A stretch of DNA of 63,873 nt, filler included, from Polymyxa betae A26-41 (lineage: Eukaryota > Protista > Endomyxa: Phytomyxea): the NCBI GenBank assembly GCA_003693705.1. It is 5 parts of 5 records of this genome, joined end to end, with 100 filler letters (N's around TTAATTAATTAA, not from the genome) between each part and the next. Parts side by side here need not be neighbours in the genome. Positions count along the whole stretch, not along the records: positions 1 to 14,143 come from RBZT01000815.1; 4 more parts are not named here. One strand, given 5' to 3'. A program made the position numbers and the translations under genes. The notes beneath the pieces were generated by a model, which saw only the letters and a list, made by a program, of their open reading frames with translations, did not search any database and had not been told where the DNA came from. Below are positions 1 through 63,873 of the stretch, piece by piece. Position 1 is the stretch's first letter, and the number at the start of each line of letters is the position of its first letter.

Positions 1-415
1 ATGAACGCGAAAGTCGAAGACAATGGCAGAATGTGTTCTGCCAAACGCTGACCGCAGGAAGAATTTATTGACTAAACGCTGAATGTTGCTGAACTTTTCG
101 TTTACCGTCAATCCAGGTTTTGGTGAGCATTGAAGATAGAATAGAGAGATATGCAACGCACTTTTCCGTTGCAGCTCACAGTGGCGCACAAAACATCCGA
201 TATGGCGGGGCATTTAAATGTTTGGAGCATGATTGGTGCTCTTTGGTGGCCGGCCTCCAGTGGTATGCAATAGTGTCTACCACTGGGGCGCCAGTCAGCA
301 TTCCCCACAGCCGCGGCTACCTTCTGCTGTACCCTCTGCGGACCATGTACGGCCTACCATGCCCGCCATCCCACCGTATGTTTCGCCATTCTGTAATCTG
401 ATCGATTGCTGAATC

Positions 416-1384
416 ATGTCTGTGCCATGGCCGACCGATTCCCCATCATCGTTCGACTTTGTCAAGCCCTACCTGCATTGTCTGATGAGGAGTGAGTATG
501 CCAAGGGGGCCGTGAAGCAGCCGACAGGCAAAGATATTAAGGTTAAGCTACCGATGTTGGCGAAAGTATTGGCCCGGGATATTAATAATCAGGCCAATAT
601 ATTTTGAAGAGGATGTAAGTACTGTTTGCTTCCAGCCTTCCGGATAATAATTCTTTATTTTAGTGAAAGGCGATAGTGACTCCATCGCTGACTCAAATCA
701 GTCTTCCTTCGATTCTTATCCTGCTGATATAAAAACAATGTTCGGCGGTGATGATGTAACGCGGCCTGACAAAAAACCCAGAATTCCGTCTACGCCGATC
801 ATATTCGGCAAAAACGCCCATCCTCATCACCACCCTGCCCTTCGAAGAACATGACCCCAACACAATCCAAAGTCGAAGCGATCCATTCGGCTGTCGAAGC
901 TGATACCAATTCTGAAAATCGCTTGCAAATGCACCACATTACGCACTATCTGGACCATCAAACCTTGAAACATCACACTATCGTTATACTTACATTGTTT
1001 CCAGGAACTGATATTACGCAGGAAATATCGAAAGACGGTCTTGAAATTCTGTTTCATATCCGCAGCCCCAACAGACTGACGGCGAAAATGTTCGCTAATA
1101 AGAAAAAGTACGATCATGAAGATTATGACGTCGACGATGACGATCAAAGACAATGTCTAATGTCCTATTTCAAAGCCTATACCCCACTGGAGTACGTCTA
1201 TAAAGTGGAGTTGCCACTCCCTGTTATAACTCACCCAGACTGCATTGAGAACTGGTGGGTCAACAACAATGACGCCGAGTCTCTGGTCCTTGATTTCATC
1301 CAGCAGTGTGACGATGATTACCGCTTCGAGATACAGTCAAGTTACACACCTAAAAACATTTTTTCCTCTAGGCAGAGCGCCTAG
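416..1384 (+). pseudogene. Degenerate spliced gene of unknown function; C-terminal ORF 851-1384 weakly alpha-crystallin/Hsp20-like
   Basis: ORFs 416-607, 663-854 and 851-1384 are colinear. A GTAAGT...TTTAG intron at ~617-663 joins the first two in frame but past a TGA at 605-607. The last ORF has an Hsp20-like beta pattern (IVILTLFPG..EISKDGLEILFHI..YKVELPLPV). Confidence 0.3.
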
Positions 1385-1555
1385 TCTCAAATTTTAATAA
1401 ATTTTTTGGGAGAGCCGTACCCGCCAAACAATGCATAGGTGCGGCTCTCCCAGCATTTTCATACATATCGAGTTTTTATCACGTAGTGTCACTGTTACCG
1501 CATCTTCCTGTGTAGGAGGGTCGTAATCAATATTGGAGAAAGAGGTGACACTGCT

Positions 1556-2627
1556 CGGTTCCATCTTTTCTCCACGCATGGAGACAGGGCTGCGCCTCCA
1601 CGCGTGGAGAATAGGTTGCGCATCGACGCAAAATTGTATGAGGGATCCTTAACTTAGTGTAGAGAGAGGTAGAGGGACTTCGTGGTTCCTGATGTCATAG
1701 ATTACTAGATTTCTTCCTACGTCCAAGCAACGGTTGCACGCCGGATGTCACTCCATCTGCTCTATCATCACAGCAGCAGGCAATCGCAGCCGCGTGTTCA
1801 TCAACGTCAAAGCAGAATCCGAGTTCTGACGAGTGTTTACAGAAGTCGGACGCAGAAGTTTTACAACTGTTATCGTCGCCGCTAAAATCATTCTCCCAAC
1901 TAACTTCTCTGCCTGTTTCGCCTTTAAATCCCCGAAAGATAATGCAAATCCTCCAGGACTGTGCATTAGCGTTGATAACGAGCCGTCACAAATGGATACC
2001 AGATACTTGTCAGTCTTCATGGCGATACCCCCAGCGTCGTTTAAATTGGCAAATACCGATCCTGCTGTTGACCGTGGACCGCTTGGATTCGAGCCTTCAA
2101 GTGATTCCAGGCTGAGCCTTCCACTACATCCGCCTGTTAAGCGAGGAAGGTCTTCTACTGCTGACGATATTAACAGGTATTTACATCAACGGATCCCATG
2201 ATACTGTGTCCTAAATTCGCAATTCAGATCTGCATTAAAGAAACGCGCTCTGGGAAAATGCAAGACGTGTATCAAGAACGGCGTGACGTCATCTGACAAT
2301 CATAGAGCGGGAAGCTCCAAATGCCCTTACATTCTTCCACAAGATAGATCGCGATCGGCAATCCAGTGATATGTATTTTTTTTTCAATACACACAGAGTT
2401 TATTTCCTGATTCTAACAAAGTTTGGAAAATACGATCGACAGAGTGATATCTGGCGTGATCCCGTTGCTTAGACAAGGAAGGAATCTAGCAATACGTCAC
2501 CAAGTCCCCACCTCTGTACCAATACACTAAGTTGGGGATTCTCATACAATTTTGCGTGGATGCGCAGCCTATTCTCCACGCGTGGAGGCGCAGCCCAGTC
2601 CCAACGGGTGGAGAAAAGATGGAACCG
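1556..2627. mobile_element. Non-autonomous Mutator-like (MULE) TIR element
   Basis: ~170-bp imperfect terminal inverted repeats (1556-1733 vs 2462-2627, starting CGGTTCCATCTTTTCTCCAC). Flanked by a degenerate 9-bp direct repeat GACACTGCT (1547-1555) / GACGCTGTT (2628-2636). Confidence 0.7.
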
Positions 2628-3087
2628 GACGCTGTTACGAACGGATATTATTCTATAGATTCTCTACAACCTCAATGACATGGAGGCGCGGCCCATGTCT
2701 GTCAGATGAGATTATTATGGGGCTCTTTGATTATCATATCGATCATTAACAATACAAACTTGTAACCTGCCATTGCCTCATCACCCTTAGACTAGCAAGC
2801 TAGGAGGGTTAGCATTGCGTCTGATGCTCAGACCCGTTCTATCACATGGTCCCTACTCCTTCGAGAAAGAGAGAGTCGTTCGGGATAGCAGAGAAACAGC
2901 TGGTTTTCCGACTCCAGAAAATACCATGATAACATTACAGAGAAAAAAAACAAGAATCATAGAGCTGGTTTCTGAAAGATTGGGTTATCAGGCCTGCCGC
3001 TCGACTACTTCGGGCATTGTATGAGAGCTTAAGATGTACGAGAATCATGCATATTCATATGATTTGAAACGATTGTGAGAGAACGGA

Positions 3088-5285
3088 CGTTAACAAAGAC
3101 AAATCGAAGCGCATCGAAAATTTGATAAGCAGTTTTCGGGATAACCTCATAAGAACTGCCAGAAAACCTTCATTAAGTTTGTACAGCTTAAAGGTCCCCA
3201 CTTTTGTTATAGAGAGGAAGGACTGTATGGTGTCGTACATTATGATAGATGGTTGTCTCAAATTCCAGATAGATAGGAAACGAGAGTCCATCAAAGTCAG
3301 ACCTTAATCTCTGACATTGATCGGAGTCGTTAAAACCCTAACACGACTGGTGCCCTGTGCCCAATGGCGGCAAAAACTGCTTGATGGGCCGACCCGTCCG
3401 ACCGGCCTTGGACAGGATCTGGGGGAATCCAATTCTACGTCATTATATATCAATTGCGCTCTTCGTACAAACTCTCGTTCTAATTTCCATCACCATGCAC
3501 GTTCATGTAGTCTTGATCGCCGCGGCCGTACTGGTCCTGGGGGCAACCGCCGCCTCGTCCGACCCGGAATCTGATCTCGTTCATCTCCCGGATCAGGAAT
3601 TTCACGTGGACAGCGGCCAGGTCGTACAGGCCCTGTTCGAATCGCCCAGTACCCGGATCCAGGAGATCCCCCAGTTGGTCCGTATTCTTGCTGACCGAGT
3701 CCAGTACGATTCCAAGACTCGCGATGATCTGAAGAATGTCTCTCCTCAGCTGGTCATGGGCGTGTATCAGTTTATAATGTGGGATGAGATATTGAGCAAT
3801 GAGCAGAAGGTTCAGCTACTGCGCTCTATGATCTTAGATCTGGGCCTGACCTTGATGAATGATGTGCACGAGTTCCTATTTTGTATCAGCAATGGTAATC
3901 CCTTACCCGGACTTCCTGTCCTTGGCATACCCGTTCCACAAGATCTTTCAGAACAAGTTCTTGATGTGATCGAGGAGAAAGTCGAAGAGAGCTTGCGTTG
4001 GCATCAACGAGGGCGCCAAGGCCAAATCCTCGCTCAAATGCGAGCAAGGAAACCGGTTCTTTTCAAAAATCCTGGTCACCATGATCTCGAGAACAAATTT
4101 TCGCCCATTCTATCCGTTCCCGTTCCGTTATGTGCTCAACGATAGATATGGTGTCGCCTCTCGTGTTCTGACCTCGTTTTTCAAAGAATCTCATCCTCTT
4201 GCTGAGTGGAAGAACTTACTGGCTCTGCGTCAGCTCGGGATCATGTTCAATCTCGATATCTATCTTCAATGTGTCCAGATTCCGCTCGAATCCATTCCGG
4301 ATATCGTTCCTCTGCTAAATCTCGGAAGTTTTCCGGACTTTTTGCAATTATTATCGGAGCTGGACATGGCCAGCAACACCAATACATATCAACAAACCCA
4401 TCATGTTGGACGAACTGCTCCGGACCAGGTTCTGCAATGGCTGCGGATCCCGTTTATTCAGCGACAAATCCTCACCAAGCCAGAAACGTTCATTGAATTC
4501 GCCGGCGACATGATGGTATCTGATAACACGGAGTTTTTCCGGGGTCTGGCCCAACTTCAGTTCATGCCCGAGATCATCTATGAATCCTGTTCATACAATG
4601 GCTTTCGTCAGACGGTGCTGAGGAAAGCCGTTTTCCATCAACGGTTCGATTTAGCGCAGATTCTGATGGGAATTCCGAATGCGTCTGTGTTCGTGAAGTT
4701 CGAGCGCACGAATTCCGTCTTCGATCTCATTCTTTGTGATACAATTGGCAGTTCTGAGAATGCGGCTAATGAGTTTTTAAAGTGCTCGGAATTACACAAA
4801 CTGATGCTCTCGAACATCCCAGAACTGAAACAATCTCTTAAATCTCTTATCGATGATCGAGATGTGAAACATATCCGTTCTCTGGTTCAACATCCTCTCT
4901 ATTGGAAGATCCCAGAAGATGTTAAACCTGAACTCATTCAATATTCAAATATTCATTGTCATGACATTTATGATATATTATGCTCTGCCAAAGAGCCAGC
5001 TCAAACAGTTTCACATTATAACTGAAACGTTTCAAGATTGTTTTCAATAAAATCCTTCATCTCAGCTTTGTGTATTGCTTTGTTTGATCTCCCTTTCTAG
5101 ACGACTGCTTCTCACAACTGTGCGCGTTTACAGGCTCGAAATTTTAAGTTATCGTTTGCTCAAAAATCAGATTCAAAACTCAATTGGCCTTTTCTGTCTC
5201 CCAATTGAGATTTCTATATTTACACTATATTTTCACATTTTCGCCGGCGCCACATTGTGGTTGATAGAGCTCTGTAACAACGTAG
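3088..5285 (+). repeat. Segmental duplication, copy 1 (copy 2 = ~7541-7903 plus 11904-13852)
   Basis: Continuous nucleotide similarity across upstream region, CDS and 3' flank. Copy 2 is split by the 4-kb insertion at 7904-11903. Confidence 0.9.
3495..5025 (+). CDS. Putative secreted effector-like protein, paralog with F-box deleted; one frameshift at ~4098-4101
   Basis: Signal peptide MHVHVVLIAAAVLVLGATAASS. ORFs 3357-4145 and 4081-5025 join if one T is removed from AAATTTTCGCCC, giving KFRPFYP as in the paralog. Confidence 0.65.
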
Positions 5286-5469
5286 GGTTTAGGAACCCAA
5301 CATCCATGATCAGAAGTTTTTACAATAAAATCATGGTGTTACATGGATGGCTATGGCTTAAAAACGTTCAGCAGCTGTCTGTAAAGCAGGTAGAATATGC
5401 CGTGACAGAATATTGGATTGGATTGTTCTAGTTATTGTGCCTTTCGGCAAGGAGGGCGTCACGTTAACT

Positions 5470-6291
5470 CTAGTTCAGGAAACAGACCCGAAGGTCCGTG
5501 GCTCTCCTACTAATAAAAATTCGGAGGCCTACACCTTTGAGAGGAAAAGGCGAATTTCAGCCCAACAGAGGGCTTAGAAACCTATCAATGAAGGGCAGCG
5601 ACCTGTTGGCCCAACTCTACAGGGAATTGAACCCTATACCCAAACATTGACTCGATCTCATGCTGGTCTCCACGGATATTCTCGAACACAGAGTAGAGAT
5701 GGTAATACAGACTATCAGATCTACTTTGATAGCCCTCTATTAAAAGAGTAAGAACAGGACACACTCGAGATCGATCATATTTACACAATCTAAATATAGA
5801 GCCCAGCGATGAATGTCGACACTGCAATAAACAGAGTGAGACTATAGAACATCAACTCCTGAAATGTAAACAATTTAAAAGCAACTGAAAAAATATCGAA
5901 AGGAATACGAACAAAATAACATTACTGACTTAAACGACGCACTGTATACACACGCCAAATTCATGACAAAATTTCTAGCAAAAGTATGAGCTGTTACCTT
6001 TAGCGACGCATGGTGAAAGCTGGGAAACCAGTAGGGGAATATTAGATAAGGAGTTGGATTGGGCTGGTGTCTATCTTACCTTATCGAGGCTCTCTTTGGT
6101 CCTGCTGATAGGGCCGTTTACGATCAACAATTATTCAAACGGGTGAATTACTGCAACGCCCCGAAATCGGTAGAAGGGGTTCTGGAATCTATTTGGGCAA
6201 TTTGCCTAAATTTTCCAACCAATGTTTTTTGGAAAGAGCGCCGCCTGTTGACCATAAATCAGCGAACTAGTCGAATCCAATCCAATCCAAC
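5470..6291 (+). mobile_element. 5'-truncated non-LTR retrotransposon (LINE) 3' fragment with (AATCC)n tail
   Basis: Translates RVRTGHTRDRSYLHNL..CRHCNKQSETIEHQLLKC and LNDALYTHAKFM, homologous to 57310-57528. Its 3' UTR aligns with the copies at 50165-50450 and 56914-57215. Confidence 0.8.
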
Positions 6292-6429
6292 GATGCTTTC
6301 GAGATCATATAATAAACTAGGGTTTAGGAACCCAACATCTATGATCAGAAATTTTTACAAGAAAATCATGGCGTTACATGGATGGCTATCGCCTGAAAAC
6401 GTTTAGGAGGTAGAATAAGCCGTGAGAAA

Positions 6430-7240
6430 ATACAAACGCCACAGAGCTGTCCAAGATTCAATCTGGAATGAACTGATAAAAATACACAGAAATTGTGCAG
6501 TTGAAAAGCAAAAAGTGCGTACGGAATTTTTGATCCAAATTGCGAGTGATGAAAATAAGTCAAGATGTCCTGTTCAAAGCCTCGAATCCGAAATAAGAAA
6601 TTGTCTGCGAGTAGTGCGAGTAACGACATTACAGCGAGAATGCGTCGAAATCTTGGTCAATGGAATCATTTGATCATCGGATAGCTATGGAGCAATCAAC
6701 ATATATGCAGCGAGTTCAAAGAGCGAAACGCAAAACTGCGGCTGTAGTTTGATAAAAGTGCGTCACTGCATTCAACAGTTTTGGCGATCGCAGTAGTTTT
6801 CGAATTCCGTTGTACGAGAGCCGCCGGTGAAAGAAGATCCGCATATGCTGCGAGAAAGGGTTTACTTAGAACCTGAAAGTGGACATCAACACACAGCTCA
6901 TATTGGTCAGACCAGAGGTTCCTAATTGAGTGGTGGATTTCGAACACAAGATTGTAAACTTCGCGCGGAAAGTCCGCATTTGCAACGGGTGCTGTATACG
7001 GAGTTTTGAAAATTGCCGCGGCTGGAAATCTAGCAGAATTCGTCATCAAACCCGCAATCTGCGGTGCTCAAAGTTAGTTATAGTCCGGTTCGTCTGCGAC
7101 TTCCGGACTAGGTGGGGAGTGAAGCGTATCTGGCCTAGTCCAGTACGACCACGGATAACTCCTTCCAAAGTGATGGTGAATGGTACCAATGAGTTACTCT
7201 TGATGGCAATATCTCGCCACCTTCCCTAACAACATCTTCA
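6430..7240 (+). mobile_element. LTR retrotransposon 3' remnant: polypurine tract plus short LTR (7120-7240)
   Basis: AGGTGGGGAG immediately followed by TGAAG...CTTCA (7120-7240). The same GACTAGG..GGAG|TGA.GCGTATCT and GTCCAGTACGACC motifs occur at 52426-52350 (-). The upstream boundary is uncertain. Confidence 0.5.
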
Positions 7241-8210
7241 TAAAAGAAACGATTTTACAATGCCGTAATGGACGTGCGACTCCGAATTGGTCGTTGCAGT
7301 TGTACTTGCGCAAAACCCCTATCTGCCCCTGCTAAGTACATTACACAGCACTGCCCCGTTTTGCTTCTGCTGATGAAGGTTGGGAGATCGCGACCTTATT
7401 TGATGGTCCGAGCTCTCTGTAAGATCAGGCTTCTCAAGATATCTTGAAGATCGATGTCTTATCATTAGGCTCTTTGCTAATTAAACTCCTCCTTGTTAAT
7501 AATCTGACTTCATCTATACCAAGCACCTTTGATTGAACTGAAGTTAACAACGGCAATTTGAAGCGCATCGAAACTTTGTTCAGCACTTTTCGGGATAACC
7601 CCATAAGGGCTGCCAGAAAAACTTCATGAAGTTTGTACAGCTTGAGAAAACTCCGCCACTTTCGTTATAGAGAGGAAGCACTGTCAATGGTGTCGAATAT
7701 TTTAATGTATAACTGTCTCAAATTCCAGAAAGATCAGAAAACTGAGTCAATCAAAGTCTATGATTAATCAGCGAGATTGATCGACCGGAAGGAGTCCTTA
7801 AAACCCTAATAAGACTGGTGGCCCTGTGCCCAATAGCGGCGCGTGATGGACCGACCCGTCCGACCGGCCTTGGACAGGATCTGGGGGAATCCAATTCTAC
7901 GTCATTATTGCTCAAAAACCGAACCCAGTGACAGGCTGCGCAAGTTTTTGTGGCGACTGGCTGAAGGCAGCCAGTCGCCCTTCTATTGACTGTAAGGGTA
8001 GTCCCGGTAGTCCCGGTAGTCCCGGGATGTCCTGCTGTCTGTGCCATTAATCCTGTTCTCACAAAAAACTTTTTATTGTCGTTGTTGGCTTAGTTTGGAG
8101 CCTGGCGGGCGATGCGTCCAGAGCGGCGTGGATTAGGGACGGCGGCTGGAGACAGCTGGCTTGAAGGCGTCGGCATCACGTTGCATGCTGTCGGAGCTGG
8201 GCCTTGAACT

Positions 8211-8573
8211 TCAGCTGGCTCTTCGCCATGTAACTCGGCCAACTGGCCTGGCCTGGAGGGGTTCAATTTGGTTCTGCCCGAACTCGTTCGGTTCCTGGCT
8301 CAGGACCACGGCATCTGCCACCGGCGGATGGTCCTCATCAGGTGCATCCAACCCGCAGGAGCAGTGGCATTTGTAAAATTCCAGCTGATTTTCCAATTGT
8401 CGAATACGTTCTTTTAAAACGATAACTGCCGAGGCATCCTGCTTAGCCTTTTGCCGTGCTCGTGCGGCCTTGGCCCGGAATCGCTCTTGCGCCTTGAGAT
8501 GTTTCTCCGCGAGCAACCGAAGCCGTTCGAGCTCGACGTCATCGGCGCTGGTTGGAATCGCTTGTCGCGGCAT
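8211..8573 (-). CDS. Small basic coiled-coil (bZIP-like) protein inside the YR element
   Basis: Intact 120-aa ORF with ATG. Basic segment KHLKAQERFRAKAARARQK, then heptads VIVLKERIRQLENQLEFYK and CHCSC. Confidence 0.55.
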   Translation of the reverse strand: MPRQAIPTSADDVELERLRLLAEKHLKAQERFRAKAARARQKAKQDASAVIVLKERIRQLENQLEFYKCHCSCGLDAPDEDHPPVADAVVLSQEPNEFGQNQIEPLQARPVGRVTWRRAS

Positions 8574-8879
8574 GCCTGATCGCTCTATGCTGTTTTGTCG
8601 CTCCGTGACAATAAAATGGTGCGTCTATCGATGATGCACTCTTTTGTCTATCCATGTCTACAAATTCTTGGGTTTTGTATTGGTTTTATCCACAGCATAG
8701 TTTTTATATAAATCATCAAAGCCAAACGTATCGTATTCAGAAAATCAGGATTATCTTCAGGTAGAGAATCCTAATTTCTGCATTTCACATGTCAAGAAAG
8801 ATTCAGTTTTCAAACAGTGATTCGTTTCTCGCAGTTGGCAGTCGTGTTATCTTGAAACTCTTCACACTCTGGGAGATTA

Positions 8880-11697
8880 TTAAGCTGCTGGACCGCTTTC
8901 AGAAAGGTAGAAGGTCGATTCAGTTTTTTTTTTCTTTTTGCTAGCTGGATTTCCGGCCGCTCGGAGTTTCAGCCAGGATATTGCGGCATCCGAACCTTGA
9001 ACAGCTAGCCGTCCGACGTCTTTCCGCCAGGCGGAACGTTCCCAGACGTTGTCAGGCAAACGGCATATAGTGGTGTTAGGGAGAAATCGGCAAACAAAGC
9101 GAGTAATTGTCTTGATCTCGGAACGAATACGTTTGCTTTTCTTACATTGATGAACAAATGCACCATCACGAAGACCGCTTTCGTGGTCGAACCATGGTGA
9201 GATTAACTCGTGGATTTCTTTGCCGTCGAGTGACAAGAAACGTTGTGGAAACTCAAGCGGATTCTGCTGGCCAGATCGTTTTTCTCCAGATGTAACGACT
9301 GCTGAAATCGGATCTTCGATTGAGACAATGGCACCTCCGGAATTTTGCGACCATTCCAGAGCACCGCTTTCCGAAAGGTTACGATCTTCAATTCGCGAAT
9401 TTTGTAGCGATCGTCCGACGTCGCTCTAATGGTGCCAAATCAATAATCGTGCTCTTAAATTTATTTGAATCAGCTATTGGGAATAAAAAAATTCACAAAC
9501 AAACAATATCACAAAGTTTAGAAAATTTCAAAACCTTTCAAAATCTTAATCCTACTCATAAACCAGCCATAACACCATCAAAAAAATATCCTAAAATCAG
9601 ATACTAGACGGACATGTCCGGGAGCGGAAAGTGTGGACGATGTAGGGAATGCACAGCGCAGAACGTCCATAATCTCCTGATGTCGCCGCTCAGCATCCAG
9701 TTGGATTTGCGTTTTTAGATCAAGATTCCGAAAACGCTTTGTCTCCGCCTGAAACTGCTCTGCCTCAGAACGATTTCGTTCTTGGCGCCTCTCCCCGACC
9801 AAAATTTTGTCATTGAGTGTCCTGAATTCTGATCGAAGGCGTAAAACCTCAGACAGTCGAATCTGTATGTTGCTGCAAGTGGGCCAGACTTCTTCCCATA
9901 GTTGAAGTAAAGCGAAAACCGCATTCGGATAACTTTCTTTCGGAAACCGTTTCAACCTGAATCATAATCGCACGGGTCAGCACTCGCTCTTTGATGATTG
10001 CAAATTCATCCGGATCTATCATTGACTCGACCAGAGCCCGACGGAAATTGACGACCAGCATATGAGAATCTCCAAGTTCTGACACCATATCGTCGAACGC
10101 GATGATAGCTGCAGCGGTCATGCATTCAGCGAAAATGGGGTGGAGACGATCGATATTCGAATGGAATATGGCCGACACCAATGCATAGGCTTTGTGTTCA
10201 GGATCATCAGCGGCCAGAGTGCTGCGCGGAGCCAGTCGTGGACAGGCTCCTCCAGTGTCGACAGTTCCGGACCTGAGCGGAACCCGCGCCATTTTATGCA
10301 AAGCAGCGAGGTCCCACTTTACATCGTAATTTCTCTGGGCTCCGGTTTGTTGCGGATCTTGATTTTCCCACCCATTGTACAAGGCATTTGCCTGGCGAGG
10401 GTGATTGAGAACCTCCAAAAACATGATGCTTCTCAGCGAATGGGCTGTGATGTCTGAATTCACATGCGTCCCGTTGTCTTTCATAGCGTAGAGTAGCTCT
10501 TGAAGATGTCGGTTCAGATACTGTGACGGCTTCTCGCTTGTCGCGGCTTTTGGAAAAAGGAACGAGCTGCTCTGAAAAATTTTCAGTATGCAGAAAAATT
10601 TATAAAAAACACAAACCTCGGACTTGGATGTTAACGGACCGCAAAATGATAGATGGCGGAAGTACAGATGAAGCGGATCCATAATCCAGTCGTTGATGTT
10701 GTATGCCATTGGGAGAATGTCCGTATGGGTCGAGGTCTTTTTCTCCAAAACATAACGTAAATGAGACCTGATTACATCTTATCGATATCAAGGCGCCAGC
10801 ACAAACTTTTTTCGAGTCGCGAAACCATACCTGAAGCCCGGTCGATAACGGGAGAGCGCGGCTTGATAGTGTCGGCGCAAATGTGGCTGGCGCGCCCTCC
10901 TTTAATTGCTTGAAGTCCAAAGAGCGATGAGCTCTCGATCTTCCCAAGGCGGATCGCAGTGAGAACGATTTGGCGAGCTTCTTCAAACGAGGACGGAGGC
11001 GCATTATTGGTCAGGGGCAGACCCTTCTCCTGGCGACGCTGGCTATTCAGTTTAGCTGCCTTGCTAACGCAGGTCGAAAAGAAGTCGCCTAGCAGAGACT
11101 GAAGTTGAGACGACTGAGCTGCAAAATTCTCCAGAAAGAACGTTTTAATCGATGACAAAAATGCTTTTAGAGCTATAGAGAACAGCTGAAAGGAATCTAA
11201 GTTTTGGAGACTCAAAACATTCTGGAGGTTTTCAAATGTTGTTCATTAATGAGCCAATACATGAACCGTCCCAAGAGCTGTACACCGTCTTCGCATTTCA
11301 AGTGTTCTATCCTTATATCATCGAAACTAGAGATTGTTTCCCGGAAACTGAATTTTGAATGGTTAGAATGGTTTCAAATTAGGGTTTAGGGTTTGCAAAT
11401 GTCAAACCTGCTTGACAGAAGGAATGCATTGAAATGAGTGCGTGCTGTATGCAGCTGAGCAGTGGACGACAATTTTTTTCAACAAATGAATTGACAGTAA
11501 GACGTTTTCGTTGGCACCATCTTCTTGACCTTCCTGAGGCTCCCGCTGCAAAAATTTCAACATCCTGAGAAAGGCTGGTATATGCTGATTACCGCTCGCT
11601 TTGAACGGGCCGACCGCCGCTGCATTCGGATCGCAGATTTGACAAGCAAGACCAGCGACCTCGGGCAGGAATGAGCAGGACAAAATGGCAATGGCAT
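8880..11697 (-). pseudogene. Spliced tyrosine recombinase gene (Crypton-type), disrupted
   Basis: Catalytic order R (GGRASH, ~10895), K (..KKT, ~10740), HxxR (TAHSLR, 10442-10431), W (NGW), Y (QRNY, ~10327). GT-AG intron at ~11407-11350. Coiled coil (9578-9955) and C-terminal helical ORF (8880-9236). In-frame TAA at 10772-10774 and homopolymer frameshifts. Confidence 0.75.
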
Positions 11698-11956
11698 TCC
11701 TCGATTACAGTAAAGGTCCCGACAAAGAACGTTCACGACTGTGAGGAGTCCGCGCCGCAGACTGTCACTGTGGGGAGTGATTGACCTCTTTCAATCCAAT
11801 GGCCAGTTTCCCTCTATCGATGACCCAGTGAGTGTGACGGTCAGCGAAGATGGTTCTGCTTATTAGGTCTGGCCGGTCCGGTTTATTGAACAATAATACT
11901 AAGTATATATCAATTGCGCTCTTCGTAGAAACACTCTCGTTATAATTCCCATCACC

Positions 11957-13540
11957 ATGCGCGCTCTGGTTGTCTTGATCGCGGCGGCCGTACTGGTCCT
12001 GGGGGCAGCGACCGCTTCGTCCGACCCGGAATCTGATCTCGTTCCTCTCCCGGATGATATCTTGGAGCAGATCTTGGAGCAGTGCTCGGCCACGGACCTG
12101 GGACATCTCAGTCTGACATGCCGCCGCCTGCTTCACGCGGACAACGGCCGGGTCGTACAGGCCCTGTTCGAATCACCCCATACCCGGATTGACGAGATCC
12201 CCCAGCTGGTCCGTATTCTTGCTGACCGAGTCCTGATCGATTCCAAGACTCGCGATGATCTGAAAAATAACTCTCCTCAGATGGTCATGGGCGTGTATCA
12301 ATGTATAATGTGGAATGAGATATTGAGCAATGAGCAGAAGGCCCAACTACTGCGTTCTATGATCTTAGATCTGGGCCTGACATTGATGAATGATGTGCAC
12401 GAGTTCCTAGTTCGTATCAGAAATGGTAATCCCTTACCCGGACTTCCTGTCCTTGGTATATCCGTTCCACCACAGAATCTTCCAGAACCGGTTCTTCATT
12501 TGATCAAGCAGAAGGTCGAAAAGAGCTTGCGTTGGCATCAACGAGGGCGCCTGGGCCAAATCCTCATTCAAATGCCAGCAAGGAAACCCGGACTTTCAGA
12601 AATCCTGGTCACCAATATCTCCTAAACAAACTTCGCCCTTTTTATCCGTTCCCGTTCTGTCATGTGCTCGGACCTGAGGATGATATCGCCTTCCACATTC
12701 TGACCTCGTTTCCCAAACAATCTCATCCTCTTGCTGAGTGGCAGAACTTACGGGCTCTGCGTCAGCTCGGGATCGTGTTCCAGTTTCATCACTATCTTCG
12801 TTATGTCCAGATTACTCCCGAATTCTTTCCGGATATCGCCCCTTTTCTCAACTTTCCCCCTTTTGTTTCAATCATAGAATCATTAAGCAAGCTGGTCATG
12901 GCCCGACGCACCGATGTCAACCAACAGGACCATGATGGACATACTGGCCCGGACCAGGTTCTGCAATGGCTGCGGATTCCATTTATTCAGCGACAAATCC
13001 TCTCCAAACCAGCAACGTTCATCAGACAGGCCTGCAGAATGTTGAGGTCGAAGAACACGAAGTTTGTCCGTGGTCTGGCCCAACTTCCGTTCATGCCCGA
13101 GATCATCAATGTATCCCATTCGGACAAGGGCTCTTCTGTGACGCTGCTGATGAAAGCCGTTTCCAATAAATGGTACGATATTGCGCAGATTCTGATGGGA
13201 ATTCCGAATGCGTCTCTGTTTGTGAAGTTCTGGTGCCAGCCTGACATCTTCGATTATATTTTTCGAAATACGATAGGCTGTTCTGAGAAAGCGGCTATCG
13301 ACATCCTAATCTGCTCGGAATTCATCAAACTGATGCTCTCGAACAACTGAAAAATTCTCTTAAACGTCATATCCACGTGTTTTATGTAGGACAGTTCCGT
13401 GATCTAGTTCAACATCCTCTCTATTGGAAGATCCCAGAAGATGTTAAATCTGAACTCATTCAATATTCAAATATTCATTGTCATGACATCTATGATATAT
13501 TATGCTCTGACAAAGAGCCAGCTCAAACAGTTTCACATTA
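11957..13540 (+). pseudogene. Signal peptide plus F-box protein (effector-like), paralog 2, disrupted
   Basis: MRALVVLIAAAVLVLGAATASS then F-box LVPLPDDILEQILEQCSATDLGHLSLTCRRL. Relative to copy 1 it has a 1-nt deletion at ~12595 and a ~7-nt deletion at ~13345 causing an early stop. Confidence 0.7.
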
Positions 13541-14699
13541 AAACTGAAACGTTTCAAGGTTGTTTCCAATAAACTCCTTCATCTCATCTTTGTGTATTGC
13601 TTTGTTTGCTCTCCTTTTTTAGACGACTTCCTCTCACAAATGCGCGCCTTTACACGCTCGCAATTTAAGTAATGTTTTGTTCGCATTAGCCAAGATTTAC
13701 TATGCAGCGTGATTTGTGACGGTTGCTTAAACATCAGATGCAAAACTCAATTGTCGTTTTCTGTCTCCCAATTGAGATTTATTTATTTACACTTTATTAT
13801 CATATTTTCGTCGGCAATACGCTGTGGTTGATAGAGCTCTGTAACAGCGTAGAACTCCACTACATTTGAAATCAGGCTGGTGAAGACCGTTCCGCAGGCA
13901 TTTGACTCAATAGGATATATCGTACAATGCTTCGAGTAATCAAGTGCCAGTGCTTTAATATCAGCACCGATATCAACTAATCGCTGTTTCCAAATACGAT
14001 TATGTGTTAAAAGCTCCTCCAGATCATCAATACTTTAATTATATTGTGTTGTAACGTAAATATCTGATGGCAATCCTAAACGTAGATCTTGACTAACACA
14101 CCCAGGACTAATGTAGATAGCATGCATTCGCGCTCCAGAAACANNNNNNNNNNNNNNNNNNNNNNNNNNNNNNNNNNNNNNNNNNNNTTAATTAATTAAN
14201 NNNNNNNNNNNNNNNNNNNNNNNNNNNNNNNNNNNNNNNNNNNGAGACTTGTCGACGAGAGGCGCCGCACTGCCCGTTTTTATGCGGCGGAAGGTTCGGA
14301 GATCGCGATCTTATTGGATGATCACGCTGTAAAAGATCATGAAGATGGTGACGATTCTTTAATATGAGGCTCTTTGCTGATAAACACCTTCTAAAAAGGA
14401 GAATTCGTTGCCTCTACTTTTGTATGTAATGCTGGAGCTCGTTCTCATTTCTATCTTTCTCGTCAAGTTTTGAGCATTTTGCATCGAGGGGGGAGAATTT
14501 AAATCAATGATCTTTGATCAGCTTTATTTAGAGATCGGCGGGAGAAAGGCACTTGTTAAAGAAACTCCCCCGCTCACGACCCAGGAAATATTGTTGGTGC
14601 ATTGATGCTGGAAAGACTTGAGCGGTACTTTGAAGTTGACGAGTTTTTTCTTTTGCAAGCCAACCAGAGTTTTTTTATAAGGCGAAGGTGCAAACTGTA

Positions 14700-15303
14700 A
14701 TCATTACAGTCGATATCCGAGAGATAATCAGAATCAATTCATCGGAAAAGATCACAAAGAATGACTCCTTACGTCATCGAATGTCTAGGCTCCTACAAAA
14801 TGGAAAGTATAGTACAGCGACGAGCAACGATTATCGCTCCAAACTGAACTTAAATTTCGAGGCATTATTAAACATTTCGTAGAGTTACGTCAAAGCCGAA
14901 ATCAAGAGGCACGAAATCTCTCTGATTGGGTCCACAGCGTTAACAAGACCAATAAAGCGCCTGGCTTGATAAGTTCCGTTCGGCGTCTGGAAGCCGTTCT
15001 GCCAGACCAAGCCTTGAGCTTACCTCATCATGGATCGATAGAAGAGTAACATGAAGCCCTCAATCGTAGCCAAATTACAGTCTTCCGACGTTGAATTCAT
15101 ACTGCCAGATTAAACTTCCAATCACAGATGTTGTAGTGAACAAACCGTCCAAAGATTATCTTTTATCGTCATATGAAGACTTCATGGTAACCATCATCGG
15201 AAACGAGGCGCCTTCGCGCAGGGATTGCTGTACTCGTTTCGACGAAGATGAGGTGGAAAATGTCCAAACTGTAGATAACTTCATGGAATCTCTCATTTAT
15301 TGA
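14700..15303 (+). mobile_element. Degenerate pogo/Tc5-like DDE_1 transposase remnant
   Basis: Fragments VWKPF, AYLIMD and LPITDVVVNKPSKDYLLSSYEDFM resemble the DDE_1 motifs LLIMD and LQPLDVxVNKPFK. Many stops. Confidence 0.55.
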
Positions 15304-15554
15304 TACGAAAGAGAATTCAGCTAGCGAAAGGACGCCATTCTCAAGTTTCTGTGGCTTTTGCTCTTTTTGCCATATTTCCGCTACCCTTCGTAGAGCTCGA
15401 GTTTCCCTCCGAACTGACTATCAACCTCGTGTTTCTCACGAGCGACCTGATTTCCTGGCAGGAAGCCAATACGGCAGCTTTCCACACCGTCTATGTTTCT
15501 GTGGCAGGCGATGCCATCTTGCAGAGGCCATTAATCACGATCCTTTTTTGACCA

Positions 15555-15994
15555 ATAATCTCGTTTGTCTTTGGCCATCAATGTCGATGTTTTTGGGGCT
15601 TTCAATCTCCAGAGCGCAATTTATGTTGAGATTTCCAACGTTACGTCTACGCAGTTGTGCTATCATCATCCTCTCTCTCTATCCAGGATGAGCTCTGGTC
15701 ATTAATCTCGTTGTCTTTTGGCCCTCACCATCTCGATTCCTTTTTTTGGCGCTTTTAATTTCCAGAGCGCAATTTATGTTGGGATTCCTACGTTACATCT
15801 ACGCACTTGTGCTATCATCCTCTCTTTCTATCCAGGATGAGCTCTGGTCATTAACTCGTTTGCCTTTTGGCATCAATCTCGATTAATTTTTGGCGCTTTT
15901 CATTTCCTGTGCGCAATTTTTTGTTGAGATTTCCTGCGTTACCTCTACGCAGTTATGGTATCCTCCTCTGTTTCTCTATCCAGGGTGAGCTCTG
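15555..15994. repeat. Three diverged tandem copies of a ~147-bp unit
   Basis: Units start at ~15555, ~15701 and ~15850. Each contains GCGCAATTT..GTT..GATT..CGTTAC.TCTACGCA and ends CTATCCAGG.TGAGCTCTG. Confidence 0.9.
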
Positions 15995-16408
15995 CCTATA
16001 TTAAAGTAGTTCAGATGGGTAGATTCGGTACCGATCTCAACTTAATGTTGTCGCGTACAAGCCGATCCTGAACTTAAATTTGTCGCGTGATGATCCCAGA
16101 TCACTTGGTCCCGGTCGTCGACGGTTTTGATCGACAGCGTGTACCAATCCGGTGCTCATTTTAACAGCGATTGGCTTCACAGCCGAAACCTTTCAGCAAG
16201 TCGGCGACGACCTTCGACACGTCGAATTTTGTTTCTTTTCCAGACTGATTGCTTCTCGAAAAACACCAGTACGACCGTCACAGCCCGTGCTCTTCTGCTG
16301 AATTGCCCGAACCGAGCTCCTAGCGATTCGAGGGCTATCCTCGCTCTATAGGTGTTTGTGTCGAGGCTTCAACAGGATCGTTGCAGGTCCCATTCAAGTC
16401 GGTGAAAA

Positions 16409-19400
16409 ATGGCGGTCGCTCAGGATCCGGATTCCGATCCCGACCTGGCCCTTCGGCAGCAGAACACCGAGCCGATTGGGATCTTTACCCAGGTGGCGAT
16501 TCTATCAAAGAAAAATTTCATGCTAAAGTATCGAAACCTTCGATCGACTCTGGGTGAAATTTTGATCCCAGTTTTGGCGATTTTGCTGTTAATGTGGCTT
16601 CGTGGTCTTGTGAAACCGACGACGCTCGATCATGGAATCATCGATACGCCGTCGATGCCGTTCTCATATTCGCAAGCGATACAGTCGGTGTCTGCAGGGC
16701 TGGCCAAGAACGATGGGCAGATCGTCGTGATTCCATCAAGTGATAACGGCCTTGCAGGCACGGTTGCAGCGAACCTTAAAGCGCTTCTACCCGCCCCGGT
16801 TCGCGATCGGGTCACCCGATTTGACAGCAACGCTGCTCTGGATTCATTCATTCAAACATCTGGATACGGTTCGGACAACGACAAGAAGATGGTGATGGCG
16901 GCGATCAACATTGAAAACGACGCTAATAACCAGTACCGATATTCCATCCGAATGAATGTCTCAGGCGGAGCCGTTCCTTACCGCCCAGCTAGCTATGTAA
17001 ATCAGCTAACTGTAAAGAATTCCAGCGAACAGTTTGGCACCTATCTTGGCAGAGGATTCGTCTTCCTTCAGACGGTTGTTGACTGGACAATCGTCAATGG
17101 AACCATGTCAGGCGCTCCTGATGATTTTGTAAGGTGTTTTTTTACATTTTTTGTTGCTAAATCTGCTACATTCAGGTCGCCCAAATGTTCCCGCAGCCAC
17201 GGTACAGCTCCGACGTCTTCGCAACGATCGCTGGAAGTCTCATCCCGCTTCTGATCGTATTCGGCTACAACTTCACCATTACGCGCGTCTCGAAATCTCT
17301 CATGGAAGAAAAGGAAGAGAAGATCGCCGAAGGACTTAAAAGTAGGGCTGTTTGCTTTTCGATTTTGAAACTTTCAAAATTGTGCAAATGCTAACTTGAT
17401 CTGTGACAGTTATTGGCGTATCAGACGCAGCTCTGTTCATATCATGGCTACTTGTTTACATTGTGATTTTCGCGCTCCAGAGCGCTCTGATCACCCTGCT
17501 TTCCAAGAGCATCTTGTTCCCGAATTCCAGCGGTCTTCTCATCTGGCTGATCTTCTTCCTTTTTCCGCTTAGTGGGATCTTCGCCCTGGCCTACCTGCTG
17601 ACGCCGCTGTTCACTCGTCAGCGAGTCGCCTCGACTGTCACCTCGCTGGTCTTCCTTGTCTCAACATTCGTCTTTTTCGCTGTGAGCAGCGATGCCACCC
17701 AACGGGGACAGAAATTGGGCTCGAGTTTGATCTCGTCGATTGCGCTTTGCCATGGGCTCATTGAGGTCTTCAACGTGGAAAGCAACGCACGCGGCGTCAC
17801 CTTTTCCAACAGCTCCGAGCAAATCAACTTCTACTCTTTCTCGGATGCGTTGGGATTCATGGTTCTGGACTTTTTCATCTACGTCATTATCGGGTCGTAC
17901 TTGACCAAAGTGCTTCCATCGACGTTCGGCGTTCCCCTTCCCTGGAACTTCTTTCTATTGAAAGATTATTGGTTTCCGCAGCATCAGAATAGCGTTGTTT
18001 TCGGCGAAGACACGCCTCAGCGTAAAAACTCTCTAGGCCTCGATGTTTACGACAAGCCGAAATCGGACCAGACGGTCTCGGTGTCGATACGAAAGCTTCG
18101 CTGCGAGTTCAACAATGGTGAGACCGTCGCTGTTAACGATCTCAGCCTGGACATGTACAAAGGAGAGATTTTCTGTCTGCTTGGACACAACGGTGCCGGG
18201 AAAACGACCACGATCTCGATGCTTTCAGGGTTTTTGAAGCCGACTTCTGGAGATGCGATGGTTTTTGGCAAACGGATCTCGAGCGAGATGAGCTCGGTTC
18301 GGAAAAGCCTCGGATTCTGTCCTCAACACGATTGTTTGTATCCACAGCTTACCGTTAAAGAACACCTGGAGATCTTTGGTATGATGCTTCTCCTGGAAGA
18401 GCGCGATTAGCTCATTGCATCGTTCAGGTCGTTTGAAAGGGATTTCTGTCAAGGCGTTGCCAGCCGCTGTGAAAGAAATCATCGAGACTGTTGGCCTGAC
18501 CGAGAAAGTCAACTTTGCCTCTCGCAACCTTTCTGGTGGTCAGAAGCGGAAACTCAGTATTGGAATGGTATAGGGTTAGGGTCTATCGATTTCGTCATCT
18601 CACTTGAATCAAGGCGTTGATCGGTGATTCCAAGCTCATTCTTCTCGATGAGCCCACATCTGGTTCGATTCGCCCTTCTACGAATGTTTCTGCTTTCTAA
18701 CACGATTGAAAGGAATGGATCCGTATTCGCGAAGGTCGACTTGGGACCTGATCAAGAGAGCGCGGGTCGGTCGTACTATTCTGCTCACGACACATTTCAT
18801 GGACGAGGTGACGTCTCCGTTTTTGGTCTCAGAGATCGCTTGTATTGAAAGCCGTATTTAGGCCGATCAGTTATCTGATCGTATTGGGATCATGGCCCAT
18901 GGTGAACTCAAGTGCATGGGCAGCTCGTTATTCCTGAAGCGTCTGTTCGGGGTCGGTTATACGTTAACTGTCAGCAAAACCGGAAAGACGCACAGGTCGG
19001 TTTCGTGCAACGTTTTGAGGCTTTTTTGGTGATTTTAAGAAATTTTCAGTCAAGCATTGATCGATCTGATCAAAAAGCACGTCCCAGAATCAGAGATTCT
19101 CGCCGAAGTCGCTGCAGAGATTTCGTTCCGTTTACCGCTGTCATATGCTAAAACGTTCCCTGAGCTGTTCGATCGTATTGATGCCCAGAAAAAAGAACTC
19201 GTAGTGCGAAATTATTTCGTCTTCAATTCTCTGACGATGTTTTGATAGAGTGTGCTATCGTATGGGGTTTCAGTGACGACATTATCGGAAGTTTTCCTGC
19301 GAGTTGGACAAGACCATGCGATCACTCGTCAAGAGACCGAGAAGATGATTCAAGATGTCACTCGCAATCGTCAAGAGCGAGCAGCTTCGGTCCATCCCGC

Positions 19401-22369
19401 CATCGAACCGCCAAAACCAATCCAACAAAACCTGTTCTTCCGCCAAGTCGAAGCCATGATCTGGAAGCGATGGCACGGCTGCAAACGCGACCGAAAAGTC
19501 ATGCTCTGGCAGTTTATCAGTAAGAGGATGGCTTCAGCTTCGTGTTTGAGCTGATTTGAAATTGTTCCAGTTCCGATTGTGTTTATTCTGCTCGGAGTCT
19601 GGTTGGTTGATCTCGGGTCGAGTTTCACGTTCCTGACGACAGACCTAACTGCGGACGTTGAATTCCCAACGTCTCAGTTCCTATGGGTCGCCGATTCGGG
19701 GGCCTCGACGAAACAGCAGGTAACCTTTCTACTTGTCTGGAATTCTTTCCGCTTATCTGCGACTTTTTTTTCAGGATTTGAAAAACATTCTCGGTCGAGT
19801 TCCTCGTAACGCTCAACAAGCGCAGCTCAGTAGTACGACCCAGCTAATGCAGAATTTATTGGATGATTATCCGGCGGCTGCTCCTCGTTATGGAGCAGCT
19901 GCCGCTATCGACGGCTCCATGACCTTGATCTTCAATTCCAGCGCGTTCAATTCCATTCCTGTCTATTTAAACGCTATCAGCAGCGCTCGTCTGCAGCAAA
20001 AGTTGGGTTCGTCGGCCGCATCGATCCACGTATCGTCGTTGCCATTACCGCAGACTGCTATCGAGAAGGCCAGAAGCAGCACATTCTTGGCTCTTATTCT
20101 GTAGTCGATCTGAAATCTATTCTAATCTCGTAACTAACCATTGTTAGGGGAATCGCTTTCGCGTTCGTTCCCGCTTCTTTCGCTGCTTACTGTATTCGCG
20201 AACGTGAGACGCAGGTCTTCCAGCAGCAGCTGCTGGCCGGTGTTGGCCCATGCGCTTATTGGATTAGGTAACATTCTGTCTTTTTATAACGAGGATTGCT
20301 AACTAATCTAAAACAGCAATTGGATCTGGGATTTCTTAACGACGTTGGTTCCCAGTTACTTTTGTATGGTGGTTGTAGCATGTTATAGCATTGATAGTCT
20401 GTTGGGAGTCAATGCTGGTCCGGCCCTCTTATTGTTGACGTTGTTCGCGCTGGCCATCTGTCCATTCACCTATCTGCTGTCGTATCTCTTTAAGGAATCG
20501 AATTCGGGCCAGACCGCGCTGCTCTTCGTGAACATCATTTCTGTCTCCGCTTTGCTTCTGGCATCTATTATTATGAGCTTCATCGAGAGTACTAAAGAAA
20601 TTAATGCCAATCTGATGTATATCTACTATCTCCTGCCTACCTATTCTATGGCATATGGTATTTTAAGCCTGATGTCAAGAAATTCGGGACCTGTTTCCAA
20701 AGATGTAAGAGCTTTTTCACTGCAAAAAACTCTCTGTTTACTTCTTTATCACAGATCTTCGACAAAGATGTGCTGGGTAAACCTTTGATCTATTTAACGT
20801 GCGAAGCGATCGGCTATTTCGCTCTGCTGCTGATCTTGGAGAAGATCCGATCGTCTCCAGATCTGCTGGCCTGGATTATGCCGCGTGTTAACGACCCTGG
20901 ATTGCCACGTAATGAGAGCGTCGATTCCGATGTCGAAGCGGAGAAGGCTCGTGTGAAATCGGGCCAAGCTGACAGCGACGTCATCGTCCTGAAGGGATTA
21001 CGGAAGGTTTTCCCTGGACCGAAAGGCGGCGTCAAGATTGCTGTTAAAGATAGCTGGTTCGGTATTCCTGCCGGTGAGATCTTCGGATTCTTAGGTCTGG
21101 AATGTCGATTTGTGTGAAACCGCCCTGCTTATGTAATACCACAGGCGTGAATGGAGCTGGAAAGACCACGACATTACAGATCCTGAGCGGAGACGTCATA
21201 CCTACTGAAGGCACGGCTAAACTGCTGGGCGTTGATGTATTGAAGGATCAGACTCGAGCTCGCCAGCTTATTGGATATTGCCCTCAATTCGACGCATGTT
21301 AGTTATAACGTTTATCGCTCTGGGATTTTTTTGTCGCTTTTTGCATCGTCTTTGCGTCTGTTCCTTTTAGCTCAAAATATTCTGTGTCTGTTACTTTTTG
21401 CTCAAGATATTCTTCTTGTTTCGCGCTTGTGTTGAAATGGAACATTTGTGGCTATCACACTGTTCTTCAATGTTTGATTTGTCGTATTTTGGGCCGCTAA
21501 TATGCATTCGCAGTGATTCATCTGATGACGGCTCGTGAACATCTTGAAATGTATGCAGCTTTCAAAGGAATCGAACGGTCGCAGATCAAGTCTATGGTCC
21601 AATCTCTTATCGAGAAGCTGGGATTGAAGCTATACGCTGACCGGCCTTGCGGCGGCTATAGTGGAGGTAACCGGCGTAAACTCTCGGTTGGAATTGCTCT
21701 GGTCGGCGATCCTCCTCTGGTCTTCCTTGGTATTCTGTTCGCTTCTTGCGGCTCGCATCTGTTGATCTGTGATTAGATGAGCCATCTACCGGTATGGATC
21801 CAGGTTCTCGTCGCACGATGTGGGATGTCATCGTTAATACGATGACCGGGAAGAGCGTCATCTTGACGACGCATAGCATGGAGGAATGTGAAGCTCTCTG
21901 TACCCGTATTGGAATTCAAGTATGTCAGGGTTTTAGGGTTAGGTTATGGTTTTTTGACTTGGTCGTACAGGTTAGCGGTCGATTAGCGTGTCTGGGAGGA
22001 GCCCAACATCTCAAGGATAAGTTCGGAAATGGATATCAATTGGAGATCAACGCTATCGAAGGAAAGGTGCCGGATGTGAAGGAGTTCGTAGGCCGAGCAT
22101 TCCCTGGAAGCGAATTGCTAGAAGAGCAGAGCACCAATGTCAAGTATCGCATTCCCAAAAAGAAATCGATCGGAGACATGTTCCGAATTGTCGAAGGCGA
22201 TACTGGAGGGCTCGTCGATTCCTATTCGATTTCGGATATCTCTTTGGAGCAAATCTTCATCTACTTTGCCAGCCAGCAAACTGAGGAATTAGGGCATGTT
22301 CGAGGACTGGCTCCCATGCGCGTTCCTTCCAACCCTGACGTTGTTGTTGTCCCAGTCGAACAGATTTAA
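16409..22369 (+). CDS. ABCA: Full-size ABC transporter, subfamily A (multi-exon)
   Basis: TMD-NBD-TMD-NBD layout. Walker [10 protein letters not shown] and GVNGAGKTT, signatures [10 protein letters not shown] and [30 protein letters not shown]-type Walker [16 protein letters not shown]-terminal SLEQIF. Short GT-AG introns. Confidence 0.95.
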
Positions 22370-22908
22370 CCTTTTCACATAAAAAGGATCGAATATTTCT
22401 TACACAACAGTCTGCGACCGCCTAACACGAGTGTAGGCTTTCAATCAGAAATGCAAAGAAGCTCGCAAAGCCAATCGGCTTTACATTCAAAGCCACGATA
22501 AAAAGTCCAACTTGAAATCATTTTTGAAAAAAGTAGCGTAGAGCATCAGGTTGGGTTGTTGATATCACGCCTTCTCAATGATTCCACGAAGATTCTTGGC
22601 AATCTCATAACACGCCATGTTTATCACCATACGAACACAATAACAAGAAATAAGAGATGCTACAAGACGTTTCGCTTCGATCTGAGTTCTGACGGAATCT
22701 CACGACGGTCACGTTTTGGCCGTGATCGCTTCCGGTAATTGCGGACAGCGCGACGGACCCACTGGATTGCGAAAATGAGCATTTCATGCGCAATTTCTTC
22801 TAAATCAGTGGCCGGATCGATCTCCGCTTGCCTTGACTTAATACTTCGGAACTTGGTTCTGGACCCGCGGGTGTTTCCTTTCAAACGATAAAACAGGAGT
22901 TTAACACG

Positions 22909-23253
22909 ATGGACAACAATGCCATTCCATATGCCATCATTGAATGGGAGCTCGACGATGTGACCATCGAATACGATCCAAGCGATCTGGATCAGATCGC
23001 GACATTTCCCGTAACAACCGTCACCGTTTCCAAAGGGACCCTCTATGACGAGATCATCGAATCGTCGCTGATGGACGATCAAGACCATTACGACGAGAAC
23101 AACTACATGTACAGCCTGCTGCTTTGTGATCCATCTCTGATGTCGTCAGACAATGTTGTCCATATTGTCGAAGAAGACCTCTATGACGTACCAGAAATCT
23201 CCCCGATCGATGATCTATTCAGGATACAACAACTTCTACCAATCCCAAACTAA
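22909..23253 (+). CDS. Acidic hypothetical protein (possibly 3' part of a longer gene)
   Basis: 114-aa ORF with strong D/E bias and protein-like composition; no recognisable motif. Confidence 0.35.
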   Translation: MDNNAIPYAIIEWELDDVTIEYDPSDLDQIATFPVTTVTVSKGTLYDEIIESSLMDDQDHYDENNYMYSLLLCDPSLMSSDNVVHIVEEDLYDVPEISPIDDLFRIQQLLPIPN

Positions 23254-23658
23254 CTCAAGATGCGAAACTCCAGCGTTAGGAAACCCATTTTAACACGAGC
23301 TTATAATATCGCTCGATAATCACAATGTTCTGAACCTATTCTTTATAATACCAACTCTTAAATTTTCGTTTGTCTGCCATTACCTGCTCTTCATCTTTCA
23401 AATTTTCGTTAGCCAAGCATTTCAAACTGAATGCTCCCATAATCTAATATTATTTTGGTATTTAGGAATGGTTCTCGAGACCAAGCTGATGGTTGATAGC
23501 CAGAACCCATTCACACCGACAGATCTTCACATTTGGCATTCAATCATGAATGGGTGAGAGTCTCTGAGCTGAATACCTATGTTTGACGTGTTGCAGTTTG
23601 TAAACATCTATTATGCGCATAGATAGGAGAATCCAATAACTCAAACAATATTTAAATA

Positions 23659-26600
23659 TTAGAGTTGAAGAACATCGATCTTTTTGTCTTCGGTTGAATA
23701 CAGAATAATATAGCGTAGCAGCATGCGATGACGTTCGAGTTGCTGCTGTAACCAATCGCAGAAAGCCAACAGTGACCCACGATACACATGTCGACTGTTG
23801 TTGCATTGCTGTCTCAACATCTCTATGCCACTATAAAATGCAGTTGTACATGGTCGAATTGCAGAAATCGGTAAAGGCAATCCCACTTTCGCATTCATCA
23901 TATTAGAATCAGATTTGATGAAACGCCTTATGAACATACCGATCCTGTATTGGCTGGGGTCACAAGCAGAGACAAAAGGATTTGCAAGCGTAGTTGCAGT
24001 GCGGATATGCATGCTTCTAACGAAGCGATTAGGACAATCGAAAAGCAATAAATTGGAGAGTACTTAGCATGGCCTCGAAGCGGAGTGCTGGAATCAGGAT
24101 CGTCAATCATCTCGACAACGTTCCGATCGGAGAGTGCTGAGGTCAGCCCAGAATTAGCGGTTGATAAACTCCCATTAGGTGGTACAATCCCATCGGTAGA
24201 AGGATCTGCAAACACTAATTAGAATAGAGCACAGGTGAAAGATATACGTTGCTTGCCTTTGTCTAAAGACGAAGAGCTGCCTTTTCTTGCACTGGCTTGT
24301 AGAAACGAGACCAGATTGTTTAATTCAACCTTCAGTTGGAATCAAAAATTGGGGGGCGAAAACGTCGCAAATAACCTACTGGAAATCCCTGAGCATGTCG
24401 ATCACCGTGTTGATGATGCCGGGTGATATCAAAGACTTTGACCTGGTTAGAATATAAGCATCATCAAACTTGTTAAGCAGAGCCCTTGCCATTCCAGAAC
24501 CATACTGTGTCGCCCTGAAAACCACCAAAAACCGAATTCCGTGTAAGCGGCAATATCTCGGCAGCGCTGCTAGAGAAATGCTGGGATCTACATCATATTC
24601 TGCCTGAAAGCCATTCGACCAGAGCAAAGACGCGACACGGAACCTTAGCAAATCGCGTTGATAAGAGAGCTGAAACTTGACGTAAGGTATTATTTTACCT
24701 TTCTTCAAGCATTTTGTTCAAATTGCAGAACAGCAAAACAGACGAACTGGATGCAGCTTCCTGAGTGCCTGTCGGCAACAAGGACTCAAGGGCAACAGAA
24801 ATCCCAATGGCACTTTGTTGAGGGTTCTTGGCTGTAGGTGGACGAAACTTTGATATTAACTCGTCATATCTTCACAAAACAATCAGAATAATCAATCTGA
24901 AAATTCGGTTGTCAAGCAAAACCTTCCACCAATAGCAATGCTTTTGGCAGCGCCTGATGCATCGTGAACGACTTGGAATACAATACCGCCGTGATATAGC
25001 TGCCAATCGGCAACAACGCAAGCGTGGAAGCGAACCTGAACACGGTTAATAGAAGTGGTGTGAACTGAACGCACAGAAATACTGTTTGGGCTAGATGCGT
25101 TTGTTCAAGAATGCCGAAAATGGATTTCAAATTTTCCAACGATGAACGGACAGCGGGAATAGCACCCAGACCGTGACTGTTTAAGGCAGCTTCAAACCTA
25201 TGAGTGTAAAGAAGGGCGATATCGACTTTCAGATAAAATACTTCGGGAGTGTCGCATTTGCAGATCCTCGTAAGCCTGCATACACATCCAGGACCGCGGC
25301 AGCTTCTTCTGGCAAGCCGTATTCTAAATGAAATTTCAATGAAGAGAAGGGTGACAAAAGTGGAAGAACCTTGAATTAGAAATCTTCTGATTTGCTGCCA
25401 GGGAGTGTAGCAAACACGGCCCAGATGCGACTCAATTGCAGCCCTGGTCTAAATACAGTATAAGGGAGTGCATTTCGAAGCTGGCCAAATACCTCGTACA
25501 TGCGGATATTTGGTGACAGGGATAAACTGATCCAATATTGCAGCAAGTATCCTTAAATCATTGATGTAGATGGTAGCTCGAGCATGGCTTCCAATTAATG
25601 TCGATACAACATCATCAAGAATTCGTAACAACTCGCATGTATAATAGACATGAAATCGTCGATAAGAAGTCGAAGGGTAAACCTATAGAATCCATTACCA
25701 AGCGCAGTCAAAGAGAATTGTGCACTCTACCATGTCGAATGTAGAAACGAGAATTTGAATTGGTTGACCGCCACCAACGGCTTGTCGATAAACCCGAGAA
25801 ATATCGAATCGGCGCATAGAAGAAACACCTCGTAAAGCAACCTAGAGAATGTTTGGAAGCGATAAATGATGGAAAAAACAAGTACCATTCGAGCAAATGG
25901 AACAGTCAGTGAATGAGGCAACTGAACGAGAACACCAAAGGCATCCATCATGACGATAGGATTACTTTCTTTGATAGCAGTCACTACGAATTTCAGTCAA
26001 AATTGAAAAAAATGGTGCAAAATAAAAATACGCTTTGGTGTTAAAATTGGGGTGGAGTAACGAACAGCCGCGTGACGTTTGAAAATCTCCTCAATCCGGG
26101 ATACAATTCTCATTGATGCAGGAGTATGAGCAGAAGAAAAATTTCCCTAGGGGTTATCAGCTAGAGGAAGTAGAAAACTTATACATGATACCTGATTGGT
26201 GGCTGAGACAGGATCCATATCGAATGTCATGTCAATCGCACGATCTGGTGTAATACGAAAAAGAGTCCCAACAACCCGAGAGCGGAATGCAGAATTTGGT
26301 ACAGAAAGCGAGTCCAGAGCGGTTTGAATTTGAGCTTCATCCTCAGCCAGAGGTATCAGACCTTGTCTAATTCAAAATCAGTAGCAGTAGCAGAAAAAAG
26401 ACAAAAGAGCTACTTCAGAAGGGTCTCAGCGGACGGCCTTCTCTTTGGATCACGATCGAGCAACATCGACACAATCGAGCGAAACTCATGCACAAAACGC
26501 TTGCATTTTAATTCAGTGGCATGATCAACAGCTCCTAAGCGCGGTGAACCAATGAAATCTGAAAAAGCTTTTGCTAACCAGTCTTCCTTAAAGCAGTCAA

Positions 26601-29284
26601 CGCAATGTGTCGCTCCATCGCGGTAGTGAAATAAGTGAACATTTCAAATAAAGTTATGCCCAAAGCATACATATCCGTCTTATCCAATATCTCACCACCT
26701 GAAGACAATTCAACTTAGCATCAGATGGAAAAAAGTATAAACCTGTTTCAGCCTCAGGTGAGCGATAATACGGGGTGCCCACACAGTCGGAGTGGGTGCC
26801 ATTCTTCATGCTCATTTCAATGATCTGACACGCAAAACACATCTATACCTTCAATCCATCACCGGACCCGCTATCTTGCAGAAGTTCAGCATTCCGAGAA
26901 ATTGCTAAGCCTATAATGATCAAGAATCAGAAGAGGCGAGGCAAAATCAACAAACTTACCAAAATCTCCAATTTTGATATCACCACTTTCATCGAAGAAG
27001 ACTATCCAAATTCAGCACATTCAGTAGCTAAACTCAACGACTAACCGTTGGGCTATAACAATCTAAGTATAAAAAGCACAGCATTTGAAAAAAACCCGAC
27101 CGGTTTGATATCGCGATGTACTACTCCTTGTTGATGGATGTACTGCAAAGCTTCGCACAGCTGCCGAAAAATTTTCCAAACAGCAGATTCTGTGACACCG
27201 CCTTCATCAATAACAGCACGAAGGGTCTTATTAGGGCAGTATTCAAACTGAATGAATCTGCCACGATACTTACGAAAACGTTCCAGAAACGATAAATATC
27301 TTACAGAGTTTCTTGCTCACCGGAAGGCGCTTCATCACTCAAAAAATCACTTCCGGGGCTATGAATAGCTCCACTGAAAACTATTAGCTTATGCTGATAA
27401 CACTACAATATGGAATTAGTAATAATACCTCATCCAATCGTGAACAGAGTCATGTGTAGTATGAGACGGCGCTGTAATCAATACATCTTGGGATGTCTCT
27501 TCCTGATCCGAGCTGCGCTCTATCCAGCTTTGGTAGTAGCGAACTACCGTAAAGTAAATCAGAATGAACGGCTACAGTATTAATCAACTACCGATATAGC
27601 GGTGGTGTAGCCTAAACAGTAAACATCAGATATGATTACACCATACGAATACACCACGCTTGGTAAACTACCTAGCAATGGTGGTAACCTCTCGCAGGAT
27701 TCGGGCTCTAGCTTTGACATTTCCTATCGGTAACGGGACCTTGGTTAGGGAATCAACAAAGAAAATACAGCAGTTTTAACATCAGGAATAACCTTTTTAA
27801 TACCAAACACGATCCCATCCAAAATATTTCTACACCAGTGTTAGGGTAATTGCCATCGGAAACAGAATATACCTGGCTTTGACGACACTGCCAAATCCAC
27901 CTTGTCCAAGAACGCCCAGCTCAGAGAAGTTTTCCAGATAGCGTGAGCTTCTTCGACCACCAGTTTTGATAGAATATAGCTCATCAGCATCCTTTGCTGC
28001 AGCGGGCAGCGTTAGTGGCTAAATCAAGTGTGGGATATCATGCCAAGAAGGAGCTGTGATCTAATACCGTCGGCGTAGTGGCACTTCTTTGTGCTCTGGA
28101 TTCCAGAAACCGTTGCAAAGGAGTTCCAAGAGCTTCGTTGAAAGACAAAGCGATCATTTCGTCATCTAAAAACTTTCAGGTATGGAGCGAAAACCGAAAC
28201 GGTCGAACGTGCCCGTATGCTCGGAATCAAGGGCGGAAGATTCAGCATTTTCACTAGAATCGGATGTCTTCTCATCAAAGTCTGAGCCATAAGACAGAAA
28301 ATTAGTGGTAGACCGCGAATCCTCTTCTTTCACATCCCTATTAAAAATTAATCGATAATAAGCAGTGGTAAGGAAACCGGCCTACAAATCCTTATCAAGT
28401 TCAAAATCATCCATATCGAAGATATCATGAGCGGTTGACCGACTCCGAGAGGGAGACCTGATTTGGCCTAACAAAATACAATGGTCATGGTTAGAGAAGA
28501 AATTGTATGCACATGACCATACTGGGTTTCACCGGACCACGTATTGATTTCGATTGCTCAATACGAGCAGCTTTCTTACTGAGTTCCTCTTCAACACGTT
28601 TTTGAAATGACGAATGTTCGACCGACTCCTTTTCGTCTCTTTGCTTGCTTTGCCTTTGCAATTCAAGTTCTTCGCGCTGCGCCTTCATTATTGTCATTTC
28701 AGCATGAAAAGATTCCGGAATCGGAGAGCCTATTTAGCATAAGAATGCAAACATAATGCAGAAGAATAACAATCAGGTTACCATGCTCGTCAAGATAATC
28801 GGCGCAACACGAAACCAATTCATATACACAAACTTCTCCTGCTTTGGACACAGCAATATCGTGAAGCACCGCGATGAGATTCTACAAAATGTGTTGGCAG
28901 CATAAGGGTACGAAAATGAGAACAATCTCGTCACCTTCTGATCATCAACATTAAGTCCCTTGATACTGGATAAAGAAAACTTGGGAGCATCGTGCGGATA
29001 TTCTCTTGGCAAACTGAAGATGAAACATGCATCAGTGGCATCATAATTTGAGAAAATTACTGCCAGCTACTTTAGCTGTAATGTCAGATGAATGGCAGCC
29101 TCATTTCTAGCCTGCACTTTGACGGCGAAAGCACGAGGAAAATCATAATCGGCATCGTCTTCAAGCAGTTCAAAATCATCAAGGTACATATTTTTCAGTA
29201 GTTCTATTTCAGTTTCTTGGACCTCGAGAATCTAGAGACAAAAGAAAATTATAAGAATCCACACAAAAAAAGTCGATCTGACAT
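23659..29284 (-). CDS. GCN2: eIF2-alpha kinase GCN2 (multi-exon)
   Basis: RWD domain (QETEIELLKNMY..LPREYPHDAP). Kinase motifs LGQGGFGSV, REVTTIARLHHRYIVRYYQSW, HRDIKP, IKIGDFG, GTPYYRSPE. HisRS-like domain (YHGGIVFQ, IAIGGR) and C-terminal ILYSTEDKKIDVL. First exon boundary uncertain. Confidence 0.92.
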
Positions 29285-30254
29285 TTTGCCGGCGCTGAAA
29301 CTCCTTATCTCTTTCTCGTGAGAGTTTTCGCGCAGCCGAGCGCGCCCGGCTTTTATTCCCCATGGCCGGGGTCGAATGTCGACGGCTGGGAGGTCAATAG
29401 CGATCGAAATTTTAACAGTGACAGCGCAACAATCGCAAAGGCAGAGGGTCGGGTCACACTTACACAAGATGGCACCGACAAAGAGATGGAGAGAGGATTT
29501 ATGAAGGATCCCTCCACCCAGCTTACAGTGCCAGAGCGATGGCTGTCATGGGCTCACACTTCGGGAGGCAAATCGATAGGATAGTTGCGAGCTCGGGATT
29601 GCTGCCTCCTAAGTTCACCTAAAGGGCTACGCACGCGGCTCCTAAGGGGGCTGCGTACGGCTCCCAAGGGTCTGCGATGCGTTCTGTTTGCTGCTAGCGA
29701 ATCGCGACGTTCGACGAGACTTGCTGTCCACCACAGAATCTTGCGCGGGAATTATGCAGCTGATGTGTGATGACTACCTGTAATGACCAGCTGAAATGCA
29801 ACACAGACGCGTTTAAGGTTTTCTAGAATTTGAATAAGCGTTTACAGACACGATACCTCAGCTCTTCGCCATGATAATAAAGTATTAGAATCATCAATCT
29901 AATCGAGAATCCCATCATAAATATTTTCTGTTTTGTTCTTATAAAGTTTTTGCTCCATGTTAATGCCTAATTTTTACGTTATGCCATCACTGGCCTTACA
30001 TGCTAGTACTCGATTTCTTCTTTTATCATGGCCGAAGGATTTTCGGATGTTAATTTAGGGTGCTAATGCCGCATCAAGCCCTTTCTCCATTCAAATCTTG
30101 GCTTTTGCCGCAGTCAAATCTTGGCTGGCTCTTGCTTGCCTTATCTCCCTCTGTGACGATCAATCAAGAAGGAAGGTGCTGTTCGGTGCTTTGGCCTCAG
30201 ATCTCGAACTCGAGATCTTTGTGGTACTTGTGTTAATCACCAATCAGCTAAGCC

Positions 30255-32905
30255 ATGGCGCCAAGACCGATTCGTTTTGAGTATTTATGGCAAATGTAAT
30301 GTCGAATTCTCATTAGTCTCTGATTTTGATTTTTCGTTTGAATGCAGAATACTTTTCAGTTATACACCGATGCTTAAACTGACCTTGGATTAGATTCACG
30401 ATAGGTTATGACGATAGCGAAGAATTTGATATCGAGATAATCAAAGCACAGATATACTCGATTACAGAAATCGAGCCCAGCATGCAGCATTTTGAGCCCG
30501 ATCTGGAATCACAGAATCTTTCTCAAATTCTACAGCTGAGACCCCGATATCCCGAACCTGAAATTGACCCTGAAATCGTTCTGTCGTCTATCGGTAAGGG
30601 ATCTAAAATATTTATATAACAGTATTGTATCTTAAGCAAGTTAGACTGGCAGGCAGGATGTAGTCGTATCTGGCTTGGAGATTTGCCAGCAGTTCAGCCT
30701 GTTGCTGTATCTGGAGATCTTCGGCTATGCATTCCATGTGCTACTTCTTGCTGCGCCCAGCGTGGAATCACTGTTTCTTTGACTAACCAGTCAGCTCAAG
30801 CCTTTGTTTGCCAATGTCAAGAGACGTGTCTTTTCCAACCCAGGTCGTAAAGTTGTTAGACACTCTTTTCTGTTCCTAATAGCTTGTCCTAGATTCTCAA
30901 GACGAAACGAAGTTCTTGCTGATCCATATCGAGGTTATTTGGTCAAAGTTTTGAAAGAGCAACAGGCTCGGCAAGGTTTCAGACAGCTCGATATGCTGTG
31001 AATGTAATACTCAGCTGGGTTCAGACGAGGCCATTATTACTAAAGGCCACAATGAGTTCAGCGCCCGGCTTCAATCCAATATGCGACAAATCGCAGATTT
31101 CGAAGACGCCGAAAACCAGCGTCGTGCCTTATCTGTCATCCCGCTTCAAGTATTGATTGATCGTGGCCAAGGTTTCTTCTCGCTGTCACTCTGTTATTGA
31201 ACTGAAATCTACCAGCGCGAGGCACTGAAGCCTTGAGCCCACGAGATGAGCTCATTTACCAACTTTTGAATTGGTTCAAGAACGAGTTCTTTCAGTAAGA
31301 TCCACAAAAAGAAATTCAAGAACAATTTTTATAATTTGTGCAGATGGGTCAACTCACCACCGTGTGAGAAATGCAGTAAAGAGACATCAGCAAAGGGACA
31401 TACTGCTCCTTCAGCCGAAGAGCGTCGTTTTGGAGCCGGTATCGTCGAGCTGCATCAGTGCGGAACCTGCCAGGAGATCACTCGATTTCCTCGCTACAAT
31501 CACAGCGGGAAGTTGATTGAGACACGACGTGGGAGATGTGGCGAGTGGTTCGTGTTGCTTTACTTTGCTTGCTTTCATCACTGATCGTTTTGTGCTAGGG
31601 CGCAGGTGCTCAGTTTTTATCGGAGCTGTTTATAACGTTTTCAGATTTTGTTGTTTGAAATTCTGCATTGTCAATGGTTTTGTTGTTTTTTTCGGATTTT
31701 TTTTGCTTGTAATTTTGGACCTTTTTAATAAAGAAAACAACGGGATCTGATTAAGTTTCGTAGGCTTTTGTGTTGTGCTGTAGGGCGCTGAAGTTTGCTA
31801 CAAGGTTCGTGGTAGATTGGACAGATCACGTGTGGGCTGGTAACTAAACTTTATCAGTTCTTTGATGAAATTTGTGAATTGTTGCTAGAGGTATATAGCG
31901 AAGCTAAGCAACGCTGGGTCCATTGCGACCCCTGTGAAAACCGCTATGATTCTCCTTTATTATGTCGGTGCACGTTGGATTCTTGGTATTGTGGCTGACA
32001 AAATATATAGATGAGGCCGGTTGGGGCAAAAAACTCACTTACGTTATTGCATTCTCAGGTAATGTCGATTTGTGAATGATCATCTCTATCTGAATACGAA
32101 TGCAGTTGATGGTAAAACATGGGATTTTTGCTATTAGCCAAATCCTCTGATGTTTTTTAAAGAGGTTCGTGATGTCACAAGAAGATACACTACCAAGTTT
32201 AAAGATGAAGTTCTGTCTCGAAGAAGATCTTGCCAAGAAGAATGGCTCGTTGGTACATTGCAGAATATTAACAAAGCATTGAACAGGCAGATGCCGTCCA
32301 GGGTCTTGTTAATAGAGCAACGATGGGCTGAAGAGTTAAAGCACCTGGATGGCAGCGCTATGGCATCAGCCTGCAATGTATGTTGGTACTTTTTGCTTCA
32401 GACTTATACTGATGTCGCTGTTAGCAACCGGTGACCGGACGCCAAACGGGAACAATAGAATGGCGTCGAGCGCGTGGCGAGCTTGGTGAAGCTGCACTGG
32501 CGGATGGTTCAAATGGCAAAGTACCTTCTGGAACACAGTCATCGGATTTGCCAAAATCCTCAAAAGATGTCAAACTCTCCAGATCTCAGCTACAGGATCT
32601 TATCAAGGCGTATGTGTTCCCTTCACTGATATATCTTGATTGTCGTGATCCATGTGCTAGGTATTTTTCGCAGATGACTTCAGGTTGCGGAAGGAAAGAT
32701 TGCCAGAATACAGAGTTCTGTGCTTCGGCAAAAGGTAGTGCAATGTTTGGGATAGATAATGTTGCTGTTTTCAGAAATTTCGTCTTCAGATTCATCTGTG
32801 AAGGCGTGTCCTCAAAAAGAGCTTCTAAGTAAATCGGTTCTGGTTGTGCGTGACTCGTTAGACAGCAAACTATGCATGAATCTCGCACCGCGTCCAAGCC
32901 AATAA
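30255..32905 (+). CDS. PNG1: Peptide:N-glycanase (PNGase/NGLY1) with extra N- and C-terminal domains (multi-exon)
   Basis: LLNWFKNEFF|WVNSPPCEKC, VELHQCGTC..RFPRYN, TRRGRCGEW, DWTDHVW, RWVHCDPCE, YEAGWGKKLTY, GRQTGTIEWRRARGE. Confidence 0.92.
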
Positions 32906-33089
32906 TGATCTCAAGTTGCCATGCGTTGAAATAGTCATTCAGTTTTAGGGTATCAAGCCTGAGAAAAATTGCAAAGTTGTTGATTAGGATGGTTTTCATT
33001 GAAGTAAATGTGCAATTTGATCTAGATTCGATTGGTGTGGTTTGTGATTAATTCCGTTAGAAAATGCGATACGGAATTCTTCAACGAAT

Positions 33090-33172
33090 CCCTCCTTAGC
33101 TCAGTTGGAAGAGCGGGGCACTGTAGTAGTACTGTAATGCTCAGGTCACCCGTTCGACCCGGGTAGGGGGGA
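33090..33172 (+). tRNA. tRNA-Tyr (GTA) with ~10-nt intron
   Basis: Cloverleaf: acceptor CCCTCCT/AGGGGGG, D arm GCTC-AGTTGGAA-GAGC, anticodon stem GGGCA/TGCTC with CT-GTA-G plus intron TAGTACTGTA, T arm ACCCG-TTCGACC-CGGGT. Downstream T-run terminator. Confidence 0.92.
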
Positions 33173-33763
33173 TTTCTTTTTTTTCGACATCATTATCAGT
33201 TAATGATTTCTGTACGTCCTTGCTACGATTCTGGATTCGTCTGCCTGTTGGACTTTGGAATTTTCCTGGCTGATTGCATGTGATGCTCGTTGTGACGCAA
33301 ATCCTCACCTCTGTTCGCTTGGCAGAAGGCAATCGAAAATTTTAGAGCAATGCATATCGAAAGTGTAGCGCCTCTTCTTAGGGCATTTTTAGTCCCACAA
33401 ATGCTTAGATCACCAAAATAACCGTTCATAATAATATCAGTTTTCATTTGAAAAATTCAGACAGCCTGCCAGGTCCAAAGAAAGGCTGGTGGCTGCTTCA
33501 CTCAAGTTATCGTCTTGTCGGCGTACTCGTCCTTCGGGCCGTTGGCAGTTGCCTCACCACAACAGCGCTCCAGCAGCAACGGTCAGAAGCCATAGATCAT
33601 CAAGCAATCCAATGTCCTTCTTCGATCTGTTCCATATTGGTCAATTTTCTGGAACAATTTCGAATGTGGTCCCGTCCGTATCATATCGCCTCGACCTCCA
33701 GTACTATAGAGATGTTATAAATGACCACCTTCGTGTATCCTCAGCATCGATCTGGGTGTCAGA

Positions 33764-33905
33764 GAGTGTTCACTATATGGAGGAGAGCCTGACCGACTTC
33801 CAGGCGGCGGCCTCCTTCATATGTACATGAACCGATCTGAATGAGTGTTCACTATATGGAGGAAAGCCTGACCGACTCTGTCAGGTCGCAGCCTCCTTCA
33901 TACAT
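33764..33905. repeat. Direct tandem duplication (~75 bp)
   Basis: GAGTGTTCACTATATGGAGGA.AGCCTGACCGACT...GCCTCCTTCATA occurs at ~33764 and ~33843. Confidence 0.8.
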
Positions 33906-34760
33906 CAACCGACATTATCAATCTTAATCCTTTACCATAGCAATCGCCGACACGAACCCATCAAATGTCGGCGCCCAGGCCTGCTCCCCTTCCTGTCGCT
34001 GGTCGTCGTCCGCTGGAACACCGACACAGCTCGGCCAGTGCGCCCTGGATCGGGTGGTGCCCGCCGCGATTATGGCGAGCGCTCTCATGCTTCTCTCTAA
34101 TGAAGGCTTCATCGTCTTCACTTCAAGCCTGTACGTTGGCTTCAATTAGACCGGGCGGAGCGTCCGCTTGCCGATCATTCGCTATCCGGCAGGGGTTCTC
34201 CTTCTAATGTTTGCAGTTCTGTCACGACTTCATCGTAGTTCAAATTCGCCAAATCGGTCCAGGGTCCAGCTGGCCAAGCTCTGCCGCCTTGACAACCGGT
34301 ATCTGCGGCCGAATATCTCTCTGGAGATGAATCTTCCGGCCCATATCGCGCCTTTACATGAACTCGACTTAGGCTTCGATCGAAACCGGCCTGATTCACA
34401 ATTCATGTTTGTGACAGCTCCCGCCGAGCTGCTCAGGGTAATGGAGGTAAACTCGGAATTAACCTCCATACATCAATTCGTAGCCGCTAATCGCCGTATT
34501 GGGAGAAATTTGTGATGACAGAGGAGGGCCAGATCTTGCGACGTTTTCAATTTGAATACGAAAGCGACGAGCTTGTTTGCACGGGCGCCGCTATGACTAC
34601 GCCGTGTCTCTTGTCTCTGTGATTTCTTGAAGTCTTTAATGCAGAAGAAATCAATTCTTTGTCAAATGCCCATTTGCAAGCCGAATTTATAGTACAATAA
34701 TAATTCATTCTATTTGCTGATTATAAACGAATTTAGGAACGCTTTCCACCAGGCTGACAA

Positions 34761-35402
34761 TCATTGGCAGGATTGTGTTGTGGTAGAGGTGAATGGGAGC
34801 GCATACGAGAACGGGATGAACGTGAGCGAGACCCTAACGGTGGCGGCGATATCAATGACGAACTGGTTCGATTCGGCGCAGCTCTGCACGATGGCCAGCA
34901 GCGCCTTCGAATTGTAATCGTTCTGGCTCAGATTGATTTCCAGCTGGAACTCGTAGGTCGTCGTCTGCTTCGCCGGGAACGTCATGGCCGGCAACGTCGT
35001 CGTATTGAAGAACGGGTCGCCTTTGTACGACAACGTCAGCTCACCGGACCGCAGCTCGATCGCGTAGCTATTCCGATTCGTGACGTTCGCCATGACATCG
35101 ATGTCGGCGATCAACGACGTGTCGGTTCGCTGCAGGCGTCGCGTCTCGGCACGCGTCGTGATCGGCGGGTTCGTATCCGGGAACAGCACGGCGACGGCGA
35201 TGGCCAGCCCCACGGCCAGTACGGCCAGCGTCAAGCAGCAGCAGCACAGAGACCGACAGCTACAGCAGCACATCGTATGGTGTTGGTTCAGCTCGAGTCC
35301 GTCATCTGTATCTCGATACGGCGCCGTCTGTTCGAGAGCGTTCGAGATTGGCGAGAAAACCCTAACCCTAGCATTAGGGTTGCCGGCGTACAGCAAGATC
35401 AC
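34761..35402 (-). CDS. LEA_2/WHy-domain type II membrane protein
   Basis: Cys-rich stretch CCCSCRSLCCCC, one TM helix, then VTNRNSYAIELRSGELTLSYKG..LPAMTFPAKQTT typical of LEA_2. True start uncertain. Confidence 0.8.
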   Translation of the reverse strand: MILLYAGNPNARVRVFSPISNALEQTAPYRDTDDGLELNQHHTMCCCSCRSLCCCCLTLAVLAVGLAIAVAVLFPDTNPPITTRAETRRLQRTDTSLIADIDVMANVTNRNSYAIELRSGELTLSYKGDPFFNTTTLPAMTFPAKQTTTYEFQLEINLSQNDYNSKALLAIVQSCAESNQFVIDIAATVRVSLTFIPFSYALPFTSTTTQSCQ

Positions 35403-36530
35403 TTAGCTGGCATTGAGACTTGTAGATCTTGAAAACGAACTGTTGAGGTATGGCGGATTGAACAATTTTGCTCGAACGAACATTGTAAATAGTTGGGCCG
35501 GATCAGGCAGAAGGCCCACATGACGATCATAAGATAGAAGGCGGTAATATGAAGGGCTGGGAGGGGAGCCTTTACGTATTATTAAGCTGTGATAAAAAGT
35601 TTCGGCTCATGAATGCTCAATCTGCCAAAGTAAACGAATGTTGTCAATTTGAAACAGAAAAAACTAGGTTGGTTTATCATGATTGAAAATGTCGAGGAAG
35701 TTAATGTCAGAGCGGGCCAGGATGACCGCTGTCACATCGATTCAAGAAGCTGTCGGATATTCTTTCGGCAAATAGGGCAGCGGTCTGCAAGCGGGTTGTC
35801 ATTGGCGTCGAATTCTTTCTTCAGCTCCATTGCGCAATTCAAATGCAGGAAATGATCACAGAATATCAGCGAGCAGATATCAAGTTTCACCTAAAACACA
35901 AACTCAGAGAATATCTTTTTTTCTGGTAGAATTTAATACATTATTGACGTTAGGGTTCGCCATTCGCATCCAGCAATCCATTGAAGCAAATTACGCATTT
36001 GTTCGTGACGAAATCCCGCTTCTGGACAACAATCAATAAAATTCCGAAAAAAAACGAACCTGCTATGTGTGCATCTAAGATGCACCGATAACTATGCGTG
36101 CATCACGGAGATGCGCATTTTAAGAAGTGCGCATCCATACAAACTCTATCTTAGTCTCTCTCTCCCTTCCTTTCTCGATAGTATCTCACATGTTGCAGAG
36201 ACCAAAAAATCTATTACTATATATGTAATCCGAGTAGCACTCCAGTCCTACTATGATACCTGGGGACCCGCCTGACTGGGCCCGGGTGACCCCGACGGGT
36301 TCACAGCTATGGCCTCAGTAGTGAACCCGTTATTGCATGGTGACCCGGGCAAACTAGGCACCGTTCGAAAGCTCTTGACGTCAGCTTTCCACTGGTACCT
36401 TTCATGAAGTTAGGGTTAGGAGCTTATAAANNNNNNNNNNNNNNNNNNNNNNNNNNNNNNNNNNNNNNNNNNNNTTAATTAATTAANNNNNNNNNNNNNN
36501 NNNNNNNNNNNNNNNNNNNNNNNNNNNNNN

Positions 36531-37143
36531 CCCGATAGGAGGACAGAAATCTGCGAATGATGTTCTGGAATTTTTCAGGGAAATCGGACGTTGGAATCGG
36601 CAGAGCAGATTTCCGAACAATTAACAAAGTTTGTTGAAGATTTTCGAAATAGATTGGGCTTGGTGATAAACAGTTCATGTAAAAATGTAGAAAGACGCCA
36701 GGAGCCAGATCGGCGAACATTTCCAGCTTTAAAACTGAAACCAGGTGACAAATCGCCTGCGGGTAATAAACTTCATTCGCAAGTCGATCCAAAACTCGAA
36801 CAGCGCTTTCATGGGTAAGTCTGGAACGAATCAATTGCATTGTAGTACTAGATGGCATTGTTTTCGCTAAGTCATCGATCAAATCAGCGATCTTCTGAGG
36901 GTCGGATTCGCGGATTGCGAAAGGCCCGAATAATCGCTCGATCCGAGGCACCGATTGAAGATGATTATAGAGCCGAGCCGAAGTCAGCATCAGCTGGCGT
37001 ACTGATCTCATATCGCAGAGGATGACGACCTGCAGTATGAGGTCGTCAGGCAGCGACGAGAGGGAGCAGGCCATGGCCGCCACCTGTGTTCGTCGCTGCC
37101 GAGGTCGGCGCTGCCAAGGACGAGCGGTGATGAAGCCGGCCAT
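36531..37143 (-). CDS. F-box protein, runs into assembly gap
   Basis: LSSLPDDLILQVVILCDMRSVRQLMLTSARL is an F-box, followed by a helical region laid out like the 11957 family. Confidence 0.65.
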
Positions 37144-37527
37144 AGCCGCTGAAATGAATGGTCATGGGTAGCTGCTGATCAGATAAAGACACGGACTGAG
37201 AAACACCAACTGTATTCGCATTTTTCGATTCAAAGTTTCTTAGAAGGAAACAGCGATGACAAAATGTGCGCGATTCTTGTGTCACAAAAGTGCTGTTGAT
37301 TGTGAAATTGCGTGACTCGGAGACAGGAAAGTGCTGTGTTTTTGCGTGACTCTACTTCTCTAAAATCGAGATGAATCCCGTTCAAACCCCGATTTCTGTA
37401 GTGAGCAATTCTGAGACGGGAAAACATTTTCTTGACTTTATGATTGTCTGTGGCCTTGAACTAGAGAAGGATTATCCGTAGTTGATGATTAACTTTTTTT
37501 TGCAGTTTCGGTCCAAAAGACAACTAT

Positions 37528-38000
37528 AATGATCATAGAATCGAAATCCGACCCAGAGCCTCTGGCGGCGTACGACACCACCGAAACCGTTCAGGCTCTG
37601 TTCAACAAGCTTACGTCCAGCGACGGGATTCTGGTCGTCAATGAGACCTCCTTTTTATGATCATCGGGCTGAATTGTATAAGGTCGTTTACGGTCTTCAT
37701 CGACCAGAAAACTTATCGTGAATTTGTTCGTTGTCGCTCACATCTCCGATTTCATGATATCTCCAGCTGTGGTGACGCTTCATGATAATTTATCTCTTGG
37801 TAGCCTGGCTTTTGGTAACCAGGATGTGCTCGGCTTGGCGTTATTGGGTCAGAATTACTCACAACCGGGAACCCTCAAGTCATAGAGAGTTTGATTTCCG
37901 CTCATTTTGCTCTTTTTGTGTTTTTCCTACTTTATAGCAACGGACAAGTTCAGCGAGGTTGTTTAAAAATTCTTCTGCTGGGCATGTATTCAGGATCTTC
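37528..38000 (+). pseudogene. Degenerate paralog of the BTB gene at 40338
   Basis: VQALFNKLTSSDGILVVNE, KVVYGLHR and LFVVAHISDFMISP..GNQDVLGLAL match LQAVFNHPALSDITLLVDD, QVVYGMHR and LFVIAQIADFMISP..GTQDALSVAL. Internal deletion and frameshifts. Confidence 0.65.
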
Positions 38001-40337
38001 GCCACTGCTTGATACGCTTCAGGTGTAGCATCAGATGGGATCAAAGTGGATTCTGTGCTTTGGATTTAAGGCGCTCAAGATACTGTTCTGCAGTTGAGCA
38101 GGCGCTGGAGCCGATCTACCCCTAATGTCATTTACAAATAAGTCTGTCGTCTGCAGGAAATGGGCCTCTGTTTTTGCATCGAACATTGGCAGACCAATTT
38201 ACTCAACTCGAGCTGCCTGCTTTTGATCTTCCTTGAACAGCTTGAACAGAACGGAATCAACTGACGCCTTTTAAGGATAACTTTCGGATTTGACAGAAAA
38301 GAATTTATATTAAATAAGATAACGAACATGAATATCAGTAATCAGAAAAAAACGAAGGAAACCCTAACCCTATTCTGATGTCGTTATACCATGAAAAGGT
38401 AGAGCCAAGAAAGCATTCTGAAAGTCGTACAGGCCTTCATCAGCCAGGCCGGGGTCAGACGCCTGACTCTGGTGGTTGAGCGAGATGAGGTTCTATGGGC
38501 TGTACTGGTCCATGCGATCTGGAGCGATCGTTACGGTGCCCTTCCGAAGGCGATATGAATTTAGTGAGGATATCTGGTTGTTCGCATTCGAATACGTTAA
38601 GCTCTCTGACTTTTGCTACCTATGATGTGCTGGGGTTTGCTTCGCTCACAGAAAATTTAGCGTTGCCGAAAACTACTCAAATCGTGCCAAAATTGGTACA
38701 GATTGAGGAGTGTATTCCACTCGAAGGCAGATCGCTTTGTTGATTAACACTGTCCTTCAATGCTTTCAAAGAATTTGCGCCTGATCACATTGTTTGATTG
38801 AAAAAAAGCGCCACATTGCAAAGACAGCAAAAGATTGCGAAATCAGGCGAGCTGGGATATCGCCAAGCGCATTGCGTCCTTTGATGAGTTGCTGAGATCT
38901 CTGCCATACCGCAAAGAAAATGAGCTCAGCGTGGCCTCATTCAGTTAGAAGTATTCACTCCCACAAACATTCCTTTCAGAACATTCTCGACTGTTTTTGC
39001 AAACTCTATTAAAGGATATAGACTATAGAGACTGAAAAATTCGCTCAGATTTATCAGGAATATTGTTATCACCATCGACCCGTTTTGGGTCACGGTTTGT
39101 TAAGCGTTTGATGAACAACCGTTTTCTATAGAAAAAAGTTGAGATTGAGCTATGAAAGCCTTGATGACAAAATGCTGAAATTCTCCAAACTAATGTGCTG
39201 ATATCAGCGATCTTTAGGGACGAACTCCAAGAATTATTAAGAAAGGGGTTGATCAATTTCGAACCCGCAGCTATTCATCTTCTAATTCTGTATCATGTTT
39301 GGCAGATCGGTTTCGCGATTAGAAAAATGCTTGTGCTGTCCCCAATCGAGCATAGATCGTAATGCAAATATGAACATTAGACCCCTAGTGAACAGCTTGC
39401 TAATCCAACGCCTTCTTATTCTGTTGCTGAACCTTATTTCCCACGTAACATGGTGACATTTTTGTCAGGGCTGAACATTTCAGCGATTATCTTCCAATTT
39501 TCAGAAAACTTCTCAAGATTTACGATCTTGTTTAAGAGCGAGTTTGATAACAAAATTCGCTTCAAAAAAGCAATAATAGTGAAAGACATATTGTAACCTT
39601 TCGAGCGCGATAGCAGTGATAAATGCGATTCTTTATGCGATGAGCGATTTTGAAAATTCAGCAAGCCCTGTTAACGCATCCTTTCAATAGATCGTAACGC
39701 AAATAACAGCCCTTATAAGCAGTTTTACAAAATTCGAATATGTGTATCGATGCAGAATTGATTGACGTCATCAAAGGTAGCCAGTTGCGGATGTCATGGT
39801 GGGCTTCACTTCAATAACCAACTTCACATTGGGGAAAGAAAGGCGCCATCATATTCGGCCAGACAATGCGCTGACGACCACGAGGCTTTCCAAAGAAGAG
39901 CAGGTAGGGATCTATTCAGAGCTGCCAAGAGCGGGCTGGATGCAATGGTCTAACGCTTCGGTTTCTGATAACGCACAAACCTTTGAAAACGTTTCACTCA
40001 TCAGAAAAATGCGACTGTCACCGAAAGAAAAAGTGCGAAAGCTAATGATGAAGCGCATTCGCTAAATACCCAAAGCTGCGTAACCCCTTTGAAAGTGCGT
40101 GACAGGCAAGTGTACGCACATTCGTGGCAAATGATGAAGGGCATTCGCCAAATCAACAAAAGCTGAATCCTTTGAAAGTGCGTGACAGGGACGTTTACGC
40201 AACATTCGTTACCATTGAAATGGTTGGCACGCAACACTCATTGCGAGCCATTCGTGCGCCATTGAAATGGGACGCTGTTTGTATTGCAACTTCATCTGTA
40301 GCTGGCCCTGTCATGGACGACTTGGCTCTGTATCGCC

Positions 40338-41090
40338 ATGCCTGAGACTATCGTGGAGTCGCCCGCCCAGCTCTCTGAGCCGCCGGGCCAGTACAGCCCG
40401 AGCTGGGCCCTGCAGGCCGTATTCAACCACCCCGCGCTCAGCGACATCACGCTGCTCGTGGACGACACCAAACTGTATGGGCATCGGGACGTACTGGTCC
40501 CTCTGAGCGGTTATATGGAACATTCGCTTGACTGGACTGCGCACCGCGATCTTAAAGACGATTTCAAACCTTCTGTTCGGATCTTGCTGCCGGCCCTTAA
40601 GGTCCCGGCTCGGTTTCGTGCCGCGGCTATGCTCCACAGCCGGGCGTACTGGTTCGAAGTCTATCTGCAAGTCGTCTATGGCATGCACCGTCTCACGCAG
40701 GACGATCCGGCGGAGCTGTTCGTGATCGCGCAGATCGCTGATTTTATGATCTCCCCCAAAGCGGTGTCAATCTGTGATCATTTATTAAGCTCTCTGACGT
40801 ATGGAACCCAAGATGCGTTGAGCGTCGCGCTATTCGCTCTGAGATATTCACTGTCGAGGACCTTTCAAGTCGTGCAGATAATCATCTCCGCAAATCTTCG
40901 TCAGTTTTTTACTGACCCTCTGCTCTACAAGATCGATCCGGAGAAGTTCGCCAAGGTCATAACCAATTCTCCGGATAGTGATTTCTATCCATATTGGGCC
41001 AGTATCTCCTATGAGTGCCCATTCTATTCCAGGGATTTACCGATGATGCAGTCTGATGGCGAAAGACGAAACACCATGAGCATTATATAG
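40338..41090 (+). CDS. BTB/POZ-domain protein
   Basis: FNHPALSDITLLVDDTKLYGHRDVLVPLSGYM is the BTB N-terminal signature, followed by a BACK-like helical segment. Confidence 0.8.
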   Translation: MPETIVESPAQLSEPPGQYSPSWALQAVFNHPALSDITLLVDDTKLYGHRDVLVPLSGYMEHSLDWTAHRDLKDDFKPSVRILLPALKVPARFRAAAMLHSRAYWFEVYLQVVYGMHRLTQDDPAELFVIAQIADFMISPKAVSICDHLLSSLTYGTQDALSVALFALRYSLSRTFQVVQIIISANLRQFFTDPLLYKIDPEKFAKVITNSPDSDFYPYWASISYECPFYSRDLPMMQSDGERRNTMSII

Positions 41091-41454
41091 ATTATATCAG
41101 ACAAATTTATCTATAAACGCAAATATTATTTATAAATTCAAATATTATTTATAAACTCAATTTTTTTATAAATTCAATATTGACTGTTAACTGTTAAATA
41201 AAATGCTTGGTAACTAGAAGTGGGTTAGCTAACTGACAAGTTTATTGTGCTTGTTATTATTGTCGTCATGGTCAGCATTGATTCAATTAGGGACGCCCGT
41301 CGCTGACTCAATGATACTGGTCGAGGCGGCGGGATCATCTGCAGTTGCGTCAGCACCCTCCTTGATCTTAGCCGCCACCAGGTTCCTGACATGACGGGAG
41401 AAGGCGGGATCGGGATGTGCCAAAGACATTGTAAAATGTCCGCGCAGTTTTTTG

Positions 41455-42143
41455 CACTGGGACCCGAAGAGTCAGAAAATTCACATTTTTAGCGCCTCTC
41501 TATCCTGCTTACAACAGGTTGCAACACTCCCATACAAACGACAATACGTCAACGCAGCTGTTGACGATTTCGCAAAGAATCTTGCCAACCTGGCCCGGAA
41601 TAATACTGTGGAACTGCATTTCGTTCGGTAGCCATACAGAAACGGCGATCCTGGAAAGCAATGCTATCGAAGAACTAGCAAAGGACGCCGCACAATCTGG
41701 GGAACCAGCCCAACACGACCCTTTGCTAAACAAATACCGTTTCCATTTGAAAAAATGCCGAGCTAGACTACAGAGGTACCTTAATACAAACGCTAAATCG
41801 AGTCAATTCAAAGATGATCCAACGGCGCAAACGCAACTCGAGAGAATAGTTAGAAAAATTAAACAAAAACAGACCTCTATAAAATCGAGCACGTACTGGC
41901 CATACCTGATTTAAAGCCCATTTGAAAAACTTAGGTCTCGAAAAATGCCAATTTTGTTTCCGGAAGCGCAAAACACTAGAACCTCTCATAATTAAACGCT
42001 CAAATTGAGTCCGCTCGATGTCTAAACCCTAACGCAAAATACAAAGGAGCCCAAATGAGCATTTTAACGACGCTCTATGGGCACATAGCAGAATAATGGC
42101 GAAATTTTTACTCAAAACTGCGAAAGCTGGCTGTGAGATATAG
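41455..42143 (+). mobile_element. LINE fragment (RNase H C-terminus to ORF2 end)
   Basis: KIHIFSASLSCLQQVATLPYK and FNDALWAHSRIMAKFL are homologous to 57643-58179 and ~57300. Confidence 0.75.
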
Positions 42144-42956
42144 CAGCAATGATATTGGAAAGCAGGGGACCTCGACAGCCTCCTTAACGCATGATTGTCG
42201 ATCATCGTAATCGGATAATTGCTTTCTATCAACTTTGTGAAAACTCGTAGTTGATTGCGGCGATTTTCCTGTCTATCATAACGAAAGGGATAAATGAAAT
42301 AACTTCCAAAATCTTGTGCTTTTTGGATGGACCCGCGATGCAATCGATTATTTCGAGCAGGGGATAAAACTAAGGATGATTGTCAACAGATCGACTGGCT
42401 CTTTATGACACCTGCAATCAGGTTCATCCATCAATTACCGATATTATAGTCCAGTCTACCATTGTATCTGCTTCAGGCTTAGTTTAGAGCGCTGCCGCTC
42501 GTTCTTCTGCTAAAGTTCTGAAACTGGTTTTCCATTTTGTTTCTCAGAAGGGCTGGGACGAGAAAGTTTGCTGATTAAGTCTCCCTGTCAGAGGTTTCTT
42601 CATATTACCAGCAGTGCGAAGAATGATATTGTCGTACCATCTAGTTCCAATTAGAGGCGTAACACATATTGCTGAGTATTGCTACCAGAGCATGCTTCAA
42701 TGAAGCACGTGAAACACCTGTGCAGCGCTCCAATACTTAATTCGCACAGAAAGAGGCTCGTGCTGCCAGCAAAACATGAAAAGATTCCGACTAAACCATA
42801 CATAGTATGTTTATAATAATAATTATTGTTCGCAAGCACTTAAAGATCCTAAGCGATAATTGTCAGAGGACCCATAATTGGAATCCAAAGCAGCAGAACT
42901 TTGCAACGTACTGTCAACAAAGGCATGCATGAATCAGATGGAAATAAGGACAATAG

Positions 42957-44846
42957 TCAGCATGGTGCCGGCGCACGGAATCGCAGAGAGGCTAGTAAAC
43001 CCTGGCTATCTGATGTGATGATAGTTTGCGAGTCGGGACCCCAGGCCGCCCTAATATATGACGGTGCTTGAGCAACATGACATGGATCTTGAGCCATTCC
43101 AGCTGTTCTAAACAGCATTAGTGATAGATATTAACAAAGAATATCACAATATAGAGAATCATGGCTGACTAAACGGAAAAATAAAAAAAAAACAGGAAAA
43201 ATAAGTGACAAATCACAAATTTTAGAAAATTATATGACAAAGAAAACTCGTGCAGCTCTGACAACATAACACACATTTGCTCAAGTGTATGACGTGACTG
43301 GTTCCATTTCCAAATCGAGAATCTGTTAGAAGGTGAGTGTCAAAAACAAAAGTAAATAATAGATTACGTCTCTTGTTGTCCAGATATAAGAGCTAGTCCT
43401 TGTTGGAATGTAATATCACCGACAGACTTCGGAGCTGCTTCTTGTGATGCTGAGGTGCAATCTGCTCTGTACGTAAATCAATGTTAGGGAACTTACGAAT
43501 CAGAAAGCAGGGAACGATTACAGTCTGCCATTACGTATGTCCAGCTCAGCTAACCTGCCATCTCCGAACCCCAGAAGCACCTGGTGCTCTCCGAATACAT
43601 CGTGAGCAAAAAGCATCTATAAAACATTGATCATAATCCCAGGCTGTGCAATATTTCTTAAAGAATTGAGAAGCGATGAAACGCAGATAATTTCCAGTAT
43701 GAAAAGAAGACGAAAAGATTTGGCAGACATCAAGAAAGAAAACGAACGGAATAAAATCCGCAGAGCAGCATGCGAATGTATTACGGACCAGATTGAAGGT
43801 ATCAGCAATGACGGCAGGACTGCTCATATCTGTACGAACGTCATACAGAGAGAAGATCCCATGATCCGAAGTTATTGAGACATCATGACCTCCTGTAGAC
43901 ATGCGATTAGTTCATGTTGAATTCCAAAGTAGAGAATTACCTTCAGCCCAGCGAAGCGATGATATGATACTGTCAGCGTAAACCCGACGGACGCAACAGT
44001 CCATTTTCGTGATATCGTTGATGCATAACATGCTATCAAACCCTAGAAACAGAGATCTCATCAATTCTGAGGCTGAGATCGAAAAATGTTTCTGATAAAA
44101 AATCAAGACCAAAGTAACTTCAATGTAAAATTAGGTACAGCCCATAGAAAGTTTAGAAAAAAAAGGGACGAAGAAACGAAAATGAGAAGCTTTCAGAGAA
44201 AGAGGAAAAACGTTGCACAGATAGATAATGGCAGAAAACAAGCATACGCAAAAGGAACAAAGACGTTCTGAAAACCAATCCCAGAATACAACCTCCTGAA
44301 GCGAACAGGTATTTGGAGCTAGGATTAGGGGCCAGTTCGCGAAGCCAGTCTCGATGAGATGGCTTGAAATCCCCTAATAGCCAGGCTTGTTAATGAAAAC
44401 CACGTGATAACCAACTCACTATACGTTTATCGAGGCAAAACTCGGAGTCGATGTTGATGCTGGCCATCGTTGAGCCATGAGCACAGAGCGCCGTTGTGGA
44501 ATCGAGCCAGTGACAATCTCGAACATGCTGTATTCAAAATGTTAACACACTGAAGAAATTGAAGACAATGTAAATCCAAAGACTAAAACGCAAAAAAAAA
44601 CAAAGAAAAATGATTAGTTACCTCTGGCAATGGCAAAACGAAAATGCTGACTTCACTATCTTCATCGTAGATATCACACGAGACGCCAATAAGACGATGC
44701 CAGCCTGCAAGGTTCGAGATGTCTTCAGTACCAAGCAAGATACGTTGTTCTCTGACGCCGTGCTCTCCCCAGCACGACGGACGTGATAATGGAACAGCTC
44801 GTGGTATGAAAGTGCAAGAACGATTTAGCACGCAGGAAAGAGGCAT
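42957..44846 (-). CDS. WD40/beta-propeller protein (multi-exon)
   Basis: Repeated blade motifs across short-intron exons: HVRDCHW, GFDSMLCINDI, IISSLRW, SDHGIFSLYDVR, GFGDGRLAELDIR, IRAAWGPDSQTIITSDSQG. Start may lie further upstream. Confidence 0.7.
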
Positions 44847-46225
44847 CGAAAGACACGTCTACATAACGAATCAAACGTTTGAAATACAATTAGGCCAACA
44901 AAATATCGAATCAGCACTGAAACAAATAAAAAAAATAAAAACATTAGAAACGGTAATCCTTGAGCAATTATAAAAGAGCAAAAAGCCTCGAAATATTCAT
45001 TAGTGAGTTCGATCAGTAATAGAAAAACTGCAATAACAATCTCATTGGCAAAGGTTAGATATCGATCTAAAAGCGCCGAATATGGAATTGGGATTCTTTC
45101 GCACCTGAATAGGACCCACATCGGGCGATGATTGACCAAAATAGGGCTGATTGCCAGGGTCGCCGGGCCGGCCGGGCTCGCTCGACGGCGTGATTGACGA
45201 CACCCCCATCATCCCATTCGGCTAGAGACACCGACGACGAACCTTTCGATAGATCTGATAGTGACGAGAATGGTCCCTGATTGGACAAATGAGCTAACAG
45301 TAGGGGGGCCGCCGTGGGGTGATGGGGTCTACGGAATATTTCCGCCGAGTGCAGCCCACCGACCTCTCGTTCGATCGGGCAGCCAAAGTGGCGGCTCGGC
45401 AATTGCCTTCCATTTCCACCAGACTTGTTCTAAAAGCCCACCAAATGTTAGACCGACTCTTTCAGGTATTGTATAAGTTGACCCCCTGTCAAAGGTCACA
45501 TTTGCTGACACTTGCAAATGCCATTAAAACGACCAAGTGATGGTGGAGTCCATGTTCAGCTATATCAAATATTCTGATTAGATTCGAGCTCCAATGCATA
45601 TCGTCAGAACATTGCAGTATATTATCAGCTTTTTTGTGATAGCTATGACAACAAGCGGGGACAGTGGCGATGCTGATTGCTGAATTTTTGGATTAGGAAT
45701 ACTGTGAACTAGCGTCGATTAAATACCGCTGAAGAACACAGCTCTTTGTGAGGTGAGCTGCTCAAAACTTGAGAGCATTTCAGTAGTGATTTTTTCGCAT
45801 GCGATTTTCAAAAAGACTTGAAAGCTTTTTCCAAGCTAAGAATTTGTTCGGCTCCATGAAGAATTAGGCAGAGGGGCTTTCAATGCAATGGAGCGCGATA
45901 TTCATTATGCCTGATTTCGTAATCTGTTATACAGCAAACACAATTCATAGCGATGTTTATACAAGGGCATTGCTTTTATCATAAAGAGATTGAAGATGTG
46001 GTGAACTGACTCGAGCGATCATCAATAATAATGCGTTTTTCGATATGATATGATGTAGGGATAGCGAGGAAGCATTGATCGTTAAGGAGTTCTATCACCA
46101 AAAACAAAAATCTATTCTATACAGGAGCGAGTTTCTAATGTATAGTTCGAAAAATCTGGAGCTAGCTTGCAAACAGACTCCAAGAGAATCCAGAACTTCA
46201 CCTACCAGTGATAGCTAATTTCAGT

Positions 46226-46300
46226 GACGTTCGTAGTGCGGTGGTAAGGGGTCCGAACTTGTAAGTCTTGGGACTTCAGTTCAACTCCCGCCATGGGGAT
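46226..46300 (+). pseudogene. Possible tRNA-derived pseudogene
   Basis: A-box-like TAGTGCGGTGG and B-box-like GTTCAACTCC at tRNA spacing followed by a T-run, but acceptor and T stems do not pair. Confidence 0.3.
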
Positions 46301-46333
46301 TTTTTTTGTGATGAATTCTTCGCATTATAAAAA

Positions 46334-47086
46334 CGACCCTGCTACGCAGGCGACTCTATGTGGGTGACATCCCTCATTCCTTTATCATATTATCAAGCCT
46401 CTCAAGGCTCTTGGGTTTTGGGGAGCTCTCTCTGTTGCCGCCGGATCAGATTCCGACTGCGGATTACAGTGACTGTGCCGTTTCCCTGTGCTTTTCGCCA
46501 AATCACCTATCATGTCCAATTGAATTGATCCACAATTTTTGGAGGACTGACACAGCACAGGGTGGCATTTCATCTTCCCGTGTCACTGCCGCTTTCGGGT
46601 CGATGCGACTGGAATCGGGGTCGAACTCTGATTCTTGTGATTCTGAAGAAATGAGATTTTCCGACTTGGCCTCTCTGTGCAAAGCGATTATATTTCGATC
46701 AGTTTCAAACCGTTCCTTTTTTAATTGTTAAATCCACGTTATCGGCTTTGTTGGACACAATTAAGTCTTCTGAAACACACAGAAAGATAATGATGACGAT
46801 GTAATCATTCGAAATCCGGTCATGTTGAAGACCAAAGGCATGCCTAAAATAGGAGGTAAACTATATAAGTCCCAAACAGAGAAGAAGCGCTGTCAGCCCA
46901 AAAAAAAAGATCGAAAACTGACGACCGTTATCCATGTTTTCGTGCTAATACAGACATATAGACGTAAACACGTGAAGGTTATTCTACACATAGGCACGAT
47001 CTTGAAGGGAGAGAGTCCTAAAGAGAGTCGCCTGAATACTGCCCGCGCAGTTATAGGGGCGAGGGGTCGCCCGCGTAGCAGGGTCG
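46334..47086. mobile_element. Non-autonomous TIR element with 9-bp TSD (Mutator-like)
   Basis: TIR CGACCCTGCTACGCAGGCGAC (46334-46354) / GTCGCCCGCGTAGCAGGGTCG (47066-47086). Perfect flanking TTATAAAAA at 46325-46333 and 47087-47095. Confidence 0.8.
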
Positions 47087-47129
47087 TTATAAAAACCTAC
47101 ACGGTACCAGTTTTAGCAAGTGTCAGGTT

Positions 47130-47486
47130 TCTAACTCCGCCCTCATTCGCCTAATTGATGGCTTCGACAACGTGGAAAAAAAGACGTCACAAAAGCAGTT
47201 GGCAGCATCTACGGGAACGAAACTGCTGGCCCAAACAAGCGACCCCATTATCAAGGACGTTCTTAATGTGCTGACTTCATACAGCGCAAACCTTCTCAAA
47301 CAAGAATGTGCCCTTGCACTGTCGTATTTTTGCCTCAGAGACGACGAGACAGATGGCGTCTTTCGTGTATGCCACAAAGACCACCCTGATAAGTTTCGTT
47401 TAGTTACTGTCGACAGTAAGCATCTATCTAATTCCAAGTGCTCATGCCGGAAAGCAATTTGGCACGGGGTCGTGTCATTAAAATAA
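47130..47486 (+). mobile_element. MULE transposase remnant (truncated SWIM finger)
   Basis: FRLVTVD..SKCSCRKAIWHG resembles the SWIM CxC..GxPCxH region of Mutator transposases. Confidence 0.5.
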
Positions 47487-47747
47487 GTTCATTGAAACGT
47501 GAGATTCATTTATTGCTGTTACAAGTTTAAAAGTTTACAGATTGAGAAGATGGTTAGGGTTTACTGCAGATAGAGCAGGACATTGTCCAGTATGTCCAGG
47601 ACAATAATTTTGTTTAAATTGATAATGATCTAGATTATGTCCAAATATATGAGATGATGTTCAAGACAGTATAATATTGGATTTAGAGAACCTTCGAGAT
47701 ATTCACTCATATCAGATGAATACGCAAAATTGCGCTCCTTCAGGTAA

Positions 47748-49594
47748 TTATTCATTCGCTGAAGAAATCCCAACATGCGATTCTGTGATATATTTAGAAT
47801 ATACAAATAAACTTGAACACAGTAATACCGTCTCAATTCCTTTCATAGAATATCTCAATAGACAATGTGTAACAAGGCCTCCCTTTTCACAAACAAATTG
47901 TGATTTGATGGAGGATTCCTTATTGTCACAGACAATGCGAGTCTCAAACCCGCACTGTTTACTTTTGCCTTTGAACCGAGAACAATGCGATTGAAAATGG
48001 CTATGCGGAAACGGATTTCCCCATCGAGATTGAAAAGCCGGAAGATCATTCTGACAGCATATTCGAACACATGAAAGTACAGCGTAACATGTTTGCCGCA
48101 ACCAATCACGACAGCCTTCACGTTCAAAGCACAATTTCGGGTCGGTAAATTTGGCCCGGACAATTTTTTGACATAAATTGGCCACCAATATCAACTTGTG
48201 TAGAGTGGTCTTCGAAATTGAGAGTTCCGAGGTTTCGGTCAATATGAGCTGATCATCGAGAACTTTGATAATAATGGGGTCTCTTGTAGCCTGCATTCTG
48301 ATGCTGGTTGATGGAATCAACAACTTCTCATTAGTAAGAAACGCGTACTCGTCATCATCAGGATGTCTTTTCTGAATTACAGATTCAGTGTGAGATTCCT
48401 TATTCAATATGAACAAATCTCACCAGAAAAGCACATAGAGTAGTGTAGTCTGTGATCTTCTCCACACCAAAATCAAATAGTTTCAGAAATTCAGGAAAAA
48501 TCGTAAACATTGGCAGAACGAATTCCTTTGGTGGTGAACTCAATTTCATCCGCTTCACGGACGGGTTCTCGTCACTCTGTAGATCACGATGGTCAAAACA
48601 GATGATAGAGCTCTCTTGACCCAGATTCATAGACTGATCGGCAGTTAACAGTTTGGATGGGCATTCTCGTCGGAAACATCTATCAAAGAGGCTCCAATGA
48701 GGGAAGCTATTCCCCCAGACTGTCTGAAATCTCCGGAGATCTTTCTGACAGCATTGTATGACACATCGCAGGACAGGACGACACACATCATACATCCATT
48801 TCCGCAGTTTCCAATCAATCTTGGCCCATGCCCACTTATACGTCCGGGCGGCCCAGATCAACTTCCGATACAGATTCGCAATCAGAATCAGCTTCTGTAA
48901 TGTGCTCTGAGAGGAACGGATTCGTTTCATTTCAGTCACATCCAGATCATGTCCTTTCACATTGATAATTAATTGATAGTTGATCTTGGAGCATTGAGAT
49001 GCATCACTAAAAGATGAAGACAGAGAATGAAGTTCCTCAACACTCGGCTTTTGATCTAAGCTAAAGTCAATATACAGCAGGAGAAAAAGGGAAAAAAATC
49101 ACCAGAAACTGGCAAAGACTGTTATAGTCATTGATATCAGTCACATCGTGATTGAAAAAAGACTGAAAGTCGGTTGGCGATGATGTTTCGTCAATATGAG
49201 GACGTTTCCGGGAGATAATTTCAACTGGGTCGGCATTCTGATATGAATATCTCCGATAAGGAAACATTATATTGATAGTTTTTTGAATAGGAGGTAAAGC
49301 TGGAACATTATCTGTATGATGAAATAAAGATGTTGGTGTCGATAAAGTTCCAATATCAGGTAGAGAGGATATGACTTGATTCGGACACAGGAATCCAACC
49401 TCTGTGTCAGAGAAATCGGGTGGATTGGCATTGAGATCGAGATCGGGAGGATAGATACTGATATTGAGATCGAAAGGATACACTCTATCAGGAGTCTGTT
49501 CCAGAGAATCTGTAACATTACAGGACCGAAGACTGCATGCAGCGAAGCACCCAGACAGGCTCAGTAACAGGAAGACAGTCGCTGGACCAACCAT
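47748..49594 (-). CDS. Putative secreted protein with two tandem Cys-rich helical modules (at least 2 introns)
   Basis: Signal peptide MVGPATVFLLLSLSGCFA. Introns follow DYNSLCQFL| and DYTTLCAFL| at homologous positions. Repeated TLxKLILxANL..W....C..VL.CV..CCQxDL..FQ..WGNxFPH. Confidence 0.7.
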
Positions 49595-50164
49595 TTCCAG
49601 GCAAACGAGAGTCGGATTGGCGGACTTCGGCGTTGGGGTCGTCACTTTTCTAGGCGAAACAAGAATCTGCGCAAAGTTTTTTTTCTACCACAGATGATAA
49701 TCTCTGCGATTAAAGTGCGAAATTTACAGTCGCGCAGTTTCCCATTTTATGAGTGTCGGTTTTTTTCAAATCTCACTTTTTGGATCTTTTCAATTCTTAC
49801 AGCCCACCAGACTACGATCGGGCAAGAGATTGAGAATAAAGATTAGCAGCAGCAAAACGTTGCGAAAAAATACAGAAAAAAATCATTTATACATTGAACA
49901 ACGCGTCCATATTTCAGCTCCATGGTGAACACCACCAGAGTTTGCCAGAATCGGGATATGATGATGACGTGCATATACAGATAGACGAGCCAAAAAATCA
50001 CTCTCAGCAACACCACAGGATACCCGAAGTTGGTCCCGTTTCGCTTTATCTTTGGGGGTGGTTTGATATTTTGTTAGCCGTTTCTTACTTTCGCGGGTTA
50101 TAGATCTTTTTTAGGGGAGGCTTAACGGCCTTAACCGTATCATTTGAAGTTTTCTCTGCCTTCT

Positions 50165-51420
50165 GTTGGATTGGATTTCATCAAGTTCGTTGATTTTTGG
50201 TCAACAGGACCCCTTGTATCCGAAGCGCAAGGTTGATAGAGCTCTTGCGTCTGGCCATACTTTTTATCAGTGCTTCTAAGTCTAATTTCGAAGCTGTTAA
50301 TCATTTCACCCAATATATTTGTTCCTATCATGAACGGCACTGTTTGGTTGGAACTAAGAGGGCACTAATGAGGCAGATTAGTCACCCGCCCAACCCTAGA
50401 GGGACTCGAAAAAACCTCTTAGATACCCCCCCTGCTGGTTTCCCAGCCTTTCTGGTAAGCGTATGTAAGGAAGTCGGCCATAAATATGCTGTGAATGTAC
50501 TGTGTTTCGTGAAACTTGTTCATATTTTGTTTTGTCATGGAACTTTTTTCGTCGTTTGTTTTTACTGTTTACCGCGGATTAGTTGATGTTCGATTTGTTT
50601 CTCAGTGCCTGTTGCAAGGTCGGCAGATATCTACCGATTCTATTCCTATATTCTTGAGATGCGCTCTAGTCGGTGAAATTGTCGTTGCTAATCTGTGATT
50701 TCCCTTCTATTAGAAGGGTTCTATCTAGGTAGCCTTCAAATTAGCCAGGTTTAATAGTCGATTGCAGGTAATTCTGCAGTCGCAATGTTTCACGCTTTTT
50801 ACACGTTAAGCGGTATGAGGTCACAATTGGGCCATGTTCGACTTCCCAATTCCCAGACTCTGCGGCCTCTTTTGCCAGTTTATCGAGTTCCTCACTTTGA
50901 GCAACTTTCTCTTCTGTATGACTCGGGATGAAGTGGATTTCTACTTCGTTCAGATTTTGTAAATTCTGCTAACTGCTCTGCGACGTCGTGGACCATTGCT
51001 TTTGTATATTTACATTTGAAAGGGAGCGTGGCTAACTGCATGAAGTTGCGTTTTTTGGATGGGATAATTCTATACCTCTTCCTATTCATCCAAATGTGAA
51101 ATGTGAACAATCGCAGCTGCACCAGTTCATAAGACTTCTTCGCCATTCTCGCGTCTAGTTCGGGTTAGGCTTCAGAGAATCTTGAGATGACGAAACGAAG
51201 AGGGATTGGCGTTGACCCCATACCGGTAAATGTCTTCAGGTATTCTATATATGTACGCTCTAATGGTTTGATCGTGTTTTGTATGACCGTTTTTCCTCTC
51301 AGCCATAGCTGTTAGGATTCTGTATCTGCGGATTTGTTTGATGATTTTGCATCGTTTTATGATTTCTTTAGAGTAATTTGTCATGCGGATGAAGAAGTTT
51401 GAGTTCGTTCTTTCTTGCTT
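50165..51420 (-). mobile_element. Internally deleted LINE copy with 3' tail
   Basis: SKEIIKRCKIIKQI, QLATLPFK and RTTISPTRAHLKNIGI match the 57-59 kb element. The 3' UTR ends ..CAACGAACTTGATGAAATCCAATCCAA. Confidence 0.8.
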
Positions 51421-51759
51421 GTTAGTTACGATTTCGGCTCTCAGGTAATGTTTACTGATTCCGCTGTTTTTCTGATCATACGTTCAGTTTTATGCACTCT
51501 TTGGGGGGAAACTACTTCTGTCTGTCGACAGATATGCGCAGCGGCAACATCTGTCTCTGTCTCCCTCTCTCCAAGTCTCTCCCTCTCTGTTGTATATATC
51601 TGGCTCTGTGTGGTAGACGTTCGCACACTATGCCTCTTAGCTTCAATATGACTTTATTAAAAAAACGGGCAGCGTGATTCTTACGATGATCTGTTGCCTC
51701 AACGCCATTTTCCCGCATAATTAAAGAATAGAGAGATGGTTACAGAGACGCCATTCATT

Positions 51760-52120
51760 TGGTAGAAGAGAAACCTGTCAGTCAATGTCAGCTAACAATT
51801 TTTGAAACACAGCAAGCAGTACATTGAAAGGATCGATCTGACTTGAAATTGCCACAGAACAAATGTGACGACAGGGGATAGAGGTGCTTCGGAAAGAATC
51901 ACAATCGCATGAATCTCTGAACGGCACCAATGGTCGATGTAACCTTCCAGGTAGCGACTGTCTCATCGCCCACACCAAAGACCTTGATAACGTTTGCTTA
52001 CAAGACAGACAATACACCAGTTTCAATTTTTCTTGGCAAAAAACGCTATATGCGCTCCGTTCTTGAATCAGTTTTTTAATGATTTTCAATTATTCAGTTT
52101 CTTGCCGTCCAACAATACTG
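51760..52120 (-). mobile_element. MULE transposase remnant with SWIM finger
   Basis: SCDCDSFRSTSIPCRHI fits CxC-x(n)-CxH. Confidence 0.6.
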
Positions 52121-52121
52121 A

Positions 52122-52424
52122 TGAGGTTCTGAAGAAATTTGCAGCAGGCTAAATTTCCGCAGATCGGGTTTGTCCCTTGTAACGTATTTCAGCTGGGGAT
52201 GGTAGGTTTTTAGCTGGAACACGAATTCGACTAGGAAAGTTGGTGAAATCGAATTGGTAGTAATAAATCCGATTCTATTATGAATAAACACAGCAGACAC
52301 ATTCTCACTACGAGCGCCGTGGATGTCGTGATTCAGCCTCGTTGATGGTCAGGTCGTACTGGACCGGACTGGGAGTCACGACAGCAGCCAGTCAGAAAAG
52401 AGATACGCCTCACTCCCCCCCTAG
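52122..52424 (-). mobile_element. Polypurine tract plus 3' LTR of an LTR retrotransposon
   Basis: Minus strand AGGGGGGGAG then TGAGG (52412)...CCTCA (52122). Related to 7107-7150; does not match the sequence upstream of the gag at 55067 onward. Confidence 0.6.
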
Positions 52425-52542
52425 TCNNNNNNNNNNNNNNNNNNNNNNNNNNNNNNNNNNNNNNNNNNNNTTAATTAATTAANNNNNNNNNNNNNNNNNN
52501 NNNNNNNNNNNNNNNNNNNNNNNNNNTCTCGAGACGAAACCG

Positions 52543-53976
52543 CTACAATCCCTTTTGATGATTCGCATAACCTAAGAATATTGATTTTCTTGCTCTAGGG
52601 TCAAGCTTTGTCCGGGAATGCTCTGGTATTAAGGCGTAAGCATCACATCCAAACACCCGAAGATAACGAATATCCGGTTTGCTTCCTTTCAGTAGTTCAT
52701 GTGGCGTGGAACCCTTATCGTTCGGATCGGGACATACATTGTAGATATGCGAGGCGGTGAGAATGGCCGGTCCCCAAAACTGTTTCGGTAAATTCGCATG
52801 TAGTAGCATTGAACGAGCTGAATCCATAAGAGTTAGGTGGCTTCTTTCCACGATTCCATTTTGCTCCGAACAAAACGGTACGGTAGACCTCCATTCAATT
52901 CCTGCTTTATCGAGATAGTCCTGGAACTCTCTGTTCACGAATTCTCCAGCATTGTCACCGAAAAGACATTTAATTGGTTTTCCTACTTGTTTCTCGAGTC
53001 TCCTTCTAAGAGATTTGAATCTTGATAATGCCTCGTTCTTTCGGTGTAAAAGGTATGTGAATTTGAACTTGCTTTTGCGTTCAGAAAAACTGATAAAGTA
53101 CCTTTCTCCGTTTATCGAAGCTACTGGTAATGGTCCGCATTCGTCGACATCAACACGCTCCAGCAAGTCCCAGTTCTTAATCTTAGAAACTCTTGGAAAT
53201 GGCGCCGCTTTAGCTTTACCGATGACGCAAGCTTCACAGAATCCAGGGTCTTGTGATGTGGTGTCGTCCAGTGACATATCCTTTGTAAGTTTTTTGTTTG
53301 CCATTCGAAGAATGTCTCTAACATTTCGATGTCCAAGACGGTGATGCCAAGTCATAAGCTTTAGCCTAGGCGTGGCGGCGGGTATAGGATTAACAAGAAA
53401 AGGATTTGTTGTACCCGGAGAGCTGTTTTCATTGACGATCAAAGCAGAATTGATGTGATTGTCCACATTTGCTTCTAAGCGATTTACGCCACACACACGA
53501 TTGTCGATCGTGAAGTCGTTCCAGTTGATGGATGGGTTGTTTCTTTTGAGCCACGGGATTCCCAGAATAACTGGGTAATGAGGAGAATCGATGACGTAAT
53601 ATTTCATCATTTCTGAGTTATTGCATATAGTTGATTTCAAAGGTATAGATATCTTTGTAACGGGTGCGAGGTTTCTTCCATCAATGGCTTCAACATTCAA
53701 AGGGCTTGAATTGACGGTTGGAATGCCTTCGTTCGTAACAATATTTCTGTCTATGAACTCTGAGAAGGAGCCGGAGTCTATCAGTGCTGTGAGATGCAAA
53801 GGATCTTCCCGACCTGGTATCTCTAATATGACTTGGGCGGTAAGGTGTGGTTGATGATTAGACGATAATGTTGAGATTAATTTGCAAGTTTTCGTGGTTT
53901 CATGTGTAACTTCTGCATTTGTTTGATGGAATTTCCAGGAGATTCTTGTGTGAACTCGGACGCGGAGACCGATTGT
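52543..53976 (-). CDS. pol: pol (partial): Gypsy-type aspartic protease followed by Copia-type integrase
   Basis: ALIDSGS..VILGIPWLKRNNPSINW, then WHHRLGH..CEACVIGK, VDVDECGP, GDNAGEF-x-NGIVER (D-35-E), LRVFGC..KLDPRARKSIFLGY. Frame is open from the gag TAA to 52543; ends next to a gap. Confidence 0.9.
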   Translation of the reverse strand, partial: TIGLRVRVHTRISWKFHQTNAEVTHETTKTCKLISTLSSNHQPHLTAQVILEIPGREDPLHLTALIDSGSFSEFIDRNIVTNEGIPTVNSSPLNVEAIDGRNLAPVTKISIPLKSTICNNSEMMKYYVIDSPHYPVILGIPWLKRNNPSINWNDFTIDNRVCGVNRLEANVDNHINSALIVNENSSPGTTNPFLVNPIPAATPRLKLMTWHHRLGHRNVRDILRMANKKLTKDMSLDDTTSQDPGFCEACVIGKAKAAPFPRVSKIKNWDLLERVDVDECGPLPVASINGERYFISFSERKSKFKFTYLLHRKNEALSRFKSLRRRLEKQVGKPIKCLFGDNAGEFVNREFQDYLDKAGIEWRSTVPFCSEQNGIVERSHLTLMDSARSMLLHANLPKQFWGPAILTASHIYNVCPDPNDKGSTPHELLKGSKPDIRYLRVFGCDAYALIPEHSRTKLDPRARKSIFLGYANHQKGL

Positions 53977-55062
53977 TTATTCATCACGTCTTTCGGCATT
54001 TCCCGACATTCTCGAAGCCAGTATATCACAGGAAACAGCGATGTGTCCTGGCTGTCCACAATACAGGCAAAGATGGTTCTCTCTGCGGCGCTTTCTTTCC
54101 TCATCGGTTAATGGCGCGCGTGGCTGAGATCCAGGTATGGTAGCATCGAGTATCATTGCGTCAGAATTGATTCCAATGTTTACCGTAGGCGATGGATTAG
54201 ATGATGCATGCATTCTGTAGGTGCTTCTGGTTATATTCAAAAGCTCGAGAAGCCGGTTATCAACTTCGATAGCGTCGTTAATTGCAATTTCCAGATTGGC
54301 GGGCTTAGGTTTATGTAAGAGCAACCTTTTTACGCCATTATTCAGGCCTTTTTGGAAATAATACGTTTTAGCTGAGTCATTCCAGTCAAGGTCGGATGCT
54401 GTTAGGCGAAATTCCGCAGCATAATCACTGGCAGATCGTCGACCTTGTCGCAGATTCTCAATTCTTCTTGATGCTGTTAATATTCTATCAGGATCACCGA
54501 AGGCACCCTCCAATAACTGAATGGTAGTCGACAGTTGCAGAAGACGGGGGTCTTCAGCTTCTAGGAATGGATTGAACCATTGTAGTGCTGGTCCTTTCAA
54601 GAGAGTTCCAAGCAGTGCGACCCGTATGCCATCCGTTGGATAGCGATTGGGCTGAAGCCGCCAGATCAATCGAAGTTGGTTGAGAAAACCTCTAAGCTTT
54701 CTCCTGTCTCCATCAAATTTTTCAGGTAGCGGAACGTTGGGCTCAGTTGATGACATATTTTGTTGAGGAGGCATGTGTTGTTGCTGCTGAATGTGCTGCT
54801 GTTGCTGTTGAGATTGCTGTTGGAGTAAAGCTAGTTGCTGTTGTTGATGTTGAAGTTGCTCATTTTGTTCGCAGATTGTCCGCTGTGCAAATTCAAGCTG
54901 CTGCTGCTGTTGAACATTAGTTTTGGCAGAATTTTGTTGATCATGTGTAGGAAAAACAAATTGTTGTAGCATTTGAACGTCGACCGTTTCCTGACGGCGG
55001 TTCGAAGGTGGCACAGATTCTGAACGTGATCGAGAGAGAGTGGGTTGATCAACTGGGCCCAT
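53977..55062 (-). CDS. gag: Gag, Ty3/Gypsy (sushi/PEG10-like) type with CCHC knuckle
   Basis: PEKFDGDRRKLRGFLNQL, LKGPALQWF, LRQGRRSASDYAAEF, FQKGL, LTDEERKRRRENHLCLYCGQPGHIAVSC. The ATG lies inside the PBS. Confidence 0.9.
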   Translation of the reverse strand: MGPVDQPTLSRSRSESVPPSNRRQETVDVQMLQQFVFPTHDQQNSAKTNVQQQQQLEFAQRTICEQNEQLQHQQQQLALLQQQSQQQQQHIQQQQHMPPQQNMSSTEPNVPLPEKFDGDRRKLRGFLNQLRLIWRLQPNRYPTDGIRVALLGTLLKGPALQWFNPFLEAEDPRLLQLSTTIQLLEGAFGDPDRILTASRRIENLRQGRRSASDYAAEFRLTASDLDWNDSAKTYYFQKGLNNGVKRLLLHKPKPANLEIAINDAIEVDNRLLELLNITRSTYRMHASSNPSPTVNIGINSDAMILDATIPGSQPRAPLTDEERKRRRENHLCLYCGQPGHIAVSCDILASRMSGNAERRDE

Positions 55063-55066
55063 AACC
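55053..55066 (-). promoter_or_regulatory. Primer-binding site for half initiator tRNA-Met (Copia/Hemivirus type)
   Basis: Minus strand reads GGTTATGGGCCCAG, the PBS known from Drosophila copia and complementary to the tRNAi-Met anticodon arm. Confidence 0.8.
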
Positions 55067-56610
55067 AAACGAAGTCTGAGAGAAACTAAGATACTAAATA
55101 AACAAATGTGTTCGAGGTTGACAGAAACTAAGGAAGTTGTTTTATTTGATGAAGTAGATGAAGTCAAGTTAGATGACAGAATCCACAGAGTGTGACTCAT
55201 ACATTAATTTAAAGTTCGCAAAATATCACATTAATAGGTCATTCTTCGAAGCGATGGGTGGTTTATTTGTGGTGCAGGTTTTCTCTCGAGAAGGCTCAAC
55301 TGTGTCAAAAGGTAGAGCTCGTCTCGGAGATGATTGCATCTCAGCGATTTACAAAACCGGCCACTTAGCTTCGATCGCCTCAGGGACCTTGCCCATCATC
55401 ATGTCTGTGTAGCATCCGGATAATTGTGTTAACGAACGTTTCCTGTTCTGTGGCTTGCTGAATGCGGGAACTTTTTCGACAGTGGGCCAGATGCCGATTT
55501 CTTCGCCAAACCAGATTGCTGTGGTCTGGATCCGATCGCGTCGAACAACAGCGATTAGTTGCAAGCTATTGCTTGCTCCGGAGTCGTTCCATACTGGCCG
55601 GCGTTTTCAGGCAACAAGTGGTACCGGTACTCGGCTGTATGTTGGTCTAGTACAACCGCTCCAAATAGACATCAAGCATCGGCTTGAAATTGTCCGTGTC
55701 CTCTTCAAGCAACGACAATGCGAATTAGAGTCGCTCTGATAGCGATAGCTTGATGATGTTTGTCATGCTTTTGACTAAGCCTTTTCCACAGGTCGCGTTT
55801 TGTCGACAGCGGCATTACTGTAGCTTCTGGCTGGGGCCTAACAATAATCCTTTGTCAGCACTCGCCATGTTCTCTTGAACATCTCGATTTTTTTGGGTTC
55901 TTGCAGATTGCGCTCTAATCCTCGACTTACAATTGGCGCAAACGCTGCCATCGTTCAAGCTCTGTTGAACTCGACTCCAGATACGTATGCGAACCAGTTT
56001 TTAAACAAACATTCCATTGCGTGGCAACCTGGAGAATAAACCGTCTACTTAAGTTGCCAGAATCCTCAACTTGTGGTAAACTGCGATTCCCCTTCGCCCA
56101 GATTTCCTTCTTTTGCTCTGCCGATTTCGTCATTTCACCCAACAAGGAGACTTCCAAAAATCTCGCAAATGCGAGTTACGCAAATCAGTCGCAAATCTCC
56201 TGCGCGGCCTTTCGCAAACCCGACATAAATTTGACAATACCGTAGTGGCAGGCTACCAAAAATCGCGCAAACGCAATTTCTATCATGACACAAATGTGAC
56301 ATAAATGCGAACACAAAAGTGACGTTAGTTTTGGGGGTCGAGGTACCGTAGACGACCGAGTAATCCGACCAATGTTTTGCCAATACGGGACACGTAAATA
56401 CTTTTGTCGTTTCCAAAAAAAAAAAACGGAATTTGGTCCAGCTCTGATACGAAGGCATTGACATACCTTGGTTACCTACCATGTTCGGACGTTTTTGCAG
56501 AAATTCCCGCATTTTCGAAAATTCGGATTCGCATTTTTGTCCCAAGAGGAACCGGAAATACGGTCAGTTTTGTCGCTGACCCTCAAGAATCCACATCTTG
56601 TGGGAAACTG

Positions 56611-56719
56611 TACTGATAGATATTATGCCCAGATGCCTGAGTACTATCAGCCTTGCGTTTCGGATAGAGCGCCGCCTGTTGACCAAAATCAACGAACTAG
56701 AATAATCCAATCCAATCCA
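56611..56719 (+). mobile_element. 109-bp 5'-truncated LINE 3' end with 13-bp TSD
   Basis: Matches the LINE 3' UTR and ends (AATCC)3. Flanked by TTGTGGGAAACTG at 56598-56610 and 56720-56732. Related empty site at ~56060-56090. Confidence 0.85.
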
Positions 56720-56913
56720 TTGTGGGAAACTGCGATTCCCTTCGCTCAGATTTCCTTCTTTTGCTCTGCCGATCTCGTCATTACGCCGAACACGACCCAT
56801 CAATCAACACAGCGGGTAAAACCCCAGCTGGCCAAGCTTAAAGGAACCCCGAAAGCCAGGAATTGTATATCGATGGCTTCTTCGCAGTTAAAGTTCAATC
56901 TTAAAGGGAACTC

Positions 56914-59900
56914 ATTAGATTGGATTGGATTGGATTTGACTAGTTCGTTGATTTTCATCAAGTATCAACAGGCGGTGCTATCTCCTCAGCACGTGGCCAA
57001 TAGGACACAAATGGTCACTATAGGAGCTCCTACTATCCATTTTCGGAGCGGACATTGTTTCACCCGGTTTGTATAAGATTCATCATAGTTCGGCCCTCTA
57101 TGTCCGGACCTAAGAATGCCTCAGTGAAGTATGATAGGCACCCGCCTAATCCAAGAGGGACTCGAACCCATGTACCCTACTCCCCCTAATACACCCCTAC
57201 TGGTTACCCAGCTCTCCCTCTTTGTCGTTATATATAGCATCCGTGTTTATGGCCTGCGTTGAGAAACTTTCTCATGAACTTTTCTTGAATGTAAAGTGCG
57301 TCGTTAAAATCAGTGATTTTTCGTCTTTTGTATTCTCGCCGGAATTTCTTTAGTTGTGTTTTGAGCTTTTTGCATTTGACCAAATTGGTGCTCTATCGTT
57401 TCGGGATATTTATTACAATGCCTACATGTGTTATCTTCTTCTATGCCAATGTTATTAAGATGTACTCTAGCTCGGGTATGGCCTGTTCGTGTCCGATTTA
57501 ATAGCGCATGTTCTCTGTGAACCCACATCTATGTCGGATTCTCACATATCCATCACGTAATCGTAATGGGAGTCTGTTGGGATAGTTTGTGAACTGACTT
57601 CTTTTGACGTTGTTCTCAACGAAATTCTTACGAATTCGGTTCTCAGCTTTTCTTAGTTTCAGCCTGTACGATGAGATGACTGTGTCGTGCACTTTTAGCT
57701 AATAGATCAATTGCATCACTTTCAGGGATTTTATCCGTATGACTGGGTATGACATGTAGATCGACTTGGTTTCTCACTGCAGGATCTCCTAGACTTTCTG
57801 CTACATCGATTAATATTGAGTTAACGAATCTGTATTTGTACGGTAACGTGGCAAGCTGCTGTAGACAAGAAAGAGAATCAGTAAATATGTGTATATGGCG
57901 ATCTTGTGGGTTAAACGATCTGATTGTGTCTAAACCAGCTTGAAGAGCGATGATTTCTGCATCATAGCTGGATGTTATATGACGTAACTGTAGTGGTGTG
58001 TGAATTCCTAATTGGAAGATTGTACTGTGTCGATAGGGATCTGATATATGAACAATGGCTGCTGCGCCACTGGTTGGTTCTAGCACTGGTTCTTTCGGTT
58101 CTCTATTCCAGGAACCGTCCGTCCAAATTGCAATATCTGGGTATTGTAAGATTAATTCTTCTTTTTTAAGTTTCTCCATGGCCGTTTTTTATCGCTCATG
58201 TGGAATTTACATCCTGTTAACCTATCAAGCGACTTTGAAGGTATTATATCTTGGGAATGGATGCGTGAGCCATATCTCTTCACTCTTTTTTCTAAGCCCT
58301 GTCTGACTTTTTCGAAAGGGGTCCATTCGTCTATTTGACATCCTGCTTTGTCATATTTCGAGTAATCATCTCCCAGTAGATTTCCCTGTGCAGCAGCTTT
58401 TAATACGGTCAATGTAGAGTCGGTGATGATTTTATCTTCTAGCAAAGGGAATTTCGAGATTGCATAAAGTAAGGGGACTGGGGTGGATTTTAGACATCCA
58501 GTGTATGTTCTCATATATTCGTTGTATGCAATTTCTAAAGGGCGCAGGGTGCCTTTAATATGCATTTCTCCTTCCTTCCAGGGTAGGTAATAGTTGAAGA
58601 TATCTCCAATGAAGGCCGTACAAGCTTGTTTGAATACTTTTCTGGGAATTTTGTACTTTTAGATTTGCTTGATAATCTTACAGCTTTTGATGATTTCTTT
58701 CGCGATCTTGCTCGTTTGAATGAGAAATGATGAGCTCTTATTTTCATTGTTGGCTGTTAGTTGGGCTTCTAGGTAGCGTATCGACTCAGCTGTCTGTATG
58801 GTCATTTTATCTGTTACAATGCAGTCATCTGGGTCATGTTCATTGAATAATACGAAGGTTTTGTCGGAGTGGAATTTAATCTTATTCTTCTCGCACCAGG
58901 TGATCATTCTTTCAAGTTGATGCTTTAGGCGTTTTTCTACGATGTTCCTATCTCGGCCCATTGCCCATCCTACTGTATCATCCACATACGTGTTCGCGAG
59001 TTTCGGTTTTAATGGGAGGTCGTATACAAATAATATCCATAAAGTACACTGAGACTGGATCCTTGTGGGATTCCATTTTCTTGTTTTCGTGGTAGAGACT
59101 CACATTGTCTGTATGATACTGTTAATTGACGATCAGTAAGCCAGTCATATATGATGTTTATCAGATAGGCAGGCGTGTTTAATTCAATCATCTTTTTTAC
59201 CAAGATGTGTTTAGGGACTCTATCATAGGCTTTAGTGAAGTCATATAGAATAGCTCCAAACTGCTGATCTGTGCCAGCAGCAATCCCGAATAATGCATAA
59301 GACGCATTAATGCCTGTGTAGTAGAGTGTCCTGGCCAGCAGCCAAATTGAAATCGACGGAGTTTCGCTTCTATTATTTCTCTCATTCGGATCTGTATCAT
59401 ATATTTTATTAATTTAGATAAGCTTGGTAATAGGCAGTTAGGTCTGTAATCTCGGCTTCGGAAGTGGTATTATTCTAGCTTCTTTTAGTTCCAGATGGTA
59501 TTTTCCTATCTCGATAATTTGCTTATTAATTGCTTGTAGAAGCACTCTTGCGAAGTCTGGTATCTCGTATGCAATTTTGATAAGCCGATTAGACACTCCG
59601 TCGCGCCCTTTCGCAGATCTCATATTTGCTCTTCTGATGGCCTGTTCCAACTCTCTGATTGTGAAGAGCGGGTTTTCTTCGTCTCGCATTCTGTCTCTGA
59701 TATCTCTGAGCTCGTTCCTCAGTTTGCGACGCTCTGTTTCTGTGGGTTTCACATTTGCTTGCCCAAATATGCTCTCGGATTGTTCTGCAATCTTTTCAGT
59801 CTCTTCATCGGCTTCGAGCGTATGGATGTTTTGTTGTCGCATCTTTTTATTAAGGTTTGGTTCTAGTTGTTTAATGAGTTTATAAAATTCTGCACCAGTG

Positions 59901-61810
59901 GGATCTGTGCATGCTTTTTAATTCGCTTGATGTTGTGTTTGCTCTTGGTCTTTCGAAACAGCTTTCTGAAGTCTCTCTGAGCCTGTTTGTACTTTAAATA
60001 TGCTTGTTCTGTGTCTTCAATTCGTATCCGGGCTTTTGCTATATCCTGTCTGCATTTATTTTGCAGTCTGACTGCAAAATAAATTGGTGTCCAGAATTTT
60101 ATTGGTACTGAAGAGATCTTTTCATAGGCCATGGCTTCTCTAAGTAACTTATTTATAGTTTCTCGTGTTAATTCTTCCTCTTCTTCCTCTATTTTCTTTA
60201 TTGCTTCTTGGATGTTTTTCCTCGTTTTCGGGAGGTCGGGAACTGTGTATTCAATATTCTGCCGCTCAAGCTCTGTTCTGTCGTGATATGAAGTTTCTTT
60301 GAGTGTCATTTCTGTTTTTGTCGGATTGTGGTCACTGCTCAGCTTATGGAGGACCTTCGTCTTTATTTGACTTTCGACGGCGAAGTTATTTGCTAGTGTA
60401 ATATCTAATGTGTTTTCTCCTCTGGTCGGTGTGTATTTGTCGCTAATTATATCCAAGGTTAATAGGATTTCGTCTAAATAATCATGGTTCTCTTGGTGTT
60501 TGATTCCAAAGCGCTGATCGCCCAGTGACGATTACTTTCAGCGTGGGGTTCTCGCTGTTGCATTCAACTATATAATCAGCTCAATCTTTCCACTATTTCT
60601 TTCTGTTTGTCATGCTGCGTTCTGGCCCAATGTATGGGTGTATCAATAATAATTCGTTATTAATCATGATGCATTGCGTGAGGGTTCATTCATGTTTGTT
60701 ATTCAGGGTCGTCGTCAGTTTCTGTACTTGTAATCCTCGTCTCCAAAATATGGCGCTTTGTCTATATTTGTCATTTTTTATGTAGTTCGGGAAATCTTTG
60801 ATTTGTCGTTGTGATCCCAGTTCTGAGATGCAGATTATATCTATCTTCTCTTTAAAGATAACTACTTCCAATTGTGCCAGTTTTTCTGAATTTAGTATGC
60901 ATGCATTCCATTGGAGGGATTTTTACGTAAATGATAACTGTATCTGTCTTCTGAATCATCTTCTACTATTCTCATTTCTAGATTGGTTGGGTCGTGACTG
61001 GTTTCCTGCCGTCTGTCAGGATTTTTATGGTTTGTTGTTATGCTGAGTGAGTTAAAGAAGTCTGTGATGTTAGTTTGCCGAGGGAATCCGTTGCCGGGCG
61101 GGGGGAGGTAGGGATTCTATAAATGCTGTCTCGAGCCTGTTCGTATCTAGGGTTATGCTATTGTTTTTGATACATTCTATCATATGTGGTCCTACAGGGT
61201 GGAGTAAGTATGGTTTTTTTGTTTATGACTGGGGTGGTTGAGGATGTGATTATTTCAGTGCAAGTCTGTGCTTTTGTATGAGAACGAGCGGTATGGAAAC
61301 TCCTGGGAAGATGTGATGTAGTATATGTTAGGGTTGTTTTGTTCTCAGCATATTCCTGTGTTATTCTATGTAGTATTGTTGTATTATGTTGCCCAGCCTG
61401 TGAAAGGAGAAATTCGTTTGGTATTTGTTCGTATAGTATAGTTCGTACGGGAGTAACCCGCAAAAGGTCGTACCCCGGAGCAATACCGCAGATGATGACG
61501 TATTGTCCTAATGGGTATAGAAGCGGGACATCAAGATCCAGTCCGCCCCAGCCACCAACAGCATGAAGGTCCGAGCGTGGGCAAAGCCCATAACTCGGTT
61601 CCATCCAACGTCATGGCGGGGTCTCTCTCGGCCCGCTCGGTTGGTGAGTTGGGGCTGGTAGAGAGAGGTCGCTTCTTGGGCTCAGGATTAAGGTCCTGGC
61701 CCATCGGGCCAGCTCCGCCTCGGCTTGCCTGCTGTCTCCAAGGGACGCTGTCCTTCGACGACGACCTCACACAACCCTACCTCGCAAACGCCACGCAGTT
61801 TTCGGAGTGA
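56914..61810 (-). mobile_element. Near full-length degenerate non-LTR retrotransposon (APE-RT-RNase H-CCHC)
   Basis: APE (IDIICISELG; NTLDITL..SSDHNP), RT (QFGC; GIPQGSSLS; YVDD), RNase H (IWTDGS, AEIIAL, IFTDSLS, PSH), CRHC..ETIEH, (AATCC)n tail at 56914-56937. Many frameshifts; 5' end approximate. Confidence 0.9.
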
Positions 61811-62599
61811 AATAGTATAGATTTAACAGTAAACACCGATTCGCGATCGCTCCTCAGAATCGTAGTCGTAATCATGGAATGCAATAAGACCAATGACCTG
61901 CTGATCGAAGATATCCATCTGGTGTGCTCCATGCTGTTCGGAATCGAAACTATGGCTGTCCTGGAACGGAATGAAGATTTCGCGCTTTACAAATTGTTAT
62001 AGGCGCCTAGCAGGTTATATTCCCCAACCCTAATTTACAATGACGACATCGCTGGGCTCGATATCGTGAAATGGGGTAAACTTGTTCACAGCATCTCCGG
62101 ACTGCAGTAAAAAACTGCGAAACAAAAAACTTTGGGTCACGAAATATCTAGAAGGATTCTACAGAAACAGAAAGTGNNNNNNNNNNNNNNNNNNNNNNNN
62201 NNNNNNNNNNNNNNNNNNNNTTAATTAATTAANNNNNNNNNNNNNNNNNNNNNNNNNNNNNNNNNNNNNNNNNNNNCGACCAGAACGTGCTAAACACTTC
62301 TTGATTTAGAATCGCCCAGACGCCATTCACAAGTGTATATCTCAATCGATCGCTTCGAGACTATTAATCTCCAAGGGACCTCCGAATATTTTATGAATAT
62401 TNNGCAATTGGCATAAACCCATGATTAAAAGCGCACTTTTTAAGCTGTAAAATCAGCTGTTGAGTGATTCTTCGACGCCTCCTTCTGGTTCGTCATCTCT
62501 CCATTCCGATTGTTTCGTCGTTTCTCGTTTGACTTTGTTAAACTTTGCTGTTCGCTGACCCGGCGCCACATGATGATCCCTGCATCTCGCCCAGTTCCA

Positions 62600-63167
62600 C
62601 GGGTTTTCACAAGGCTTTTCTCGTAAGCTATGTCATTCTATGCTCAGAACTGGTTTAGGCTGCTTTTGGAGCCTGGTTCAAGTAGAAAATGCGTGAGCTG
62701 CAATTCTTTTTCCAGCCATTCAGATTTCGTCTCCCGGAGAGTGCCGCAATTTCGATGCGCAATTCCGGAATTCACCCTCAGAGGGTGCATTCCGAGGCGC
62801 TACCGCTATTCTTTGCACATATCTGGCCTCATCATGCGTCTATCTGAGCAGCAGCTGGCAGCTCTTCTGTCTCAATATAGTCCACGAATCTCGCCTTCAA
62901 TAAAGCCTCTATTATTTCGTTGCTCCAGCGAAAATCGCCTCTAGGTTTCCTGCCACTTTTTGGCGTCTGTGTTACGACCGACGAATTAGCAGCAGCGAGG
63001 GCGCCGTCAACGTCAGACATTCCAGCAGCTGTAGTCAGGTCTAGAGCTGCCATTAATGGCCAGGTCGGCGCAGCCTTCAGCGCGGCCTTCACTAATTGCA
63101 GCACCGTAATTTCTCGACCCGCTACTTGCAATCCGATTTCTTTTATTCGCGTTATTCTTAGGCGCAA
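62600..63167 (-). pseudogene. Possible Myb/SANT-like DNA-binding gene remnant (transposon-associated?)
   Basis: RKPRGDFRWSNEIIEALLKARF resembles helix 1 of Myb/SANT-like domains; downstream frame disrupted. Confidence 0.35.
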
Positions 63168-63873
63168 TTTTTCTACTTGAACCAGCCTCTTGTTTGTATT
63201 TCTACCATAAACTCTTAACCCCTCTTCCAGTGCATGCCTTGCGTGTTCGTGACAACTCTCCCTGCAATGACGATCAGAAGTCAGCTTATATACTACAAGT
63301 CATGAACATGACATGTACGGCTACTGGGGGCCATGGACCAAGCGACATATGACTCCGGCCAAGTTAGACAAGTACTGGGGGTTCCACCACAACTTGGACG
63401 AGTTCGAGCCCGCCACCGATCATCCTATAGGTCGAGATACAACCCCTGATTCGCCAAATAAGCTGACTTTCAATGATACCGGTATACCGGGAGTGCAATC
63501 TAAATACCTGGTGAAAGTTTCCAAGGAGCGAAATAATGTAATTGGCGGGGAAATCCGAAAGGAGCTTTACAACAACATAATAACGTCATCCGTGGATTGT
63601 TGAAGGCTGCCCAGGTATAAATCACCATCAAATGTGTTATGCCGAATGCAACAACATCAGCTTTTTCCGCACACAATCGATTTATTGCGACAAGATTACT
63701 GCTGCTCACGCTAAACTCATGCTGAAAGGCTTGATTTATCATCTGAAGCATGGCGTAGAGCTCCAGGATCTTCGCGATCGTCCTGATTATCACAATAACT
63801 GGGGCGTATCTTACCTTGTCACGAAACCCCTCTCTTTTGGTTTAGACCCAGATGTCATGACCCTGTCCTGCAG

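Follow-up and report, generated by a model that had tools for sequence, protein, structure and literature searches.

A probable Crypton-like transposon family with inverted ends in the plasmodiophorid Polymyxa betae

Cryptons are, to our knowledge, the least understood class of eukaryotic DNA transposons, and we know of no case in which their recombination sites have been dissected. The reported lack of terminal inverted repeats (PMC3212892, PMC13465315) makes it difficult to say where a Crypton ends. Cryptons carry terminal direct repeats of 4-6 bp, a sign of microhomology with the target (PMC3212892; PMC13465315), and such repeats belong to the ordinary Crypton model (PMC3212892, PMC13465315, PMC9977147). 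The active CryptonF-1_cRei of Chlamydomonas has CACCG ends and CAYCG targets; its excision is clean, and it inserts preferentially into 5' UTRs and near genes (PMC9977147). Starships (Captain / DUF3435), which are tyrosine-recombinase DNA elements of fungi, resemble the element described here in their short direct repeats from target microhomology and, sometimes, inverted ends (PMC13465315). However, they span tens to hundreds of kb, carry cargo genes and a DUF3435 recombinase, and are found only in Pezizomycotina.

We analysed a stretch of 63,873 nucleotides, filler included, from the Polymyxa betae A26-41 genome (the window, meaning this whole stretch). An insert of about 4.0 kb at 7904-11906 splits one of the two units in an old tandem duplication; its partner is uninterrupted. 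An earlier sequence-only reading had placed the empty paralogous site at 3429-3456, where the sequence is indeed CCAATTCTACGTCATTATATATCAATTG. The split by about 4 kb that it described is also confirmed, since the sequence of the empty paralog is interrupted at 7903/7904 and 11903-11906 in the second unit. With the insert removed, the alignment of the tandem units is continuous across the junction at 80-83% identity. The flank repeats D11 (93%) and D17 (94%) adjoin the insert. The boundaries were set by comparing the insert with the empty paralog, and the sequence shared with other copies begins exactly at 7904 and runs to 11906. The insertion is a real mobile-element insertion. The start codon (11957) of a signal-peptide gene, itself one of the duplicated copies, follows 50 bp downstream of the insert. 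The paralog, which is not an allele, is the sole empty site known for the element; for the C790 and C547 insertions, no empty site turned up when the genome was searched. The element, its ends and the empty target are as follows.

7904..11906, minus strand: whole element, 4003 bp including both short terminal repeat copies, with its gene on the minus strand
3442..3446, plus strand: ATTAT, single in the uninterrupted paralogous site (within 3429-3456)
7904..7908, plus strand: left terminal ATTAT, which doubles as the outermost part of the left inverted repeat
7904..7925, plus strand: left inverted repeat, ATTATTGCTCAAAAACCGAACC, 92-95% identical in the C547, C849 and C790 copies
11875..11897, minus strand: right inverted repeat, GGTCCGGTTTATTGAACAATAAT on the plus strand
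11898..11901, plus strand: ACTA, a conserved spacer that separates the right inverted repeat from the terminal repeat
11902..11906, plus strand: right terminal AGTAT, an imperfect ATTAT copy; every copy has A(T/G/A)TAT at its right end

The inverted ends that had been proposed are borne out. ATTATTGCTCAAAAACCGAACC and the reverse complement ATTATTGTTCAATAAACCGGACC agree in 20 of 23 columns when a single 1-nt gap is allowed; over the first 12 positions, which need no gap, 11 agree. About ten diverged copies and short derivatives with the same ends are found elsewhere in the genome. The earlier reading would have been refuted by copies with different ends; the independent copies found (C734, C177, C547, C849, C790, C293, C687, C641, C899, C642 and C635) share common ones. 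The left end is ATTAT in seven of eight cases and ATAAT in the eighth, and the typical right end of the copies is ...CAATAAT-ACTA-A(T/G/A)TAT. Across eight right ends, the spacer is ACTA four times and also ACTT or ACAA, with ACCA or CCCA in mini-elements. C547 is about 95% conserved over its terminal 38 nt and 65-68% inside. Likewise, C547 and C849 share no more than about 65-70% identity with the window copy in their interiors, despite the 92-95% identity of the left inverted repeat. The inner block of the inverted ends co-varies: in the C302 and C925 mini-elements, AAACCG has become AATCCG at either end. All copies in the assembly carry stops or frameshifts, so that no copy is shown to be autonomous; the window copy has apparent frameshifts near 11220 and 9886 relative to its relatives.

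Aligned with the empty site, the left flank agrees up to and including CATTAT, and agreement of the right flank begins at TATATATC, which places TAT on both sides of the insert. The same 3-nt ambiguity is present in contigs of public sequencing runs. Within the right terminal motif, TAT (11904-11906) is the part exactly identical to the target, and the junction is one base off the expectation for a 5-bp ATTAT repeat (AAG-TAT versus AAT-TAT). Since the G of AAGTAT is common to the window copy and a 553-bp derivative in C790, it belongs to the element. The sequence-only reading held that the target is not duplicated and that 4-6 extra nucleotides lie at one junction, and it expected variable spacers of that length across copies. 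Neither view is borne out: TAT flanks both sides, and the "extra" ACTAA(G) is conserved at all eight right ends and is thus element sequence, not a variable spacer. The 4 nt preceding each left ATTAT differ between insertions and are target-specific, and the right ends keep AC(T)A and A-N-TAT. Because the right-side bases are conserved among independent insertions and the bases before the left ATTAT depend on the target, the crossover would lie in the shared (TA)ATTAT. Targets are degenerate, consisting of ATTAT and, as a one-sided trend, a weak AAT.A...TA. The suggested likeness of the empty site to a circle junction is weak here (3/12 in register, with a 1-nt shift needed). The likeness of target and arm fared better over seven sites, at which the left flank matches the right arm at 39/84 positions against about 27% expected. 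The junctions fit the Goodwin/Crypton model, in which a short terminal motif recombines with a near-identical target: ATTAT stands at the left, A(T/G/A)TAT at the right, and ATTAT occurs once in the empty paralog.

The 4 kb are mostly occupied by one gene, which lies on the minus strand and has three introns of 45-53 nt.

11546..11592, minus strand: intron 1, 47 nt, GT..AG, absent from two contigs of run X3
10778..10830, minus strand: intron 2 (inferred), 53 nt, GT..AG, phase 1; its removal restores the frame from GGRASH...IDRAS to VIRSHLRYVLEKKT
10572..10616, minus strand: intron 3 (inferred), 45 nt, GT..AG, coinciding exactly with a gap of 15 residues seen both in alignment A5 and in BLASTP against P0002
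10831..11242, minus strand: exon for the N-terminal domain; it includes the first catalytic-type Arg, in GGRASH at 10883-10900
9852..10777, minus strand: putative catalytic-domain exons, a 309-aa open frame conserved in A5
10728-10745, minus strand: EKKTST, in the catalytic-domain exons
10428-10442, minus strand: HSLRS, in the catalytic-domain exons
10362-10376, minus strand: NGWEN, in the catalytic-domain exons
10323-10337, minus strand: QRNYD, in the catalytic-domain exons, with a conserved helical C-terminal extension beyond
8883..9425, minus strand: conserved C-terminal region, FPQRFLSLDGKEIHELISPWFD...FVCRFLP, matching the P0001 C-terminus and the C547, C849 and C734 copies
8211..8573, minus strand: 120-aa basic / coiled-coil ORF, conserved in L013:3132-3401 and C734

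The X3 contigs join 11545 to 11593, and intron 1 ends CT..AC on the plus strand. At the place of intron 2, the C547 copy has a longer AT-rich, stop-filled stretch. The exon at 10831..11242 is 47% identical over 115 aa to L013:796-1416, a metagenome relative, and the catalytic-domain exons have relatives in P0001 (E 5e-48), P0002 and P0003. The ORF at 8211..8573 is either the last exon or a second gene; it has only weak coiled-coil Pfam matches, and error-free contigs of runs X3 and X8 cover the region. Between subfamilies, differences by codon position are 0.34 / 0.21 / 0.60 over 881 codons, which is a strong bias. Judged from such comparisons, this is a protein-coding gene with mini-introns that has evolved under purifying selection. 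Recognisable ends were found at neither of two related loci, L013 (degenerate, in a metagenome contig) and L015 (rearranged, in Plasmodiophora brassicae). Word-index searches and a scan of JGI metagenomes gave no further homologues, leaving the alignment shallow.

The GGR, KKT, HSLR, GW and Y motifs are conserved with the spacing of tyrosine recombinases, and they are kept down to P0002 and P0003 at 27-31% identity. The intervals in the R-K-H-R-W-Y series are ~33, ~85, 3, 21-24 and 14 residues. These values are close to those of Cre and Flp. The spliced R-K-HxxR-W-Y recombinase of the sequence-only reading stands as a motif series on the minus strand, interrupted by introns; its fold was not confirmed by profile or structure searches. 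No recombinase family was matched in Pfam, PHROGs or NCBIfam up to E = 10 with exon-sized ORFs and P0001-P0003, and separate exons and ORFs gave no match to DUF3504 (PF12012) or Phage_integrase. PDB sequence and profile searches with the protein also found nothing. When the family alignments A3 and A5 were compared by hhalign with Pfam-positive recombinases of the same genome, the probability was 2-3%, and the only region paired was LF(P)...HSLR, in register. Two AlphaFold2 models had mean pLDDT values of 37.5 and 52.9, with a poor catalytic part and confidence only in the C-terminal helical extension, which made the fold searches (Foldseek/PDB, VIA-wide) uninformative. In an atlas shape search with the window model, itself poor, the top match was an Oomycota "Ndc10 domain" cluster (TM 0.39). 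In a language-model search with P0003, hypothetical proteins from Oomycota and diatoms come first, followed by PF00589, NDC10_II and DUF3504 clusters (scores 0.92-0.96); the same search with the window's own ORF returned unrelated matches. Taken with these faint leads, the motifs suggest that the encoded protein may be a tyrosine recombinase. The earlier statement that reverse transcriptase is missing agrees with the Pfam scan, in which a subset of the ORFs, mostly on the minus strand, gave no reverse-transcriptase or DDE-transposase match. A DIRS or Ngaro retroelement was set aside, there being no reverse-transcriptase match among the ORFs scanned and no repeats other than the ~20-bp ends.

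The element is like Cryptons (the CryptonS of oomycetes and diatoms, PMC3212892, and CryptonF-1_cRei) in its size class of 3-5 kb and its one long intron-containing gene. It also shares with them the R-K-HxxR-W-Y motifs and conserved C-terminal region, the lack of a reverse-transcriptase or DDE-transposase match among the ORFs scanned, the low copy number, the 5-bp terminal motif at both ends that is single in the empty site, and the short non-autonomous derivatives. As in CryptonF-1_cRei, one mismatch between donor and target is tolerated (CACCG / CAYCG there, AGTAT / ATTAT here), and the insertion is close upstream of a gene. Unlike described Cryptons, it bears ~20-bp inverted repeats at its ends; these are conserved from one subfamily to another, and the two ends co-vary in mini-elements. 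Its terminal motif is (A)TTAT instead of TATGG or CTGTAAG, and its putative recombinase is invisible to DUF3504 and Phage_integrase models. Plasmodiophorida (Rhizaria) are absent from the hosts reported in searchable papers, and the searchable literature holds no report of a recombinase transposon of this type in the group. The Crypton is the closest described kind, in line with the earlier suggestion of a Crypton-related family possibly undescribed in this lineage, and the copies probably represent a new inverted-end Crypton-like family in plasmodiophorids.

Could the element be a cut-and-paste transposon with a DDE-type or other transposase, a 3-bp TAT duplication and a conserved gene that is not a recombinase? 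The inverted ends, the exact TAT repeat at both junctions and a protein with no recognised domain would all suit such an element, among which short non-autonomous derivatives are common. However, if TAT were the duplication, the inverted repeats would not be terminal, the right one lying 6 nt inside and the left one beginning 5 nt outside the element. Moreover, nearly every site has AT in front of the left TAT, and the right TAT always follows ACTAA-N, which indicates a fixed terminal motif and not arbitrary target bases that were duplicated. No DDE-like ORF was found among those scanned, and the conserved residues and their spacing fit R-K-HxxR-W-Y; we regard this explanation as unlikely. A DDE class with a flanking duplication was also rejected on the position of the right inverted repeat, which stops 9 nt short of the flank (4-nt spacer plus 5-nt motif). 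The recombinase may, on the other hand, be of independent origin (e.g. DIRS/Ngaro-type or a viral integrase), so that the likeness to Cryptons is mechanistic only. The unmatched DUF3504 and Phage_integrase models and the un-Crypton-like inverted ends point this way, Cryptons themselves are said not to be monophyletic (PMC13465315), and the same genome has other, Pfam-positive recombinase families. Against it, the language-model search leads to Oomycota and diatom clusters and to Crypton-related families of the Ndc10/DUF3504 type. In addition, the motif contexts GR..D, [IV]KT, LFP, SHS[IL]R and G.W resemble, by eye, the CryptonS rows of PMC3212892 supplement 4. A separate origin is quite improbable in our estimate.

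The sequence-only reading had favoured Tn916 logic with no target-site duplication, in which a variable, non-duplicated coupling sequence from the previous site lies between inverted core sites. The likeness includes a presumed circle, a putative tyrosine recombinase, the lack of a fixed-length target duplication, and inverted half-sites (CAATAAT / ATTATTG) that would flank a short circle spacer; the position before the terminal TAT also varies among copies (T, G or A). Yet ACTA is kept at the right ends and the equivalent 4 nt at the left ends are target-specific, whereas heteroduplex coupling predicts target-type and element-type spacers about equally on either side. By a hand count from the right ends, the 4-nt spacer has about 80% identity to its consensus, and this variation is no greater than the 85-88% divergence between copies. 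The spacer is thus conserved element sequence, the crossover would lie in a target-shared motif, and both the eukaryotic host and the introns in the gene are unlike Tn916-type elements. We consider coupling of this kind very improbable. A further comparison is with loxP/Cre, FRT/Flp and dif/XerCD, which the inferred circle junction resembles in having two inverted arms (GAACAATAAT / ATTATTGCTC, reaching ~20 bp) on either side of an asymmetric spacer that is short. It differs from them in a spacer of only 4 nt, a crossover beside the spacer and not inside it, and degenerate targets (ATTAT plus the weak one-sided trend).

The reading that we prefer, and think likely to be right, is that 7904-11906 is a copy of a low-copy DNA transposon with Crypton-like mobility and a crossover in the shared motif. 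We infer that the element moves through a circle, in which a putative tyrosine recombinase encoded by the element would join both ends. The circle junction would read ...GAACAATAAT-ACTA-A(T/G)TAT-TGCTCAA..., with ...GAACAATAATACTAA(T/G)TAT directly joined to TGCTCAAAAACC. The circle-junction search proposed earlier found none in the assembly or in contigs of public runs, in which rare forms cannot appear. The circle site would then recombine with a chromosomal ATTAT. A crossover inside the shared TAT / (TA)ATTAT would leave the short motif on both sides without a true target-site duplication, and the putative ~20-bp arms formed by the inverted ends may be bound by the recombinase. More tentatively, and with slightly more doubt than confidence, the copies may belong to an undescribed Crypton-like superfamily so far restricted to plasmodiophorids, a soil-type metagenome contig and one liverwort assembly. 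Such a superfamily would have ~20-bp inverted recombinase-binding arms, an asymmetric core and a lox/att-like site; its ATTAT half-site targeting might be read by the protein and not set by homology alone, and it might still be transcribed and spliced in infected roots.

The mechanism proposed here is the established Goodwin/Crypton model and brings no new principle. Work on plasmodiophorid genomes gains a transposon model that annotation pipelines overlook, since they detect no domain in it, and the locus shows one case in which such an element inserted into the promoter region of a duplicated gene for a secreted protein. The clear co-varying inverted arms of the family, its fixed 4-nt spacer and its 5-bp crossover motif amount to a defined attachment site open to in vitro tests, and the family would extend recombinase-type transposons to Rhizaria.

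The window contains an old tandem duplication, with unit 1 at approximately 3076-5285 and unit 2 at 7530-7903 plus 11907-13852. When the insert is left out, the two units are 80-83% identical in an alignment that runs unbroken across the junction. Positions 3429-3456 of unit 1 read CCAATTCTACGTCATTATATATCAATTG, whereas unit 2 breaks after ...CTACGTC, continues with ATTATTGCTCAAAAACCG... and resumes with ATATCAATTG directly after ...CGGTTTATTGAACAATAATACTAAGTAT. The 4.0-kb insertion and visible paralogous empty site described in the sequence-only reading are therefore real. Either insertion after the duplication or precise excision from unit 1 would explain this arrangement, and the data do not separate the two; under either history, the element is mobile. 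Each duplicated unit carries a gene pair (3497-5025 and 11957-13350) whose first gene encodes a signal-peptide protein (MHVHVVLIAAAVLVLGA... and MRALVVLIAAAVLVLGA..., respectively). An F-box-like stretch (LPDDILEQILEQCSATDLGHLSLTCRRL) follows the signal peptide in the unit-2 copy alone, and it is this gene whose ATG, at 11957, has the element 50 bp upstream.

Compared with the empty site, the left flank is the same as far as CATTAT and the right flank from TATATATC onwards. The flanks overlap by TAT, and the same 3-nt ambiguity is found in a paralog-derived contig (joint 7905 to 11904) among the public-run contigs placed on the window. A perfect ATTAT repeat would give ACTAATTAT at the right junction, and the observed ACTAAGTAT is one base apart. 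Thus, the earlier report of no duplication and 4-6 extra nucleotides misread what is an imperfect 5-bp terminal repeat.

Copies were searched for in the whole genome (27,085,814 bp, 1,001 contigs).

Copies and derivatives, by contig
C734, C177: close copies, 85-88% identical to the window element
C547, C849, C635: subfamily copies, 65-70% identical
C641, C899, C642: fragments related at the protein level
C790: internally deleted derivative, 553 bp
C293, C687: isolated ends
C302:1283-1345: mini-element, 63 bp (L021/L022 pair)
C925:15596-15672: mini-element, 77 bp (L021/L022 pair)

The mini-elements hold little beyond two inverted ends, the spacer and ATTAT or A(T/A)TAT. Left ends start with ATTAT in seven of eight cases and with ATAAT in one. 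All eight right ends read ...AATAA(T/C)-AC(T/C/A)(A/T)-A-N-TAT, with the variants TAAG (twice), TAAT, TTAT, AAAT and TAAA, and CAAT and CAAA in the two mini-elements. Two public runs have contigs whose match to the window breaks off right before 7904 and right after 11906. These common ends and divergence points define the element as 7904-11906, in a low-copy family with fixed ends. Every copy in the assembly has stops or frameshifts. The window copy is the best preserved, but comparison with its relatives points to apparent frameshifts near 11220 and 9886, and it may not be autonomous.

The inverted repeats noted earlier at the ends were confirmed: ATTATTGCTCAA-AAACCGAACC pairs with ATTATTGTTCAATAAACCGGACC in 20 of 23 columns. 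In C547, the terminal 38 nt are ~95% conserved, compared with 65-68% identity of the interior. The ends of the mini-elements (C302:1283 and C925:15596) are ATTATCGCTCAGAATCCGAACC and GGT(T/C)CGGATTT(T)AACACAATAAC, and at both ends AATCCG has replaced the AAACCG of the inner block. Such co-variation is the pattern that protein-binding arms would show. Joined as a putative circle, the ends would read GAACAATAAT-ACTA-ATTATTGCTC, that is, two inverted arms with a 4-nt spacer between them. A pattern search found no circle junction in the assembly, and the contigs of four runs held none either; contigs would miss a rare form.

At the window insertion, the target was ATTAT, as the empty paralog confirms. 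The sequence-only reading had invoked Tn916-type coupling sequences with a variable 4-6-nt spacer. A Tn916-like heteroduplex of non-homologous coupling sequences predicts element-type and target-type spacers about equally on either side, which is not the case here. When the junctions of the copies are aligned, the 4-nt spacer ACTA, which separates the right inverted repeat from the terminal motif, is conserved across independent insertions. The 4 nt preceding the left ATTAT are different at each of seven sites (CGTC, AGTA, TGAA, AGGA, CATA, CAGA and TATA). Right sides are all element-type and left sides all target-type; as read from these junctions, the exchange point must lie to the right of ACTA, inside the shared (TA)ATTAT. 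The window copy and the C790 derivative both have the G of AAGTAT, which thus travels with the element; in these two copies, the AT that opens the left ATTAT is then target-derived. The target motif seems to be read as such, rather than just matched to the donor. Taken over the seven sites, the 12-nt stretch left of ATTAT shares 39 of 84 positions with the element's right arm (~27% expected) and is enriched in AAT.A...TA; for the right flanks the count is 30 of 96, as chance would give. The left-flank likeness is no more than suggestive in this small sample.

All long frames of the element are on the minus strand, and three mini-introns give a continuous frame across the catalytic region.

Mini-introns of the element gene
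11546-11592, minus strand: 47 nt, GT..AG, missing from two error-free X3 contigs
10778-10830, minus strand: 53 nt, frame restored
10572-10616, minus strand: 45 nt, exact match to a 15-residue gap relative to the database relatives P0002 and P0003

The spliced gene proposed earlier is supported. At the place of the 53-nt intron, C547 has a longer AT-rich stretch with many stops. Subfamily differences at codon positions 1, 2 and 3 are 0.34, 0.21 and 0.60 (881 codons), a bias indicating that the frame evolved as protein. Intron skipping suggests that the public run X3 is probably RNA; X3 and X8, labelled as other organisms, are probably RNA from infected roots. Contigs of both cover 7928-8607, the 3' part of the element, with zero differences. 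They end near 8604-8607, as would be expected if the 120-aa coiled-coil ORF had its own short transcript or an exon border there. The element also contains a telomere-like CCCTAAACCCTAA (11379-11391) and three copies of the 9-mer GGTAGTCCC (7997-8023), the latter also present in diverged form in C790.

Protein searches used single exons or natural relatives as queries. Across 1.8 billion representative proteins, an exhaustive HMMER search brought up just three relatives.

Relatives of the element protein
P0001: 50% identity, metagenome contig
P0002: Riccia sorocarpa (liverwort) assembly, CM100799.1, 34.74 Mb (L014)
P0003: Plasmodiophora brassicae, CP145414.1 (L015)

The P0002 gene is annotated in a liverwort chromosome, adjoining a weak reverse-transcriptase gene; its presence could reflect transfer, contamination, or a wider, patchy distribution. 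The surroundings of the P0003 gene are rearranged: local duplications there (4080-4379 and 9796-10095) are 100% identical, and a 64-nt inverted duplication at the 3' end is perfect. Transposon ends were not recognisable at this locus, and the gene may be a remnant or domesticated copy.

The motifs GGR-A-S-(H/D), (K/V)KT, LFP, HS(L/I)R, GW and Y are kept in all relatives. Their spacing (R-K ~33, K-H ~85, H-W 24-27 and W-Y 14 residues) is close to the catalytic spacing of Cre and Flp. These residues and their spacing fit the R-K-HxxR-W-Y recombinase read from the sequence. Standard tests failed to recognise one: Pfam, PHROGs and NCBIfam gave no match for single exons and relatives, and PDB searches gave nothing. 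Against Pfam-positive recombinases of the same genome, hhalign gave 2-3% probability, with LF(P)...HSLR as the sole paired region, in register. AlphaFold2 models were poor across the catalytic part, and fold searches on them were uninformative. Among the language-model neighbours of P0003, hypothetical proteins of Oomycota and diatoms come first and clusters of Phage_integrase, NDC10_II and DUF3504 next. By shape, the window model came closest to an Oomycota Ndc10-domain cluster (TM 0.39), and these two leads agree with each other. We consider it quite likely that the element protein is a tyrosine recombinase.

Other tyrosine-recombinase ORFs, which are Pfam-positive, occur in the same genome at C723:14456, C946:6828, C641:58301, C18:19090 and C653:83874 (L058-L065). 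One group is DIRS/Ngaro-like (GHSLRIGGATE...GRWRSSCY), and one is CryptonF/Ndc10-like (HVTRGSSAR...GRWNNQ...Y). Elsewhere in the window, a ~1.1-kb segment (1545-2638) has the look of a further foldback or MITE-like insertion: it is bounded by inverted repeats of 98 nt (88% complementary) and holds a small palindrome at 1565-1614. Between the duplicated units, two 100-nt direct repeats (5275-5374 and 6310-6409; 88%, 1035 bp apart) have 22-nt inverted arms in the interval between them, close to each repeat (5412-5433 and 6265-6286). A local duplication or a further small element may account for these.

Published accounts describe Cryptons as DNA transposons that encode just a recombinase and lack inverted repeats; the 4-6-bp direct repeats on their flanks reflect microhomology with the target (PMC3212892; PMC13465315). 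CryptonS termini are mostly TATGG, with CTGTAAG in a single diatom family (PMC3212892). In Chlamydomonas mutation-accumulation lines, CryptonF-1_cRei has the terminus CACCG and the target CAYCG; its excision is clean, and its insertions favour gene-proximal DNA and 5' UTRs (PMC9977147). The present element similarly has the motif A(T/G)TAT for the target ATTAT, with one mismatch tolerated, and lies near a gene, 50 bp upstream of its ATG. Unlike Cryptons, it has inverted arms, a different terminal motif, a putative recombinase invisible to current models, and a host among the plasmodiophorids (Rhizaria); our literature search found no paper that ties Cryptons to plasmodiophorids or to Rhizaria. 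The transposon insertion is genuine, and its junctions fit the ordinary Crypton model better than one of Tn916 type. It probably represents a new inverted-end Crypton-like family of plasmodiophorids, with novelty judged against the literature searched. The family is a useful variant on a known kind of transposon, and its mechanism is not new.

What the first reader, a model, noticed from the sequence alone, without database searches (positions are those of the whole stretch)
52543..55066. Copia-Gypsy chimeric LTR retrotransposon: Copia PBS and integrase around a Gypsy Gag-protease
Seen on one contig and in one reading frame: PBS GGTTATGGGCCCAG; Gag with PEKFDG/GPALQW/LRQG/ERKRRRENHLCLYCG motifs; protease ALIDSG...LGIPWL..NPSINW; then directly WHHRLGH-CEAC, D-D35-E and the LRVFGC..KLD..FLGY (GKGY-region) integrase. 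Known: this Gag and protease are Ty3/Gypsy (sushi/PEG10/fungal chromovirus) type, where RT follows PR. The half-tRNAi-Met PBS, PR-IN order and these IN motifs are Ty1/Copia. Copia features on both sides of the Gypsy block argue against a simple mis-join. Inference: a Copia lineage that replaced its capsid and protease by inter-superfamily recombination, which I do not know to be described. RT and the 3' LTR are lost in the gap.
Basis: partly seen in the sequence, partly recalled or inferred. Interest (0 to 1): 0.88.

Follow-up and report, generated by a model that had tools for sequence, protein, structure and literature searches.

The report
Copia retrotransposon with Gypsy capsid and protease
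This is a decayed copy of a real, recurring lineage of LTR retrotransposons whose priming site, integrase and reverse transcriptase are Ty1/Copia-type but whose capsid (Gag) and protease come from Ty3/Gypsy chromoviruses, which shows that whole structural modules can be swapped between two retroelement families usually treated as separate.

Summary
On the minus strand, 55066 to 52543, lie a half-tRNAiMet primer-binding site, a Gag that matches Ty3/PEG10-type capsid families, a Ty3-type aspartic protease, and then, in the same open frame, a Copia-type integrase.

It is not a mis-join or a one-off nested insertion. I found the same protease-integrase fusion in at least ten other sequences, at 33-72% amino-acid identity. 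They come from six or more datasets, including the Plasmodiophora brassicae genome. Several have intact polymerase ORFs of 1063-1125 aa that continue into a Copia RT (Pfam RVT_2).

In trees, the integrases of these elements form one clade, and so do their RTs. Both clades sit next to canonical Copia elements that carry Copia-type Gag and protease. Their Gag and protease group instead with canonical chromoviruses (Gag 45-48% identical). The -1 gag/pol overlap motif is also shared with a chromovirus.

The best reading is that a Copia (Hemivirus-like) element replaced its gag-protease block with one from a chromovirus, and the product then diversified.

The window copy is cut off by the contig edge and carries in-frame stops. 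I found no published description. I rate it a new variant of a known kind.

The parts
55067..55199 (-). Putative 5' LTR, about 133 nt, starting TGAGTCAC. The boundaries are inferred, because the window holds no 3' LTR to pair it with.
   Evidence: In L004 the sequence right after the polypurine tract GAGGAGGGGAG starts TGAGTCAAC and runs about 150 nt to the primer-binding site. In L015 it starts TGATTCAC, about 110 nt before the site. The window aligns to the L004 start. Low to moderate confidence.
55053..55066 (-). Primer-binding site GGTTATGGGCCCAG, complementary to the anticodon stem-loop of initiator tRNA-Met (half-tRNA priming, Hemivirus type). The Gag ATG (55062-55060) lies inside it.
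   Evidence: Unique in the window; 0.01 hits expected by chance. Identical 14-mer at the same position in L004, also with the Gag ATG inside. Variants in L010 (GGTTATGAGCCC) and L015 (GGTTATCGGCCCAG). Half-tRNA priming is a feature of copia, 1731, Ty5 and Osser (PMC1181622, PMC5371799). The match to the tRNA sequence itself rests on my own knowledge.
53980..55062 (-). Gag ORF, 361 aa: a Q-rich N-terminal region, a Ty3/PEG10-type capsid domain (about 54265-54720) and a CCHC zinc knuckle (54025-54069).
   Evidence: Pfam DUF4939, Ty3_capsid, Retrotrans_gag, zf-CCHC. Best solved-structure matches are PEG10 7lga (7.8e-11) and Ty3 Gag 6r22 (2e-4). All 109 homologues carry Ty3-type Gag Pfam domains.
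53977..53979 (-). In-frame TAA between Gag and the protease.
   Evidence: Relatives L004, L010 and L015 have pol in the -1 frame. In the window the -1 frame carries two stops after the conserved GK motif.
53521..53793 (-). Aspartic protease of Ty3/chromovirus type. Active-site D-S-G at 53778-53770; C-terminal ILGIPWL...NPSINW.
   Evidence: Pfam RVP_2 and Peptidase_A2B. tblastn hits to chromovirus Pol in L005-L008, E 1e-16 to 1e-19. Protease tree.
53362..53499 (-). Junction and linker between the chromovirus-type protease and the Copia-type integrase. It is variable in length and sequence among relatives.
   Evidence: Chromovirus similarity ends near aa 158-160 of the 477-aa ORF. Copia similarity starts near aa 200-209. 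Alignment A1.
53215..53358 (-). Integrase N-terminal HHCC zinc domain (WHHRLGH...CEAC).
   Evidence: Pfam gag_pre-integrs 2.5e-9. Conserved in all relatives.
52882..53133 (-). Integrase catalytic core (D278, D341, E377 of the 477-aa ORF).
   Evidence: Pfam rve. Best solved-structure match is Ty1 integrase 7z0h, 4.3e-19. Motif positions.
52549..52686 (-). Integrase C-terminal SH3-like domain (LRVFGC...FLGY), cut short.
   Evidence: Pfam SH3_retrovirus 3e-18, profile positions 2-47 of 73.
52543..52545 (-). TAG stop inside the integrase C-terminal domain. The sequence after HQKG no longer matches relatives, and the piece ends at 52527.

Best explanation
The window holds the 5' part of a member of a distinct, monophyletic lineage of LTR retrotransposons. 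The part present is the LTR, primer-binding site, gag, protease and most of the integrase.

The backbone of this lineage is Ty1/Copia: a short LTR, a half-tRNAiMet primer-binding site, a polypurine tract, the domain order PR-IN-RT-RH, a Copia integrase and an RVT_2 RT. Its gag-protease block, including the -1 gag/pol overlap, is of Ty3/Gypsy chromovirus type.

The most likely origin is an ancestral Copia element, related to Hemivirus-type half-tRNA primers, that replaced its own gag-protease. This needs two crossovers with a chromovirus living in the same host: one between the primer-binding site and the gag start, the other between the end of the protease and the integrase zinc domain. Template switching between co-packaged RNAs, or DNA recombination, could do this. 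That step is inferred.

The product works as an ordinary LTR retrotransposon. The chromoviral Gag forms the particle. The chromoviral protease cuts a polyprotein whose enzymes are Copia-type. A half tRNAiMet primes the Copia RT, and the Copia integrase inserts the cDNA.

The window copy itself is probably inactive. It has a stop between gag and pol with no usable -1 frame, a stop in the integrase, and it is cut by the contig end.
For: Shown:
- Domain assignments in the window.
- The same architecture in about 10 other sequences from 6 or more datasets at 33-72% identity, with the protease and integrase in one ORF. L010 has an intact 1063-aa Pol reading gag-asp_proteas/RVP_2, gag_pre-integrs, rve, SH3_retrovirus, RVT_2 (6.9e-53), next to a Ty3-type Gag.
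- Integrase tree: all 8 chimeric integrases, the window's included, form one clade (SH-aLRT 99). It lies inside a 100-supported clade with P0169, P0074, P0055 and P0060, all of which have Retrotran_gag_2 and Pol_BBD.
- RT tree: the chimeric RTs form one clade (99), sister to P0169 and then P0074 (99). Gypsy RTs lie 5 substitutions per site away.
- Gag: the nearest relatives outside the lineage (45-48% identity) lie in canonical chromoviruses with PR-RVT_1-RNaseH-H2C2-rve-Chromo. Chromovirus clades lie on both sides of the chimeric Gags in the tree.
- Protease: 34-47% identical to chromoviral proteases. None of about 140 canonical Copia polyproteins matched it at E<1e-3. The tree split has 100/100 support.
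- The -1 frame overlap with the 'GKRQ' motif is shared by L004, L015 and chromovirus L005.
- The primer-binding site is conserved across members, while chromovirus relatives carry a different motif (ACAGTTTGA) upstream of gag.
Against: - No copy with two LTRs and a target-site duplication was recovered, so transposition competence is inferred from intact ORFs and from circularly assembled contigs (L015, period 4466 bp).
- The Gag tree does not recover the chimeric Gags as one clade. L010 groups with P0247 and P0277, whose downstream genes are unknown. Holding the four chimeric Gags together gave p-AU 0.025. That test was post hoc and involved long branches.
- The protease tree has no resolution within the chromovirus + chimeric group.
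- Rooting Copia with Gypsy RT uses a very long branch.
- No named reference lineages (GyDB/REXdb) were available.
- The host of the window is unknown.
Confidence: 0.82

Rival explanations
1. Assembly chimera, or a unique nested-insertion relic: a Copia fragment joined to or inserted into a Gypsy element in this contig only.
For: The window is a short contig from an unknown source. TE-rich regions are prone to mis-joins. A degraded LINE lies next door. The copy carries stops.
Against: The protease and integrase lie in one uninterrupted ORF. The same junction recurs in about 10 independent, divergent sequences, including an NCBI genome assembly (L009), and in intact 1063-1125 aa Pol ORFs. The Copia-type primer-binding site upstream of the Gypsy-type gag is conserved as well.
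Confidence: 0.02
2. Ancestral intermediate. The lineage is a deep branch that kept a Ty3-like gag-protease from the common ancestor of Copia and Gypsy, and canonical Copia Gag and protease are the derived state.
For: All retroelement capsids and proteases are ultimately homologous. Root placement within Copia is uncertain because the Gypsy outgroup branch is very long.
Against: By both RT and integrase the lineage is nested: (P0074,(P0169,chimeric)) among 60 canonical Copia, and these sisters have canonical Copia Gag and protease. Gag is 45-48% identical to one particular chromovirus group. That is closer than vertebrate Gypsy-type Gags in the same search (32-35%) and comparable to its integrase identity to Copia relatives. 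Such closeness is not expected for a fast-evolving gene kept since the split of the two families.
Confidence: 0.06
3. Repeated exchange. The Copia backbone lineage acquired chromoviral gag-protease blocks more than once, or kept recombining with resident chromoviruses.
For: Group A Gags (window, L004, P0184) and the L010 Gag fall in separate clades. L010 joins P0247 (SH-aLRT 99). In L013, P0247 has the chromovirus-like ACAGTTTGATC motif upstream of gag rather than the half-tRNA site. Monophyly of the four chimeric Gags gave p-AU 0.025. Chromoviruses with related Gag co-occur in the same assembly as L001 and L002 (L014).
Against: The integrase tree gives a single clade whose two subgroups, A and B, match the protease subgroups, as expected from one capture followed by co-divergence. 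The branches of L010, P0247 and P0277 are long and were flagged as possible false joins. The pol downstream of P0247 is unknown.
Confidence: 0.15
4. A Gmr1-like Ty3/Gypsy element, that is, a Gypsy element whose own integrase moved upstream of RT.
For: Gmr1-like elements are Gypsy elements with the integrase upstream of RT (PMC3587641), which gives the same domain order and a Gypsy Gag and protease.
Against: The integrase carries the Copia-specific domains gag_pre-integrs and SH3_retrovirus, and its best solved-structure match is Ty1 integrase, not Ty3. RT in relatives is RVT_2 at 1e-53 to 1e-62 and clusters inside Copia. tblastn with the integrase finds nothing in chromovirus loci.
Confidence: 0.01

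Closest known systems
Ty1/Copia (Pseudoviridae), especially half-tRNA-primed Hemivirus-type elements (copia, 1731, Ty5, Osser)
   Same: Primer-binding site complementary to the tRNAiMet anticodon stem-loop. Domain order PR-IN-RT-RH. Integrase with the GAG-pre-integrase zinc domain and SH3_retrovirus/GKGY region. RVT_2 RT in relatives. Short LTRs and a compact unit of about 4.5 kb (L015).
   Different: Gag is not Retrotran_gag_2/UBN2/TYA type and the protease is not Pol_BBD type. Both are chromoviral. In relatives, gag and pol are expressed through a -1 frame overlap rather than the single ORF usual in Copia. That Copia usage is from my own knowledge.
Ty3/Gypsy chromoviruses (Metaviridae), such as the elements in L005, L006 and L014, and the sushi/PEG10-type Gag family
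   Same: Gag (Ty3_capsid, Retrotrans_gag, RTL1-8_LDOC, CCHC) at 45-48% identity. Protease (RVP_2/gag-asp_proteas, ILG.PWL...IDW) at 34-47% identity. The -1 gag/pol overlap motif.
   Different: No RVT_1 RT, no Integrase_H2C2, no SH3_Tf2-1, no chromodomain. The integrase precedes RT. The primer-binding site is different.
Gmr1-like Gypsy elements
   Same: A Gypsy-type Gag and protease followed by the integrase before RT.
   Different: In Gmr1 the integrase and RT are Gypsy-type (a rearrangement within one family). Here they are Copia-type (a mosaic between two families).

Membership tests
Ty1/Copia (Pseudoviridae) | Pol domain order PR-IN-RT-RH | tested here: met
   The window shows PR then IN. 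L010, L015, L004 and L002 show PR-IN-RVT_2, with an RNase H tail in L002 and L004.
Ty1/Copia (Pseudoviridae) | Copia-type RT (Pfam RVT_2; RT clusters with Copia) | tested here: inconclusive
   The window has no RT because the contig ends. Relatives have RVT_2 at 5.6e-62 (L004) and 6.9e-53 (L010), and fall inside Copia in the RT tree.
Ty1/Copia (Pseudoviridae) | Copia-type integrase (GAG-pre-integrase HHCC, rve, SH3_retrovirus) | tested here: met
   The best PDB match is Ty1 integrase 7z0h, 4.3e-19. The integrase tree places it inside Copia.
Ty1/Copia (Pseudoviridae) | Copia-type Gag (Retrotran_gag_2/3, UBN2, TYA) | tested here: not met
   No such Pfam hit at E<=1. Gag matches Ty3/PEG10-type families. 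The nearest canonical Copia elements (P0169, P0074, P0055, P0060) do have Retrotran_gag_2.
Ty1/Copia (Pseudoviridae) | Copia-type protease (Pol_BBD) | tested here: not met
   No Pol_BBD hit. The protease tree separates it from Copia proteases with 100/100 support.
Hemivirus-type priming | Primer-binding site complementary to the tRNAiMet anticodon stem-loop, next to the 5' LTR | tested here: met
   Exact 14-mer, unique in the window, conserved in L004, L010 and L015. Actual primer use cannot be tested here.
Ty3/Gypsy chromovirus (Metaviridae) | Ty3-type capsid Gag and retropepsin | tested here: met
Ty3/Gypsy chromovirus (Metaviridae) | Order PR-RT-RH-IN with an RVT_1 RT | tested here: not met
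   The integrase follows the protease directly in one ORF. Relatives have RVT_2, not RVT_1.
Ty3/Gypsy chromovirus (Metaviridae) | Integrase with H2C2 zinc domain, SH3_Tf2-1 and a chromodomain | tested here: not met
   None of these Pfam domains is in the window or in the L010 or L009 Pol. They are present in L005, L006 and L014.
Gmr1-like Gypsy | Gypsy-type RT and integrase with the integrase moved upstream of RT | tested here: not met
   The order fits, but the integrase and RT are Copia-type.
Functional LTR retrotransposon (this copy) | Paired LTRs, target-site duplication, open gag-pol | tested here: not met
   There is no 3' half (contig edge). An in-frame TAA lies at 53977-79 with stops in the -1 frame, and a TAG at 52543-45. 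No LTR pair in the window.

The most novel reading that the evidence does not exclude
A widespread, still-active lineage arose from recombination between Pseudoviridae and Metaviridae. It is found in Rhizaria (Plasmodiophora) and in unidentified soil and rhizosphere eukaryotes. In it, a chromoviral capsid and protease package and process a Copia replication machinery that is primed by a half tRNA. This would show that the structural and replicative modules of two Ortervirales families are functionally interchangeable. It might also merit its own genus-level group, possibly with repeated module exchange.
Probability: 0.55. Interest if true: 0.82.

Novelty: new variant of a known kind. Interest (0 to 1): 0.72.

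Why it matters
LTR retrotransposon classification, and the ICTV families Pseudoviridae and Metaviridae, assume that gag, protease, RT and integrase co-evolve as one unit. [quoted passage not shown]

A monophyletic lineage with a Copia backbone and a chromoviral gag-protease is a clear natural counter-example. It has three consequences:

- It gives a natural experiment on which capsid/protease-to-enzyme contacts are generic. These include packaging of an RNA with a Copia leader, annealing of a half-tRNA primer by a chromoviral nucleocapsid, and protease cleavage at Copia domain borders.
- It will be mis-annotated by domain-based TE classifiers, for example split into a 'Gypsy' and a 'Copia' fragment or called a nested insertion.
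- It adds a retroelement case to the known pattern of capsid-module swapping in virus evolution.

Tried and rejected
- LTR pairs: none in the window piece or around the L002 copy. L002 is 5'-truncated, so full-length structure had to be inferred from L004, L010 and L015.
- The search for related loci with the 8-sequence alignment A1 failed because it had no conserved stretch. A tighter integrase alignment, A2, gave only one new locus in the JGI metagenomes (L010) and none in viral contigs.
- tRNA and Rfam scans of the piece and of loci found nothing, so the host tRNAiMet could not be read directly.
- Cluster look-ups gave no organism names, so the host of the window stays unknown.
- Pfam on the neighbouring LINE ORFs gave only a weak RNase_H hit.
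- In the protease tree the L002 row was extracted from the wrong segment and sits on a 6.5 branch. It should be ignored.
- The AU test on Gag monophyly was defined after seeing the tree and excludes P0247 and P0277, whose architecture is unknown. I treat it as a hint only.
- Ten literature searches found no description of a Copia element with Gypsy gag-protease. That library does not cover subscription journals or Repbase.
Gag and Pol pieces were always searched separately.
Full report
**Observation**

The element lies on the minus strand of the piece. Reading from 55200 downwards, the order is as follows.

- A short non-coding stretch.
- The 14-mer GGTTATGGGCCCAG at 55066-55053. It is the only occurrence in the window with up to one mismatch; 0.01 are expected by chance.
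- A 361-aa Gag whose ATG (55062-55060) sits inside that 14-mer.
- An in-frame TAA at 53977-53979.
- A 477-aa open frame (53976-52546) holding a protease and, with no interruption, an integrase.
- A TAG at 52543-52545. The piece ends at 52527.

The integrase catalytic triad is D278, D341, E377, with 35 residues between the last two.

**Domain assignment in the window**

Pfam gives these assignments.

| Part | Pfam matches |
|---|---|
| Gag | DUF4939/RTL1-8_LDOC 1.7e-9, Ty3_capsid 2.5e-8, Retrotrans_gag 4.5e-8, zf-CCHC |
| Pol ORF, protease part | RVP_2 3.8e-4, Peptidase_A2B (Ty3 peptidase) 7e-4 |
| Pol ORF, integrase part | gag_pre-integrs 2.5e-9, rve, SH3_retrovirus 3e-18 |

No Copia-type Gag family (Retrotran_gag_2/3, UBN2) and no Copia protease family (Pol_BBD) is hit.

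Against solved structures, Gag matches PEG10 (7lga, 7.8e-11) and Ty3 Gag (6r22, 2e-4). The integrase matches Ty1 integrase best (7z0h, 4.3e-19).

**It is a lineage, not an accident**

Searching the protease-integrase ORF found proteins that span both the protease and the integrase: P0001, P0002, P0005, P0006 and P0050. Their contigs, and further loci found through Gag and through a longer Pol query, show the same arrangement.

| Locus | Source | What it shows |
|---|---|---|
| L004 | JGI 3300079107 | Ty3-type Gag, protease ORF, then a 759-aa ORF with gag_pre-integrs, SH3_retrovirus and RVT_2 (5.6e-62) |
| L010 | JGI Ga0207645_10017246 | Ty3-type Gag (Retrotrans_gag 1.1e-11) and an intact 1063-aa Pol: gag-asp_proteas/RVP_2, gag_pre-integrs, rve, SH3_retrovirus, RVT_2 (6.9e-53) |
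| L015 | JGI 3300066482 | 1086-aa Pol of the same kind, flanked by Ty3-type Gag |
| L002, L001 | ENA ERZ25039503 | gag(C-terminus)-PR-IN-RVT_2-RNase H, and PR-IN |
| L003 | JGI 3300005328 | PR-IN |
| L009 | Plasmodiophora brassicae GCA_001049375.1 | One ORF with a chromovirus-type protease, then WHHRLGH, the integrase, and RVT_2 downstream |

Identity to the window is 33-47% in the protease, 54% in Gag (L004) and 53-72% in the integrase. Mis-assembly or a unique nested insertion cannot produce the same in-frame junction in sequences this divergent.

**Where each module belongs**

*Integrase.* The eight chimeric integrases, including the window's, form one clade (SH-aLRT 99). It lies inside a 100-supported clade with P0169, P0074, P0055 and P0060.

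*RT.* The chimeric RTs form one clade (99), sister to P0169 and then P0074 (99), among 58 Copia RTs. Chromovirus RTs lie across a branch of 5 substitutions per site.

*The sister elements.* P0169, P0074, P0055 and P0060 all have the canonical Copia set: Retrotran_gag_2, Pol_BBD, gag_pre-integrs, rve, SH3_retrovirus, RVT_2.

*Gag.* All 109 homologues carry Ty3-type Gag domains. Every one whose context I fetched from outside the lineage lies in a canonical chromovirus with PR-RVT_1-RNaseH-Integrase_H2C2-rve-SH3_Tf2-1-Chromo:
- P0186 = L005, 48% identity
- P0202 = L006-8
- P0249 = L014

In the Gag tree, chromovirus clades lie on both sides of the chimeric Gags.

*Protease.*
- The window's protease hits chromovirus Pol in L005-L008 at E 1e-16 to 1e-19.
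- L010's protease is 47% identical to that of chromoviral Pols P0300 and P0301.
- None of about 140 canonical Copia polyproteins matched the protease at E<1e-3.
- A protease tree separates chimeric + chromoviral proteases from the proteases of the lineage's own RT-sisters, with 100/100 support.

**Cis elements and expression**

*Primer-binding site.* It is identical in L004, again with the Gag ATG inside it. L010 has GGTTATGAGCCC and L015 has GGTTATCGGCCCAG at the equivalent place. Priming from the anticodon stem-loop of tRNAiMet is the hallmark of Hemivirus-type Copia elements such as copia, 1731, Ty5 and Osser, whereas Metaviridae use the tRNA 3' end (PMC1181622, PMC5371799). The chromovirus relatives L005, L006 and L013 instead share ACAGTTTGA upstream of gag.

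*LTR.* In L004 and L015 the end of pol is followed within about 110-150 nt by the primer-binding site and gag. L015's ends overlap exactly, with a period of 4466 bp. This is a collapsed-LTR or circular assembly and implies very short LTRs and a unit of about 4.5 kb. After the polypurine tract the LTR starts TGAGTCAAC in L004 and TGATTCAC in L015. The window has TGAGTCAC at 55199, so I place a tentative 133-nt 5' LTR at 55199-55067.

*Gag/pol overlap.* Pol is in the -1 frame relative to gag in L004, L010 and L015. The overlap encodes a conserved GKRQ motif that chromovirus L005 also has. The recoding region therefore travelled with the gag-protease block.

*Breakpoints.* The upstream breakpoint lies between the primer-binding site and the gag start. 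The downstream breakpoint lies between the end of the protease (about 53499) and the integrase zinc domain (about 53362).

**State of the window copy**

- Gag and protease are in the same phase, separated by TAA.
- The -1 frame that relatives use has two stops just after the GK motif.
- The integrase ends at a TAG where relatives read on with HQKGY.
- The last 17 nt before the edge no longer resemble relatives.
- RT, RNase H and the 3' LTR are beyond the contig end.

It is most likely a decayed, possibly truncated insertion.

**Mechanism**

*Shown:* a monophyletic Copia-backbone lineage carries a chromoviral gag-protease.

*Inferred:*
- One ancestral double recombination with a co-resident chromovirus. 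This could be template switching in a mixed particle or DNA-level recombination. Related chromoviruses do co-occur in the same assembly as L001 and L002 (L014).
- The chimera replicates like any LTR retrotransposon, which requires the chromoviral nucleocapsid and protease to work with a Copia leader, primer and enzymes.

Whether capture happened once is not settled. The integrase and protease subgroups agree with each other: A is the window, L004 and L002; B is L010, L001, L015 and P0005. But L010's Gag groups with P0247 and P0277 rather than with group A. Holding the four chimeric Gags together gave p-AU 0.025. That test was post hoc, involved long branches, and the architecture of P0247 is unknown.

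**Comparison with what is known**

The element works like a Copia element and is placed in Copia by RT, integrase, domain order and primer-binding site. It fails the Copia Gag and protease criteria. It meets the chromovirus Gag and protease criteria, while failing all chromovirus Pol criteria.

It is not Gmr1-like. Gmr1 is a Gypsy element with its own integrase moved upstream of RT (PMC3587641).

Reviews of LTR-element evolution discuss modular and reticulate evolution in general terms (PMC2774666). [quoted passage not shown] In ten full-text searches I found no description of a Copia lineage with Gypsy gag-protease. Repbase and subscription journals were not searchable, so the claim of novelty is provisional.

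**Limits**

- No named reference lineages were available.
- Copia rooting relies on a long outgroup branch.
- No paired-LTR copy was recovered.
- The host is unknown. GC is about 43%. The relatives are mostly from JGI, ENA and Logan metagenome assemblies, plus P. brassicae.
- The complementarity of the primer-binding site to tRNAiMet rests on established knowledge, not on a tRNA read here.
- The contig is not human.

Noticed in passing
window 57310-60871 (-): A degraded non-LTR (LINE-like) retrotransposon. It appears as a string of broken minus-strand ORFs, with a start that looks like an endonuclease (by eye, untested), RT-like pieces, an RNase H domain (Pfam 6.7e-5, 57646-58179) and a C-terminal CxxC...H knuckle remnant.
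   Followed up: partly
window 56090-56144 and 56738-56792; inverted arms 56638-56719 / 56921-57009: A 55-nt direct repeat (91% identical, 648 nt apart) and a nested pair of inverted repeats (41 nt at 88%, 45 nt at 71%) lie between the LTR element and the LINE. This may be a small foldback or MITE-like element.
   Followed up: no
window about 54760-54945 (-), Gag aa about 40-100: A glutamine-rich, low-complexity N-terminal region of Gag lies ahead of the capsid domain. L004 also has a Q-rich start. Its function was not examined.
   Followed up: no
L015 6-131 = 4472-4597: The ends of the contig overlap perfectly (126 nt, period 4466 bp). The element was therefore assembled as a circle or tandem (pol-LTR-PBS-gag). 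This fits collapsed short LTRs, a tandem array or a one-LTR circle.
   Followed up: partly
L004 1-354: The contig begins with the C-terminal RNase H end of a Copia Pol, followed by a polypurine tract (GAGGAGGGGAG), about 150 nt, the primer-binding site and gag. This is the same pol-LTR-gag permutation as in L015.
   Followed up: partly
L010 299-488: Four tandem copies of a 33-nt unit lie upstream of the primer-binding site, probably inside the LTR U3 region. The ATG inside L010's primer-binding site opens only a short upstream ORF, and Gag starts 50 nt further on.
   Followed up: no
L014 1087-3265 (-) and 4887-9579 (+): In the same ENA assembly as L001 and L002, a canonical chromovirus with related Gag lies 1.6 kb from a broken Copia-type fragment (SH3_retrovirus, RVT_2). 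Both putative parental kinds therefore co-reside in one genome.
   Followed up: partly
L015 about 583-591 (Pol aa 10-12): The protease active-site triplet reads D-N-G (ALIDNGASS) rather than D-S/T-G in this otherwise intact 1086-aa Pol. L001 has D-G-A. Whether these proteases are active is unknown.
   Followed up: no
L005, L006, L013 upstream of gag: Chromovirus relatives share the motif ACAGTTTGA(T/A)C just upstream of gag. It may be the LTR end plus a primer-binding or self-priming site.
   Followed up: no
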